Numbered from the stretch's first letter, positions 1 through 64,000 are shown. The stretch is DNA of 64,000 bases from Klebsormidium nitens (GCA_000708835.1 DF236986.1:241387-305386), one strand, 5' to 3'. A program made the numbers and translations. The notes: generated by a model from the letters alone, not told the origin.

Positions 1-3000
1 CAAGGTGCAAACGGCGACCCGCTTTTGCACCCCAGCCTGACAATATTCTAGATGAAATCGAAGCGGAAGCATATAAGAAGACGAGGAGAAGACGCTACGG
101 TGGGGCACCGTTTGTTGGGTAGTGCAAAACAACTAGAGCTTGACTCTTTCAGACCCAACAGCGGCTCCAGAACTATCCCAAACACAGGAGCGCCCACCTT
201 TTGGACGACCGTGCGGCGCCACACGGCCGGCCCCACACGCGGGCTCAGCTGCTGACGCAGCATGACGTCACACCCCTCCAGGAAGTTCTTGAGCTCCGTC
301 GAAGGCTCCCCCACGACGGAGAACGTCGGGCGGCCGTGCGCATCGTACGCGTACGAGTCCCCGACGCTGAAGCGCAGCCGCATCTGGTGCTCCTGCACCC
401 GGAGGGGGGTGTCGCCGAAGTGGATCGTCAGGGAGGGGGGGCCTGCACAAGGCAAAAGTATCCCCCTGTTATGCGTAAATTTGTGAATTTGGGATTCTGG
501 GGAGGTTTGGCACTGGCACTCCTGCACCCGGAAGGGGTGATCGTCTAAGTGGATCGTCAGGGAGGGGGGGCCTGCAGAAGGCAACATCGCCCCCTGTTGT
601 GAGTCAATTTCTGGGGGAATCTGCGCTGACGCTCCTGCACCCGGAGGGGGGCGTCGCCGAAGTGGATTGTCAGGAAAGGGGGGCCTGGACAGGGCGAAGT
701 GTCCCCTTGATTGTAGGTGGATATCATGGGGGGCTTGATACAAGCCAATATAGCTTCCTATCCACCTACAAAGTGGGGGTCCCGCAACAACTGCAGCAGC
801 CAAATGTGAGCCCCTTCTAGCATTCAGTAGAGGGCCCCACACGTGTCGAGATGCAGTCTCTTGATTTGTGCAAAGCTCAAGTCTCGAAGCAAAAACCGTT
901 GGAGATCACAAATGGCAACATCGTTTGGCGGACTGCATTAGCCGGCATGCAAGTAGTAGCCCTCTGAAGTTTAGAGCGGTCGAAGATAGAGTCCCAAGTT
1001 TCGGAGCAGGTTGCTTGGTTCGCCGAGGCGTTCCTCAGAAGATGGAGAGCCTACTGGAAGGCGCTCCGGAGTGAATGGAAGGGAAGACCTTACAAGGCTT
1101 CTTTCTGTTCTCAAGCACTGTTTATGTAACAAGCAAATCGCCACAAAGTGAAACAGACGGACAGAACTTGTCGACCACCAATGCAGCAATTTGCTCACCT
1201 GCATGATGGACCGACTCAACCACGTGCAGCAAGTCCACGTTCACTTCCCGGGGGGCGTACGCGGGCCACACCGGCGACCCTTTTCCCCCCGTTTTCCGCC
1301 TGGGGGTCGCCCCGCTCTCCCCCCGGGTCCACGACGTCGCCACGTCGCTGCTCGACGTTTCGACGTACGGCCCCCGGAGCGTCTCCGCCGGAGAGTAATC
1401 GTCGGGGGGCTGTAACACGTGCCCGAGCGGTCCCCTCTTCGCGAACTCGCCGCGGTCCCGCCCCGAGCTGCTGACGTCAGCAAGGCCCGTGCTGGCGTCA
1501 GCGAAGCCCCCCGGCGGGCTGTGCCGGGGGGGCGCCCGCATGACGAAGTAGCGGTCGCCGGTCGCGCGGGGGAACCCCCCCTCGGCGAAACCGGGGGAGT
1601 TGTTTCCGTGGACACCGGGGGACGGCACCGCGCCAGGGGGGTCGTACGAGGAGCGGCGAGGGGGGGGGTACCGTGTGAGCGGGAGGTCGATGGCCATGTG
1701 GGCGGAGGAGTAGCGGCGGGAGGGGCTCTCGAGGGGAATTGCGAGGGGGTCGAAGACGGCGTTTGGGCCGAAGAAGGAGGTCTCGGGGTAGGCACCGGAA
1801 TCTGTGAGAGAAAATGTACAAACGACAAGATTACCAGCTGTCTAAGCACATTTACTCGTACTAGCAAGACGAAAAGAAGGCTTATTTGAAGCTTTGAGAA
1901 TCTTCGGCCCTGGGTCTCGCGATTCCGTGGTGGATTTAGGATTTTGCGGATTCAGACAGGGAACACTGCCAGCCAGAAATAGGTGAATCCTCAGCCCTCC
2001 AAGAGAGTATTAGTTTCCGGCTGAAGGTTGAAATGCCTGTAATTCGCATCAGGCAAAAATTGATTCAATGCGCTTTGCGTGGGCAGGCATTATCCTCAAG
2101 ATAACTCGTAATCGGAGTAGTTATTTATATCTGCTTTATTTTAGACAAGCTCACCTCGATTCCCCGCCTCCAGGCCTAGCGTAGACGTGCTTGCAGGGCT
2201 TGATCCCACAGTAACATACGCCTCCTCTGTATACCCACCATACGACTGACTCAACGGATCCAAACTACTCTCCCTCGCAGACTGGAACCCTACAGGCCCG
2301 CTGTCAACTGACTCGCGATGCGCTATGATCAGGCGGTCAGCCTCCCGGTTAGTGCTAACCCTCCCCGTTTTGCTCTTTCCGACCAGTTTCTGGAGCGTGG
2401 GAAAGCATATGAATTTCCGCTTCGGTTGGAAGTCAGGGGTCGCGGGCGGCTCGGGCTCCTCCAATGGCGACTCGCCATCTGGCACGTCCTCGTCGTCGTA
2501 CCGGAAGTGGTCCTCCCGCGCTAACCCCGGGTTGTCCCGGTAACCCGAGTCGAGCGACCACCGGCGATTCGACCCGTTTGAGTCCGCAACGATCTCCTCG
2601 TTCTCCGCTAACGCCGCCAACCGGTTCGCGGAGTTTCCGCTGCTCATCGACTTTCGCGCGCTCCCGCTACGGGATCCGTGCGACCACCGGCGAAGCACCT
2701 CTTCTTCTTCCGGCAGATCCTGGTTAGCTGCTACACGCGCAACCTCAAGGACCTTCGTGTGATATTCGCCCCCAGTGTCAGCTCCCCCGTTAGTGTGAAT
2801 ATCCTCCCTGGTGTTACTACCTCTCCCAGTAACACTCCCGTTGGTCTCAAGCACAGTCCTGGTGCGCTCGGCCTCGTCCCCTTTCAGCCGGGCTGCTCCA
2901 GAGCTTTTCGCTTGGGGAGGCGCCGTTCCTTGCAAAGCTGGCCCCCCCTTCTCATACCTGTCCCCCCTCCCCGCATGCCCCTTATTGTCTACACCAACCA

Positions 3001-6000
3001 ATGGCCGCCCGACAGCTGGCGAGTCGCTGAGATCCGGCCCATGTCCCTCCGGTTCTGCCCAAACGTCAACTGCCGGAACCTGGTTAAGCCAGTTAACCAC
3101 CTTATCCGCAATCTCGTTCTCTCCCAAGAACCGGAGCCGCTCCTCCTCCTCCGGTCCCTTCCACTGCGAGTCCGACCCCCCCGTTCGCATACTGCCCCCC
3201 TTGGGGGGGCCTTCCCCCTGCAGATCCTGGCCCCCGTTTTGTGTCGCGCTCCCTTCGGGGGGGATCTCCGAGTGCGGATCTGACCCCCCGGTTTGCGACG
3301 GGCTCCTCGCAGCGTAAGCCACTGGCAGACCGCTGTCCAGCGATGCCCCCCGCTGCAACGCGGGCGCGCTTTTTACCTGTGGAAGTCTATCTTTCGCGAG
3401 CCTAATCTCAGTCCCGTAAGGGGACAGTTGCGGCCCGGGGGGGTCCTTTCCGGGGGTGCTGGGCATTTGGGCCCTTTCTGCTGGGCTGCCCATATGGATC
3501 CCGGAGAATGGGCTTTGCGAGCGAGGGGGATTTTGGGAACCCCCCGGAACGGGACCCCCCCCTGCGAGGCTCAGGGCGGCCAGGCTGCTGATGAGGGCGT
3601 CGGTTGGGGGGCGGCCGTCTTGTGGGGGGGTCTGGGAAGATTTGTCGAGGGCGTGGAGGAAGGCGGCGGTGCTGACGGCCTGAACGGCAGAGACTCCGCC
3701 TGCGTGGTTAAGCGAAACCAAGGCGGTTAGGCGCACACTTGTGAAGGGACAGATGGGCAAAAGCTGATGATCAGCAGGACTGATTGTGGGCTTTTCCAGC
3801 TTTTCTCTAAGAAAATGGTTGTTGGCAAGTGTGAAATCGAGAAGCTTCGAGCAGAGCATGGAGTGCCCACGTGCACAGATAAACGATCGTCCAGGTCGTC
3901 CAAAGTCCTCAAGGGGTTTGCTTATGGTCCGGCACCGGCAGTATGTGTGCGACTCAGCGACTCAATCTTCGAAGCATGCAAAAGCCCGCAATCCTCAATC
4001 ATAGGAGCATACATACAAGTAGTAGTGGACTGGTATTCAAAGCCCTGAGCGAGCGCTCTGCAAGCTCTTGCAGAGGCCAGCTACATATCAATCTGGGATG
4101 CAAACTTCCGAGCATCACAATCAACTTGGGGACAGCACACGGCGTCTTACTTCCAAAAGCCGCTCAAGAAGCACATTCGAGTCCCAGAACTCTAACAACC
4201 ATCTTCTATCTGTAAGAACAAAGGATTTGAAACACGCTCTTACCATCGGATGGTGGCTCCTCGCTAGACGGAAGGATGGAGACGGGCGGCGTCCTCTCCC
4301 CGCTTCGGGGGGGCAGCCCGCGCTCGGCGAGCCGCTTTGCATGGCCAGAGGACGAGAGGGGGGAGCTTGCGCTAGAGGACAAGACGGCTGCCAGAGTGGA
4401 GGGAGAGAAGATGTCCGCGAAGTTGGCTTCCTGGAAGTGGGGCGGAATGAAGTGCGAGTCAGGTTCCGCATCGAGCGGAACGTGTTAGAGCTCAGCTGAG
4501 GTGTTCCCAGATTCCTGAGTGCAGAAGAGTGTATAGGTTTGGGTGTTGCGTCGACCGGAAGGTGTGACGATTGGATGGGAAGGGTCACTTGTTGCGTCAA
4601 ACAAACGTACAAAACATGCAGCGATGTAAATGTAGGCGCCACACTTAACGGAGTGTACCTGCATTTACTTGAATCAGAGATGAGAGGCTGGAGACCGAAG
4701 CGGTTTCAGGCGACGGCAAAACTTCTACGAGTCGAGACAGTCACAAACGTCGCATGCAAGGAACTGGACTTGACTCGTCCTGGTTCGGAATCGTTGGAAC
4801 GGTCGGAAAAAGAGGGAGAGCAATGGAGGCACTCAAGTATCGAGGGGAGAACACAGGGAGTAAGACACGGGGAGGGCCTGGGTTTTGGATCCTGACACGC
4901 CCCAAAGGCGAAGGGAGAACGAAGATGACCCGCGGGGCGCAACTGAGAAAGGCGCATGGAAGATGGGGAAAAGCGGAATGCACGGCAAACTTCGACATAA
5001 CGAGGGAAGGAGGTGGCTGCTTACCAGAAAGAGCATCGCTGCGCAGTGCTTCAGGATCTCGATGTTCATTCGGCAGTCCTCGAGGCTCCTGTAGAGGTCG
5101 AAAACGTCAAGCTTCGCAAATCGCAGTCGTAGAAGCGGCACTCGGAGTGAACCCGGCTTGACCTTACAAGCTCTCACACACGTTTCTCTCCACTCAGTCC
5201 GCACCTAAATCCTGATCCTGAATGCCTCTTAGAAACGAATAGAGGCGAAAACTCTTAGCATTGTCAAACCAATCAGAAGCCAGTAGCAGTGCAGCGAGAG
5301 CGGGTTGAAGTGACTTCTGACCTGTGCTCCTGTTTCCCAAGCCCGCAATACTCGCCCAGCCTCGCCATCTGCAAATTAAAGGGTAAAGCATTTGCGTTTA
5401 GCAACCTTGCTGTATCGCTCTCTTTTAGTCGTCAATAAGCGAGAAGATTAGGTAGATCAGACACGGGATGTTTGGCCGTAGGTCCTCGATTGATCTGGAG
5501 CCTTTCAGGGAAGCCTTGTCGAAAAATGTCTCTGACACAACTTAGCAAGGTTTTAGTTTGAAATGACAGGTAATTTCACATCATTAAAAGTGCATTCTTC
5601 AGTGGTAAATGAAACGAGGTCTGTGTGCACTTCTACTCAGTGCAAATAAGGTAGTTCCAGCCTTGTGACTGGTGCCTCCAGTGGAAATTACTGATTATGG
5701 AGCCCAGCGAAGATCATTACTCCACTTCGGCAGTCCTTAAGCAGTCCCTTGACCTCCCTATGACCAGCCGCCAACCTGCCAACTACAGGTTGCAAACACC
5801 GTAACTGTGGTACAACCTACAGCTGTTGAGCGCCAAAAACATAACCCCGCATAACAGCGACCATTCCCACAATCGCATGGCCTGCGATCAAGATGGAAAG
5901 TCTGACCATGCTTCAACCCTTGCTTGAAATAGAACTAACCACTCGCACAGCTCTCCAACAGCTCTCTCTGCGGCCTTTAACCCACAGTAAAGGGGTTAAC

Positions 6001-8016
6001 TGGTGGTGAACTGGGGGTTTGTGAACTCACAGTAGGCCCTTGACCACTTCTTCAACATCATCGAAATGCTCTGACTTGACCCTCGACTAACTTCTTGATA
6101 ACCTTCGACTGCCACTCAACTAACCCACCTTGAGGTTTCCGGCCCGCATGCCAAACTTGGACCGCAGCAGCGGCAGCGTGTCGATCACTCCGAGCGGCTC
6201 GGGAGCGGTCTGGTTGCACTTTTGAAATGCTTCTCGAATCCGCAGATTGTCAAACTTGACGATGTTGTGGCCGGCCCATACTCGGCCTGGAGGAAGAAAG
6301 GTTGAGGAGTGGGTCAAACTTTAGAGTTGATCTTACTAACCCCTGCGCAGCCTTAAAGAAGATACTGTTATGAACTGGGTTAAAATTCGACGTCGAGGGC
6401 ACACGGCCTGGGGGAAGAGAAGGGCAAAATGTTGGTTTCGCGATTTGTGGTTGAGAGTGAAATTGTGAACTATATAATGCTGTGGCCATTCGATTGGTCG
6501 TGTGAGGGGGAGAATGATTACATGTCACTGCAAAGAATTTAGTGCACTTCGCAAAGCAAAATGGTAACTGTTGGAATGCAAGAAGCTGTGGCCAGCCCCT
6601 AAGCCAACTGGGGAGAGAGACTGTTCCGATGTTGGTTTAGGCGTATTATGACGTGCTTCAGGTAGTAAAGCTGGATATTACCAGTCTACAACACTGGGGC
6701 CCAAACTCCGCTCGACGGGGGAGTTCAGTGAGATTGGCTCAAGCATCTGTCCATGCTGCCCGTCACCTGATTCAGCGAAGCTGTTAAAATCCTGACAACA
6801 TCATGGCCCGCCCACAAGCAGCCTTTGGAAAAATAGGTCACATGTATCTGGTTTCACAAGACATCATTGAGGGTGAGATTTTGCGCAGAGTGTCAACATC
6901 TCAATGTCATGTCAAAAGTACCACATAGTGGGTGCCTCAGCAAAAGGTTGGGCCAGGTGCACTGTGTGATAACATGCCTTTCAATCAAACATGCCTTTGT
7001 TAGGACCAAGGTTTAGCCACACTCTTAGTTCTGCCTGTCAGACGAACTTGTTCTGCGGTGGGATGGCAAGGAGATTGAAAAGGACACTTTGTGTTGGAAG
7101 AGGTGGGGGGCAGGTTCCAGGAAATTGCTTGTCACACCAAGTACTTGGGGAAGGAGTGCTCAATTACCAGAGGGCACCAAGCTCCCCAATCCGATGGTAC
7201 TACTCACGAAATCTTCCAGCACGTGTGTCCAAAAAGGTGAAACGATGAAGACCAACCAGATAAACGAGGTGCACAGCGAAAGGACACCAGAATACCCAAT
7301 GCTGAATGCTAAGCGCAAAGCCCCTCCCAGCATGATGGGGGCAGCTTTGCACTCCCTGTCGTAGGCCCCAGCTCCCCAAAGGCAGTGGAAATTCTGGCCT
7401 CTTTTCATGATGCCAGTTGCGCGAGGAAATACAATCTCCGTCAAGCGTGCCAACAAAAGAATTTATAGAAAATGCTTTCTATGGCGTCTCGAGAGTGGGG
7501 CGCAAGCACAATTGTGCTTTTATATTTTGCTGGGACGATGTTGACAAAGAACCTGAAGACAACTTTTACGAGGGCCAAGCGGTTGATGGGCTCCCCTTCG
7601 GAGTTTTCATCCAATGTCTCCTGACTCCTGATAGTCCCACCTCCTCTGGAACACCAAAAAGTTGACACCTAGAAACTTCCAAGCAGTCACCATAATCAAC
7701 GAAGACTCAGCTATAGGAAGAAAAGAACTATCTTCCCACCGTGTAGAATCCTGTAGATCTGCTCCGCAACCTCCGCAAAACGAGGGGCGCCCTCGCACTT
7801 CTCCCCCGTGATCCCGTTGCAAGCAACACTCTTGGGTGTGATGAGAGTCAAATCCGCTGGCCGTACGAGCGTCGAAAAGGAGAACACCTCGTAGAACCCC
7901 TCCGCTGCCAGCACGACTGCCGCAAACTCAAGCAGCTCATACTGCTCGCCCTTCTTCGAGGGTATGGTGGTTTCAACGTCCAGAAAAGCGATCTGCAGGG
8001 GGGCCTCTCCAGCCAT
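1..8016 (-). CDS. NEN: NEN-family (NAC45/86-dependent exonuclease-domain) DEDDh 3'-5' exonuclease, multi-exon, 3' end beyond window
   Basis: Phase-compatible GT-AG exons 8016-7740, 6286-6129, 5368-5322, 5088-5025, 4430-4244, 3699-2155, 1801-1199, 442-198, 36-<1. The joined protein has IAFLDVETT (ExoI), WAGHNIVKFD (ExoII) and QEHRSLEDCRMNIEILKHCAAMLFLEANFADIF (ExoIII). The C-terminal PREVNV...GPPSLTIH...LRF...AHGRPTFSVV...LEGCD block matches the plant NEN C-terminal domain as I recall it. An alternative in-frame ATG lies at 8049. Confidence 0.88.
385..690 (-). repeat. Three diverged tandem copies (129 and 113 bp spacing) of the NEN exon-8 splice acceptor plus the first ~60 nt of the exon
   Basis: cag|GCCCCCC..CCTGACGATCCACTT...CCGGGTGCAGGAG recurs with exon-start positions 442, 571 and 684. 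Confidence 0.9.
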
Positions 8017-8787
8017 GCTAGTTCGCCGAATGTGGGGACTGGGCAGCATTTTGGCTATTTGGAAGTCCCAGGTTTCAAACCAATGTTTCTAACACCTCAA
8101 GATGCAACATCTAAGAAATAAGTCCAACCTGAGCTGCCACCACTTGAGAGCGAAGAAACGCAGAGACACGCCTTCACATGCCGCAAACGCAAAAGCCTAG
8201 AGAAGAATCAAACTATGTGTCTCTCGTTGCCTAACCCTCGTGCACCTGAGGATCTTCCTGACTTTTGCTTTGTGGCCATTATGCATCTGGCTGCTAAAGC
8301 TCGAGCTAACTGGAGTCTGGGACAAAATGAGTACATGTATGCTAGCATGTCCCCTACTTTTTCTCCTCCATTGTGAGGCGCTGCAGACACTTTCTAGCCC
8401 CTACAAAAATAGCGGGAGTGTGCAGGTTCAGCTCCGGCAAGTCAGGCTGAGCGGATTCCGAAGCCCGCGGAAGATCGTCTCTGACACAATCTCGATTCCG
8501 CCGGAATCGACGGAGTCGGCCCTGGCATAAGGAAGGAGATTGACCATTATCGGACACCTGGCAGGCTTATAATGTTTAACTTTCCTAGTGTCAGTACTTT
8601 TGCGGCTGGCCATATCTCACTATCTTGACACGCTTTTCTGCTTGGCAAGGTCTACCCATTTAATACCGCGCGCTGGCTCAGCTCAGATGCATTTGAAATG
8701 TGGCGCGCTGCAATGGATGCTGCAGTGGCGACGTCTTGTCATTGACAGGGAAGCTTTGTTCTGCCACCAGCCGCTTCTATAAAAGCA

Positions 8788-11700
8788 ATGACTAGCCTTG
8801 TTCAGGGTTTGAATCTGGCTCCTCAGCAGGCACTTCGCCACCTGCGTATCCAAACAGCCTGCGGGGAGGCCAATCTGTGGCACATATCTTCAGTATTGCA
8901 ACCACTGAAGAGTTGCGGTGGTTGGAGTCCTATTCAGGGTCGGAATTCAAGTCGCCTTTCGTGTCTTCCAACATCAGCATATCGAAATCCAGCTGCAGTG
9001 ACGTCCTGCAGCAGTTCATCCTCCTTTCAGCAACTCAGAACAAACAGTAAGGCCTCCTTTCCAGCGCACCAACCTGACAGCCACACTTGCAGAAACTCAC
9101 ATTCAAAAAGCACGGCCACAGGGGTGATGAAAGGCGGGCACGACGGTTTCCTCGAGGAGGGCGCTGCGTGTCCGGATGGATACCGTCCAAATGTGGGGGT
9201 GTGCCTGGTGAATGCGGACGACCAGGTGTTTGTGGCCAATAGGCTGGACATGGAAAATGCGTGGCAGATGCCCCAGGTAAGCATTGCTTTCGTCAAAAAA
9301 CCCCTTTGGTCTTCATTCATAGAAGCGTCCGAATATCGAAAGTTCTTTTGTTTCCTTCCTTGATTGGTTCGTGAGGCACTTAGCTCAACCCAAGTCCTTA
9401 GTTGGAGAAAAATTTCTGCTGCCCGTTCCATTCACCGTTCTAAAGCAGCTATCCTCAGATTGCGCTCTACCCACTGAAGCTGGCGGCATGCAGTGGTTGT
9501 CATGTTCTCCCTATCCTTTGCTCGCTGTGCCTACAAAAAGTACCTCTGAATCTTACCTCTGAATGTATGGCCGATCAGGTTAGTTACTCAGGTGGCTGTA
9601 TGCACCATCTGAGATCACAACCGTCGCAATTCCTTGAAAGACAATCTTTAATGCTTGAGAGCCGCAATGAGGCCAGACATGTCATCAAAACAGGCCGTCC
9701 TTACATTTGTACATCCAAAGTCTTGCTGCGAACCGTCACTTAAAACTCCTCACATTTCTCTCTATTCTCATGCTGCTTCGTCCGAGTTCCTGGCTTTCAT
9801 GGACTCGTGTGGAAATAGAGCTCTGCCTACTGGGGACTCCTCTAGATGCCTTGGCTTACGAGTACATCTTCCCAATCTTTGTGCAGGGGGGAATTGACGA
9901 GGGAGAAACCGCTGCTGAGGCTGCGGTTCGAGAGCTGCGAGAGGAGACGGGCGTCACGTCGGCTGACATCATCGGACAAGTCTCACGGTGGTAAGCTTGT
10001 GAGGGGAGCTCGTAAAAGGTGCAACCACTCTAAAAGAAGTCTGCATCATCTTCGAAGCAGGAGGTTTCTTTTTAGAATAATATGCTTTTTTTGTTGCAGT
10101 TTCTATCAGAATCGCTGACAGTGTCTGACATTCGGCCGGGCAATCAGTGGTCAGAATGTTGAAGTTGGTTGAGAACACGGTTCATCTGTGGCTCAGAGTT
10201 GTCCTGGTACTTCCAAGTCTCTTTGCGCAGGTCATAGTTTGTGAAAATATAGGCTTTCATCCAACCTAAATTTCCAGGCGTTAGCAATGATGACCGGTGA
10301 CCTGAAAGCGGGTTGTACATTAGAATCAGACACGTTTCAGCATTTCTTTCTTTGGCAATGACAGATGCTATTTCTGTCTCTTTTCGCACATCTTTCGAAC
10401 GACCTCACTTGCCCCTCGAGATTTGTCTTCCGAAGGATTGGGGTACTTTAGCTAGGATAGGAAAAGACGGCGCATGTTGTTTATACTCCCAAACTCTGAG
10501 GACTCATGCGCGCCGCCCGCGGAATACGCATCTTGGGACTCATTTCTTATTACCAAGTTTCAATTATGCTCCTTCATCCTAATTATCTGGGTAGGTACCG
10601 ACCTCTGGAATTGCCTGGAATTGCCGCAGCGTTCCCTTCGGATTTTTCCAGAGCTCAACTTTGTTAACGCGATAGCGAAGTCGCTTTCCCGGTTTCTCCC
10701 AAGGTCCTGATTGAATCCCCGCAAAGTCGTCTCTGCCGAATTTTCGTACAGGGTCACATATGACTTTCCTCCGGACGTCCGAGCTCGGCTACGCGAACAC
10801 TGGGGCAAGGACTGGAAGGGGCAGGCCCAAAAGTGGTGAGAACAGGCTCCATAAGACCATCGGCCCCCGGCATACGGATGCCAGGGGTATCAGGGCACGT
10901 CGGATCTGCGCGCAATTGTCAATGAGATTCCCGGAGAGTAGGTCCAGATACGAAGGGGTGTACGAGGGTCCAAGTGTCCTCTACAAATTCTGTTCAGGTC
11001 CATCGTCTCGAGAAGGCGCTAAGGGGGGCAGGCAAGGAGTTTGACAACATGCGGTGCTATCATCTGTCAAAAATGAGGCTTGGAGCTTTGATCACTGGAA
11101 GCGAATTCCAACATTCGTCGGATTGTAGACCTCGACACCGCTGAAACAGGATCGGGATTGGGTCGGTTGCCAGTTTTCAAGTAAAGAACAGCTTTATGAA
11201 CGCTATCAAAGGCCGCCAGCATTGTTTCTCGCGTTGGCAGGGGCCTTCGAGATGATTTCATGAACGATATGCTGAAGGAACTCCTCGTAGCTAAAAATAT
11301 TCATGCGACCAGAAGGCCGTCATGTGCTTTTGCTGGGTGGTCGCGGAAAGACACAATCTGAACGCAGAGCCCATGGAAACTGAAGGGCCGGATATGCCGT
11401 CCCTTCTGCAGTTAGTAAATTTGTCGGACTCTTGCACTCGCACGTCGAGGGCTTTGTGGAAATTTCAACGATGTCTCGGTCGTTTGTCGTGGGGGTTTGC
11501 ACCCCTTGGTTCTCTTGTTTGTAACTACTCATTTCGAGAAGACTGTGCGTGCAGGTTTTTGTTTCGACTAACCGGAGACGAGAGCGAGATCAATCTTCTA
11601 GGAGACGGGTCCGAGAAGCCCGAGTTCTCGGAGTATAAGTGGGTTGACGCAAACCAGGTGGTTAACAAGGTGGGTGAACATCTACACGCCCAGCCCGAGG

Positions 11701-12369
11701 CCTGCATCGATCATGCTGTGATCGTTGATTATTTTTGACCACTGTAATCGTTGACGACGTTTGAAACGCTGTGAACGTTGATAACGTCTGAACATTCAGA
11801 TTCAGTTATACTGAATCAGAAACAGATCAAGTCAATCTGAGCGGGATTTGGTTTTTTTGAAGGCGTGACTCCGGATCTTTCTGGTAATTTGAGGTCTCCG
11901 GAAGATGGAACATGCTCTTTAAGAAAAATACAGGACTTACAATGAACGGTCCATTTTTCGTTCAAGAGCATCCATTTCCTTTGTGGATGGAGGAAGAACA
12001 GTTGTTTGGTTTACGCACTCCGCTGCAGTCACCTCATACCCAGAGCTTCTCAAAATCCTCAATAGTCATGCCCATTCAAACAAGCAAGGAGCCGTGTTAG
12101 GCCCGAAGTTCAGCAGTCGGGCTGTTATATCGTTTCAAGCAGAACAACTTCAGCAGTCTGTTTTCGCTGCAAGCACAACAGTGGATGGCGAAGTCACCAC
12201 ATACTCTCTTTCTGGATGGGTCGACTTACCCCGACTCATCTGCTCGCAGGCTGTAAAGTTCAAGCGAGCGGTGTATGAGCAGGTAATAGATGAGTTTGGC
12301 AAGGTTCTCCCAAGTTTCAAGCGCCCTCTTGAGCCATCCGTGCCGGCTCCTGACGGTCCAGTGCTGTAG
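8788..12369 (+). CDS. Nudix hydrolase, Ap4A hydrolase/RppH-like (plant NUDT25/26/27 type), with a probable organellar transit peptide
   Basis: Exons 8788-9276, 9887-9990, 10752-10835, 11555-11669, 12250-12369 join to GYRPNVGVCL...[29 protein letters not shown] (Nudix box)...WVTYDFPP...WKGQAQKWFLFRLTGDESEINL...KPEFSEYKW...FKRAVYEQV. The N-terminus is Ser/Arg-rich. Confidence 0.92.
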
Positions 12370-12957
12370 CGCGCTTCGCTTCTCATTGTCGACTGTCGAC
12401 CACAAGAAAGGGTTTTGGAGTTACTGAAAAGACAGGGGAGCGCACAATGGGCGCCATCGGCACTCGAATGCGTTCATCTTTGCGTTTGCGACTGATCTGC
12501 GGCGTCCATAAATGATAGACGGAGCTCACGCTTTGCTGTCTCTCCTTAACGACTGCAAAAACGGGAGCACGAAAGCAGAGCAATCGGGAGCAGTGCGCCT
12601 TCGGATCATAGGATTTGTGAACAGAATGTTTCCTAGTGTAGACGTTGAAAGCAGCTAGAGTCCGATCATTGTTGCTCGGATACTCTTGCCTTGCATGCAC
12701 CATCCGGTCCATCCCTCAATCACTACATGATTTCTTGCGGATAAGTTGAGATGGTTATGGCTACATGTATATGTCCGACCCTGGCTGTCACATTTCTGGC
12801 TCCTGAACGCAGCTGGCCCATGCTTATTGCCAGTATGTCGTCTTAGTAAGAAGTGACATTATAGGCCTTGATTGAAATGTCCGATCACGGAAGGCTGAGG
12901 CCGTGATAAGCATGATGTTGAATTCGACTTGCAACTTATAACCATCCGATCTGCATG

Positions 12958-13517
12958 CTAGTTAATTGTTAATTGTTTATTAACGTCGGTTCGGAGCCAT
13001 GACAGGCTTAGTCGACGATTGTCCTATTTAAGACCTCTGCGCGTCTTAACGTGCACATATGGACAAACTTAGCTACCGCAAATTGGTCCTCTTGATTGAG
13101 AAAGCTCTTTAGGTTTCTCCAATCGCTATGCTCGAAAAGTAATTGGAAGGGTAGTCTAAGGTCACTGAACGCTGTGCATTCAAAGATGAAATGCACTTCG
13201 TCCTCCACTACCCCTGACCTGCAGAGCTTGCACAGTCTCTCCTCTCGGGGTAAACCTTTCCACCTACCAATTTCGAGCTCTAACTTGTGCGAGCCAACTC
13301 TAAACCTTGCCAAGGAGAACAACAATGTGGGAGAGTGGACCAGCAAGTCAAGGTATCTCTCAAACGAGTAACCAGCTTTTACCATCTCGAAATAGGTGCA
13401 GTATCGACTTCCCGAAGCTTCACGTAGATCTTGCATATAAGCCAGTTCCGCTGTTCTAGAAAGGTCTTTCTGGTCAAAGCCAACTGCTATCGTAGGCTTC
13501 TCATGGCCGGCCGGCAT
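12958..13517 (-). mobile_element. 5'-truncated non-LTR retrotransposon (LINE, RTE/RTEX/L2-like 3' end)
   Basis: ORF 13008-13517 encodes LARFRVGSHKLELEIGRW..PREERLCKLC..VEDEVHFIFEC, the typical C-terminal CCHC region of LINE ORF2. It is followed by a short 3' UTR with AATAAA and a (CAATTAA)2 tail at ~12960-12982. No RT domain is present and no TSD was found. Confidence 0.85.
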
Positions 13518-14666
13518 ACAAGAGTAGATTGCACATATTTGCTGTAGTGTCCGCTTTCCTAAGTTCGATCACAAACAGCTAAGATGGTCACTTCTTTTTA
13601 TACACGCTTAGGCACCTGGGCCCATGGCGCAAGATGATACAACTAGTTTGAGCATGAACGATGATCCAATAACATGCATGCTCTGTGTGTATCATTGGCC
13701 TGCCATGCAAGATTTCTAGAAACAGGTGAACTGTAAGATACACTGCGGTAGTATACGGCCGGCCTGTGTATCAACTTAAGGGAGCATCTAAGCATGTGCG
13801 AGATTTCATGTGACGCAGTGAAGACTTCGTCGCTGTGCGGTTGTCATGTGCCGGCCCGCTGCCGCGCGCGTGCCACATGCAGCTCGCGAGCTCTGCGCAT
13901 CAATGTGGTAGTACGTACCGTTGCCGGTTGCGCCGTGCGGAGCCGCGAGCGAAACTTGAAAAGGCAGGTCGGAAATCGGCGAAACTCCGTACGTGCAATC
14001 GTACGCATCTGGACAAGATTACCATAGGGCAGCACTAGGTTACGCTTTTGTAACGTATTCGATTCCTGCAAAAGATGACCGGGAGACATCTAGTGAATTC
14101 CAGGTTTTCGAAAGGCCCTTGTTGCGGTTCCTTGTAAGCATTTTTCCTACTCACGAAGTAACTCATATGGAAAACACGAGTGTGGCCTCATAATTTCGGT
14201 TTGTCGTATGGTCAATCATGCAAGAAGCCACGGAGATATGGTAGGATCTGAACTTAACTCAACGCATCATTCGATGTGCAAGAAACACCATATGCTTGAT
14301 GTACGTTGAACGATGGCCTCCAAGCACAAATGATCTGCTCCCATGAGGTGCAGCAGATCAAAAGGGTCTCCCAGACGAAGTACATAACGCTCTTGTGTGC
14401 GGGTGGCAGTAATCCTAAGACGTCTGACAGGACGGAACCGACCGTGCTGACTCTAAATGCCGCAAACTTAATCTCTCTCAAGAAGCAGCTCTCAGTCAGG
14501 CCTGATGCAAAACTTGATAAACACGGGCCCTCGACGACATTGTTACGGGATACGGACTAATAGTATTCATAGGTCGCTAAGAAGATTGAACAAACTTACC
14601 AGAAGCGCCTCCTAGGTGACTCACGAGTAGGGATAATTATCATTACTAAGTAGCCTGCAGCTAAGC

Positions 14667-17600
14667 TCATTCAGCTAACGAGACGACGTTAAGCGCCATG
14701 CTTACAGCTTCCACGACCGCCGAAGCGTAGATCTCTTTCTGCTTGGAAGGGACCTCCGCCCCCTCCGCACTCAAGGCCCGAAGCAACACCTGACCGTTGA
14801 GCCTGTGTTGGTAGACGGTGTGGACAACGCCTACCAGAGTCCCAAGACTGCTGACGTGCTGCTTCCACTCCCCCTTTGCGAAATCAAAAATGATCATCCC
14901 GACGTCTGCGAATAGCAAGCCAACAAGGCACGCCATCAGGGCGTTGAAGTTCGGCCCCGACAGCCCTCCGAGCAGCTTATCAACGGCAATAAGAACCGGG
15001 TCCGTCCATCCGCCGGTGGGCAATTTCTTGGTTCTCTCTATGGTATACGCGTCTGCGAGGCCGCCAAAAGTGCGGATCGCCATGATGATCCCCGTGAGGC
15101 AGCTGATGGCCGCCACGGCCTTGTCCGTGCCCGACGGGGTGTCGATCGCTTCCTGGAACTTGTAGATCAGCATGACGGTCTGCGCGCCCAGCTCGAGCAG
15201 CGCGTCGGTCCCGACGAGCGGCCATTGCCAGCATCCGTCCAGATCCTTGCCCACCGTCGTACGAGTGGCGTCCAACACTAGCATGGTCGCCAGGTTGGTG
15301 AAGATGTGGGCCCCCTTCAGCACGCAGTAGCTGATCAAAATGGGCGTCTTCGGCACGTCCGTCAGCCTCTCCTGCTTTGCCACGTGCGAGCCGCCGAGCG
15401 CGAGCGCCATCCCGTTGCGGAGCGTGTCGCCGAAGTACTGCGCGAGCCCGGCCGCGTCGTCCGCGAACGAGGCGCCGTGTCCGGTGAGCAGTTCGGACGC
15501 CCACGCGTACGCGATGTGCGCGGCGAGGCCGAGCAGCAGGCACAGCAGGTCCAGGACCGTGAGCTCGTGCCCCGTGATCCACTTGTAGAGCATGCTGACG
15601 AACGGGATGTCGATCCCCGCGTCCATCGCACCGAAAACTGCGTCCACCAAATCTAGAAACGGGTTGCTCTTCAGCGCGTCGCCGCCCGCTCGCAACGCGC
15701 CGGTCACGATGTCCGTCACTTCGGACGCTTCCAGCGGAAACAGGTCGTCGAGCAGTTTGGGCAGGTCCAGGATGAGCGGCACCGCCGCCAGCACATCCCC
15801 GGACAGTAGGTCGTCCAAATCGGACAGCGTGCCCAGCAGCGCAGTCGCCAGCTTCGAGTGCGCCGGCTCGGAGCCGCCCGGCGGCACGATTGGGATGGGC
15901 CCGGGGGTTTGTGCGCCTGCCGGTGGGATCTGGTTGGTCGCCCGGTTCTGCATGGTTTTGACCCGGGAACTGGAGGCCTGACCGCACGCTTTCTGTCCGA
16001 AGTCGTTGTCGAGCAAGTTGTTGGACGGCGCCGGCAAGGCCGCGCTTGAGGGCCCCGGCGACAGCTTCAGGATCTCGCCCTCGCACAGCTTCACGACGCC
16101 TGCCAGGTTCGCGGGCGCGAGCATGCCCGCGAGCGCGCTCGCGCAGCCGCCGAGCAGCTCGCGCATGCGCGCCTTGGCCGCCAGGATGTCGCCCCAGTCG
16201 AAGAGGAGCATGAGGAACTGGACGAATTGCTCGATGAGCACCCCGATCTTCCTCACAAAGTCCACCACGGTACCCACCGCTTTCTCGACGCTGTCCACCA
16301 CGATCCTCGCGAGGCTCTCCGCCGTCTGCACGAACACCGTCACCTCGTTCTCGATCGCGACCACGATCTCGCGCGCCTTCTCGACCGCCTCCTCCGCGAG
16401 CCGCGCGGCCGCCTCCGCGGCCTCTTTGACCGCGTTCCACGCGTCGCTCACCCAAGAGAAGAACCCCTTGAGGACGCGCGCGGCCGCGTCGGGCCCTCGC
16501 CGCGCGCACTGCGCGGCAAGCTTCTCGGTGCGCGCGCGCACGTCCTCCCCGGTCTTGTGCAACGTTAGCTTCACCTGGTTCCCCTCCAGGAACTGCAACG
16601 AGAAGCCCTTGTACCCGTCCAAAGAGGCAGCAAGGCCCTCGACAGAGATGGCGGCTCTGCGGCGCGACTGCAGATGCACCGTCGTCGGCCGCGCGGGGAC
16701 TTCGTCGAGGGGGATGCTCAGCCGCGCGGACTGCGCGGTTGGCGCGTGGGGGTCAGCATTGGGGGGGCCGCCAGAATTCGCGCGCAGCCTTTTGCGAGGG
16801 GCCTTGGGGAGGGCTGCAAAAGGAGCAGGAGCGAGGTCGAAAACGAAGTCAACTTGCCTAGAGTCAGGAAGAAAAAGGTTCTATCAGCAAAGAGTATCCC
16901 AAAAAGATGCCGGCTCAAGAGGCCAGCCTATGACGGATAGAACAAAAACGAGATTAGAGGGTTAGGGTACTACATACATTTAATAAAGATTGGTTGAGAG
17001 AGGCCGGGAATAATTCGAAGGATCCTCAGTCACAATCAGACGTTGTCCGCTGAAGCGAACACTATTAAATCTATCATTCTGAAATTCCGTAAGGCGACCA
17101 AAGGCTGCAGAAGCGAAGTGCAAAAGCCTGCCGTCCTTTACAGTCCTGTTTCAACTCCGTTTGAGAAGGCGACTCAAATCGAAAGAGCCTGCACGTGCTC
17201 GTGTGTTCGGACCAAGCAAGCAGCTTCAGCACCTTACGGTAGTTCTGAATACCGGTTTCGCTTTAAAAGCCGTGTAAGAGGCGGTCCTGGTTGCGCTTTT
17301 AGAAGAGGCTCAACTAGAGATTAAATAACGCCGCAGAAGTTGCGCAGCTGCGTTTCGGTTTACACCCTCAAGCACTTTTGGGATCCAGTCCGAAGAGAAC
17401 CCTCCTTAATCGTTCGGATGTCCAAGTCCTTTCCCGTCCCTTATTTTTCGGACAGCGCTCACCAGGTGGAGGGTGCACCGCGGCCATGACGTGGCACATC
17501 GCTTGCGCCGCCTGGTCTGCTGTGGATTGCGGGACGTCTTTGTTGAGCAGCCGGTTGGTGGGTGGGGTCCCTGCGTCCTTCTGCTTCTGATATGCGGGGG

Positions 17601-20600
17601 ACCACGGTGGGGCGCGCTTCGGGTCGGTCAGCTGCGTGCCCTGCAGCCCATGGTTGCAAAACGCGTTGTTTGTGCGATCTATGCGCAATATGGGATCGCA
17701 AGCGGTTTGCAGAGAAGACTTCACACACTACCCCAGAGCTAAGCACTGGGAGGATTTGCAGAAGACGCGCTCAAGTTTGTGTGACTGTTCCCGATAATGG
17801 CAACACTGGCCTCTCTTGAACTTGTAGCTTTCTCATGATCCTATTTGCACCGTCCCAAGCCGGGAGATGTTACAGTGACCGAAAGTGTGCAGCCTCGCTC
17901 TTCAGCGAGAAGCGGAAAAACGAGAGGAACCATTCCGTATCAAAGTGCAAGGCTGCCAGAGGGAGTGACACCAGCTCTCTGCTCAATGAGGAGCCATTTC
18001 CTGAGGAACCAATGGCAAAGCTTACAGCTGTCAGTAGCCGAGAAGCACAAGGGCAGTGACTTGGAGCCCGGTCTCTCGTCCCGACTGAAGGAGCCGGGAA
18101 CAAGGGAAACGGTCCTTGCAGGATCGGAGCCGGGGACACTGTTGAAAAGGTCGGCTGTAACCGTCGGATGGTCTTCAGGTACTCAGGCGGACGCTTCAAT
18201 TTAGCCTCGTGGTCTTAGAAACAGAACTTACAAGTCGTCAGATCTTGCTTCTGAGGAAGCATCGAAGGCTGAGACTCAACGAGCACCGACGTGACACCGG
18301 CCCGACTGCAACCCCCTTCCAACGGCGTTCCCGGTTCCGACCGTGCGAGGACTGTTTCTCCTTGTCCCCGCTCTGAAGGAATAAACGAGGGATATGCCTT
18401 ACCGTTACTTTGGCCAGGCGCGCGTGCGCGCTCACGTCGGGCGAGATGAGCTGCCGCTCGCTGCGGTGCATGAACCCCGCCCAGACCGCGAGCTGGGGCG
18501 CGGTCGCGGCACCCGCGACAATGTGTAGCATGACGTCACCCTTGTTGTCGCTGACCGCAGCGAGAGCCACGTCGGAGCTGATGGGGTACTCCTTGTTTTT
18601 GTAGACCACCTGTAAGCGCAGGACGGGCAAGTGGATTTGGACACGCTCAGGAGGAACGCCCACGTGGCATGCCGGGCGCAGACGGCTTGTTGCAGGATCG
18701 GCAACGATTTGAAGCGCCTCAGGAGAAGCGCCCCTAAAACCAGGTGCACAGTGCCTGACGAGAAGTTCGCTTCTGTAAATTTCGCCCTGGCCCACAGTAT
18801 ATTTCGGAGAGAGGAGATGCTGCCCGTGCACTGAAGAGGTAGGCTTGCCACAGAATGTCAACAGCCCTCTGCTTTGAAGGTCCGGGATGAACGGATGGGG
18901 GACTTGAATCCGCCGGCCAGATCTCAAGCAGAAGCTGCTTTTTAAGGGCACACATTACGTGCTTCTAATAAGCGTGTCGTTTCGGCATGACAAGCAACGC
19001 CTGGCAGCTTGTGCTGCCTCGTATAGACGCCCGCGGGCTCACCGTTGTCTGGTCCGAGGCGTAGATGCGGAACTGCTCCCGCGCGCGGAAGCCGCCGTTC
19101 GCTTCCTGCGCGCGCACGTGCACCATGTAGACCGGCTTCGAGCGCGTCTCGTCAATTCGCGCGTCTGGCCCCTCCCCATAAGAGTAGTCCTCCTGCAGCT
19201 CGCACTGGACCAGCAGCTGCGGCGGTGGGGGCCGCTTCAATTTCTGCAGACGGGCGGAGAGACGATTGTGAGATTCATGACGGGGGAAGGGAAGAGTTGT
19301 GAGACCCAGCACGAGGAATGAAATGGTTGGGACGCGGCACGAGGAAAACGGAAAGATTGTATATCTGCAGGAGAGTACTTTTGGGGAGAAGCGCATAGCT
19401 TGCTGGGGTGAGACTTCTTTGCAACTGATCCCAGCCAACGGCTTGCTAAAAGTTGCCAGAAGAAACTCGAGAAACTTCACTCAGGGTCGTGAGGTAATCA
19501 GCGACCGGTGGGTAAGGCTTTGCATTGCGACTCCTTCAAAGCTCTTACATTGTTAACGAGACAGTCCAACAAGCGGAGTCAGACGCATGCGAGAGCTCGC
19601 GCCTTTCTACCCTCTGTCTGCTCCGACCAACCAGCCAACTGCACTCGTTCGAAGCAAGCACATAACTGGGGAGAGGAAAAAGCTGAGAAAGTCCTTGCTT
19701 TCAGCAAAGGCACGTGCCTCACCTGATTGAAGTCAAGAAAGATAAAGCAAGCCGAGATATGACAAGGTAACCACACTGGGACGGGTACGGTTAGTCTGGT
19801 GGTTAGGATAGGCCTGGGCGCGGAGCAGGTAAGCTTTTTGGGTTAGGGTTTTTAGTGTCGGTAGGAGCTTACTATTATCTTGCCTTATTATTATCTTTCT
19901 TGCGATTCATCCTCACCTGCACGTTATTCAGCACGTTTGCGTGGAACCGCTCGTGGGGGTCCGTCATAAACCCCGGCATGCGGAAGTCAAAGGAGGGGCC
20001 ATAGCCCATCTTTGGAACTTCGACGGTAAAGACCACCCGTCCTTTGCTGTCCGTAACGGGCCACACCGTGCCTTCCGGTGGCGTCCCGTCATCCTGCCAC
20101 GTGCCCTCCTGGATGGCCGTGACGCTGACGGGCCCTCCCCCCGTGTCCGTCGTCACTCGGACGGGGACAGCGTCCGAAGTGCCCAAATGCTTGACGTACC
20201 ACCAATGCAGGGGGTAACCAACTAAGGGGTCGCCATTTGCCGCAATTGCCTGGAAGAGAGCAAGTGAGAGAGGGCGATCGCAATCCTGGCCTGCAATTTG
20301 TGATTTGAGATGCTGAAGTTTCGTTGGATGTTCCACCCATGGTGAGCCTCTTTCATAACTGTCGAGCGGGCACAGCTGAAACGTTTTAGAACGACCGATT
20401 CTCTGGCGGGAGAATGAGCAGCAACAATTCCTTGGAAGCTCCGGCCTCCACATGGACTTGAAGTTTCTGAATGATGCACAAAGCAAGCCTCAAAAGGGCG
20501 CCACGCCATCACAGCAAACTTAAGATCCTTTCTTGAGAAACGGCCCGTTCAGGAGCCGCCATGTTGCACAAAATCTCATGCCTGCAAACTGGGTTTGCTA

Positions 20601-23600
20601 GCGAGCCTGACCTTCACCGTCAGCTCGTAAACAGCCGGCCTGCCTTCCTCCTCGCCCGGGTCCGTGCACACCGCCGTCGTTTCCAGCCACGGGTACGTGG
20701 GCTGCACGAAAGGCAGGTCGGACAGCCACCGCCCCGCGCCCGCGACCGTCGCAGCCGTTCCGTCCGCGCTAAGCAACACGCCGTTGAGTCCGCCCAGCGT
20801 GTTGTCGGTCAGGCCCTGCAGGCGGAACGCAGGATTTTGAATGGCTGGGGGACAAGCGGCCAGGCTGTCACCATCGTCCATCTGGTCAACGTCGACAAAT
20901 GGACGGCTCAGATTTGTCCTTTTTGGGTCAAGAGCAGGGGCCGGCCAAGCTTGCGAGTCTGATCCTGGTCGGTAACAGCTAACGCCCAAATGCACTCTCA
21001 GACTGGCTTCATTAGGTGAAGATCGGACGGCTGTGACAGCGTTTCGGAAATTTCAATATTGTGCGGGCCGCGTGCCTGGTAGTCGAAGTTCCAGTAGGCG
21101 AGCAGGTCCGCCTCGTTGCCGCGCAGCTTGGTGTGCATCGCGGACGCCAGCTCGATGGGCGTCCGAAACGTGTCCCAGATTCGGACCTCGCCGAGCAGGC
21201 CACGGAAGAGCGACCCGGGTAGCGGGGCGGCTCCGGGAGACTGTGCGTCCGCACCGATGTAGATCAAGGTGCGTCCCTTTGGCAGGAGCTTGCCGGGAGA
21301 AGCCGTAGCGGTGATCGAGACTGGGGCGCTTGCGGGAACCAGGTTGCCGTCCAAGTAGATGCTGCGGATAAACCACTGCGATGAGTAAGTGCGCGGCCAA
21401 GCAGCATGCGGATGGACGTGCATCTTGCAGCTTGCATCGTTCGTACAAAAAGGGAGTGAGCAGGCGAGCCAGCTCCCAAATCGAGTGCGCAATTTAAGGA
21501 ATTGGCCTCCATGACTGCAGAATTACACATTCTACACAAGAGAGTGAAGGTGGGACTCAGCTGCATTTCTTTAGAGGTTTGAGTTCTCTTGCCAGGGCAG
21601 CTCCGAGCTTACGGTGGTCCAGGGAGACAATGAATGCAAGCACAACTTTTCACTCGGTCCGTGTCAACAAACTGGCGCCAAGATTGCGACGTCAACAAGT
21701 GCTATATTCTCAAAAGCAGCAGGCCATACTTTATTACCTGTTCCTCTTTGACTCCTGATAATCTAGAAGATCTCAGACTTCAGAACGGAAGAAGAAGACC
21801 GCGTGTAGAGCGAACGGCATGAGAAGCTACGAAAAGAAACGAAGCGGGAAAGGGCCGTACTTCAGGGCGTCACCCGGTTTTCTGACGGCCGCCACGTGGT
21901 GCCACACGCCGTTGTTGACTGCCGTTCGGACTGTGCTCACAGCAACCGTCTTCCATGCGGTTGAGGTAACTTCCGAGGTGCAACTACAAGACAAGCAGAG
22001 TCTCTGTTAAGCCAACTCTATTGTCAAAACTCTGCTGTCGAAAATTTGTTGCCAGAACAAAAACAGGGTTTTGACCGCCTCAGTGTGTACTTACCGAATC
22101 CGAGCAGGTGGGGTAAGCACCTTAACACGAAAGTGCACCGAAAATGAGCTGGCTGCGGGAACGTGCTCAACTGGAGGAGCGGGTATGAGACAGGCACGGC
22201 TTGTCTGCTCAACAAAGCAACGGAGCTAACGATCACTGCGAATCGAAGAGAACAACGATTGCCAGCTTTCTTGTTCTTACAGACTCGAAGCTTGTCGCTT
22301 CCTCCGAAGTGATTGCATCGCCGAGCGCAGAGGTTTGGGATAACGGCCTCACAAAGCAAGCTTTTCAACAAGGAGATCTGCAACCCGCAACTCTCTTGAG
22401 GCCGCATCTCACGTGAATTGGATACTGCCGGCATCGAGCAGCCGGAGAGAGATGCCGAAGGGCGAGTCCTCCGCAGGGCACACCGACAAGAGCTCTCCTT
22501 TGCTGACGGTGTTCACCCAGGCCTCCACCGTCACTGACTCCTGCTCTAATCCGGTTCCTTGAGCCACGTCGATTGCGACGAAAGCAGGCGCACCTGCACA
22601 AGAAGACGTTTCGAACTGCGATTAGAAATGCATTTCGCTTGAGTGCTGTGATCTTGAGCTGGCAGGCTCGATGTGAAGCTGCCAGGCTCGACTGAGAGTT
22701 ACCCCAGGAGTGCTTTGATTTGAGCTTAGACAAGTCGATGCGAAGACTGCTGCTTCAAGTAAAGTAACTTGCCACAAGCACGGCCTGTGTCAAGTGTCAA
22801 GAAAGCTGTCAAGGAGTCGGCACGATGGCTGCCAGCACACGCCGTTATGGACTATATGCCGATGTTCGAATGCCACAGGAATTTGGTCTTGTCTCGAAAA
22901 ATTACAAATGTTTGTGCAGGACTCCAGACTTCTAAGCAGGGTGAGCTCACCTCAACCCCAGGCTGCATTCTAAAACATCTTGAAAGCCTACGACAATTGT
23001 TTCAGACGACTGAATTAAATGAGATACCAACAGTTGCCATCCGGCCCCACCTTTGGCGGGCTGTCCCAGCGCATTTGCGGTCTGGTCCGTGTTGAGTCCG
23101 AGCGTCCGAGTGGCGCCAAACGCCACCGACTGCAGCGATCCGTCGTCGCTTATTGCCAGCTGCAGCTTGCCATCTTGCGTCTGACGGCCGACCACGTCAC
23201 ACGACCCGAAAAAGATGGTCCCGCTGCGCGCGTCAACGGTCAGCGGCGTGGTGATGCAACTAGGCACGGGGAGAAGCGCCAGCAAGTAGCCGTCGCGAGC
23301 ATCCAGGACTGCGACGAGGCCCGACCGCACCGCTGTGTAGACGTGTGTCAGCAGAAGGAAGTGTGACTTATTTCGTCAGGGATCTGCAAGCAACGGCACT
23401 CAGACGTTCGAGAAGAGGAGCTAACCCTTCGAAAAGGAGGAGCAAGCAAAGAAGCAGCCTTTCTGCAATCGTCCTGCTAGGGAAGTTTGTGCACACCATG
23501 TGAAAGAGAGACATGTCCGACCCGTTTGCAATGTAGAATACTGAAGGGCTCATCATGACGTTCTCGGTAGTACGGTTGAGGGACTTGTTTGTGGATTAGT

Positions 23601-26600
23601 GGACCAAAAGCGCTGCGCAGTTTACCTCTTGGTTGAAGATCTGCGGCGGCAGCAGCCCGTCGTCCAATAGCGTTGCGCCACGTGGCGGGCTCCCCTTCTT
23701 CGCCCCAGCCAGCCCCGCCGGCAGCTTGCGTGTCCAGCGTAGGTCCAGCGTGCCGCGTGAGAAACCGGCAACGATTCCGGCAGACGTTGTGGCGACCAGC
23801 AGTTGGAGGTCCTGGCTTGCAGCAAGGCCAGTGATGGTGCCGAGGTCGCCGTCCAGCGGTCCTCCCTTTCGAAACACGCCTGCACGCAAGCACAGCAACA
23901 ACAGGCCATCAGTTGCAATTTTCGAACTGAGTGAAAAAATCTGCGAGTTCGGGATGCACGATCCTGTTTTCAAGGCGGTCAAGACTTAAAACTCGGGCTG
24001 ATTTTAGGTGGTAGGATTGAAGCGGATACAATTTGCGGATGATGATTACCGAAAAAGAAAGGAAAGGCTTGCCAAGCTGCTTCTTACAAGCTTCATCGAT
24101 TGTGAAGCTTGAAAGAATCTCCGGGTTTGCAGCTAATGCCAGGTTGGAGGAAGAAGAAGGACGCGAGTGCCTTGAACTACAAAATTGAAGTTCGAAAAGA
24201 AAAAAAAACGACCCTAGCGCTGCTCCGAACAGAGCGTTATACATTTGCAAAGGTGAAGCCTCTTGCTGTGTACCCAATATGACCGTCTCTCGGATGACAT
24301 GTCTGCATTATCAAAAACGTTCTTAGCAGAAGATTCAAGTGCTCCGAACCAACAGTCCTAAGTATTGAACGTGGCTCAGGGATCAATGCATCTTCCTGCA
24401 ACCTGCTCCCTTGAGAAGAAAACGACCGTTTCAGCATTGCTAAATCATAGGCGTGCTAACCCTGCTGTTTACAATCAACTATCCGTTCCAGTCTCTGCGC
24501 AGATCTAGTCGCTCTACGGTTCCTTTTCTGACGAGTTGTTTCTCACCTGCCGTCCACGAAAAAATCTGCTTCCCAGCCCTGTCCACGAAAAACAGTGCGC
24601 CCGACTCCGCACACGCCAAACCCAGGTTGTCGCCCGTTATCTGGTTAGCATCCGACAAGGGAGTCGCTGGTTGGAAGGACCAGATCGATTCGCTATACAC
24701 CGCGTAGCAGGTGCTGAGTCGAGCCGCAGACTCGTCCGCGTAGAGGCCTCGCAGGCCGGAGGCTGGCAGCCCCTTTGGCGTCCACCACTCGTTCTCTAGA
24801 GGAGAGTCGTCTCCCGGGCCGGTACGAGGCTTGGGAGTACGCACGTGCACACCGCCCTACAGAAAATTGGAAAAAAAAAGTCCTTTTCCTTTGGTATCTT
24901 ATGAGCCTACTCACAACCAGCAACTTGGTCAGATATGATGGTAAATCAGAACGGCTGCTTCGTGAAACAGGGCTGACCAAAGGGGTGGTTCTTGAAGGCC
25001 AGCGGTGCATGGGAGGTTGAGTCTCACAGTTGCTCTAGCGCAATTTCCCAAGAGCTGTCTTCAAGCACGCTGATAGCCTCTTACTTTAGGTAAATCTGCG
25101 GATATTTTTATATGGTAAACGCAAGAGACCGTTCCGACCTATCGCCAGAAGGACTCGATGCTCAAATGGCCCTCCTCACACAACCCCGACCATCCAGAAG
25201 GCAATTCAGAGCGTGTTTTCGGTTTGATGAAAAACAATTCTGCCTGTGCGATGCGAAGAGTGAGAAGAACTAGACGGGCGCGTACCTGCAGGTCAGCGAC
25301 CACCAGCATGCTTCCGCTGATGACAGGCGCAACAAACTCGCCGCTCTCTCCACCAGCGCTCAGCCCCTCCAGGCCTGGCACCACTCTTTGCTCTCCCGAC
25401 GCTGCGTCGATCGCCAGCAGACCGTCACCGGCCGTCATGACGTAGAACGAACCGTCATGTACCGCTGGCGCCGAGGAGGCGCTCTCCAAATCGAGCGCCC
25501 ACGCGCGCTGCCCGTCCACCGCATGCACGCCGTACAGCGCGTTGCCCGTCCGGAAGCACAACACGTTCGTGCGGACGTCCAAAAACCCCCCGCTCGCGGG
25601 CGCCTCCTCGCCCTTGGCCGCCCAGTGCGCGGCGTAGCTGTAGGGCCACGTGGGCTGGGCCTGGTTAAGCAGGTAGGGGAAGGCGCTCTTGTCCAGGGAC
25701 AGGTCTGTGAACGCGATCTGGAGTGAGTTGCAGGCGGGTTTGGTTCCGCTAACCCGGTTCTCGATATCCTCGACCGCACTCTCGTCGAGCCGTAAGAGGG
25801 CGCTCAGGCGTGGCTCTGCGCCCGTGAGCTCGACCCCCATACGGCTCAGCAGCTTGGGGGCCTCCACTGCGAGGTCCCAAATCCGGACGTCCTTGATCAG
25901 TCCACTGAAGAAGCTGCCCGTAGTGCCCTGCCAGGCAGCGCACCCGATCTGCATACACCAGAAAGGCAACGGGTCGGCGACTGATATTGTGGTGGGAGGG
26001 CCGTCAGAGTCAAACATCTCAGCCTGCGGTGCTGTTGACAAGGAGACTCCTCACTTACAAGCACGAAGTGTGACCGGACTTTTATTCTCCAACAATCGTA
26101 AGAGAGGGGTTGCGTCAAGAATAGTCTCCAAACAAGGGGCTCAGTCAAAGAGTTGTTCGAAGGAACTGCGCGGTTGCTTGAGTAGCTGAGGAAGACACGT
26201 CGAAAGAGAGGGCCCAGCAGTCAGGTCCTACCAGTGACTCAAGCTCACCGTAATTTGAAGCGGCTCAGACACGGGCAGGAGGCCGTATGTGCTTTGAATT
26301 GCAGTAGTAGGGTCGTCATTAGATGAGAGTTTGAGCGCGACGCCATCCAGAAAGAGAGCGGGCTGGCCCTGCCGTCGCATGGCAGCCACGTGGTGCCACC
26401 TAAGAGACGGAGCAGCGATGCTTGAGCGCAAGATAGAAGCGAAGAACAAGCTATTAACCATATTCGATGATGGGCAGGAAAGATACAGGCCCTGTTTCAG
26501 ATACGTCAGACGGTTTCCCCTCATTTCTTCTCAAAAGTCCTTTCTTTGACAGAAACAATACCCTGCGCAGATTGATAGTGAGGGACAGGCTTGCAACGAT

Positions 26601-28932
26601 TCACCGGCATGACAATCTGAGCACTCAGGCCCTGCTCGAGACGCATCAATCAACTTGCCTTCGTTCATTCTGCGTCTTTAACTCTTCAATGTTAACAGGA
26701 ACGGACAGGATGCTAGTGAAGGGCGTTGTCGGAAGCTTCAATTACTAAAGCATGAGCTGTGACAATCAACGGGAGGTTGGCTTCGGTGGACGAGCGTGAT
26801 CCGCAAATGCGACACTTTGTCAGCGGGCCGAATCTCCTCGCCGCTTCTTACCTCCCATCTGTGGCGGACGTATTGTCGCTCAAGTGCAGAACCCCCTCTC
26901 CGTCCTTATCCATCACTGCAAAGCGCAGCTCGCCCTGCGGCCCGATGTTGAAGCGCGCCCCATGCGTCGCGCCGTCTTCCGGGTGCGCGCAGATGACCTC
27001 ACCACCCGTGCTGGTACGCACCCAGGCCTCAAACGTGAAGTCCCCACTGCCTGGGTTGAACGCGTGATCAGCTGGCGGGATGACAATGCTGCTCTCAGCG
27101 CCATCGAAGTAGGCCGCCGTGCTCTCTGTGAAACGGCGGCACACGACGGTGCGCCCGGCTGGAAAGATGGCCGAGCCGTTGACTACCGTCACCTGTGTGC
27201 CAGTCCGGCCTAAGTCCTTCAAAGAGAACGCAGGGTCTGGAGGGGGGAGGATGTTCTGGGTGGCCATGCGCGCCAAGTCGTAGCCACGGAAGGAGTTGCC
27301 ACTCAAGAAAAGCGTCGTGCCTTCGACCACTGGGTCTGCCAGGGCGCCGTCCAATGGACCATCATCCATGTCAACCCGGAAGCGCAGCGCGCCCGTTTTG
27401 AGATCCACGCCCGAAACCCGGCCCTTCCCGTTTGCAGCTCGAGCATCCACAAGCACCAGCAGCGACAGCGCTTCGCAGATTGCAGGTTGGAAGAGTGCCG
27501 ACGCGTCCTCGTAGGAGAACACCCACCGTTGCGCGCCTGTCCTGAGGTTGACCGCATAGACGTCGCGGTCTGCCCCCAGGCACACTGCCAGCTTGAAATT
27601 CTCGCTGACCTGCGGTGCGTAGCGCGCCGAGTCGAGCTGCACAGTGGTGCCGTCTGCGGCGCCGCTCTGGCGGGGGAAGGACCAGCTCTGCTCTGAGAAG
27701 CTGGCCTGCACTGTGTGGCACAGCAGGCGCCCGTCGAGGCAGAAAAAGGACGAGGAGCCGGTGTGATTGACGGGACCGAACTGGCCGTCGGGCGGGAACT
27801 CAAGCGGGGGCCACAGGCTGGGGGCGCCGTGGTCCATAGCAAAGCCGAGCATCTGCACGGGATTGCCGGGGGATATTGTGTCAAGGCCTATAACCAGGGC
27901 GAACTTTTTTAACCACCCAGACCTAGTCCACTTGGGCAGCCTGCCTGCAACAAGGGCACCTCTCCGATTGATGCAATGTGTCTGGTTGAAAAGACCCTGT
28001 CCGCTTTGTCCTGGTTGTCAATCAGAAACTTGCTCAGTCCTCCCTTTGAACAAAGTCACCGAAATAGTGAGCTTCTTTACAATCTAACCATCCCCTTGCA
28101 AGCTTTAGCTCAAACCAGACGACAACTATTTGTCCTGAAGAAACCTGCTTACGATTTGTTTCAGCTGTATGAGGTGCAAACAGCGGTTGCAAGTGGATCA
28201 AAAGATGGAATGATGTAAGGAGACTGTAATGAAAGAGATGTAAGGGAGGCAGCTTCTAGGGCCTTTCTGTCATGCACTGCTTTCAGGGATAGAGTTCTGC
28301 TGAGTTGATCAATGATGACCTCAGTTGGAATCCCCAAATTAGTGCTGATGAGTCAACAGTCAATCAGCGCCCGCTGACATTGGTTGAAAGTATTTCCATA
28401 ACACTCAACCAAACAAGTCGTTTTGTGTCCTGGATAGCCATACCTGAACCTTTCTCTTCCCAGTTGCCTCGTCCACTGCCTTGGTCATCACTGCCACAAC
28501 GTCCCCCACTGCTGTCACAGCGAAGGCGCCAGTGACATCAGGCTCCGCCCAACCTGTGGCGTCCCGTGCTAGGCCTGCCGGGTCCACACTGATTGGCTGG
28601 ACGGTCCCTTTGAAGACTCCATCGTGCGTCCGCAGCGCCCGCAGCTTGCCTTGCTCTGCAAAGAAGAGGCATCCCGCGCCCATGCAGCTGAGCGCGTAGC
28701 CTTCATTGTCCAGAAAATCAGGCTGGTAGGGCAGGCTGTTGGCCTGGATTCCCTGGCCCGTGAGAATGTCCACCGACCGAAAGGAGGACGCAGTTGGCAC
28801 CACAACCTGCAAGCCGCCCCCGCTGAGCAACGAAGCGTCCAGGCCCGATGCGTCCAGCGACCAATTGCCCCCAGCGGGCAGCAGAATGTTGTCCTGCAGG
28901 GAGGCCCCTTCTTCCGCTACTCTGTACGCCAT
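14667..28932 (-). CDS. Giant (~2,380 aa) uncharacterised protein: PQQ/BamB-like beta-propeller repeats, two LamG/ConA-like jellyroll domains and a C-terminal helical/hydrophobic region
   Basis: Exons 28932-28444, 27852-26852, 26399-26249, 26023-25286, 24856-24547, 23879-23626, 23332-23051, 22593-22413, 21983-21861, 21762-21738, 21375-21076, 20815-20612, 20249-19917, 19243-19043, 18609-18403, 17640-17463, 16813-14667. All junctions are phase-compatible except 23626/23332, which needs an additional 3n+1 micro-exon. LamG motifs: AYFDG..FTFEAWV..DGRWHHVAA..FSGLIKDVRIW, and VTVEAWV..NGVWHHVAAV..FRGLLGEVRIW..AYWNFD. Propeller motifs: VYAVNLRTGAQRW, VSGVDLKTGALRF, LYGVHAVDGQRAW, VAVLDARDG. Confidence 0.82.
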
Positions 28933-29814
28933 TGTGTACCCAATTTGAAGAATTCCGCCAAGAGTGGCGGGTGCCCTTATTAAAAGCAGAGACTGTCAGC
29001 ATGTCGTCAATCTCCTTGTCGGTAGCTGCTTTAGAAAAGTTGTGGTCCTGTGTGTGCCTGTGGTTGGAGCAACTGCTTCTCACTTTGGCATTGAAGCAAG
29101 CTAGAAAGGCTTTGTTCTAAACTTACTGCCAAGCAACCTCTCCGGCCCCATTGGGCGAGAGCCCCCTCTAGCTCAAGGTCACTGCATGCAGTGCATGATG
29201 CAGATTTGCTGATCATTAATGCAGGTTTGCGTCCGCATTCATTATGAATCTCATCATTGAAAAGCATCCAGCCATCTGAACGGCCAAAAGTCAAGAGGCA
29301 TTGGGTATCCTGAAACCCTTTACTGTACTGCCCAAAGTGGTCGGGAACTCAGCAAAAGCGGGGACTTCGAGTGGGCAAGAGTGCTCGGTTTGCAACGTTG
29401 ACTGGTTAAGAAAGTGAAGTTAAAAGGTGGGACTCTGGCGGAAACTCAACATGCTGAGAGCATGTGCTTGCAATCAATTATCAGACACGCCTGGACACTG
29501 ACACGCAGGAAGGCGCTTTATGATTTATCTACTGTAACTTCTATCTTCTAAGTTCAGTTGAAGAAAGATGCAGGGCCAGGAATGACGGCTTGCCTGACTG
29601 GCATGAAGACGCGCAGTGCTGGGTCCTCACTGCTGAGTGAATGGTGAAAGGATTAAGTAGAATGTGCTGCCCCGCTACTAAGATTACTAGGAGTGACTCC
29701 TCAGCAGACACGATGGACATAGTGACAGACAAGCCCAGTACCTGACAGAGAATGTGAGAGGCCTTCTGGGACCTCATAATTGGGGTTGGCTGGCGCTGCA
29801 GTCATCCAAGGACA

Positions 29815-32423
29815 ATGTTACTTCCCGATTGGATCGCTGCGATTGGTTCGACTGAGCCGCCACCTGACCATCACTTGTTCAAATTGCTCCAAGAAAGCCT
29901 CTGCGGTTCGTCCAGAGCAGTGGGACTCCAGTCTTCTCCCCAAGCACGGCAGCAAAGGCTCAGCGAGTCCGACGATTCAAGGGAGCGCTGCATTGTTCAG
30001 GATTCCGCACCCGGTCCTAATCCTCCCCCAGACGGTCCTCCACCGCCTCTAAAGGAGTTTGTCTTCAGCTGGCAGTCCACTATCTCAGATCAAAGTCCGT
30101 TGTCAATCCCCCCCGTCCAGCGCCCCAAGGCTGTTCCTGAGCTTGGTCTCTTTGTCTTTGATGATGGCCTTACAGTCTTTGTCGTTGACACGAGAAGAGC
30201 CAAGGCAACGCTCACATGGCAGGTGTCAGCACAGAGCCTGCTGCAGGGGTGGGAGGTCTTTGATGCGCACTTGTACGTGGTGGACGGGACCGTGCTGTCG
30301 CGCTACGACCTCTTAGCTGAGAAGCCCACCACTGTCGCAACGTTGGACCTTTATGACGGGCCTGCAAGCGAGTCTCAGCGGCTCAACGCCGCTCTGCACG
30401 CCGCCTGGCAGGGCCGACAGTGGGTGTCCCTCTTGTACTGGCTGTATTCTGAGGCCGTCGGCATTTCGGAGAGCCTGCCGCGGCCGCAGATTGACCTAGT
30501 GGCAGGGTTTAAGAAGTATTTCCTCACTATCGCCCCAAAGCTGCCAAAAGACTACGTCTTCTCTCTCCCCATGGTGCCTAACCCCTCGCTGCCAGCCCCT
30601 GTCCCTGTCATCACCCGGGAACAGCTCACGGGGGACCGAACCTGCCAGCTGTTCCTAGCGTTGTTGGATGTGCTCCAGGTGTTGGGCATGCCTTACCGCA
30701 GCGGCGTTGACCCGCCAACGGTGTGCGCCTACATGAAGGACCACCCCGAAGAGGCAATCAACTTGCTCTGGTGTTGCCGGGAGGGCTACTTGGGCCTCGG
30801 CGTGAACGCTTTCGATGCAAAGAGTCGGGAGTTGGACGATTTGTTGGCCGGAAATGCACTCAGGTTCTCTGCGCCGGTGTTCAGCAGCACAGACCGCGGG
30901 CTCTTCGTTCTTTGCTCAAACGGGTCGGTGCTGAACATCGAATGGGATACAGGAGGCATGCCTGCTGCCATGGGAGTTGTGCGGAGGTATCCGTCAGTGA
31001 CAACACAGGTATGTTGCGTACATTGGTTTGGGGTTTCTAAAGCGGGACCGGCGAGACTCCAAGCATCTCTTGTGTGCACCGCTGATCTGCTTGTATTGCA
31101 TCTTGGCAAGCTCTGCTTGTAGCCTGGGGGCTTTTGGGCCTGGCTGTTTGTCTATGGCTTTGTCTTAGATTGGAGTCTGTATAAGACTTAGTCGAGTTTA
31201 GGCAATCGTTTGGAACATTTGACAGAGTGCTCACTCCAATGCCCCTCAGAACTGTACCACATAGCTGCACTTGGTGGCAGTTTACCTGACATGACTACTC
31301 TGCAGAGTTCTATCGTGTTTGTTGATGCTGCGCCAATGCCACTTTACAGCAAGGCCCTTCTGAGCCAGCTTTAGTGTGTCATTTGGTTGCAGGTGGACAA
31401 AGGACCATTCGGGCCAGGGCATATAGATTTATGGCTTCCATACTTCTGTCAATCGTCATTCCTCAACCCCGCTCTCTTGCGCTCCCGTTGCAGGCGGTGG
31501 TTCGGTCGGGCCTTGTATTGTGCGACCCTGCTGCGGCGCTCTTCTTCCTTTCGGAGGACAAGGGCCTTTGTTCAGTCTCATTGCGAGGGGCGGCGCCACA
31601 GAACTTCCCACCCCCGCAAGCCCCGGATCCAGCCACTTTCCAGTACCAGTGGGATTCCGCCTACACAAGCCTGCAGCGTATGCCCCCGGTGTTCAGCGTC
31701 TCTCGGCAAGTCTGGGCGTCCCTGCCAGCTCTATATGCGTTTCAAATTCCAGACGGGGGCGACGCGCCCTTTAGCGCGCCGCTGTGGCAGCCACTCCCCG
31801 GCGACCGCTTCACCTCCGTCGAGGTGGATGAGGACAGCGGGACGTTGCTGATCGTAAACAGCAGTGGCTCAGCCAGTTCTTACAGCCTCAACGTGCCTCC
31901 AGGCTCCGCTCTGCGTTTGGTTGGGCAGACCACGACCACCTTCAACAACGCAATCGAGCCAGGCCGTTACCCTCTTCCCGCCTGTTCCGCAGCGCTGATC
32001 AAGCCCGTAGCATCCTCCGCCAACGGCGCGGCTTCCCCTCCTAAACTGCTGCTCGTCGAGACGGACTCCCAGTACGGGTCCGCTTCAGGCACTGCGTTCG
32101 CTGTAGCCTCTCGTCTAAGCGAGCCTGGTGGCCCTTTTCAAGACGGCGATGTAACACGCCTGGGGACGATCCCAGGCATTGCCTTCAGTGCCCCCATCGG
32201 GTTTTACAACGAGCAAACGGACCAACCGCAGGCGGTTGTCGCTTGGGGCAGTGGACCTCCATCGCAGCTGTTGGACGAGTTGGCACCCGCACCTGGGGCC
32301 CAATCGCTGGCGTCTTCCGCATGGAGTCGCGCCATTGTTGGCAAGTCGCCAGCTGAACTGATGGCCAGCGCACCGCCAATTGGGTTGGGGTTGCGTCCGG
32401 GGCTGACCAGCATCCCGTTGTAA
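29815..32423 (+). CDS. Uncharacterised ~700 aa protein, probably beta-propeller-like, divergent from the giant gene
   Basis: Long ORFs 29815-31008 (donor CAG|gtatgt) and 31494-32423 (acceptor ttgcag|GCG), both phase 0. Beta-strand-rich repeats include LYVVDGTVLSRYDL, FSAPVF..LFVLCSNGSV, LFFLSEDKGL and LLIVNSSG. Possible extra 3' exons at ~32511-32559 and ~32694-32787 (LEMKDLTVVRREFNQID-VHWVRFN..PIIYGFNLATQA*) could replace the 32423 stop. The start codon is uncertain. Confidence 0.65.
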
Positions 32424-33158
32424 AGTGGCTATGTGGTTGGTAGAACGCCCCCTGGTAGTTAGACCGTTTGCTTTTCAGCAGGACATCTTGTGCTCGCTTA
32501 GTTGTCTAGGCTGGAGATGAAGGATCTGACCGTCGTCAGAAGGGAATTCAATCAGATAGGTGATAGTACTTTGACCCCAAAACATGAGCAGGAAGAGGCA
32601 AAAAGTGCGTCAGAACAGGTTGCCTGTCATTGCGAGCCTGAGCAACGATAATAACTCAGGTCCTACTCAATCATATCGTCTGTCTCCATGCAGATGTTCA
32701 TTGGGTCCGGTTCAATGACATGCAATGCTCCGGGGCCAGCCAGCCCCCCATCATTTATGGATTCAATCTAGCTACTCAAGCTTGAGCTGATCGATGCATC
32801 AAGAACACAGCGGGCGCGGATTTGCTTATGATTGCATGCAAGGATTGGAATCAATTTTGACATGCTATACACTTGAAATTGGTTTTCGCGTAGTAAGTGG
32901 GCAGCTTAATGCATGAAGTTACGATCTCGGATCGATAGAACTTTATTCAGAGCCCGCATGCTTTCGCGACGTAGAGCATGTCTGAAATCTGGTATAGCGA
33001 GATGGCAGAATTCAAATCATTCGACTTTCCAGTATACAAGCTGCATACCGTTGATAATGTTAAGGTCTAGCTGCTTCAATGGCCTGGTTTATAAAATTGA
33101 CGGCCTTAAAGCCAGCTGTAGGGTCGCCACATCAACCAGGAACGCTGAACAGCATTCA

Positions 33159-36100
33159 TCAGATCAACACAATGTCCTTCCCTGGATTCTCCTCCTGCCT
33201 CTCCCCTCCCGAACCGTTCCTTTTCCTTCGTATTCTTATAAGCAACCCGTAGTGATCGCTGGGAAACACAGGTAACGATACCCTCCTAAACCCGTCCCCA
33301 TTTCGAAACTCCCGGTCGCACCGAAGCCCCGGAATCGGCTCGGTCCCGACCATTTCGATGCTTTCGGCGTCGAAGTCTTGCAGGCGACACCAGAAGCGGT
33401 CCAGCCGGCCTTGCAGGGCGCCCCCGATCATGCCGTTGGTGCGACCGTCGTAGGTGTAACCTGGCTTGAGATACTGCGCACCGAAACAGGCCGGGTGAGC
33501 TCTCAGGCCCGAAGCAATTGCTTTTCCGTGAAGAACAAAGTGAACGGCCCCCGTTACACACGAGTTGGAAACGAGTGGCATACTGCCGGTTTATAAACAA
33601 ATGCGTGTCTGATTCTTATGGTTTTGGTAATATAGAGGAACGGAGCCGAACTGGAATCACACGCGTGTCAGGTTTTAAATGGTTCTGCTAATATCCGAAG
33701 CGATCCTCATGATCACAGGCGACGTTCCAATCGCTTTCTGGGCGGTGCGTGGGGATCAGGCGGCAGATGAGGAGGCGCCTGGAAACAACTCATGGCAGGG
33801 TAAATTGCGCAATGGCACTTTGCTCCAAGCAAGAATTGCAAGCTGAATTGAAGCGTGCGAAGGTCGCGGGTCAGTCCTTGAAAAATCAAGCAGCCACCGG
33901 GAAGCCCCTTGGGGTGAAGCGAAAGGTCGTCTCGTCGCCAATACTAAGCTTTGCTGGTCAGAAGATTGGATCACTCAGACTTCAGGCATGACATTCTGGT
34001 AAAAGCCTACCATACAGAAACAGTGTTTGATACTTAGGAGAATCTTATACCTGTAAGAGACGCTCGGGGACGGGTGGGGTTGGTATGATGGTTAGGGTGG
34101 GTTTAGATATGGAGCGCGTCAAGTTTGTGAATGAAGGTGTCTAATTGTGGGTCTAGGGTTTGGAACTCCAGGCATCGCATGCAGACAACCAGTAAGTAAA
34201 CACCGCAATAGGCTGGACTGAAAGCCCCAGACTTGAGCTGCAACGGGCTGAAACCAGTCTCGCTTTGCGTCCCCACTTCTTACAACCAAATACGTCAAGC
34301 ACTGATGAGGGATAGAGGGAAGCAGATTGGTCAAGATTGGCGGAGCGCTTGCCACGTGTCCCCACCTTTTCTATGGGGTGGAGGACGAGCCACGCGTCGA
34401 ACCAGAGCGGGGGGAGGGGGACCCGGCCGTCTCGTCGCTCATTCCAATTCATGTCGCCGCCAAACACGCAGTTAGGCAAGGAACCCAGTTTCTCGAACAC
34501 CTCGCGAGCCTAAATGGCAAATGAATTAAGTTAATCGGTAAGACAACCTGAAAGATTTTCCATCGTCTCCAGAGTCCGAACACGCAGTTTTGATAAGAAA
34601 CCCACTTTTTCTTACCGCTTCGCGAGCCCAGAAACAAGGTTGGTTGCTCAGTAGGTTAAACCAAAAGTCCCTCCTTAAGGTCTATGTTGCTACAAACACG
34701 TACAAGCCGATTTTTTGAACGCCTCTCGAGCCTGGTGTACAAGGTAAGTCGGTCAGTCGGTCGGGTCAGGAGCGCATGCTAGAATACATCTACCCACAAC
34801 ACGCAGCTCTGCACAGATCTCAATTGTTCAAATGCGGAGACGAGTCTGGGAAAGACGGGGTTGGATTATTGGGTTAGCCGCAGGGTGATCAAACTTGGCT
34901 CGTTGCGATCTGCTCCGGTAACTCATCGGACTCGCTAAAATAAGCGCACTGCTAAGACAAAAACCGGTCTCCAAATGCCATCTTTTTGAGATCAGGTTGT
35001 TCTGTCAACTCTTCAGTCAGCCAGAGACTCGATCCGCTGAGACTCATGCCGCTTGACCGGACAGTTCAATGCAATGCCCTAAAGCCTTGTGCTTTCAAAG
35101 TTTCGTATACTGCTGAGTATTATGCGCCAAACCTTACTTTCACGACCCTCAAGATCAATCCTCTAACACGAGCTCAAAGCCCTGAACTCTTGGAGGGTCC
35201 AATTCGACGCTCCGCCTGCTTTTCCTGGCTTATTTGTTAGTAGTCCTTGCAGTTCCTTTTGTGTCAAGTGTTAGCTCGTATACTTCAATTTATGGAAAGT
35301 TGACACCAGGACTCACCTGCGTGTTCCGAGGTCCAATGTACGGCCGCTGGAAGCTCATCGGACTCTCCAGGTGGGCGGTCGCTACCGTCAGCAGCGGTCC
35401 GTCTCCCCCGGTCTCGACCACCGCTGTGACGAGCTCCCGGTCCATTGACGTCTCGGCGAACGGCTCGTGCCGGACCGCCCGGCACGGCAGCCGCGTCACC
35501 TGCGGATGTCAGCACTGCTTCGCTCTCGCTGAGATCATAATTTCTCAATGATGCAGCGTTCTGCTTCCTTTCTGTGTCAAAGCGACTTTTATCTTTTGAC
35601 GTCCCAGCGAACGGCTCGTGCGGGACGGCCCGGCACCGCGGCCACGTAACCTGCGGACTTTGTTCTGTTCAAGATGACACTAAATGCAGCGTTCTGCTTC
35701 GTCTCTCTGTTGAAAGGGACTTTTTCCATTTGACGTCTTGGCGGACGGCTCGTGCCGGACGGCTTGGCACGGCAGCCACGTCACCTGCGAACGTTGGTAC
35801 GTCGAATTTGTTCCCCTTGAGATGATTCTTTTCATCTCTTTGTCGTGCGCTCTTCATTGTCGAGCTTTTGGTCTATGGCAGGATAGTGGGAAATCTTCAA
35901 CGCCAGCGCAGTGATAGTCAATATGATCTGCAAGGAGAAGACCACGAAGTAGGGTGGGCCGGAGACAAAAAGGGAACAAAAAAATGGCCGGAGGATTGGC
36001 TTAGCGGGTGAAAAGTCGACTGCCTCCTCTTCTACTTTCTGATTGCTGAACCATTTGGCGCAGAGAACGGATAATGCCTGGACATCGGCGCGAGGCCGAA

Positions 36101-37380
36101 AGTCTACTTTCAGACAAGGCCTTGACAACATCGTTGGGGGATCGAAAAATGTGTTCCAACGGCAATCTGAATCGGGTTTCCTTTACTGTGCACTTCTGGG
36201 GCAACGAGCTTTTGAAAGCGGGCGACCTTGCGAGCTGAAATTAAAGGTTCAGAAATCACAGCGTTTCCGTCCTTCCAGAGATGGCGGGTAGTACTTTGTA
36301 CTTTTTTGGGCGACCTCACCAGCATGCTGAAGTAGGGCCTGGTCGCCTCCGCCTCCGTGAGCGAGCAAACAAAGCCCAAGTCGCGACACCAACGGGCGGA
36401 GGAGAGGAGGGAGTAGATGCGCGGCGTGACCTCTTGGAAAAGTACCACGTGGGGCCGGTGACGCAGGATGACGTCACCGACGGCCGCCATGCGCGCCTCC
36501 ACCTGGCAAAAAGGGGGGAAACGGTGTTGCTTGTTTTCTGCTTCCAGGGCTTCGTGTCCTGTTGTTTGCGGTTTGGATGAGTTACCCTGTTTTGATCGTT
36601 GGTGGCGTATGGCGGGCTGTGCGCAAAGAAGTCTGGGGGTGGTGATAGAGGCCAAAGAGCCCAACTTTCGTACTTCAGGTTGATGGTTATGTAAGAGATC
36701 GTTCAAGGGCATTCTTTCATGAGCAAACAGCTTCTCTATAAGATGAAGATTCGAACTGGTATATCCAATCAGGAACGCTGCTTGCATGTGGCACAGGAGA
36801 CACCATTGAAGTACAGATTTAATATGTTCAAAAACCTGAACAGATCTAACAGATGAAAAGACATGCGCTGGCAGTGGCCACCGCGGTGCCAATGTGGAGC
36901 GCGTCTTACGAAGCATTATGGTTGACTTTTGCCCAGATCCGGACGCAAGACAAGGTAATACGAGCACGCAAGCTGGGGACAACTCCTGGCCAAGAAGCAG
37001 GGCATGAAGCCTGCAAGGACTGAATGACTGAAACCCATCGAGGGAGCTTTCTGCTTTCTGCATCACGAGAAAAGATGTGCAGTCACTTAAAAATCGGAAT
37101 TTGACAGCGTTGCAAGTCGATCCTCGAGTACCCGACTCACCTGGCACTCCTCGTTGAACCACACGTTGTACGTCAGTATCCCGATGACGTCAGCATCAGC
37201 AGGCGCCACCCTTGTTACAAGGAGCCCCCCAGTCCCCATGGAACGGGGTGGGGACTGATCCCCTTCCCACAGCTCATCCCTTACAACAAGCGCCCCAGGC
37301 CCCGGAGCTTGAAGCGCAAACTGTTGTTCTTCTTGTGAGCCCGATGTTGAGGGACGGCTTGTGCCGGGTAGATCGGCCAT
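33159..37380 (-). CDS. TDP2: Tyrosyl-DNA phosphodiesterase 2-like (EEP endonuclease/exonuclease/phosphatase family)
   Basis: Exons 37380-37141, 36502-36320, 35499-35317, 34509-34366, ~33464-33159 give ILTYNVWF, VVLFQEV, MDREL, VATAHLESP, VFGGDMNW, WFDAW, PGYTYD, RLDRFW and PSDHYGL, i.e. all the EEP/TDP2 catalytic motifs. Confidence 0.92.
35440..35790 (-). repeat. Three diverged tandem copies (151 and 134 bp spacing) of the TDP2 exon-3 acceptor plus the first ~55 nt of the exon
   Basis: cgcag|GTGACG.GGCTGCCGTGCC..GC.GTCCGGCACGAGCCGTTCGC...ACGTCAA recurs with exon-start positions 35499, 35650 and 35784. Intron parts (tgcagcgttctgcttc) are also duplicated. Confidence 0.9.
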
Positions 37381-38625
37381 GTGAGATTCTCTTCGCTGAA
37401 GTCAGCATCAATTTGTCTGCTGCCACAGGGAGAAAGAATTGCGTAGAAGATGATTAGTCAGCATATTGCTCTTGAAGTCTTTATGGTCTTAATCAAGAGA
37501 GGAGTGCTAGTCTGCACTTGAGTAAAGCGACATACTGGCAGCGCCATCATTGTTGGAGCGCTGTTGTCAAGCGAAGCACAAGGACAACGATGGTCTGGCT
37601 TATATTGTGGCCTTTGGCTAATGATTCAATATTTGATTTTTACTTTCAGCCTTAAGTTGCCCTATGAAACATTGAGTTTGGCAATGTGAGCCATCTCAGC
37701 TGCAACATGGGCCTCAGAGATAACCATTTCTCAAATACTGAAATCTCTCGGACATCTTCTGTAGATTCTGACAAGCACTCTGAGATCTGGACAGGGTGAA
37801 TCCAAGAGGCCTGTCTGGGCGAGGATACAGAGTTGTTTGTCATGCTCGTAGAAAAGACCCGATGCAATGTTAGGGTTTGAGGATTGTCGGCACGCTGTTG
37901 ACGAGCAAACCAGCAATGCACCTTTCTGGACAGACAATTCGTGAGGCAAGACAACATGTATATGTATCAGCGAATCTGTCCAGTGTGTTTGACACGAAGC
38001 GTTTGAGGAATGCCGTGATTGAATTGGATACATCTCAAAGTGAGCAGCTAGAAGTCATTGAAAAGATCACCCTTGTCCGCACAAGTCAGCTGCCCAAAAA
38101 GCTGAAGTTAGGCACTTACCAGACAAGAAACCTCTTCAATGGCGTGCCCCAGCAATTCTGCTCTTTCCTTACAGAGCTGGGAAGCATGCAGAATGTCTCT
38201 CAAAGCCTTTGGCTCACAAGCGCTGCAATGCGTTCTGTAAGAGGCAGCATCACTGGTCTCAAAAAACATTCAGCTGAGCAGGTGATAGGGCATTTCAACC
38301 TTTAGTCCTAGGTTGGTCAAGCTACTTCTCTTGCGCCCATAGCATACCGTCGCAGCCCAAGATCTCTTCAAACGTACTTTCAGAGCATACGGTAGTGTGC
38401 TCGTTTGGACGCCATGCAGGGCTGCGCAGCGCTTTCTCTCTTGGTTTTCAAGGGATCCCCCTGGTCTCACATCCTTTGAGGCTCGTGTTGATCCACGTGT
38501 CCGATATCAGTCCAGCTGGCAGCACATTGTTCCCTCAACAATCACTGAAAAAAAATGGCGGCGCCTTTCATCTCGACTTTGCAACGTTGTCTCCATCTTG
38601 CAGCTCAGAATTGCGCCTTTCAAGC

Positions 38626-41600
38626 ATGGAGAGCGCTGTAAGAGGGCTGCAGCGGCTACCAGACTTCCTCTCCTCAGCAACGCGGACTCGCTACCTTGGA
38701 TCCAACTCTTCCAGCAGTGACGCAGATTCGCATTTGCAAAGATACCCTTGCAGAAAGCGAGCGTCCAAATGTGAAGTCTCTCCTCTTAGTAATCAAACAT
38801 TAAAACCATGTAAACGACGATCAAAACGTGGATCAAACAAAGCAGTTGGTGACGCAGCTCTGCACAGTATTTTCGGGCGGCCAATGCAGAGATCTGCCTG
38901 GCCTGGGAAAGACCGGCCCCGAGCGATGGGCCGCAATGGGGTCACGGAAAAAGAACAAGACATTGAGCTCGCCGTGAGAGATACGGCTCCAAGCAGATCC
39001 AATCCAACTGTGACTGAAGCAGAGAATGACGCATCCACCTCGGAAATTGATCAGCTGATTGAGAGCAGCGACGGGAAGAGCGAAAAAGCTGAAGGGAGAA
39101 GTGTGTCTGCGAGGCTGTGGTCAAATGTGAATGGAGGGACGCTGAGGCATGAGCCTGGGAGCCTGGTGGGGGCAATACTTCTGGTGGCGGGGACGACGGT
39201 GAGAATAGGCACTTTCTTTTATGAAGAAAGACGTTTACTTTGACAACAACGGGCCGTTCATTTAGAATTCAAGGGCCCAAGAGTCTAATGAGAGAAGGCT
39301 TTGTTTACCTGAAGCCCAGATTGGTTTCTAACTGGTTTTTGCTTGATAGCTAAGGGAAATCTTTTGGACTGGAGGAGAAACGGTGACTGAATTGGTGAGA
39401 AGCTCTTAGTGAGGAAGTATGGGGAGATTTGGTGCAATGCTAGTGTGAATTGCTACATCAAGAAAACTCTGCGCTTTTTGGTGGCGCTCTGAAGATTCAG
39501 GTCAAAGTGAACTCCACTTGTTTCTCGAAGCTCATGCTTGATGCTATCTGCGGCTGCATAATCCAACTCGGGGTTAGTTCTCACTTCCTCATGAAGTACA
39601 TGTTGCTCCTGCCAATCTTCAATGCAAGCCAGCGAACACAAGCGAACGCTGCGCTCTGTAGGAGCAATACCTCGTTGTTTACCAGGGCAAAGCCCAGATC
39701 AAACAAACTTCTGAGCTGTGATCTGTGCTATTGTCAATTCCCTGCACTGGTATGGTATGAGGACATATCTAAGAAACATCCAATTATCTTTCTGATTGGA
39801 GCGGACCTTTCACCCTTATCTCCGTTCAGGTGGGAGCAGGCATCTTGGCCATTCCTGCAGTTACGCAGGATGCGGGTTTCCTTGCATCCGCTTTTGCTTG
39901 TGTTGGGTGCTGGGCATACATGGTGAGAACACAGGAGTCGATGTTTCAGTCGAGAAGGGGCCCTTTCTTTAAGAATCTTGTTCCAAAGACCCTTGAAAAG
40001 GGGGTCTTGGATGACGCCCGCACTGTTCTCAGCTTGCGAGGAGAAGAACTAGGACCGCCACTCTCTCTTTTTCTTGCCTTCTTTCTTTCCGAAAGAAGGC
40101 GAAACCAGTCTGTCAGTCATCACCGTCGCCTGCTTCCGACCAGCAGATCTTCAAGCGACTCGGGTTTCGGAGGACGATCAACACACACGCGCCACACTTA
40201 TACATATACTTGTTCAAGGCCACTTTTCATTGACGTTCTGATCAGATTGAGGTCACACAACAGTTGGCCGCAGCAAATCCCGCCAGACTTCTATGTGACA
40301 CAGCTAAGGCCTCCTTTAGATACGTCCATATCCGAGGCACCACTGTAGTACTTGAAAGTCAATGCTAAGCTTCCGCTTATTGCCTGATGGATCTGAGCTT
40401 GTCAATTGATGATATGGAGAGTCATCGAAGATTGTTTGGAAGCCCTTGGGTTGCAAATTACTAGTGATGCTCATGCGTGTTTCCTTCGCAGGCGACAACA
40501 GGGATCCTTGTAGCAGAGGTAAACATCAACACGATGTGTGAACTAGGTGAGAGCGCCTACTCTTGCTCCATCCCGGAGAAGCTTCTGAAAGTAATGTAAC
40601 CATTGGTCTAAGGAGCTGTTTCGTTGGGCATTGCGGCAGAAGAAGGACTTCCAACGCAATTCTGGAACGTGCGCACACATAATCGGAGTTAATGTTGTCA
40701 GTCTGATCAAGTGCTCGAGACTTGCAATCCTAGTCGTTCTTGACCCACCTTTAAGCACTTGCAGCTTGGGTAGAAGGCTTACAAAGGCTCACCCGCAATT
40801 CTTTATCTCTGTCATCGATCATTTGGTCGTTCTCGTGGGGCAGTCTGCCGACACAGTGATCTCAGTCGTGCCTGGACTGGCAAGAGTACTCCATGCAGCT
40901 ACCAAATAACAGTTGCTGATTTTGATACTGCTTCGTTCCTGCCAGGATCCGGAGGCGTCTCCCTCGTTTCGATGGCGGAAAGAACGCTCGGGAAGGCCGG
41001 GGTGCGGGTTGCAGTAGGTAGGGTGCTGAACACATTACCAGATCACAGAATGAGTGGGACTTGGTCAAACGCAGGGACTATTATTTCCGTCTCCATCATC
41101 GTTCTCAGTCGTCGGGCAATGTTCTCGGCTCTTCGGCTCGTGGAGTTATTGCCTTTCTTCCCAAAAAACACATCATCGATCGATCAAGCACGCGCTTTCT
41201 CCAGAGCTCAGACGAGGCTGTCAAACCACGAGTGACCAGGTTGAAAGATGCACGATCCTCCATCCCACGAACTCAATTGCGGCCTTATGAATGATAAAAT
41301 CCAGATCGGTTGACCCATTCCGGTTACATGAGCAGAAGAGCAGCTTCCTCGGGAGCGACCCGTTTTACTGCAATTCTCCTTTGAAACAGGTACCTACATA
41401 TTCATCCACTACGCTCTGTTGGTGGCTTACGTGGCGCGGTCGGGTGACATCATCACGAACTTTACCGGCCTGCCGCTCCCCGTCTCGGCAGCCGCCTTCA
41501 CCGCCGCATTCGGCGCCATCACTTACTTCTCTAGCCAAGTAGGTTGCCCGTATAAAACTCAGTTAAAGATATCATTTATTGAGCAATGACACTAATAAGC

Positions 41601-44600
41601 TCCGACTAACCTTAAGAATCCTAACCCAAAAAGTACCTTCTTCGCACCCATACCCACCCTAAACCCTAACCCTAGTCGTCCCAGCGCGGATACCTTATAA
41701 TTATCTTGGCATATAAACATCATTCTTTGAGTTCAACCGTATTCACTGCCTCAGAGACGTCGCCACGTGGCATATCTTGAATCCCTGCTCTCCGTCCCTT
41801 CTGGAAACCCGTTGGAAAATCTTCTGATGTTGGGCGGAGATCAAGCCACCCAAAGCAACTGCTTGGACAGTTGCAATCGACGCACAAATTTGAAAGGTCG
41901 AAAGGTCACTGCAATTGATTGCGTCGAGCTCTGATTGGCCACACAAGCGCATGCCACGTGTCAAGGTGGCACTGCCCTCTAAGACCCGTTTCAACCGAGC
42001 TCGCCGTCAGAATCCGGGCCGATCGACCTTTCTTCTTGCGCCCTGCAGAAAACGCTCGGATACGTGAACGGCTTTCTTATCGCCGCCATTCTCGCGAGCT
42101 TCGCCACTTTGGTTGGGATCGCGGCTCCTGAGGTAGAACCAGCATCACTCCTCAAGGTGGGGGATATTTGATAATACTACTTTACTTCTTTATCTCTCTC
42201 TTTGTCTTACCTGTTCTCACTCTCCCTCTGTGCTGCTTCTTCGCTTTGTGATTACGAATGTGAGCTTTTGGAAGCTTTCTGTGCCTGACCAAGTCACTTT
42301 CTCCCTCTTTACATATCCTTTGCTTTGGGCTTAAGGATATGAGCTTCTGAAAGGACGAGACGAACCGCAAGGTGTACGACCTTCTTATTTCTGCAGCTGT
42401 CGGCAAAAGTTTCGGAAGCACAAGTTGATAGATCTCAATTCCCGTGAGGGTCCTTTGCTCCCAGAAGAAATTACTTCTCTCGACTTTTTGTTGCTATACA
42501 TGTTGATTATTCTGCTGAAGAGATTGATATGATGGAAGCAAACTCTTTTCCGCAGGCCAATTGGTCCGCCGTCCCCGCAAGCATCCCCATCGTCGCCCTT
42601 TCCTTCGTCTACCAAAACGTCGTCCCAGTCATCTCCTCGGAACTCGAAGGCGACCTCCCCAAAATCAGGTGCGGACACAGCCCCTCTCGGACGCTCCTCG
42701 TGTACGGACACTCGTGTGCACTCTTCGGACGCTGATGCGCGCGCGCGCATACTTTTGGACAGTGCCTATAACGGACATTTTCCGTTCAAGTAAAGTCCCA
42801 AAGACTTCCGGCTCGCTTTTGAAGGCCTGCCTCCAGCGGCTGAACTTAAAGAGGGCGTCGGGGGACCGGTCCCCTCTGACGTCAGCCGGTGTACGGTGGG
42901 TTTCGATCGCGTGGCAATTCTGCCCGTGTGACGTCGAATTTGAAAATCTGGTGTGAGCCCGACCCGAAAAAGGGAAAAAGTTATTCCGACCGAGTTTCGG
43001 TCGCTCGACTTCATGGAGAAAATTGAGCGCACTCCCCAGTTGTGCTAGATTTTCCGTGCCTCCCAAGTTGGTTCAGAAATTCACCGCTCGGGCTGGTATA
43101 TGAAGTCTGACGCCCTCTTTAACACAGACCCATCCGCAGACCTCGCTAAGCACCCCCCCTTCTCCTCCATTGGAAACCCGCAAAAAAATGACTTCTACCT
43201 GTACCGATAAAATTTGCATCACGGGGTAGCGTCCAACTCAAGGGCTGATTACAGGTCATCAGCTGTCATAAGCGCTGCTTCCAACCGCGGCTCAGCTTCC
43301 TCGCACCCTCCAATCAATTCAGACTGAAGCAGGGGTCAGATTCCAAGTTGCTTCACAAAATTACCAACTTACTCACACTTGACATCTGGTCGTCCTCAGG
43401 ACCGCCATTGTATATGGAGCAGCCATCCCCCTCGCCATGTTTCTACTATGGGACGCCATCATCCAGGAAGCATTTAAGTTGAAAGGCATTTTTTGAGAGA
43501 AAGTTTCGACAAACCGCTCCTCACCTTGATCCTGTCCTTAATTTTAATTCAGTTACAAACAGCCCTTGAATTTCGTCAAAGTTTCCATCAACTCACCAAC
43601 AAAGAACTCATCTGCACTTCGATAAGTTATCAGGACCGCAATCATGTACGGGACCGCCATCCCCCTCACCATGTTTCTCTTATGGGACGCCGTCATTCTG
43701 GGGAGCGTTCCCGCTGCGGTCCCGGGGGCCGCCCAGAGCATGGCGGCAATGGACCCCCTGCTGCGGCTGCGCGAGTCGAGCGGAGCGGTCGGGGTAAGTC
43801 TCCGGGCGCTCTTCGTGTTTTGTGTTAAGCCTAAGCTTCGTGCTCCGCTTGAGCATTTGACACCGGGGTGGCGAATTGTTCCATAGCATATCTGCGAACG
43901 ACAGGTTTTTCACAGCGTGCCGCCTCAGAGTATGGCGGCAGTAAAACCTGCTGCGGCGAGTCGAGCGGCGCGGTTGGGGTAAGTCCCCGGGCGCTCTTCG
44001 ATTTTACTTTGAGCCTGAGCTTCTTGCCCCGCTTGAGCAATTGACACCGGGGTGGCAAACTTTTACATATCTCATTTGTGGTTGTCACGTGTATCGTCGC
44101 GGCCCGCCCAGAGTATGTCGGCTACAGTTCCCCTGCTGCAGCTGCGAGAGCGGCGCGGTCGGGGTAAGTCTCCGTGCACTTTTCCCGCCTTGGTAGCGCT
44201 AAAAACAATTCCCTCTGCGGTGGTTCAATGAACCTAGACGCTTGTCGTCGACCGTTCGTGAGCATGATCGTTGGGAACGTTTTCGTACAAGGAAGATGTT
44301 TTCTCAAATGACGATTTTCCTACATACCGTTTTTGCTTAACGACGACTTTCCTTGGTTACCATCTCCTTTCGCTGGTTGGTTAGAAGGGGCCCTCTGCTC
44401 CGGCTCCAGTTACTTTCTCAAAGCGCTCCGGTCACGTCCAGTGGGGAGCTTCGCTTCGCCGCCTTTAAAGATCATCAAAGTACAATCACAAACTAAGTAC
44501 AAGCAAAATACAATAAAACTACAATCACAAACTACCTTTATACAAGTAGTGTACTACAATCACCTCCGCGCTGCAAGCTTATGGTCCATCCGCCCGCTTG

Positions 44601-45831
44601 TGCAGTCCGCTCTTTCATCCCGTCTTTTTCTGAGCGTATCTCTCTCGCAATCCGTACTCGGACCTCTGTCGTGAATTGCACTCGGAACTCTTTCGTACTT
44701 CGTACTCATCACCCGAAGTAGAACTTCTAACTCAGATAGACTAGCAGCTTAATTCTTGCCGCTTGCTTATGCAGCCCGCCGTTGAGATCTCTCGATCGCG
44801 TGTCATAGCTTATGCTTGTCGCCTGCTTATGCAGCCCGCCGTCGAGATCTTTTCGTTCTTCGCGATCGGCACGTCCTTCATCGGCTTCGTGCTCGGACTG
44901 TCCGACTTCCTTGCGGACCTGCTCAAGCTGCCGTCCGGACAAGAAAAACGGCGTCCGCTCCCATACCTTTTAACGCTTATACCGCCATACGCGCTCGCGC
45001 TGACGAACCCGGAGATCTTCTATAAGGCGCTCGACTTTGCGGGCGCTTATGGTGGTAAGTCTTTGCTTTTAAATGCTGTTCGGCCTTTATTGTCATGATG
45101 CGTCCTATTTCACCGTTCCGCTTTTCATTGTCAGCTGCTGCAGCTATTATGCAGACCGGGGAACCGTTCCACTACTTAAAGGCCTCCTGTCCGTGCTTTG
45201 AGGGCTGCCGAAACGATTCGAATCCGCTGGAATCCCCCGCTTTAGAGTAAGGTTTGAAAGTGCCTTCTGATTTCACTTTTAAAGTCAAAAAGTACGATTT
45301 GAAAAGAATTCTATTTCTCAAACAGTACGAACAAAGTTAGAGGGGCAACGTCAGGAGACCACTTATACAGTAGCATAGCTCCCAAATAAATATAGAGCTC
45401 TCCCAAAATCCCCCGTTGCAGAGAAAGTACGCTTCTCAAATGGTACTTTTCTCATTGCGTACGTTTTGTCAATTAGTCTTCGAGAGGTACGTTTTGAGAG
45501 CATCCGTGGGTAGGATTTACTGCCGGGTACGAACGGCTTTCAGAATGTTGTATGGTGCCGCAACGTCGTTCATACAATCCGTTTGCAATCCGCAAAAGCG
45601 ACAACCTCTGACCCTGAAACGCAGCTCCTCCTTGCAGTTTTGGTGCTGTTTGGTCTCTTCCCGGGCGCCATGGCATGGGCGGAACGATACACTGACGCAT
45701 GCATGACGCCGGCTGTGAAACCCATCATCCCAGGGGGAAAGGTGACGCTGTCGCTCATAATGGGCGCTGCCGGGATCGTCATCGCCGGGGAGTTTGTCAA
45801 GGACGTTGCCGGGTTCTTGCAGGTGCACTGA
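38626..45831 (+). CDS. Tryptophan/tyrosine permease family (TyrP/HAAAP-like) amino-acid transporter with a probable plastid transit peptide
   Basis: Exons 38626-39198, 39830-39922, 40492-40546, 40946-41017, 41390-41538, 42049-42156, 42556-42668, 43634-43793, 44835-45054, 45638-45831. Motifs: GAILLVAGTTVGAGILAIP, YIFIHYALLVAY, ALSFVYQNVVPV, FAIGTSFIGFVLGLSDF and ALDFAGAYGVLVLFG. Confidence 0.92.
43393..43470 (+). repeat. Diverged upstream copy of the permease exon-8 acceptor plus the first ~70 nt of the exon
   Basis: cag|GACCGCCATTGTATATGGAGCAGCCATCCCCCTCGCCATGTTTCTACTATGGGACGCCATCAT at 43400 versus the true cag|GACCGCAATCATGTACGGGACCGCCATCCCCCTCACCATGTTTCTCTTATGGGACGCCGTCAT at 43634. Confidence 0.88.
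43730..44190 (+). repeat. Three tandem copies (185 bp period) of the permease exon-8 3' end plus the splice donor
   Basis: ...cagag.atg.cggc....cctgctgc....gagcgg.gcggt.ggg|gtaagtc.cc recurs with donors after 43793, 43978 and 44163. Confidence 0.9.
44761..44850 (+). repeat. Direct duplication (60 bp period) of the permease exon-9 acceptor
   Basis: gc.tgcttatgcag|CCCGCCGT.GAGATCT occurs with exon starts at 44775 and 44835. Confidence 0.88.
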
Positions 45832-46821
45832 TTTGTAGGCCGGATTTGTATGATAACTGCGCGCGTTTAACAGCCGTTGCTTCTGTCCCTATCTTTGGTG
45901 AGAAAGCGTCGTTGAATAACATGTGCTCAGCAAGCAGAAGCTCTCACTGTACTGAGCGTTGAGTTTGCGTCCGACGGTTTAGGGTACGTCATGATCCATC
46001 ACGGCGCGGAAGCGGCGCATATACGTACATCACACCAGCAGCATGTGTTTCTGCCGTCAAATTGGATGAGATCGATCCGCATGCCTCAATCAGTTCGGTT
46101 GATTTGGATCGAGAGCGATTAGCTGCTTGTGAGGCGGCCCGAGTCCACATCAGTGCATCAACCAACAGCGGCCGCGTGACCGATGCAACCCCGCACGCCT
46201 ATGCAAGCTACGCGGCCACTCGCACACGTACTTTCAATGTAGCTTGGCAACCGCGGCGATCGATGATCACTGGCATGCACTGACCCGGCGGATTCGATCG
46301 ACTGCAGCTGCATATGCATTGCCGCTTGGTCTGCCGCAACAGATGACTCGATTACAAGCTTAAGCTGCGATTGCTAATCGCGTGCTAGCTGTACTCAGTA
46401 CGTCACTGCCGTTGATATGCCTTTTGCAGTCCGACCTTGTAGCGTATCTAAGAATTGTCGGCTCGCGGTGTATCGGGTCAATGATCATAACTTCCGTTTT
46501 GAGTTGTTCGTTAACGCCCTGAAACATGCATGCGAACTTGGTAATCAAAGACTTAAGCCAGGCCGCTACCGTACACAATACATGAGACACATGTTTCATA
46601 CATCCCGACAAACTCCTCAGTGTGACCAGATTCAAGAATCAGAAAAAATGGCTTCCGATGAGGAGTCAGATTAGACGCGATTTATGACCGATCAAGCAGC
46701 CTCTTGCGACCACTCATGCTCTTCATTGACGTCTCTTACAGGATCTGTCAGCATCGATAATTGTGAACGCCCGGTCAAATAATAGAGCCGGCAGAGAATC
46801 GGAGTACCCCAAAATGTCCAA

Positions 46822-49800
46822 TCATCCTTGCACGACGCCATCGGTCCCCTCCTTTTTCCCTGCACCTTCTGAGGCACGCTCCTCCTCTGCCTCAGGATAA
46901 TATGGCTCTTCCAGCTCCCTCGGTGCTTCCGCCATGTCCACGTCACCGCCTCCTGCAGCGACCTCGCCTTTCTCTTCATGCGCCTCTTCTGCTCCGCTCG
47001 CAGTTACTTCCATTGTGTCATCCGCTTCCCCCCCATCCCTTTCTCTCTCGTTTCCTTCCTCTTGAACCCCCTCGTTTTGTCCCTCGTTTTGTTCCTCGTT
47101 TTGTTCCTCGTTTCCTCCCTCTTTCTCTCCCTCGTTTCCTCCTCGGTTCTCCGCTCCGTTCGCAGCGCCGTCAACCGGCGCCTCAGCTGCCTCCGCACTC
47201 GGGAGCCTCTCCTCTAGTTGCTCCGTACTTTCCCCCGCGTTGTTCCCTTCATCTGCGGGTCCTTCTTGCGTTGCGACCTCTGGTTCTTTTCGAACCTCCT
47301 CTGCCGTCTCTGCAGGCGTCTCCGCTGTCTCTGCCGCCTTTGAATCCGTTTCCGGTTTGGCTTCCGAAGCCTCTTCAATGTCCGCTTCCTCCGCTGTTTG
47401 CTTGGGCTCTGCTTCCGTCTTATCCTCCGTCTTACCTTCCGTCTTATCTTCCGTCTTAGCTTCCGTCTTAGCTTCCGTATCCATGTCCGTTGGTTCTTCT
47501 AGTTTTGGAGGAACTTCTGCAATCGAAGCAATCCGAAAACTTATGAATTATGCTCCCCAAAGGCCCTGTCCTTGTCGCTTTTGCAAATTCTGAAGACTTG
47601 AGCAATACAGTGTGGGCAATCCTCTTGTTCAGACCACGGGCCAGATCACCAATCTGATCGAGGGCACCGGCCGTTGACTGCTCGTCAACTATCAGCTCAG
47701 TCTCGATAAATGCTCAACCCTTAGAATCCGAGAGTCCCACTCCTCGCTATACAGAAGTTCCACCGTCGCTATCCAGAACTCAACCTCTTGTCAACCAAAC
47801 CTTAGTCCCTCCCTCACCAGCAGCCTGATCCCTCGCTAATCCGCAACTTAACCCTCGTTACAAAGGTGTTTTACCCCCTCGTTAGGCAGACAGTCTTCCT
47901 CCACTATGTGAGACTTGCGATTCGCAGAAGCAACGTCACCAACGTTTGCGGAAAGCAGCAGAAGGGGCGATAGCACAGTCAATTTCAAGTGCAAGGGGCT
48001 AACTTTTGCGGAAAGCAGCAGAAGGGGCGATAGCACAGTCACTTGGATTGCAAGGGGTTAGCAGGCTCACCCGCAGTCTTTGGGGCCTTGTCGGGCACGC
48101 GGTTGGTCTTCCCAGTGACGTAGTCGCGGTGGCGCTTGAGCTCGCCCAGGGCCTCCTCCTCAGGCTTGTAGATCAGGTCGTTCATGCGCCAAATCTGCGC
48201 CAAAATGCCACGGTGAAACAGTGTTTCGGCCTTGACTACTCTTGATCAGATTCTCTGGAAAATAATGAGGGAAATGAGATCGTTCACGCCAAATCTGCAC
48301 CAAAATGGGAGAATACGTCTCTGCAAGAACTGACTACTGTTGATCAGATCTTCTGGAGAAGAAGGAGGGAAAATCACGCCAAATGTGCACGGAAACGTCA
48401 TCACGCCGCCCCAGGCGTGATGACTTCTAGGCTGTGCACTTCTAGGCTCCGTCCGATCGACTCACAAGTGTGAAGCAATACGGCGATGATCGCTCGTGCG
48501 CCAGACTTGCACCTCTGATCGCCTGTACCTTGACTACAAGATTGGTATGCTCTCGCAAATTCAACTTGAGACGGCTAAGCAGCCCCGCATGCTTTTCCTT
48601 TTTTAAGGTCCGGCTCTGCGGCGTCCTGGCTTGAGACTCGGTATGCGTCGTCCAAAAGATTGTCACATAGTCCAGGCTTTGGTCAAGTTGTGGTCGCTGG
48701 GACAGGGGGCGCGCTCACCTGCAGTGCGCCACCCCCCCCGGCAAAGCTGATGTCATCGCTGACGCTCAGGATGGTCCACGGGTCCGCCGTGTTCCACTGG
48801 AAGTCAACCACCTTGTCCCTGCACGCAGCATCCTTCACTCAATCAGTATTTGATCATGTGAAGACTTGGGCTGTTCAGAAAAGCCCATTCCAAAGCGTGG
48901 CTATATACAAGTGGCTTCAGATCATGAAGGGCTTTCGAAAGGAAGGCCTTGACGATCAGGTTTTGACAGCAGCACAACGAACGGACCTGGTTGACCTGTG
49001 GACAAGAGCAGATGTGGGAAGGACCAGCCGATCCCTGCTTGAAGCACAGCTCACCAGGCCTTGGCCAAACGGGAGACCTGAGAATAGCGGCTCCTTGCAC
49101 ACTTTAGCAGACATCCCTTTTCCTGAAGACGCCGTTGAAGTCCTCGTGAAGAGCCCGCGCTTGATAACCTTTGGACATTAACTTTAAGCCTTTCCTAGCG
49201 ACTTCTGAACGAGTATTGAAAGCGTTCAGCTTTCGATCGCCTTCATCAAAACTACTTATAACGTGATGAATCGCCTGATCTTGGTTACCAACCGCAAAGC
49301 AATACCTCAAAGCACAGTCTTAGGACTTTTTCAAGGGGACTGGAGACCCCTTTCCTCACCGATGGCCTGCGTGCTGGAACATGAGCTCCGGCGGCTGCCG
49401 CCCGTTCCCGCTGCCGTTCTGCGCCGCGCCCGCCCTCTCCGCATCCCACACCATGACCAGACCATCCTCCCCCCCGCTCGCAAACACGCCCTTCCGATGC
49501 GGACACCACTGAACATTCAAAATGGCTGCTGTGTGCGCCGCAAACGTGGCGACAACCGCGGCTTTGCCCTTCGCCGCGAGCTTGCGCCGGTCGAACAGGC
49601 GCACGCTGTGGTCTGCCCCGCCCGTCAGCACCGCGTGCTCGTCCTCCGCGCTCCAGTCCACGCAGTGGATGTCGTCATCATGCGCTGACGCCACCTGCGG
49701 AGGTTAAGTCATCAGAGAGTGGAAAAGATGGAAGTTTCGACAACTTAGAACGTCAAAACCTGGAGCCAGTCGTTAGTACCTGATGATCGTCCTTTGCGCC

Positions 49801-52800
49801 CCCGTCCACGCAGTAGATGTAGTAATTGTGCGGCGCCGCCACCTGCCCGTTTTGAAGCTGTTCCCGAGGGTCTTGATTTGAAAGTTCAGGGCCACAGAAC
49901 AGCACGAGGTGGTCATCACGCCGACTCTAGTCCATGTCGTGAAAGTCAATGCCACGTGGCACTTTACCACAACGTCAGCCAAGACAGAGCACTCAAAGAG
50001 TTGAAGCTTTGCTTCACCTTGGAGACACCGGGTGGAAGCCTCTTTCCAAGACCTAGCCACGTGACAGAGCCGAGATGATAGCCGACTGACACAGTAGGTG
50101 AAGCCCCGACCGACTGCGGCATCGTCATAGCCTTGAAACCACGAAAATATTAACCGGATTAGCCCTCGAACTTAACAGAATTGATAAATCGAAAGTCTGC
50201 TCGATCCACACCTGCACCCACCCTTACCCTCATCTAACCCACCCAGCCCAGTACTGTCTTGAGTATCTTTCACTGGCTTTACATTGTTGATATTGTGCAC
50301 TGCATCAGTTGATCAGTTTCTCACCTTGTCTGCGGATTTGCCTCCCCTCATGCTGCGAGTAACAAAAGATGGGCGCTGCATCGTTGCTTGACCGGCTTTG
50401 ATAATAATCTTCCTTAAGAGCAACTTTATGGATGATCGTATCTGGTGAAACCTCAAACGGTCCCACAATCCTCACCTTGGCCGCCGGCTTGCCCCCCTCC
50501 TGCCGCGCGTCCCAAAAGATGATTGCCGCGTCGTCCCCCACGCTGCAGAACTCGTCCCCGCTGCTGGGCCGGAACACGACGTCCTCAATCGTGTCGGTGT
50601 GCCCTGGAAACCGACCGCGCTCCGCCACCTCTGTCGCCTTTGTGGGGGTGTCCCCGTCCAGCCCGCCCAGCCCCCCGCTGTTGACGCTCTTGCGGCCGGC
50701 GCCGCCGCCGTCCGCAGGGGGCGCCTCTGCTGAGGTGCTTGCGAGTGACGTCATCTGGTCCGCGAGGTGCCACAAAAGGACTTCTCCGTCTCGGCCTGCA
50801 GGCAGGGTGAGTAGCAGTCAGCATCCGTAGAATCAATGCGCCTCGCCCAAAGTGTACGGTTGGAGTTGCTAAGATCCAGCAATGTCAAATCTTTGGACGG
50901 ATAAAAAGGTGACATGCCTGGCAAAGTGCCGCAGGACCTTGCACAAAAGCGGATCAAATGTTCGATGAGAAAACTGAAACTTCGTTTGCCGCTTCAAAGA
51001 CGAAGCACATAAACAACGTGCGACCTCCCGGCTCAACCGACACACTGCCGCTTTCGGTGTCCATGCCACACACAAAGGAAAGGGGCAGAAAACGGTATTG
51101 TTTTGTGCACTGCCAGATCGGACTCAAAAGGACGAAGTCAGGCCAAGTGAGACGACTTCCAAAGGCATCTGCGTCACGGGCTCTGCAGATACCCGCCTTT
51201 CAAAAACCGTCACTGTGTCGGCGATCGGAGCACACTCAGAATGCCGCTGAATAACCCAGAGTTTGCAGCGGCCCCGTAAAAGTTGCAGCGATACTCACCC
51301 CCGCTGATGAGCCGCGGCTCCTTGGGGTGGAACGCGAGCGCAAACTCCGCAAACTGTTTATGCCCCGTCAGCTGGAGGTCCGGCACGCTGGCTGCGCTGC
51401 CCGCGACCTTGGCGTCCGCGCCACGCTCCGGCTGCGTGTCGACATTCCAAACGTACACCTGCACGCGCGCGCCACAGTCGGTGAGCCAAGAGCGACGATG
51501 CAAAGGAGATCGCAGCGAATAAATACAGCATTTCCAGGCAGGCCTGCTTTGGTCTGCACGCTATTTGAAACAAGAGTGATTTGATCGTATTGGAGGTTTG
51601 AGAAACTCGGGCCGGATATCATGGGTTGGCAGCTTAGGAGGAACGACGGATTAGTGAGTTTGCAATTCTGGGAGGTCGGGAACAGATTAGTGACTTAAAA
51701 TTTAAGTTGTCGAGCCGTGCTGGCCCCTAGGCAAGCTGAGAACGTGGCTGCGCACTGCTCGATCCTCCAAGAGCCCAACCGTTGCAGATTTCCTGATTCC
51801 GACGCTGTTTAGTAAGGCTCTGGTTATGCTCAGGATGTGGCAAATGCGAATCCGTTCAGCACATTTCAGTCTCTGTCCCAATCCTGGAGCCAATGACAGC
51901 TTGAGTCCGAAGACGGCAACCGGTCGGAGCCCAGGCAATGCACAGGAGGCTTCCGGAGGTCTCCCTCCCAACGTGCGGCAACGCACAATTCCGATGTCTA
52001 GGAGCCGTTTGGCGACGCACCCCCACTCCCTGGCATTCGATGTGGAACAATAAACAATCTCCCACAAGTGGACTCATTGGGAAGTGGGATATGTTGCGGG
52101 CAAGGAACGGGATGCCTCACCATGGGGCTGTCAGAGTGTGTCGCGACAATGTTCTGCGCTTCTGGGTACTCGCGGATCCGGTTCACCTGGCACAGCGGAG
52201 GGTCGATTGTCAGAACAAGCAACAAGAAAGGGACAAAAAGCCGTGCTTGGATTTCAGCTAACCTATGCCTGCTAGAAATACGGGCGATTGGCTTGTCAGC
52301 CTGGCCACACTCCGAACTTGTGCACGCCCCGATGGTTAACGGCATGCCCCTGATGCTTTGAGAAAGAAAGTCGAAAAGTTGAAAACGATCAACCTGAGTT
52401 TTAAGCTCAACCTGACTCGATTACGACCCGGATGACATTCAAGCCCTGTGTAAACCGCTGATTGTACCGGAACCACTTAGAGTCTCTAATAGGATGAGTC
52501 CACTCTACAGTCAAGCAACTTTTGCTTCAACAGATTGGAGTCTGGTCTATGAGGGCCTGCCTACCTCCCCAGGATGGATGATGGTCTTGTACTTCTTGAC
52601 GAGCGGGGAGCGTGCATCGTAGTTGAAGCTCTGCATCGACTCTGCGTCCGCCACGTGCGGCCGCGGAATCTCCACGTTCGCGACAACCAGCGTGTTGGGC
52701 ACGCTGCCATCCGTCTGCAATCGATGAAGAACGTGGTGTTGGATCGCAAAACTTGAGGTGTGCATTTTTGAGAGGTCCAAGTCTCCTCCATCAGAATACT

Positions 52801-53869
52801 CTAGATAGGACAGCCACTTTGGCTGTCATGGCATCAAAGATTGCTTGAAGTGGGTATGCATTTCCCGACGCCCACTTGAGGCTTGATCCAGGAGCATCTG
52901 AGCTTGAGCATAGCGTGGGACTCGTCTGTGCCAATCAAGATTGGGTCCCGGCTCCACATTGCTAGAGATGCTTCTGAAGCAAGGCAGGAGCCTCGAGAGG
53001 CGCTGTGTCGCAAGCAGTCAGAATGAGTCCTTTTGCCGCAAGAGGAACATTTCAACCGCCAGCAATTCTGGAATTTACAAAACTTTTCTTCTGAACCTCA
53101 TCCAGAACACACTCGCTGCTCGTTTGTTGGTTTCGGAGTTACAAATCCATCACACGAAGAGGAAGGATTAGTTGTCAGCATGACAATCATGACAATCCCT
53201 GTAAGGATTGGTGCTCTGCAGGCGGAGTAACTCACCTGTTCTGACAGGTAGGCCCTCTGCTTGACCTTGTATGTGTAGTTCTCCACTTGGGGACCCCATC
53301 TGAAGCATTGCAAACAGGTAATATCACAGCGGAAAGATGACGGCTGCGGGCTTGCAGAAATACCAAACATTAATGACACCTCAGATTGTTTCAGGTACAT
53401 AGCCATGCGGATGTGGAAAACGGTAGCACTCACTTCAGTCCCAGTCAAGGTGGTGCCCTTGAGCCTCCAATTACAGCAGGTTTGAGACGTCAACCTTTCA
53501 CAGAGTTGGGGAAGATGAGTTTAACAAAGGACTTATCTGCTAAAGAAACTACGTTCTGAAGGGGCAGATTATCCTGGTCGTTCAGTATCACGCTCGAATG
53601 CTTGAACACATAGAATTACAATGACAAAAGGTGTATGCCAGCGTAAAAGGAGCAGCTTGAAAGAAGAAACAAGCAGGCAACTGTTCTTAACATGACGGAA
53701 GGCAAGCCGGCGCTGACCTGCAGCTGAGGGAGGGCCAGACCAAGTTGTTGTTGGTGAAGGAATCATACAGCACCGGCACAAGCCGCTTCCACTGCTTGTA
53801 GCGCGCCTCCGCCGCTTCTTTCGCGGCGTCCTCGCGGGCCGCCTTGTCCTTGGCGCTTTTTGGGGCCAT
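46822..53869 (-). CDS. MSI4: MSI4/FVE-like WD40 histone-binding protein (RBBP4/NURF55 family) with a long acidic C-terminal tail
   Basis: Exons 53869-53718, 53299-53236, 52714-52565, 52186-52121, 51458-51299, 50795-50476, 49694-49360, 48818-48719, 48194-48071, 47516-46822. Motifs: YKQWKRLVPVLYDSFTNNNLVWPSLSCRWG, TDGSVPNTLVVAN, TIIHPGEVNRIRE, GHTDTIEDVVF, MFQHAGHRDKVVDFQWN and IWRMNDLIY. Confidence 0.93.
47941..48059. repeat. Intronic 60-bp direct tandem duplication next to the MSI4 exon-9 donor
   Basis: aac.tttgcggaaagcagcagaaggggcgatagcacagtca..t....gcaagggg occurs at 47941 and 48001. Confidence 0.9.
48170..48400 (-). repeat. Three tandem copies (100 and 90 bp spacing) of the MSI4 exon-9 acceptor plus the exon start
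   Basis: gcag|ATTTGGCGCATGAACGACCTG (48194), gcag|ATTTGGCGTGAACGATCTC (48294) and gcac|ATTTGGCGTGA (48384, AG mutated to AC). The intron motif tgactact.ttgatcagat..tctgga is also repeated. Confidence 0.85.
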
Positions 53870-54604
53870 GACCACCCGTAGCACACGGCGTGGCGTTCAC
53901 CGATTACCTGGCTTAATCCCGCTGCAGACGCGCAGGTTGAGAACTTTGTTTGTCCAAAGTGATTGGAGGCAGGAGGAATTGTGAATGTGGCAGTGGTCAA
54001 AAGGGTATTACCAGGACATATTACCATCAATAGTGGTGCACCGATTGCAACAAGAGAGCAGGGCTTCAAGGATGCCCCCGGAGCAATATATTTACCCGCA
54101 AGTTGAACGAATTGTGGGTCAATGCTCACGAATTGGAGCTGGTTAGGCAGCACCCCATTTGCAACATGCATTTACGGTGGCTAAGTCAATGTCAACGCCG
54201 AGAATTTCCAGCAGTGATGCCCTGAAGCCTTGATATTACTCTTAGGCAATGAATTGAGAGGTGACGCACTTTTAAGGTCACTTGGCAAGCAAAGAGCGGT
54301 GGCACTCATAAGGAGACATAAAGCGGGCTATGGGAAAGAATTGGTCCATCACAAGCTATAAGTTTGCAAGATCCCAGACAAAGCCCAGCAATCGGAGGGC
54401 TGCAGGGCCCCCTTCCTAGAAGACGCAAACTTGGGAGCAGATTGGGCAATAACAAGAAGACAGCACTCCAGGCGCAAGGACACCAGCACTCACCACACGC
54501 GGCCGCCTAAGCTCGATTAGCACTGCAGAAGGAAGGCGGAAGAGGAAGCTGCAGGAGCCCCAGCAGCCATTGATCCATGCAATGCGGATCCCCTGGCTCA
54601 GGGC

Positions 54605-54937
54605 TAGGGTGGTCACATTTGTATCCTCGGAAAACCGGCGCACCGACCCCAAGGGTGCGCACCGACCCTAGAAACCCACTTTGGTCGTATTTGCATTTGG
54701 GGCCACTCCACCGGACGGCTAGAACTTTCCGCTTTGTGCGGTCTCGAGTCGCGACGGTATATTGTGCAAACCCACCCTACAAACTTTTTCGGAGGTCCGG
54801 GATCGGTCGCCCCCACCCTAGAAATGTTGCGACCCCGAACCTTAGGGTGGAAATCCCGCCCCGAGGGTGGAATTTCCACCCCGAGGGTCGGAATTCCGGC
54901 CCCAAGGGTCGTCGCGACCTCAAATGTGACCACCCTA
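54605..54937. mobile_element. MITE-like non-autonomous DNA transposon (17-bp TIR TAGGGTGGTCACATTTG)
   Basis: Perfect inverted repeats at 54605-54621 and 54921-54937, no coding capacity, and short internal repeats (accctag, cccgagggt). The TAGGGTG end resembles hAT termini, but the 8-bp flanks (ctcagggc / tgatcagt) do not match. A TA-TSD reading is the alternative. Confidence 0.75.
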
Positions 54938-56395
54938 TGATCAGTCGTGCGCTCTCACCAACACAGGCCAAAAGACTGCAGCTCTGCGTGCAAAGCCATG
55001 TCACTCTGCATTTCCAAGTCGACCTGCATTGTAAGACTTTGCTGATCGCTGGGTCGCCGCAAAATAGTCTATCAAAAGCGACATTTACGCCTGTTTGCAG
55101 CGACCACGAACGAGATTGGAAAGTGGCTCTCTCCGGCCAGAGCAATGGCCTGGGGCCAGAATGTGGACTTCGAAACAGGAGGTTGGTACGTTGCGCAGAA
55201 ATATGGGGCCCACGGCAGCAATCGGAATGCAGAGCATGCAGTCTCTCTCCTTTCAAGCCATTGTGCCCTTGCATCACCGCAAGGGCAAGAGGATTCCTGG
55301 AGGAACAAGGGGCCACATTGCGGGCCCGTACGTTGAGATTCTCCAATTGCTGCAGGCATCAAGCAGCACGACATGGCGGCAGGTACGTCCCTGCCTGAGA
55401 GTCGCAAAGCTGTGCACTTACAGCAAGCGGTCAATCTGTTTCGTTTCGTTCATTCATTTAAGCGTTCTTTCATTCGTCCAATGTAAGTACTTACTTCATG
55501 AGCTGATGGTGGGGCTTTTGGGCCTACAATGCTGCCTTTGTGGGTGGTCAACATTGGTCCAATGCCCCCCGTTCTCAACTCAAGAAAATGGTGGTGGCAT
55601 CATAAGAGCGATATGATGCTTCAGACACAGGCAATTGAAGTGGTCATCTCTCATCCTCGGTACCCCATACCTGAAACAGTGTTCTCCTCTTGCCCCCGCA
55701 GCACAGCTGTGGCTGTTGTCGATTCAGGGGGGGCCACTTCTCAAAAGATTTTTGGGGAACTAGTGCAGCTGGGGTAAGCACATCATCGCCAGGGATGCAT
55801 ATGGGGCTAACATAACCTCAGTGACTCATTGCTTGCTTCATAGGCCCTCGATCCAGGGGGCATGCCTCGATGAACACAATTGCCTTGAAGGCAATTTTGT
55901 TTATCATGGCTGCCTTGAGTTTACCCCAAGGGGCGGCACTCTGCCCCTTGATGGTTGCCACTTGCCTCATATAGGTTGAACAACCAGACAGTAAGCGAGG
56001 CCTTTCTGACAATCTGAGCCACCCTGATGAGGTCTAGCTCTTTGTTGCAGGCAACTCAGAAAGGGTCTCGAATGCAATGCGCCCAGGATGCGAAAGCAGC
56101 AGCAGGGGCTGCTGGCACAGGCGCACAGAAAGGTTTGTACTTCCCACATAGTACATCTTGCTACTCTCACTCTTGGCCCTTTCAAAAGGCAGGGTACCTT
56201 TGTAGTGTGAAGGGTCTTCTCTGGGGACTCTGAGAAGCGACAGTTTGGTTAGTTGCCCAGGACTCTCATGGGGGCTGTACTTGTTGTACGAGGCAAGGGA
56301 GTTGCTAATCGAACATGGTCACTGGTTGACGTGGTGTGATACAAACCCCAAGGGCGAAGGTTGCAGACGTGATGTCACGGGGCCTTGTGTATCAG

Positions 56396-58106
56396 AAGTC
56401 TTGCCATCGAAGCCAATCTTGTTGGCCCCAACAAGGTTTGGATCGGGTTTTCGTGCGCCATTGGTCACTAAAAGCTTGTGGTGTGGTGCAGAGGTACGGG
56501 TTCTGTTCCGCATGTACGAGGAGGACTGCCGCCCCACCAACAGCTTCATGGAATTTGGTATATCGTCCGACGCTGACATTCGGCAAATACTGGACCTTAT
56601 GCAATGGACCGATGCCGTTGACATCACCCCAGGTACGTGCTATCTAGTCTTCCTTCCCGTCTTATCCTTGAGCGACCGGTGTGGCTTCAAATCCATATAT
56701 GCCTGGGGAATATGTACGAAGGTGGTGGGGGGTTAAAAAGTTACACGGACAACAAACCGAAACTATAGAGATTGTCAAGTCCTGGTTAAAACACTCTGAA
56801 TAGCGTGCTCAGGTTCTTTCACCTTGTTTGCAGAAAGCAATGTCGTAATACAAACTTGATCAGGTATCCATTGACTCCATTTCGACAAAGTTACATCAAT
56901 TCAACTGCCTCTCGCCACATGTTCATTTCCATTTCAACCTCACCTAGGCGCTCTTTACATAGCTCTTGCTTGATTTGATCAAATGTAGGGCTGTTCACAA
57001 TACGTGTTTTTAAGGAGCTGCCCCTTGCCGGATGAGACTCCAGGCGTTCGTGTGGGGTCATCCGATTTCAATTTCAACGGAGCTCTTTCTTGACGAGCAT
57101 GTTTGGCCCCACACGAAACTAAACAGGAAAGTATTTGTTTTCACCAGCGATGCTCTGTTAAAATCTGATGTCTCGACCAAGTCCGTTTTCTGCCCTTGCT
57201 GCCGGGAAACACTGCGTATGTGCGGACATCCTGCGACCAAGGGGTCGTCAAGAATCAACCGCTCAGTTATGGAGACACCTCACCGGGGAGACCTTGTTCG
57301 ACCGTTCATTCTCTATTTGAGTTCCCTGGAATATGAGGTAGTTGTCTTTGGCATCAGCTGCTTGTTCCAGATTACTAGAGAATCTCACTCAACCATCAAT
57401 CTGCGCATGCAACACAGGCGCCCCCCACGTCAACCTGTCGCTTTCATCACCCCGCCTTTCTGCCATTGCTTATGCAGGCTCCCCCGCCGGCGGCCGGCTC
57501 GTCCAGAGCATGGCCGACCTGCAACCGTACGGCTGGTACGACCGAATAGAAACATACCTAGATCTGCAGCGAGTGCAAAGCCACGTGAAAACTGCCGGCC
57601 ACGACAGCAGCACGCCAATCCCGTTAGACCGCCTGCTCGGCGCGCGTTTCCCGGCGCTTACGACCGCCCCGCGCATTTTCTACGAGGACCCGGAGCAGCA
57701 CGCGCGGTGGCGGGACGCGCAATCGGCGCTGACAGAGCTCGCGCGGGACGGCGGGGGGGGAACTAGCATGGAGGAGACGAAGTCGCTGCTCGCGGTAAAA
57801 GACAGCGAGCGCGCGCTCGAGTTTGACAGCGTGGCGGTTAGTGAGGAAGCGGCCACGCTAGTGGTGGGGGACTTTGCGGAGGTGGGCAGCGTGACGGCGG
57901 TAGAGGCTCTGCGCGAAAAAGCGGACCGGCTGACGGAGCGGCCGCAGCTGGCGGGGGGGGCGGGGAAGGCTGTTGTGGCGGTGCTGTGCGTGAAGGGGTA
58001 TGATCGAGGCAGCGGGGGTAAGCAGGGGCTTCTACGGTACGCGCAGCAACGGGACGTGCTGCTGGCGGAGCGGAGTCGTACGGGAGTTGATACGATGGTT
58101 GGGTAA
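56396..58106 (+). CDS. Uncharacterised protein with a possible C-terminal PD-(D/E)XK (REase-fold) domain; 5' part uncertain
   Basis: Exon ending 56632 (..ILDLMQWTDAVDITP G|gtacgt) is phase-compatible with the GC-rich exon 57478-58106 (G|GC SPAGGRLVQ..ALEFDSVAVSEEAATLVVGDFAE..VEALREKADRL..VVAVLCVKGY..*). A possible first exon lies at ~56072-56131. Confidence 0.5.
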
Positions 58107-58895
58107 GACCTCCCGCTACCATCAGGTCATTGAATCGAGCTTTGCGGATTGTATACCAGTGGACACATTCTCAAAAGACGGACACTGAGGAGAGCAGACA
58201 TGCTCCACGTTTGCATCGTGTTTGCAGCATGTTTCTGCCAGGCAGATGAGTTCAGTCCAATACGTCACGTACGTCCGAGCAACTATAAACCCACATTTAG
58301 TTCGCACCGTGCGGCTGATCATTTGCATCTTTAAAGTTGATTAGGAAGATCGTGCATAACTCGTCATGCTAGTAAAAGAGCTTCATGCACGTCGGGTTAG
58401 GCGGCTAGATGTATACGTTCATTGCGTTACATGTGCGCGCGGCGGCAACTAATCAAGGCGCCACCTGAACGCGTGTTAGATTCGTATATTGAATTACCAA
58501 ACTTCAATATTAGTACATATAAGGTTTCGCGTCGGCCAAAATGGCTGAGCGCTCATCTCCGGTCCTCCGGACCAATGAGAACGCTTCAATCGATCACGTG
58601 GCAAGAGATGTACAGACCTGGTACAGGATTTCGCTAGAGAGGCAGTGTACAAATCTGTACGCGGATCGGAGATGCAAAGCTTGTGAGCCCAGCAGTTTTC
58701 GGTCGATGCGGAACGTAAGGCCTTTGCAATCAGAGTAAGTGATCATTATACGGAATTGTCAGTCCGTATATCAAAGGCCGAACCGTTAATTGCATGGTCA
58801 AATTGAATGATGGCGCGCAAAACCATGCCGCCATGACAAGTGTGCCGCCAAGTCAACTGACGTATTCGAGCATCAGCTCGAAGCTCATCAAGCAA

Positions 58896-61453
58896 TCAGT
58901 CATGAGCAACGGGCCCTGGCAATTCCACGTGCATGCTGCATATATCAGTATCGAAGGAGGAAGATACTAGGCAAACGTTTGAAACGGGTGCAATGTAGAA
59001 CGTGCCAGAATAACGCCAGAAACTCTTCACTTTCATCTTGTATAGCTTGAGGAAATTCTTCAGCAAGAATACACTGTAATTCGAATCAGCCATGTGCGGT
59101 GCAGTAGCTGCCGTGCGCAGGTCAATACCACCAACATCCACTGTACCTGTCTGAGTCGGGCTGCTTGGCCGCTCCCGCGAGCGCCTTATAGAATGGTACC
59201 TTAAACAATAACACAACCTGGTGATTAACATCCTCCTCTCTATGCTATTCGCCTGCTTTCGAGTACCTTGCCTTCCAACTCCGCTTTCGCTTTCTCAAGA
59301 AACAGTTTCGCAGACTCAGCCGCCGATGGGCGTTGTCGTTTCGAAGGTCCTTGCTGCTCGCCTTTACTCTTCCAGTCTGCTGCCTTGCGCTGGAGACGCT
59401 GTCGTTGCTCTGCAAAAGCTCAGCGTTGGTTGTCTGCAAGTCCGATCGCCATGACCCACCGACCCCACTAGTCAATCAGCCGTGTCACACTGATCCGTTA
59501 GGAAGCACGAAAACCACTACCACTTTGGACGAAGTCCACGATCAACCATTCCCAAAGGTTTCAGAAGGAGTATCCGAGTCAGAATTTGATGCGGATTCAA
59601 TAATGGCTCATGATGCACACACTTTGAGAAGTTCGCATGCAGGGAGTCGGCATAAAAGCCGCGAGAATGTTGACATTGTAAGCAATTCGACGGCTTCGGT
59701 GATTCAAGTGACCTGCTTGACAGAGTGAGACCCAGCTCATGCTCACGGGACATCAGTAGACGAACCTGTGGATAGGTCAGGGATGGCGTGGTCTATGAAA
59801 CGATTGGCTGCGCTCACGTTCAGGCTCACGGTAGGTGCTTTGGGCCCTGCAAGATATGACGCAGTGAGCGCAGGTATCCTGTACTCCCTGAAGATGCTTA
59901 TCGTCATTCTCTTTCTTAGTTCGACGTGAAGTAGTTCGACAATCAGCTTAGGCTATAACAGTCTGCGATGCAGGCTTTTTGAAGTCAACGGGATGAATCA
60001 ATCCTTCTTCGGTTGGTCATGGCCAACGATGAACCCAGCATCAGGAGATCAGCATGCTCGGAGAAGGCAGGAGCTCACGATTGAAGACGCATCTGCAAGT
60101 AGACTCAAACCTTGCTATCAAAAAGAGAGCGATGATGGGATCTAGACTCCAACAAGCTACGGAGACAAGGGTGGCCTTCCACAAACAATGGGGGCAGTCA
60201 CTTACCCTTCTGCTTGTCGGCCACTTTACTCACTTTTGTTTTGTAAAGCTGCAAGCGTTCCTGCAAAACAAGGGGCCGATGTTTCGGTCCCGCTGTACAT
60301 GAGATCGATTCGCATGTGAAACAAGATTGCTCACGCAACATCCAAACTCCACAGCTTAGCCGCTGAGCATAGCTTATCCTCCGGCTGAGACCTTGATTTT
60401 CAAGGAACTTCTGAGTAATGAAAGGGCGTGAAAGACCCAACTCGCATGTTACAAACGTACAAAGGGCCGACGACCAGCAGGCAATTTCCCGGCTGAAATG
60501 TGCGGCCATATCATGGTTATGTAAAACGGAAATCCAACAGAAGCCAACTCATTGGTCAACAAGGACGGATCGAAGAGGGCCACGACAAGCAGATTTGGGA
60601 GGGGTTTGCGGCAACCAGGATTCAATCAATCAGAAAAGATCCCGGAGGCACTTGCTGACGTCGCAGTTGAGCTTTAACAGCCACTTACTAGTTCTTTCTT
60701 GACGGGATTCGCATTGTCCCCCACACCTCTCGTTTTCAGGTACACTGTAAAAGTGCAAGTTTTCGATAGGCATTTGAGGTTCTGACTACATGCACGATGC
60801 AGAAGTCTTCAAGTTTCGATTCCAAAAAATTCAAAATCCAGCCGGATTCAGGAGCAAGGTACTCAAGGAGTCTGTAGAAGCCATGAAGGCTCTATCCGTG
60901 CGTGTGCATCAACTGCTAAGAATTTCCACTAATGCATTGCACCAGCCTGTGAGTGCGGGAAGTGAATGCGGGAGCAATCAAGACGAGCAGGGAAGACTGA
61001 GGATAAGGCCGGTCGTAATCACTAGACCAGACAACTCTAGAAGTGGGAGAGGGGTTTTCCAGTAAGAAAAAGCCTTACAGAATTGAAAAGTCCGTATCTC
61101 CTAGATTTGACAATCACAATAAGCCCCGACGTGAAATAGATTGAGCTCCCTAAGTGCGCAGAATTCCACGTACTGATAGTGGAAGGGTGGCACTTACTGC
61201 AGAAAAGGATGGTGGCAGATTCTGAAAGTGCGAGGTTCAGTCGTGCACTCTCAAGGGGTTGTAGCTCTCCATCAAGTTCCTTTCTGAAGTCCCAGAGCTC
61301 CAAGAGATGCCCCTCGATTGACGATACAACATCGTGTAGCGCAGCGACGGCGTCAGTCACTTTCTTAGGAACAGTGGCAGCCATCGATTGAAGGCCCCTG
61401 CAGAATACCATAAGTTCAACCATCTGTCGATAGCGTTTAGTTACTGCTGCCAA
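58896..61453 (-). pseudogene. Fragments of an unknown spliced gene or decayed transposon gene
   Basis: Protein-like segments, several flanked by AG/GT: GLQSMAATVPKKVTDAVAALHDVV..LWDFRKELDGEL (~61200-61400), SLHGFYRLLEYLAPESGWILNFLESKLEDFCIVH (~60790-60890), KFLENQGLSRRISYAQRLSCGVW (~60335-60410), IFREYRIPALTASYLAG (~59770-59900) and FLLKNFLKLYKMKVKSFWRYSGTFYIAPVSNV (~58900-59070). I could not build a stop-free model or name a family. Confidence 0.35.
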
Positions 61454-62055
61454 ATGACAAAGACTTAGGCCTGCAAAGATGGGCGGCCAGCTTCATGATG
61501 ACTTCAACTTTTATTTTCACTAACGACACCTGTTTCCCAAGCCGTTGTCAGTTGCTGACCAAGTCATGAGGTTGTGCTGCAAAGTATTTTGTAATCAGAC
61601 CTACAACTCTCAACTGTCACAGAAAGAGCAGCTACTACTATATATATGTAGACTGACGCCCTCTTTGAGAGCATCCGTGACCAATTTGGAGCAGTTTCGA
61701 ACTTGTGGGCACCTGAGATATCGAGTAAGGAAAGTGGCTTATTTCCATGCGATAATCAACCACCTGACAAATTTAAATTACCGTATATCGTAGATAACGC
61801 GCCGCTCGACAAATTTGTCAGTTGTGTGCAAAACGGCACGCCTGACAAAATTGGTAGCACCGGCGTCGCACCGCGCACCGTCCGATCGGCAACGCACGGT
61901 CCGATATCGACCGTGCTCGACGCGACCGTGTCGACACACAAAGTTGCTCGCCGCGACCGTCTGGATTGCAGTACATAAGGGCGGCGCCCCTTATTGGAGG
62001 GGGTGGGGTGGTGGTTCGCGACGGCTTGCCCCGGGTGCCACCAGCACTGCAAGTC

Positions 62056-62240
62056 CACTAGCATTAGGGTCTCGCGTACCGCCCGGAAAGCAACCGGGCC
62101 CTCCCTGTGACATTAGGGTCTCGCGGGCAACCGAGTGACAACCGGGCACTTCCCAGTGACATTAGGGTGTGGCGGTCACTCTATCCTAGGTTTTTAGTGT
62201 GCCCGGTACTTCCCTGTGACAACCGCCCGGGGATTACCAA
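62056..62240 (+). repeat. Short direct and inverted sub-terminal-type repeats beginning with CACTAG; possible CACTA transposon end
   Basis: CACTAGCATTAGGG is followed by repeated gtgacattagggt, aaccgggc and cttccc.gtgaca motifs. Confidence 0.45.
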
Positions 62241-62756
62241 TTTTGTCAAGCCATCCGATATACGGTATTTATAAATTTGTAGCGGCGCACGTCTTTCACG
62301 CGCTTGTAAACCACTTTTATGCCTGGAGATGTCAAGGACTTGAAATTCTGCTCGCACGAGGATTTTGGCTGGTGTTTGCGCCCTTTGGCCAGGTGTGAAC
62401 GGCCGCCTGTGCGTGGCCGGAGTGAGCAACCTCAGGCCCCGGCAAGCAACAGCAAAGAAAGCCAAACCGGTAGAAGGTAACCCGGTGCCAGTCAAGGCCT
62501 ATTAAAACTATCTTTCAATACAGTTGACCGGGTGATAGAGGAACCGGAACAATCAAAGCTTTGCCTTTGCCCTGCCGCCATAGAAACCGGCACGTGGAGG
62601 CACGTTCTCACCTACAGAATGGCAGGCAGGCGGCAGGATCTATCGAAGCCTAGGCTCGAATGAAGACGTGCTTGCTGGATCAGAATCTTGTGAACTTGTA
62701 TGCAGGAGGTTTTCGCAGCCCTTGTTGCACCTTGTTGGCGCAAAGGTCATCATCAT

Positions 62757-62952
62757 TACCGTACCAGCGTTTAATTTCGTCAACAAATAAATAATTATTT
62801 GGCCTGACGAAAATTTCAGAAATATATTTCAGGCGGTAATGGATCGATAATGGTATGTTTTAGCAGGTAACGTTGGGTCTGCCGAAATCCTGGAACGTTT
62901 CATAATTAATTATCTGGCGTCGAACCTGACGAAATTAAACGCTGGTACGGTA
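62757..62952. mobile_element. AT-rich ~196 bp MITE with perfect inverted ends (TA + 24-bp TIR), Tc1/mariner-pogo-like
   Basis: taccgtaccagcgtttaatttcgtca (62757-62782) is the exact reverse complement of tgacgaaattaaacgctggtacggta (62927-62952). The flanking TA is consistent with a TA TSD. Confidence 0.85.
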
Positions 62953-63289
62953 TATTGACTTGTGGTCACTTGGTCTTCTCTTGGTCTTTTACTAATCAGT
63001 TGAAACCAGCTGCTAGTGAAAGCTGATTGATGCTATCTAAGCCCGCAAGCACAGGAAACTCTGGTTGCTAACCGTGCTGATTACCAGACTCGAGTCTCAG
63101 GTTATCGGACAGACTTGTTTCAAGGCTGGTTATAGCCCAATTCTGGCTATTGGACCGGCACTCTTGATTGAAACCACCTTGAAACCAGCCCACAGCCAGC
63201 TCATAACCATCATGGTTATGGGCCAAATACTCCTGTGAAGAACCATTGTATTGAATGGAACAGACTCCGAGTTGAACATTTTACTAAGC

Positions 63290-63538
63290 TTGCTGAAGCA
63301 CTCGCTACCTTCGAAACTCATCTGCTCATTTCAGAAACCATTGACATTCAACCGACTCCGAGTTGGACATTTGTAGGCTTGCTGAAGCACTCGCTACCTT
63401 CGAAACTCATCCGTTCATTTCAGAAATCATTGACATTCTAACATTCAACCGACTCCGAAATGGACATTTGTAGGCTTGCTGAAGCACTCGCTACCTTCGA
63501 AACTCATCTGCTCATTTCAGAAACCATTGACATTCATT
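63290..63538. repeat. Tandem repeat, ~89-97 bp unit, ~2.7 copies
   Basis: ttgctgaagcactcgctaccttcgaaactcatc.g.tcatttcagaaa.cattgacattc begins at 63290, 63379 and 63476. Confidence 0.92.
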
Positions 63539-64000
63539 TCTTGCGTTTGAAGTCCTCTTCATGTCCGAAAAGGCTTGTATGAATTGCAGTTAATTCAAAA
63601 CTCGAAACATGGATTGTCACACTACCATTGAAATCTTGATTTCGTTAATATTGTGCTGGCATGATTTCGCAATGCTCGAATCCATCTGCGGATTGGAGGC
63701 GCGCATGGTCTTCTTCACGATTCTACATCGAAGCGCTCTGCTGAGTACCTTTTCCCCACCCACAAAAGGCGGGCCCAAGAAAGAAGCCAAGGGACCCTGG
63801 GGGGGTTTTTAATGGCTCCAGCGCAGTCAAATTTAGACAGACTTCGATGTAGAATAGTGATAGAATGTGACGGCGGGGCTAGTTAGCACGCCGTTGGACT
63901 GAATACACTTACGGCTGTCAGTCTGCTTACACATGTGCGGAAACCATGGGCAAGCTTTACAGCCAACAGACAAGGAAAACACGCGAGAGCGCCTCTCTGT

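Follow-up and report, generated by a model that had tools for sequence, protein, structure and literature searches.

A giant PQQ-propeller and LamG protein of a bacterial family, encoded by an intron-rich gene of the alga Klebsormidium nitens

Scaffold DF236986.1 of the terrestrial green alga Klebsormidium nitens carries the 64-kb stretch of DNA analysed here (the window), in which GenBank lists two genes on the minus strand, 116 bp apart: one encoding 1,283 aa (28932-20998) and KFL_000370340, encoding 1,111 aa (20881-14667). The locus raises the question of whether these are one gene or two, where the gene came from, and what a protein of this architecture could do.

One expressed gene, split in the annotation at a GC-AG intron

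Annotation, RNA contigs and bacterial collinearity together define one transcription unit. An RNA contig of 4.9 kb, present once each in runs X1 and X2, connects all exons between 23883 and 18402; shorter contigs of X5 and X6, which come from two further studies, repeat most of these joints. Eight joints are listed directly and two more were deduced from loose contig ends. All RNA joints are GT-AG except 20814>21075, a GC-AG joint seen in four runs of three studies, which fuses both annotated genes and keeps the reading frame (...AYWNFDYQ/GLTDNTLGG...). The intron removed at this joint contains both the annotated stop of the upstream model (20998-21000) and the annotated ATG of KFL_000370340 (20881), and residues 1103-1303 of a bacterial relative (P0010) align across the junction, at 21172-20585. 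The nuclear locus is one expressed gene. That the two GenBank models with their 116-bp gap are separate genes after all, or that contaminating bacterial DNA in the assembly accounts for the locus, has a negligible probability and is refuted by RNA contigs of three studies that splice across the gap, bacterial relatives that run uninterrupted through that place in tblastn, at least 10 spliceosomal introns visible in RNA, and the ordinary algal genes of the scaffold. The locus lies on a 305-kb scaffold, with NUDIX and RNase_T genes as neighbours and KnChR about 25-40 kb away.

The earlier note on this DNA had proposed one giant gene with about 17 introns. The contigs, by joining the halves in frame, bear out the single gene and refute separate transcripts, and the gene is indeed rich in introns, but we count 15 of them (16 exons). 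The protein measures about 2,347 aa with the annotated 5' model and about 2,415 aa with heuristic 5' exons; the boundaries of exons 1-4 and the 5' end of exon 5 are splice-heuristic predictions. The features of the gene and its neighbour are as follows.

14667-28932, minus strand: whole gene, one transcription unit
28444-28932, minus strand: exon 1 with the annotated ATG at 28932 (open reading frame; donor at 28444 predicted only)
26852-27981, minus strand: exon 2, propeller 1 and start of LamG 1 (Pfam PQQ_2 and Laminin_G_3; tblastn to bacterial residues 158-464; predicted boundaries)
26249-26399, minus strand: exon 3, middle of LamG 1 (domain scan, bacterial tblastn; predicted boundaries)
25286-26023, minus strand: exon 4, end of LamG 1 and start of propeller 2 (Pfam, bacterial tblastn; predicted boundaries)
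24547-24856, minus strand: exon 5 (3' end at 24547 from a loose RNA contig end; 5' end predicted)
23626-23879, minus strand: exon A, propeller 2, ending ...IFNQE in phase 0 (RNA joints; bacterial homology, E 1e-9)
23051-23383, minus strand: exon B as in the RNA contigs (RNA joints)
22413-22593, minus strand: exon C, start of LamG 2 (RNA joints)
21861-21983, minus strand: exon D, LamG 2 (RNA joints, domain scan)
21076-21361, minus strand: exon E, end of LamG 2, terminating ...LLAYWNFDYQ (RNA joints, Pfam)
20816-21075, minus strand: GC-AG intron of 260 nt (RNA joint; splice sites CAG/GCACGC and CTGCAG/GG)
18402-20815, minus strand: beta-rich middle in four exons, 20815-20612, 20249-19917, 19243-19043 and 18609-18402 (RNA-verified)
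17463-17639, minus strand: Pro-rich linker exon (loose RNA contig end and mapping of P0001)
14667-16813, minus strand: last exon, helical C-domain of about 670 aa and stop codon (open reading frame, mapping of P0001)
16182-16229, minus strand: family motif 1, FLxxLFDWxxIL, here QFVQFLMLLFDWGDIL (translated sequence, family alignment)
15498-15608, minus strand: family motif 2, IPFxSxLYKWITG, here IPFVSMLYKWITG, followed by a hydrophobic helix (translated sequence, family alignment)
29815-32423, plus strand: head-to-head neighbour and candidate partner, annotated with 707 aa (two large open reading frames, 29815-31122 and 31374-32423)
30070-30429, plus strand: module of the neighbour common to bacterial accessory proteins (BLASTP, hhalign, tblastn)

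The translation of the four beta-rich exons equals the downstream product (P0001) from residue 23 onward. As the earlier note had read it, the domain order is PQQ-type propeller, LamG, propeller, LamG, beta-rich region, linker and helical C-domain (about 650-670 aa), in agreement with exon Pfam scans and bacterial collinearity. Scanned on single exons, PQQ_2 (PF13360) reached E values of 2e-5 and 4e-6, that is, 24.9 and 27.2 bits against a gathering threshold of 27.6; the collinear bacterial relatives score 65-88 bits. Laminin_G_3 (PF13385) was recovered as exon fragments (E 5e-4) spanning profile positions 2-72, 69-108, 118-147 and 88-149, and it appears twice, with no mark of weakness, among the precomputed hits for the annotated product of 1,283 aa, consistent with the two LamG/ConA-like jellyrolls proposed earlier.

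A bacterial family and its probable transfer into the alga

End to end, the algal protein is collinear with bacterial proteins of about 2,250 aa that form an unnamed family (type A) and are automatically annotated as 'LamG-like jellyroll fold domain-containing' or 'BamB'. Four bacterial members gave ordered tblastn HSPs against the window, from residue ~158 to ~2000. A search with the C-domain returned 357 cluster representatives at E<=1e-3, many of them 2,200-2,300 aa long and matched at about 1,620-2,000, and both PQQ_2 and Laminin_G_3 score strongly in relatives found in this way. In a profile search with a 2,287-aa query, 33 clusters reached at least 1,474 bits, nearly all of them with 86-100% of the query aligned; organism names accompany three of these clusters, and all three are bacterial. 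The family occurs in Acidobacteriota, Burkholderiales, Eremiobacterota, Myxococcota and Actinomycetota and on plasmids, and organisms in the records include Acidobacteriota, Ramlibacter, Burkholderia, Ca. Elarobacter, Methylococcaceae, Lewinellaceae, Undibacterium, Myxococcaceae, Actinomycetota, Reyranella and Phormidesmis. Every relative with a readable origin is bacterial, the genomic contexts of the relatives are bacterial, and no other named eukaryote was found among the relatives examined. The algal protein is the only eukaryotic full-length member of the type-A family found so far. The relatives expected by the earlier note, uncharacterised bacterial proteins with the same fusion of PQQ and LamG domains, were recovered; fungal ones were not confirmed, Ascomycota being named only in language-model cluster hints.

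Type-A members, such as those of Undibacterium pigrum (P0034), Ramlibacter sp. WS9 (L005:4913-11950), a Terracidiphilus MAG (L004) and a Ca. Eremiobacterota MAG (P0025), share with the algal protein the domain order, the length, both C-domain motifs, the lack of a signal peptide and an adjoining accessory gene with a common N-terminal module, at a full-length identity of 25-40%. The alga differs in having about 15-17 introns and extra low-complexity loops, in the head-to-head position of its partner, which in bacteria lies in an operon, and in that no adjoining papain-like protease gene was found. More distant are the type-B relatives (about 1,150-1,370 aa), encoded last in a five-gene operon of unknowns in Burkholderia aenigmatica, B. 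seminalis, B. paludis, Burkholderia sp. MSMB0856 (plasmid pMSMB0856) and Acidobacteriota. They have the helical C-domain with both motifs as in the alga, whereas their N-terminal half lacks a Pfam match, and they lie outside the clade containing the algal gene.

The likeness extends to the neighbouring gene. In bacteria, an accessory gene (about 520-760 aa) adjoins the giant gene at four loci (L002, L004, L005, where there are two copies, and L017). The algal neighbour matches the bacterial accessory proteins in pairwise BLASTP (E 1e-7 and 3e-7) and in hhalign (probability 95%, E 3.7e-8), and when four of these proteins were searched by tblastn against the window, E values better than 1e-3 fell only at 30070-30429. 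Homology is confined to about 60-150 residues, the N-terminal module alone being detectably similar; the type-B operon partners, which served as negative controls in this comparison, are unrelated to the type-A accessory gene. Since the neighbour shares this module with the bacterial accessory gene, the transfer seems to have involved a module of two genes.

In an IQ-TREE phylogeny, the algal gene and a second intron-bearing copy (from runs SRR14092358-60) are sisters (SH-aLRT 100) nested in the type-A bacterial clade (96, then 94). A further tree also nests the algal gene among the bacteria, on a long branch (1.59). The second copy is interrupted at the same two intron places and is broken by two in-frame stops and a frame change. 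Nesting in a bacterial clade, introns, host neighbours and a set of examined relatives with no other named eukaryote all point the same way. We infer, with good support, that a soil bacterium passed this gene and the adjoining accessory gene of the same operon to the Klebsormidium lineage, and that about 15-17 introns were then gained while constraint was maintained. Horizontal acquisition followed by intron gain, suggested earlier, is the best reading of the collinearity, the tree, the homologous neighbour and the spliceosomal introns seen in RNA.

Whether the transferred gene is still intact is questioned by the junction of exons A and B. Read from 23383, exon B runs into a stop within 12 codons whichever of the three frames is used, and the frame of the homologues opens only at 23375; a continuous reading frame therefore needs an alternative acceptor, for which a weak in-frame AG lies 17 nt downstream (exon start 23366). 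The assembled isoform, found in three runs, accordingly stops prematurely after about 900 codons, another contig continues unspliced into the intron after 18402, and the related copy in SRR14092358-60 carries its own lesions. These observations would fit a decaying relic, a transferred gene becoming a pseudogene that is transcribed into mostly truncated or degraded products. We regard this as quite improbable: about 1,450 codons in 10 exons remain open past the break, the downstream part (P0001) retains 50 of the 57 residues invariant in 12 bacterial members (88%; 58-94% for upstream exons taken singly), and the annotated 1,283-aa model traverses both LamG domains in frame. Moreover, the acceptor that would restore the frame is only 17 nt away, and minor isoforms using it can be hidden in assembled contigs, which are unable to display an alternative acceptor.

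The C-domain and a possible role in conflict

Both family motifs are present in the algal C-domain, the second in the longer form IPFxSxLYKWITGxxLTxLDLxCL. The LFDW motif singled out by the earlier note proved to be a family signature, and across 43 members W162 and the positions IPF...Y...G hardly vary. The domain is mostly amphipathic. Four hydrophobic helices (Kyte-Doolittle peaks 1.6 to 2.4) occupy the last 300 residues of the algal protein, the final one forming its extreme C-terminus; in the 43 members, 2-5 segments each with a mean of at least 1.6 over 19 residues stand at conserved positions, of which only the helix after motif 2 is kept in almost every member. From these conserved hydrophobic helices we infer that the C-domain may associate with a membrane, which seems reasonable. 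The N-terminus has no signal-peptide-like hydrophobic stretch, either in the alga, as noted earlier, or in the bacterial relatives examined.

The explanation that we favour, and hold to be somewhat better than even, is that of one transferred bacterial-family gene with its partner, encoding a cytosolic binder with a membrane-associating C-domain and a role in conflict. The giant protein would be made in the cytosol, because it lacks a signal peptide; its propellers and lectin-like LamG domains may bind a glycan or protein ligand; the C-domain might attach to or insert in a membrane through the hydrophobic helices that follow IPFxSxLYKWITG; and the partner protein could act jointly with it. A cytosolic location would be unusual for LamG and propeller domains, and, against this explanation, the hydrophobic helices could instead lie buried inside a soluble bundle. 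Bacterial members occur on plasmids and have toxin-antitoxin, Avs, bacteriocin and papain-like protease genes as neighbours, a setting that suits conflict between organisms better than a housekeeping task. PADLOC defence models gave no family match to the algal or bacterial giant protein or to the accessory proteins.

The same helices could belong to a permanently membrane-anchored scaffold or sensor, in which the C-domain is an integral multi-pass anchor and the 1,700-aa N-terminal part is a binding platform devoid of toxic activity, in the cytosol or, after unconventional export, on the surface. The conserved positions of the 2-5 segments, one of them nearly universal, and the last helix at the very C-terminus would suit such an anchor, as would weak structural neighbours in VIA that include membrane helical bundles (TMEM45A, succinate-acetate permease and urea channel; Z 6.6-8.3). 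Scores of this size do not rise above the noise for helical proteins, however, only a single hydrophobic segment is universal, and the domain is largely amphipathic. We hold such an anchor to be unlikely.

A further alternative, to which we give a similarly low probability, is a pore-forming or translocating toxin, as the earlier note had supposed. Its propellers and LamG domains would bind a target cell, whereupon the C-domain would unfold and its hydrophobic hairpins form a pore or pass cargo through the membrane, a step possibly preceded by cleavage by the papain-like protease that the bacterial operon encodes. Microbes or grazers would be the targets of the algal protein. With alpha-pore-forming toxins (ClyA/Cry6Aa, the colicin pore domain, the TcA channel) the protein shares a layout alone, a big receptor-binding part followed by a helical part with hydrophobic helices. 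The conserved hydrophobic helices within an otherwise amphipathic domain, the patchy, plasmid-borne, conflict-island distribution of the family, and a Peptidase_C1 gene that adjoins the giant gene in three bacterial loci (L002, L004, L018) or is fused to it N-terminally (P0008) are consistent with this alternative. The peptidase is not universal in bacteria, however, and the window held no convincing match (best E 0.003 at 57833-58060, about 29 kb from the algal gene); nor was an immunity-like small gene recognised, or a known secretion signal in any member examined. The helical domain gave no Pfam hit and no PDB profile hit. Two AlphaFold models of it (pLDDT 67.5 and 67.9) found nothing in Foldseek at E<=0.001, and VIA and Atlas searches gave nothing above the noise for helical bundles: the best VIA Z was 8.4, to generic bundles, Cry6Aa reached 5.4, within noise, and the folds of ClyA, colicin, Cry, Bcl-2, the diphtheria T domain and Tc were all without a match. 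The models are of middling confidence, so the missing match is no proof of absence; the earlier pore-forming or translocation reading is nevertheless not borne out.

Within the favoured explanation of a transferred gene and partner with a role in conflict, a bolder version is conceivable, and we consider it rather unlikely: an early land-adapted streptophyte alga may have acquired a complete two-gene bacterial conflict module, made up of a giant propeller/lectin binder and its partner protein, and kept it as a weapon or immune device, the C-domain of the binder representing a new membrane-attacking class. If this were true, the same module would be a widespread plasmid-borne weapon of soil bacteria.

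Gene model and splicing of the algal giant gene

The giant gene lies on the minus strand of Klebsormidium nitens scaffold DF236986.1, where GenBank lists two co-directional genes with 116 bp between them:

28932-20998, minus strand: upstream annotated gene, 1,283-aa product matching Pfam Laminin_G_3 twice and PQQ_2 faintly
20881-14667, minus strand: KFL_000370340, 1,111-aa product without a Pfam match

We placed Logan contigs from four runs of three studies on window 18000-23999. A single 4.9-kb contig in each of two runs links all exons from 18402 to 23883 and extends 2.8 kb further 5', and most of the same exon joints are present in shorter contigs of the other two studies. Of the joints, eight were listed and two deduced from contig loose ends; all are GT-AG except 20814>21075, which, moved by one base, becomes a GC-AG intron (CAG/GCACGC ... 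CTGCAG/GG). This joint is in frame (...AYWNFDYQ -> GLTDNTLGG...), and the 260-nt intron takes in the stop codon at which the annotation ends the upstream model as well as the ATG at which it starts KFL_000370340. The RNA-supported exon chain, when translated, is identical to the stored 1,111-aa product (P0001) from residue 23 onward, and tblastn on the window showed that bacterial relatives run unbroken across the junction. The two annotated "hypothetical proteins" are one protein of ~2,350-2,400 aa, in line with the single spliced ORF of the earlier note, and the public gene model is corrected by merging them. The size proposed there (~2,380 aa) falls between the ~2,347 aa of the annotated parts and the ~2,415 aa obtained with heuristic 5' exons, whereas its ~17 introns compare with 16 exons counted, the boundaries of five 5' exons being predictions of a junction-by-junction heuristic. 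Within the GC-AG intron, a stretch of ~100 nt (window 20946-21047) occurs in contigs of two RNA runs (X2 and X5) and continues there into unlike sequence, the X5 copy differing at two bases (20978 and 20997); the stretch may come from a dispersed repeat or from another transcript.

Exons were searched singly, with P0001 standing for the 3' half, and exon chains were joined only for reading-frame checks. Exon-level Pfam scans identified PQQ_2 (E 2e-5 and 4e-6) and Laminin_G_3 fragments that jointly span the profile twice, in agreement with the PQQ-type propeller and two LamG modules called from the sequence.

One junction complicates the reading frame. Exon A (23879-23626) closes with ...IFNQE in phase 0, its frame being backed by bacterial homology. 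Exon B starts at 23383 in contigs of three runs, a start from which all three frames meet a stop within 12 codons; the frame matching the bacterial proteins (E 1e-10) does not open until 23375, and the sole in-frame AG acceptor, a weak site, places the exon start at 23366. Contigs lose minor isoforms, and an mRNA that uses this acceptor may be missing from them. Downstream of this break ~1,450 codons remain open, P0001 retains 50 of the 57 residues that never vary among 12 full-length bacterial members, and for individual upstream exons the retained share of invariant residues is 58-94%, all of which counts against decay. In runs X1 and X2, a separate contig of lower depth continues unspliced from exon 18609-18402 into the next intron (window 18000-18431), reflecting either intron retention or an alternative 3' end; its translation would end the protein ahead of the helical C-domain.

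Bacterial relatives and a probable horizontal transfer

An exhaustive HMMER search with the C-domain retrieved 357 cluster representatives at E ≤ 1e-3; the top one shows 33% identity. Many are 2,200-2,300 aa long, match at approximately residues 1,620-2,000 and bear strong PQQ_2 and two Laminin_G_3 domains. Searching with a profile built from 12 full-length members gave 33 clusters at ≥1,474 bits, nearly all near-full-length, with Undibacterium pigrum and a Myxococcaceae MAG among those named. Other records and contexts, all bacterial, come from Acidobacteriota (Terracidiphilus, Pyrinomonadaceae), Ramlibacter sp. WS9, Burkholderia paludis, B. aenigmatica, B. seminalis, Ca. Elarobacter, Eremiobacterota, Actinomycetota, Methylococcaceae, Lewinellaceae, Reyranella and Phormidesmis; members in Burkholderia, Undibacterium, Methylocystis, Stanieria and Kovacikia are plasmid-borne. 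When four bacterial proteins were compared with the window by tblastn, ordered matches extended from residue ~158 to ~2000. Uncharacterised relatives had been expected in both bacteria and fungi; the bacterial ones were found, but no fungal member was confirmed among the relatives examined, Ascomycota being named only for some members of ESM Atlas language-model cluster hits (0.90-0.92).

In contrast to these collinear type-A proteins, type-B proteins are shorter (1,150-1,370 aa) and share the C-domain alone. Related loci were retrieved with an alignment of nine closer sequences. The type-B protein is the last gene of a five-gene operon of unknowns, as on a Burkholderia sp. MSMB0856 plasmid (L021:4508-14034) and in loci L008-L016, where five hypothetical genes of ~760, 550, 330, 300 and 1,200 aa, without Pfam matches and conserved between Burkholderia and Acidobacteriota, end in a protein with the same C-domain. 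None of the operon genes is related to the type-A accessory protein described below. In one long bacterial contig (L018:4090-13405), a type-A gene adjoining a ParE/Phd toxin-antitoxin pair is represented by three separate gene calls (767, 647 and 1,134 aa), reflecting either a frameshifted pseudogene or long-read assembly errors.

A second intron-bearing copy was found in Logan contigs of SRR14092358/59/60 (L026:1-3972 and L023:1-2631; GC 0.53-0.58). It is 40-53% identical to P0001, and its alignment is interrupted in two places, both coinciding with K. nitens introns. A stop stands where the LFDW motif has its invariant Trp, another in-frame stop follows 174 codons later, and the frame changes near L023:1250; the copy resembles a pseudogene or decaying paralogue. 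In an IQ-TREE analysis (LG+C20 PMSF, 56 rows), the algal protein and the second copy are sisters (SH-aLRT 100) on a long stem, and both lie within the type-A clade of bacteria (96, then 94), from which type B is excluded; FastTree agrees with this placement. Its neighbours on the scaffold are ordinary algal genes, among them NUDIX and RNase_T genes, with KnChR ~25-40 kb away. The nesting in the bacterial tree, the introns and these neighbours together support one transfer from a bacterium into the algal lineage followed by intron gain, the history that the earlier note had suggested.

The neighbouring candidate partner gene

In bacteria, the giant gene has two kinds of neighbour, a papain-like Peptidase_C1 gene and a gene for a protein of 520-760 aa without assigned function; these accessory proteins are mutually related, and in one bacterial relative (P0008) the papain-like domain is fused at the N-terminus. 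The alga has a head-to-head neighbour:

29815-31122, plus strand: ORF of the algal neighbour, starting 880 bp from the giant gene

This neighbour matched bacterial accessory proteins in pairwise BLASTP (E 1e-7 and 3e-7), in a pool of all locus ORFs (E 1.6e-8) and against the accessory profile (hhalign probability 95%, E 3.7e-8), compared with E 0.07-0.7 for three unrelated operon proteins used as controls on the same profile. All four bacterial accessory proteins passed E 1e-3 on the 64-kb window solely at 30070-30429, and the similarity is confined to the N-terminal module. The simplest reading is co-transfer of two genes. A search of the window revealed no papain-like protease gene adjoining the algal giant gene. 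At 57833-58060 (minus strand), ~29 kb away, there is a weak tblastn match to the papain-like protease of a bacterial operon (E 0.003, 32% over 77 aa), which may be an ordinary algal cysteine protease gene.

The C-domain and a possible role

The C-domain is marked by two signature motifs, FLxxLFDWxxIL and IPFxSxLYKWITGxxLTxLDLxCL. Nearly all family members have a hydrophobic stretch of ~30 residues after the second motif, and one to three more such stretches recur at conserved positions. Signal peptides are absent from the algal protein, as noted earlier, and equally from the bacterial ones. No Pfam family was found in the 670-aa last-exon ORF, and the C-domain, accessory proteins and type-B operon genes had no match in Pfam, NCBIfam or PADLOC. 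A PDB sequence profile search found nothing, word-index searches, run with the C-domain by itself and with a profile of 43 sequences, returned only the query's own protein, and no publication in the literature mentions the locus tags, the run accessions or this combination of domains.

The predicted C-domain structure (pLDDT 67.5) is nearly all helical. Foldseek against the PDB, with the whole C-domain and its first half, gave no hit at E ≤ 0.001, wide VIA-align searches returned only generic helical matches (Z ≤ 8.4 and Z ≤ 7.2), and the ESM Atlas shape search reached TM ≤ 0.2. Since no known fold matched either predicted model, we propose only that the giant protein would act as a binding scaffold whose C-domain engages a membrane. 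The pore-forming domain anticipated by the earlier note found no counterpart in these comparisons, and we regard a true pore-forming toxin as unlikely.

The gene neighbourhoods suggest a probable role in organismal conflict. On the Burkholderia plasmid, the five-gene operon has IS elements on one side and a TOMM bacteriocin cluster on the other. On Undibacterium sp. YM2 plasmid pUYM01 (L022:8405-11878), a 1,157-aa "LamG domain-containing protein" bearing the C-domain is encoded near a HipA toxin-antitoxin pair, an IS6 element and an Avs1 anti-phage gene. The proposed scaffold, with its membrane-engaging C-domain, would probably serve in such conflict.

The family is large, conserved and entirely unstudied in soil bacteria (Acidobacteriota, Burkholderiales, Eremiobacterota and others), and neither fold nor function is known for its C-terminal domain of ~650 aa. 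Its presence in the alga represents an unusually large and clear bacterium-to-streptophyte transfer, in which a pair of genes from a single operon seems to have been transferred jointly, a rare event in eukaryotes. Klebsormidium serves as a model for how plants came to live on land; if the proposed role is correct, the retention of a bacterial conflict or membrane module would be relevant to the way early land algae coped with soil microbes.
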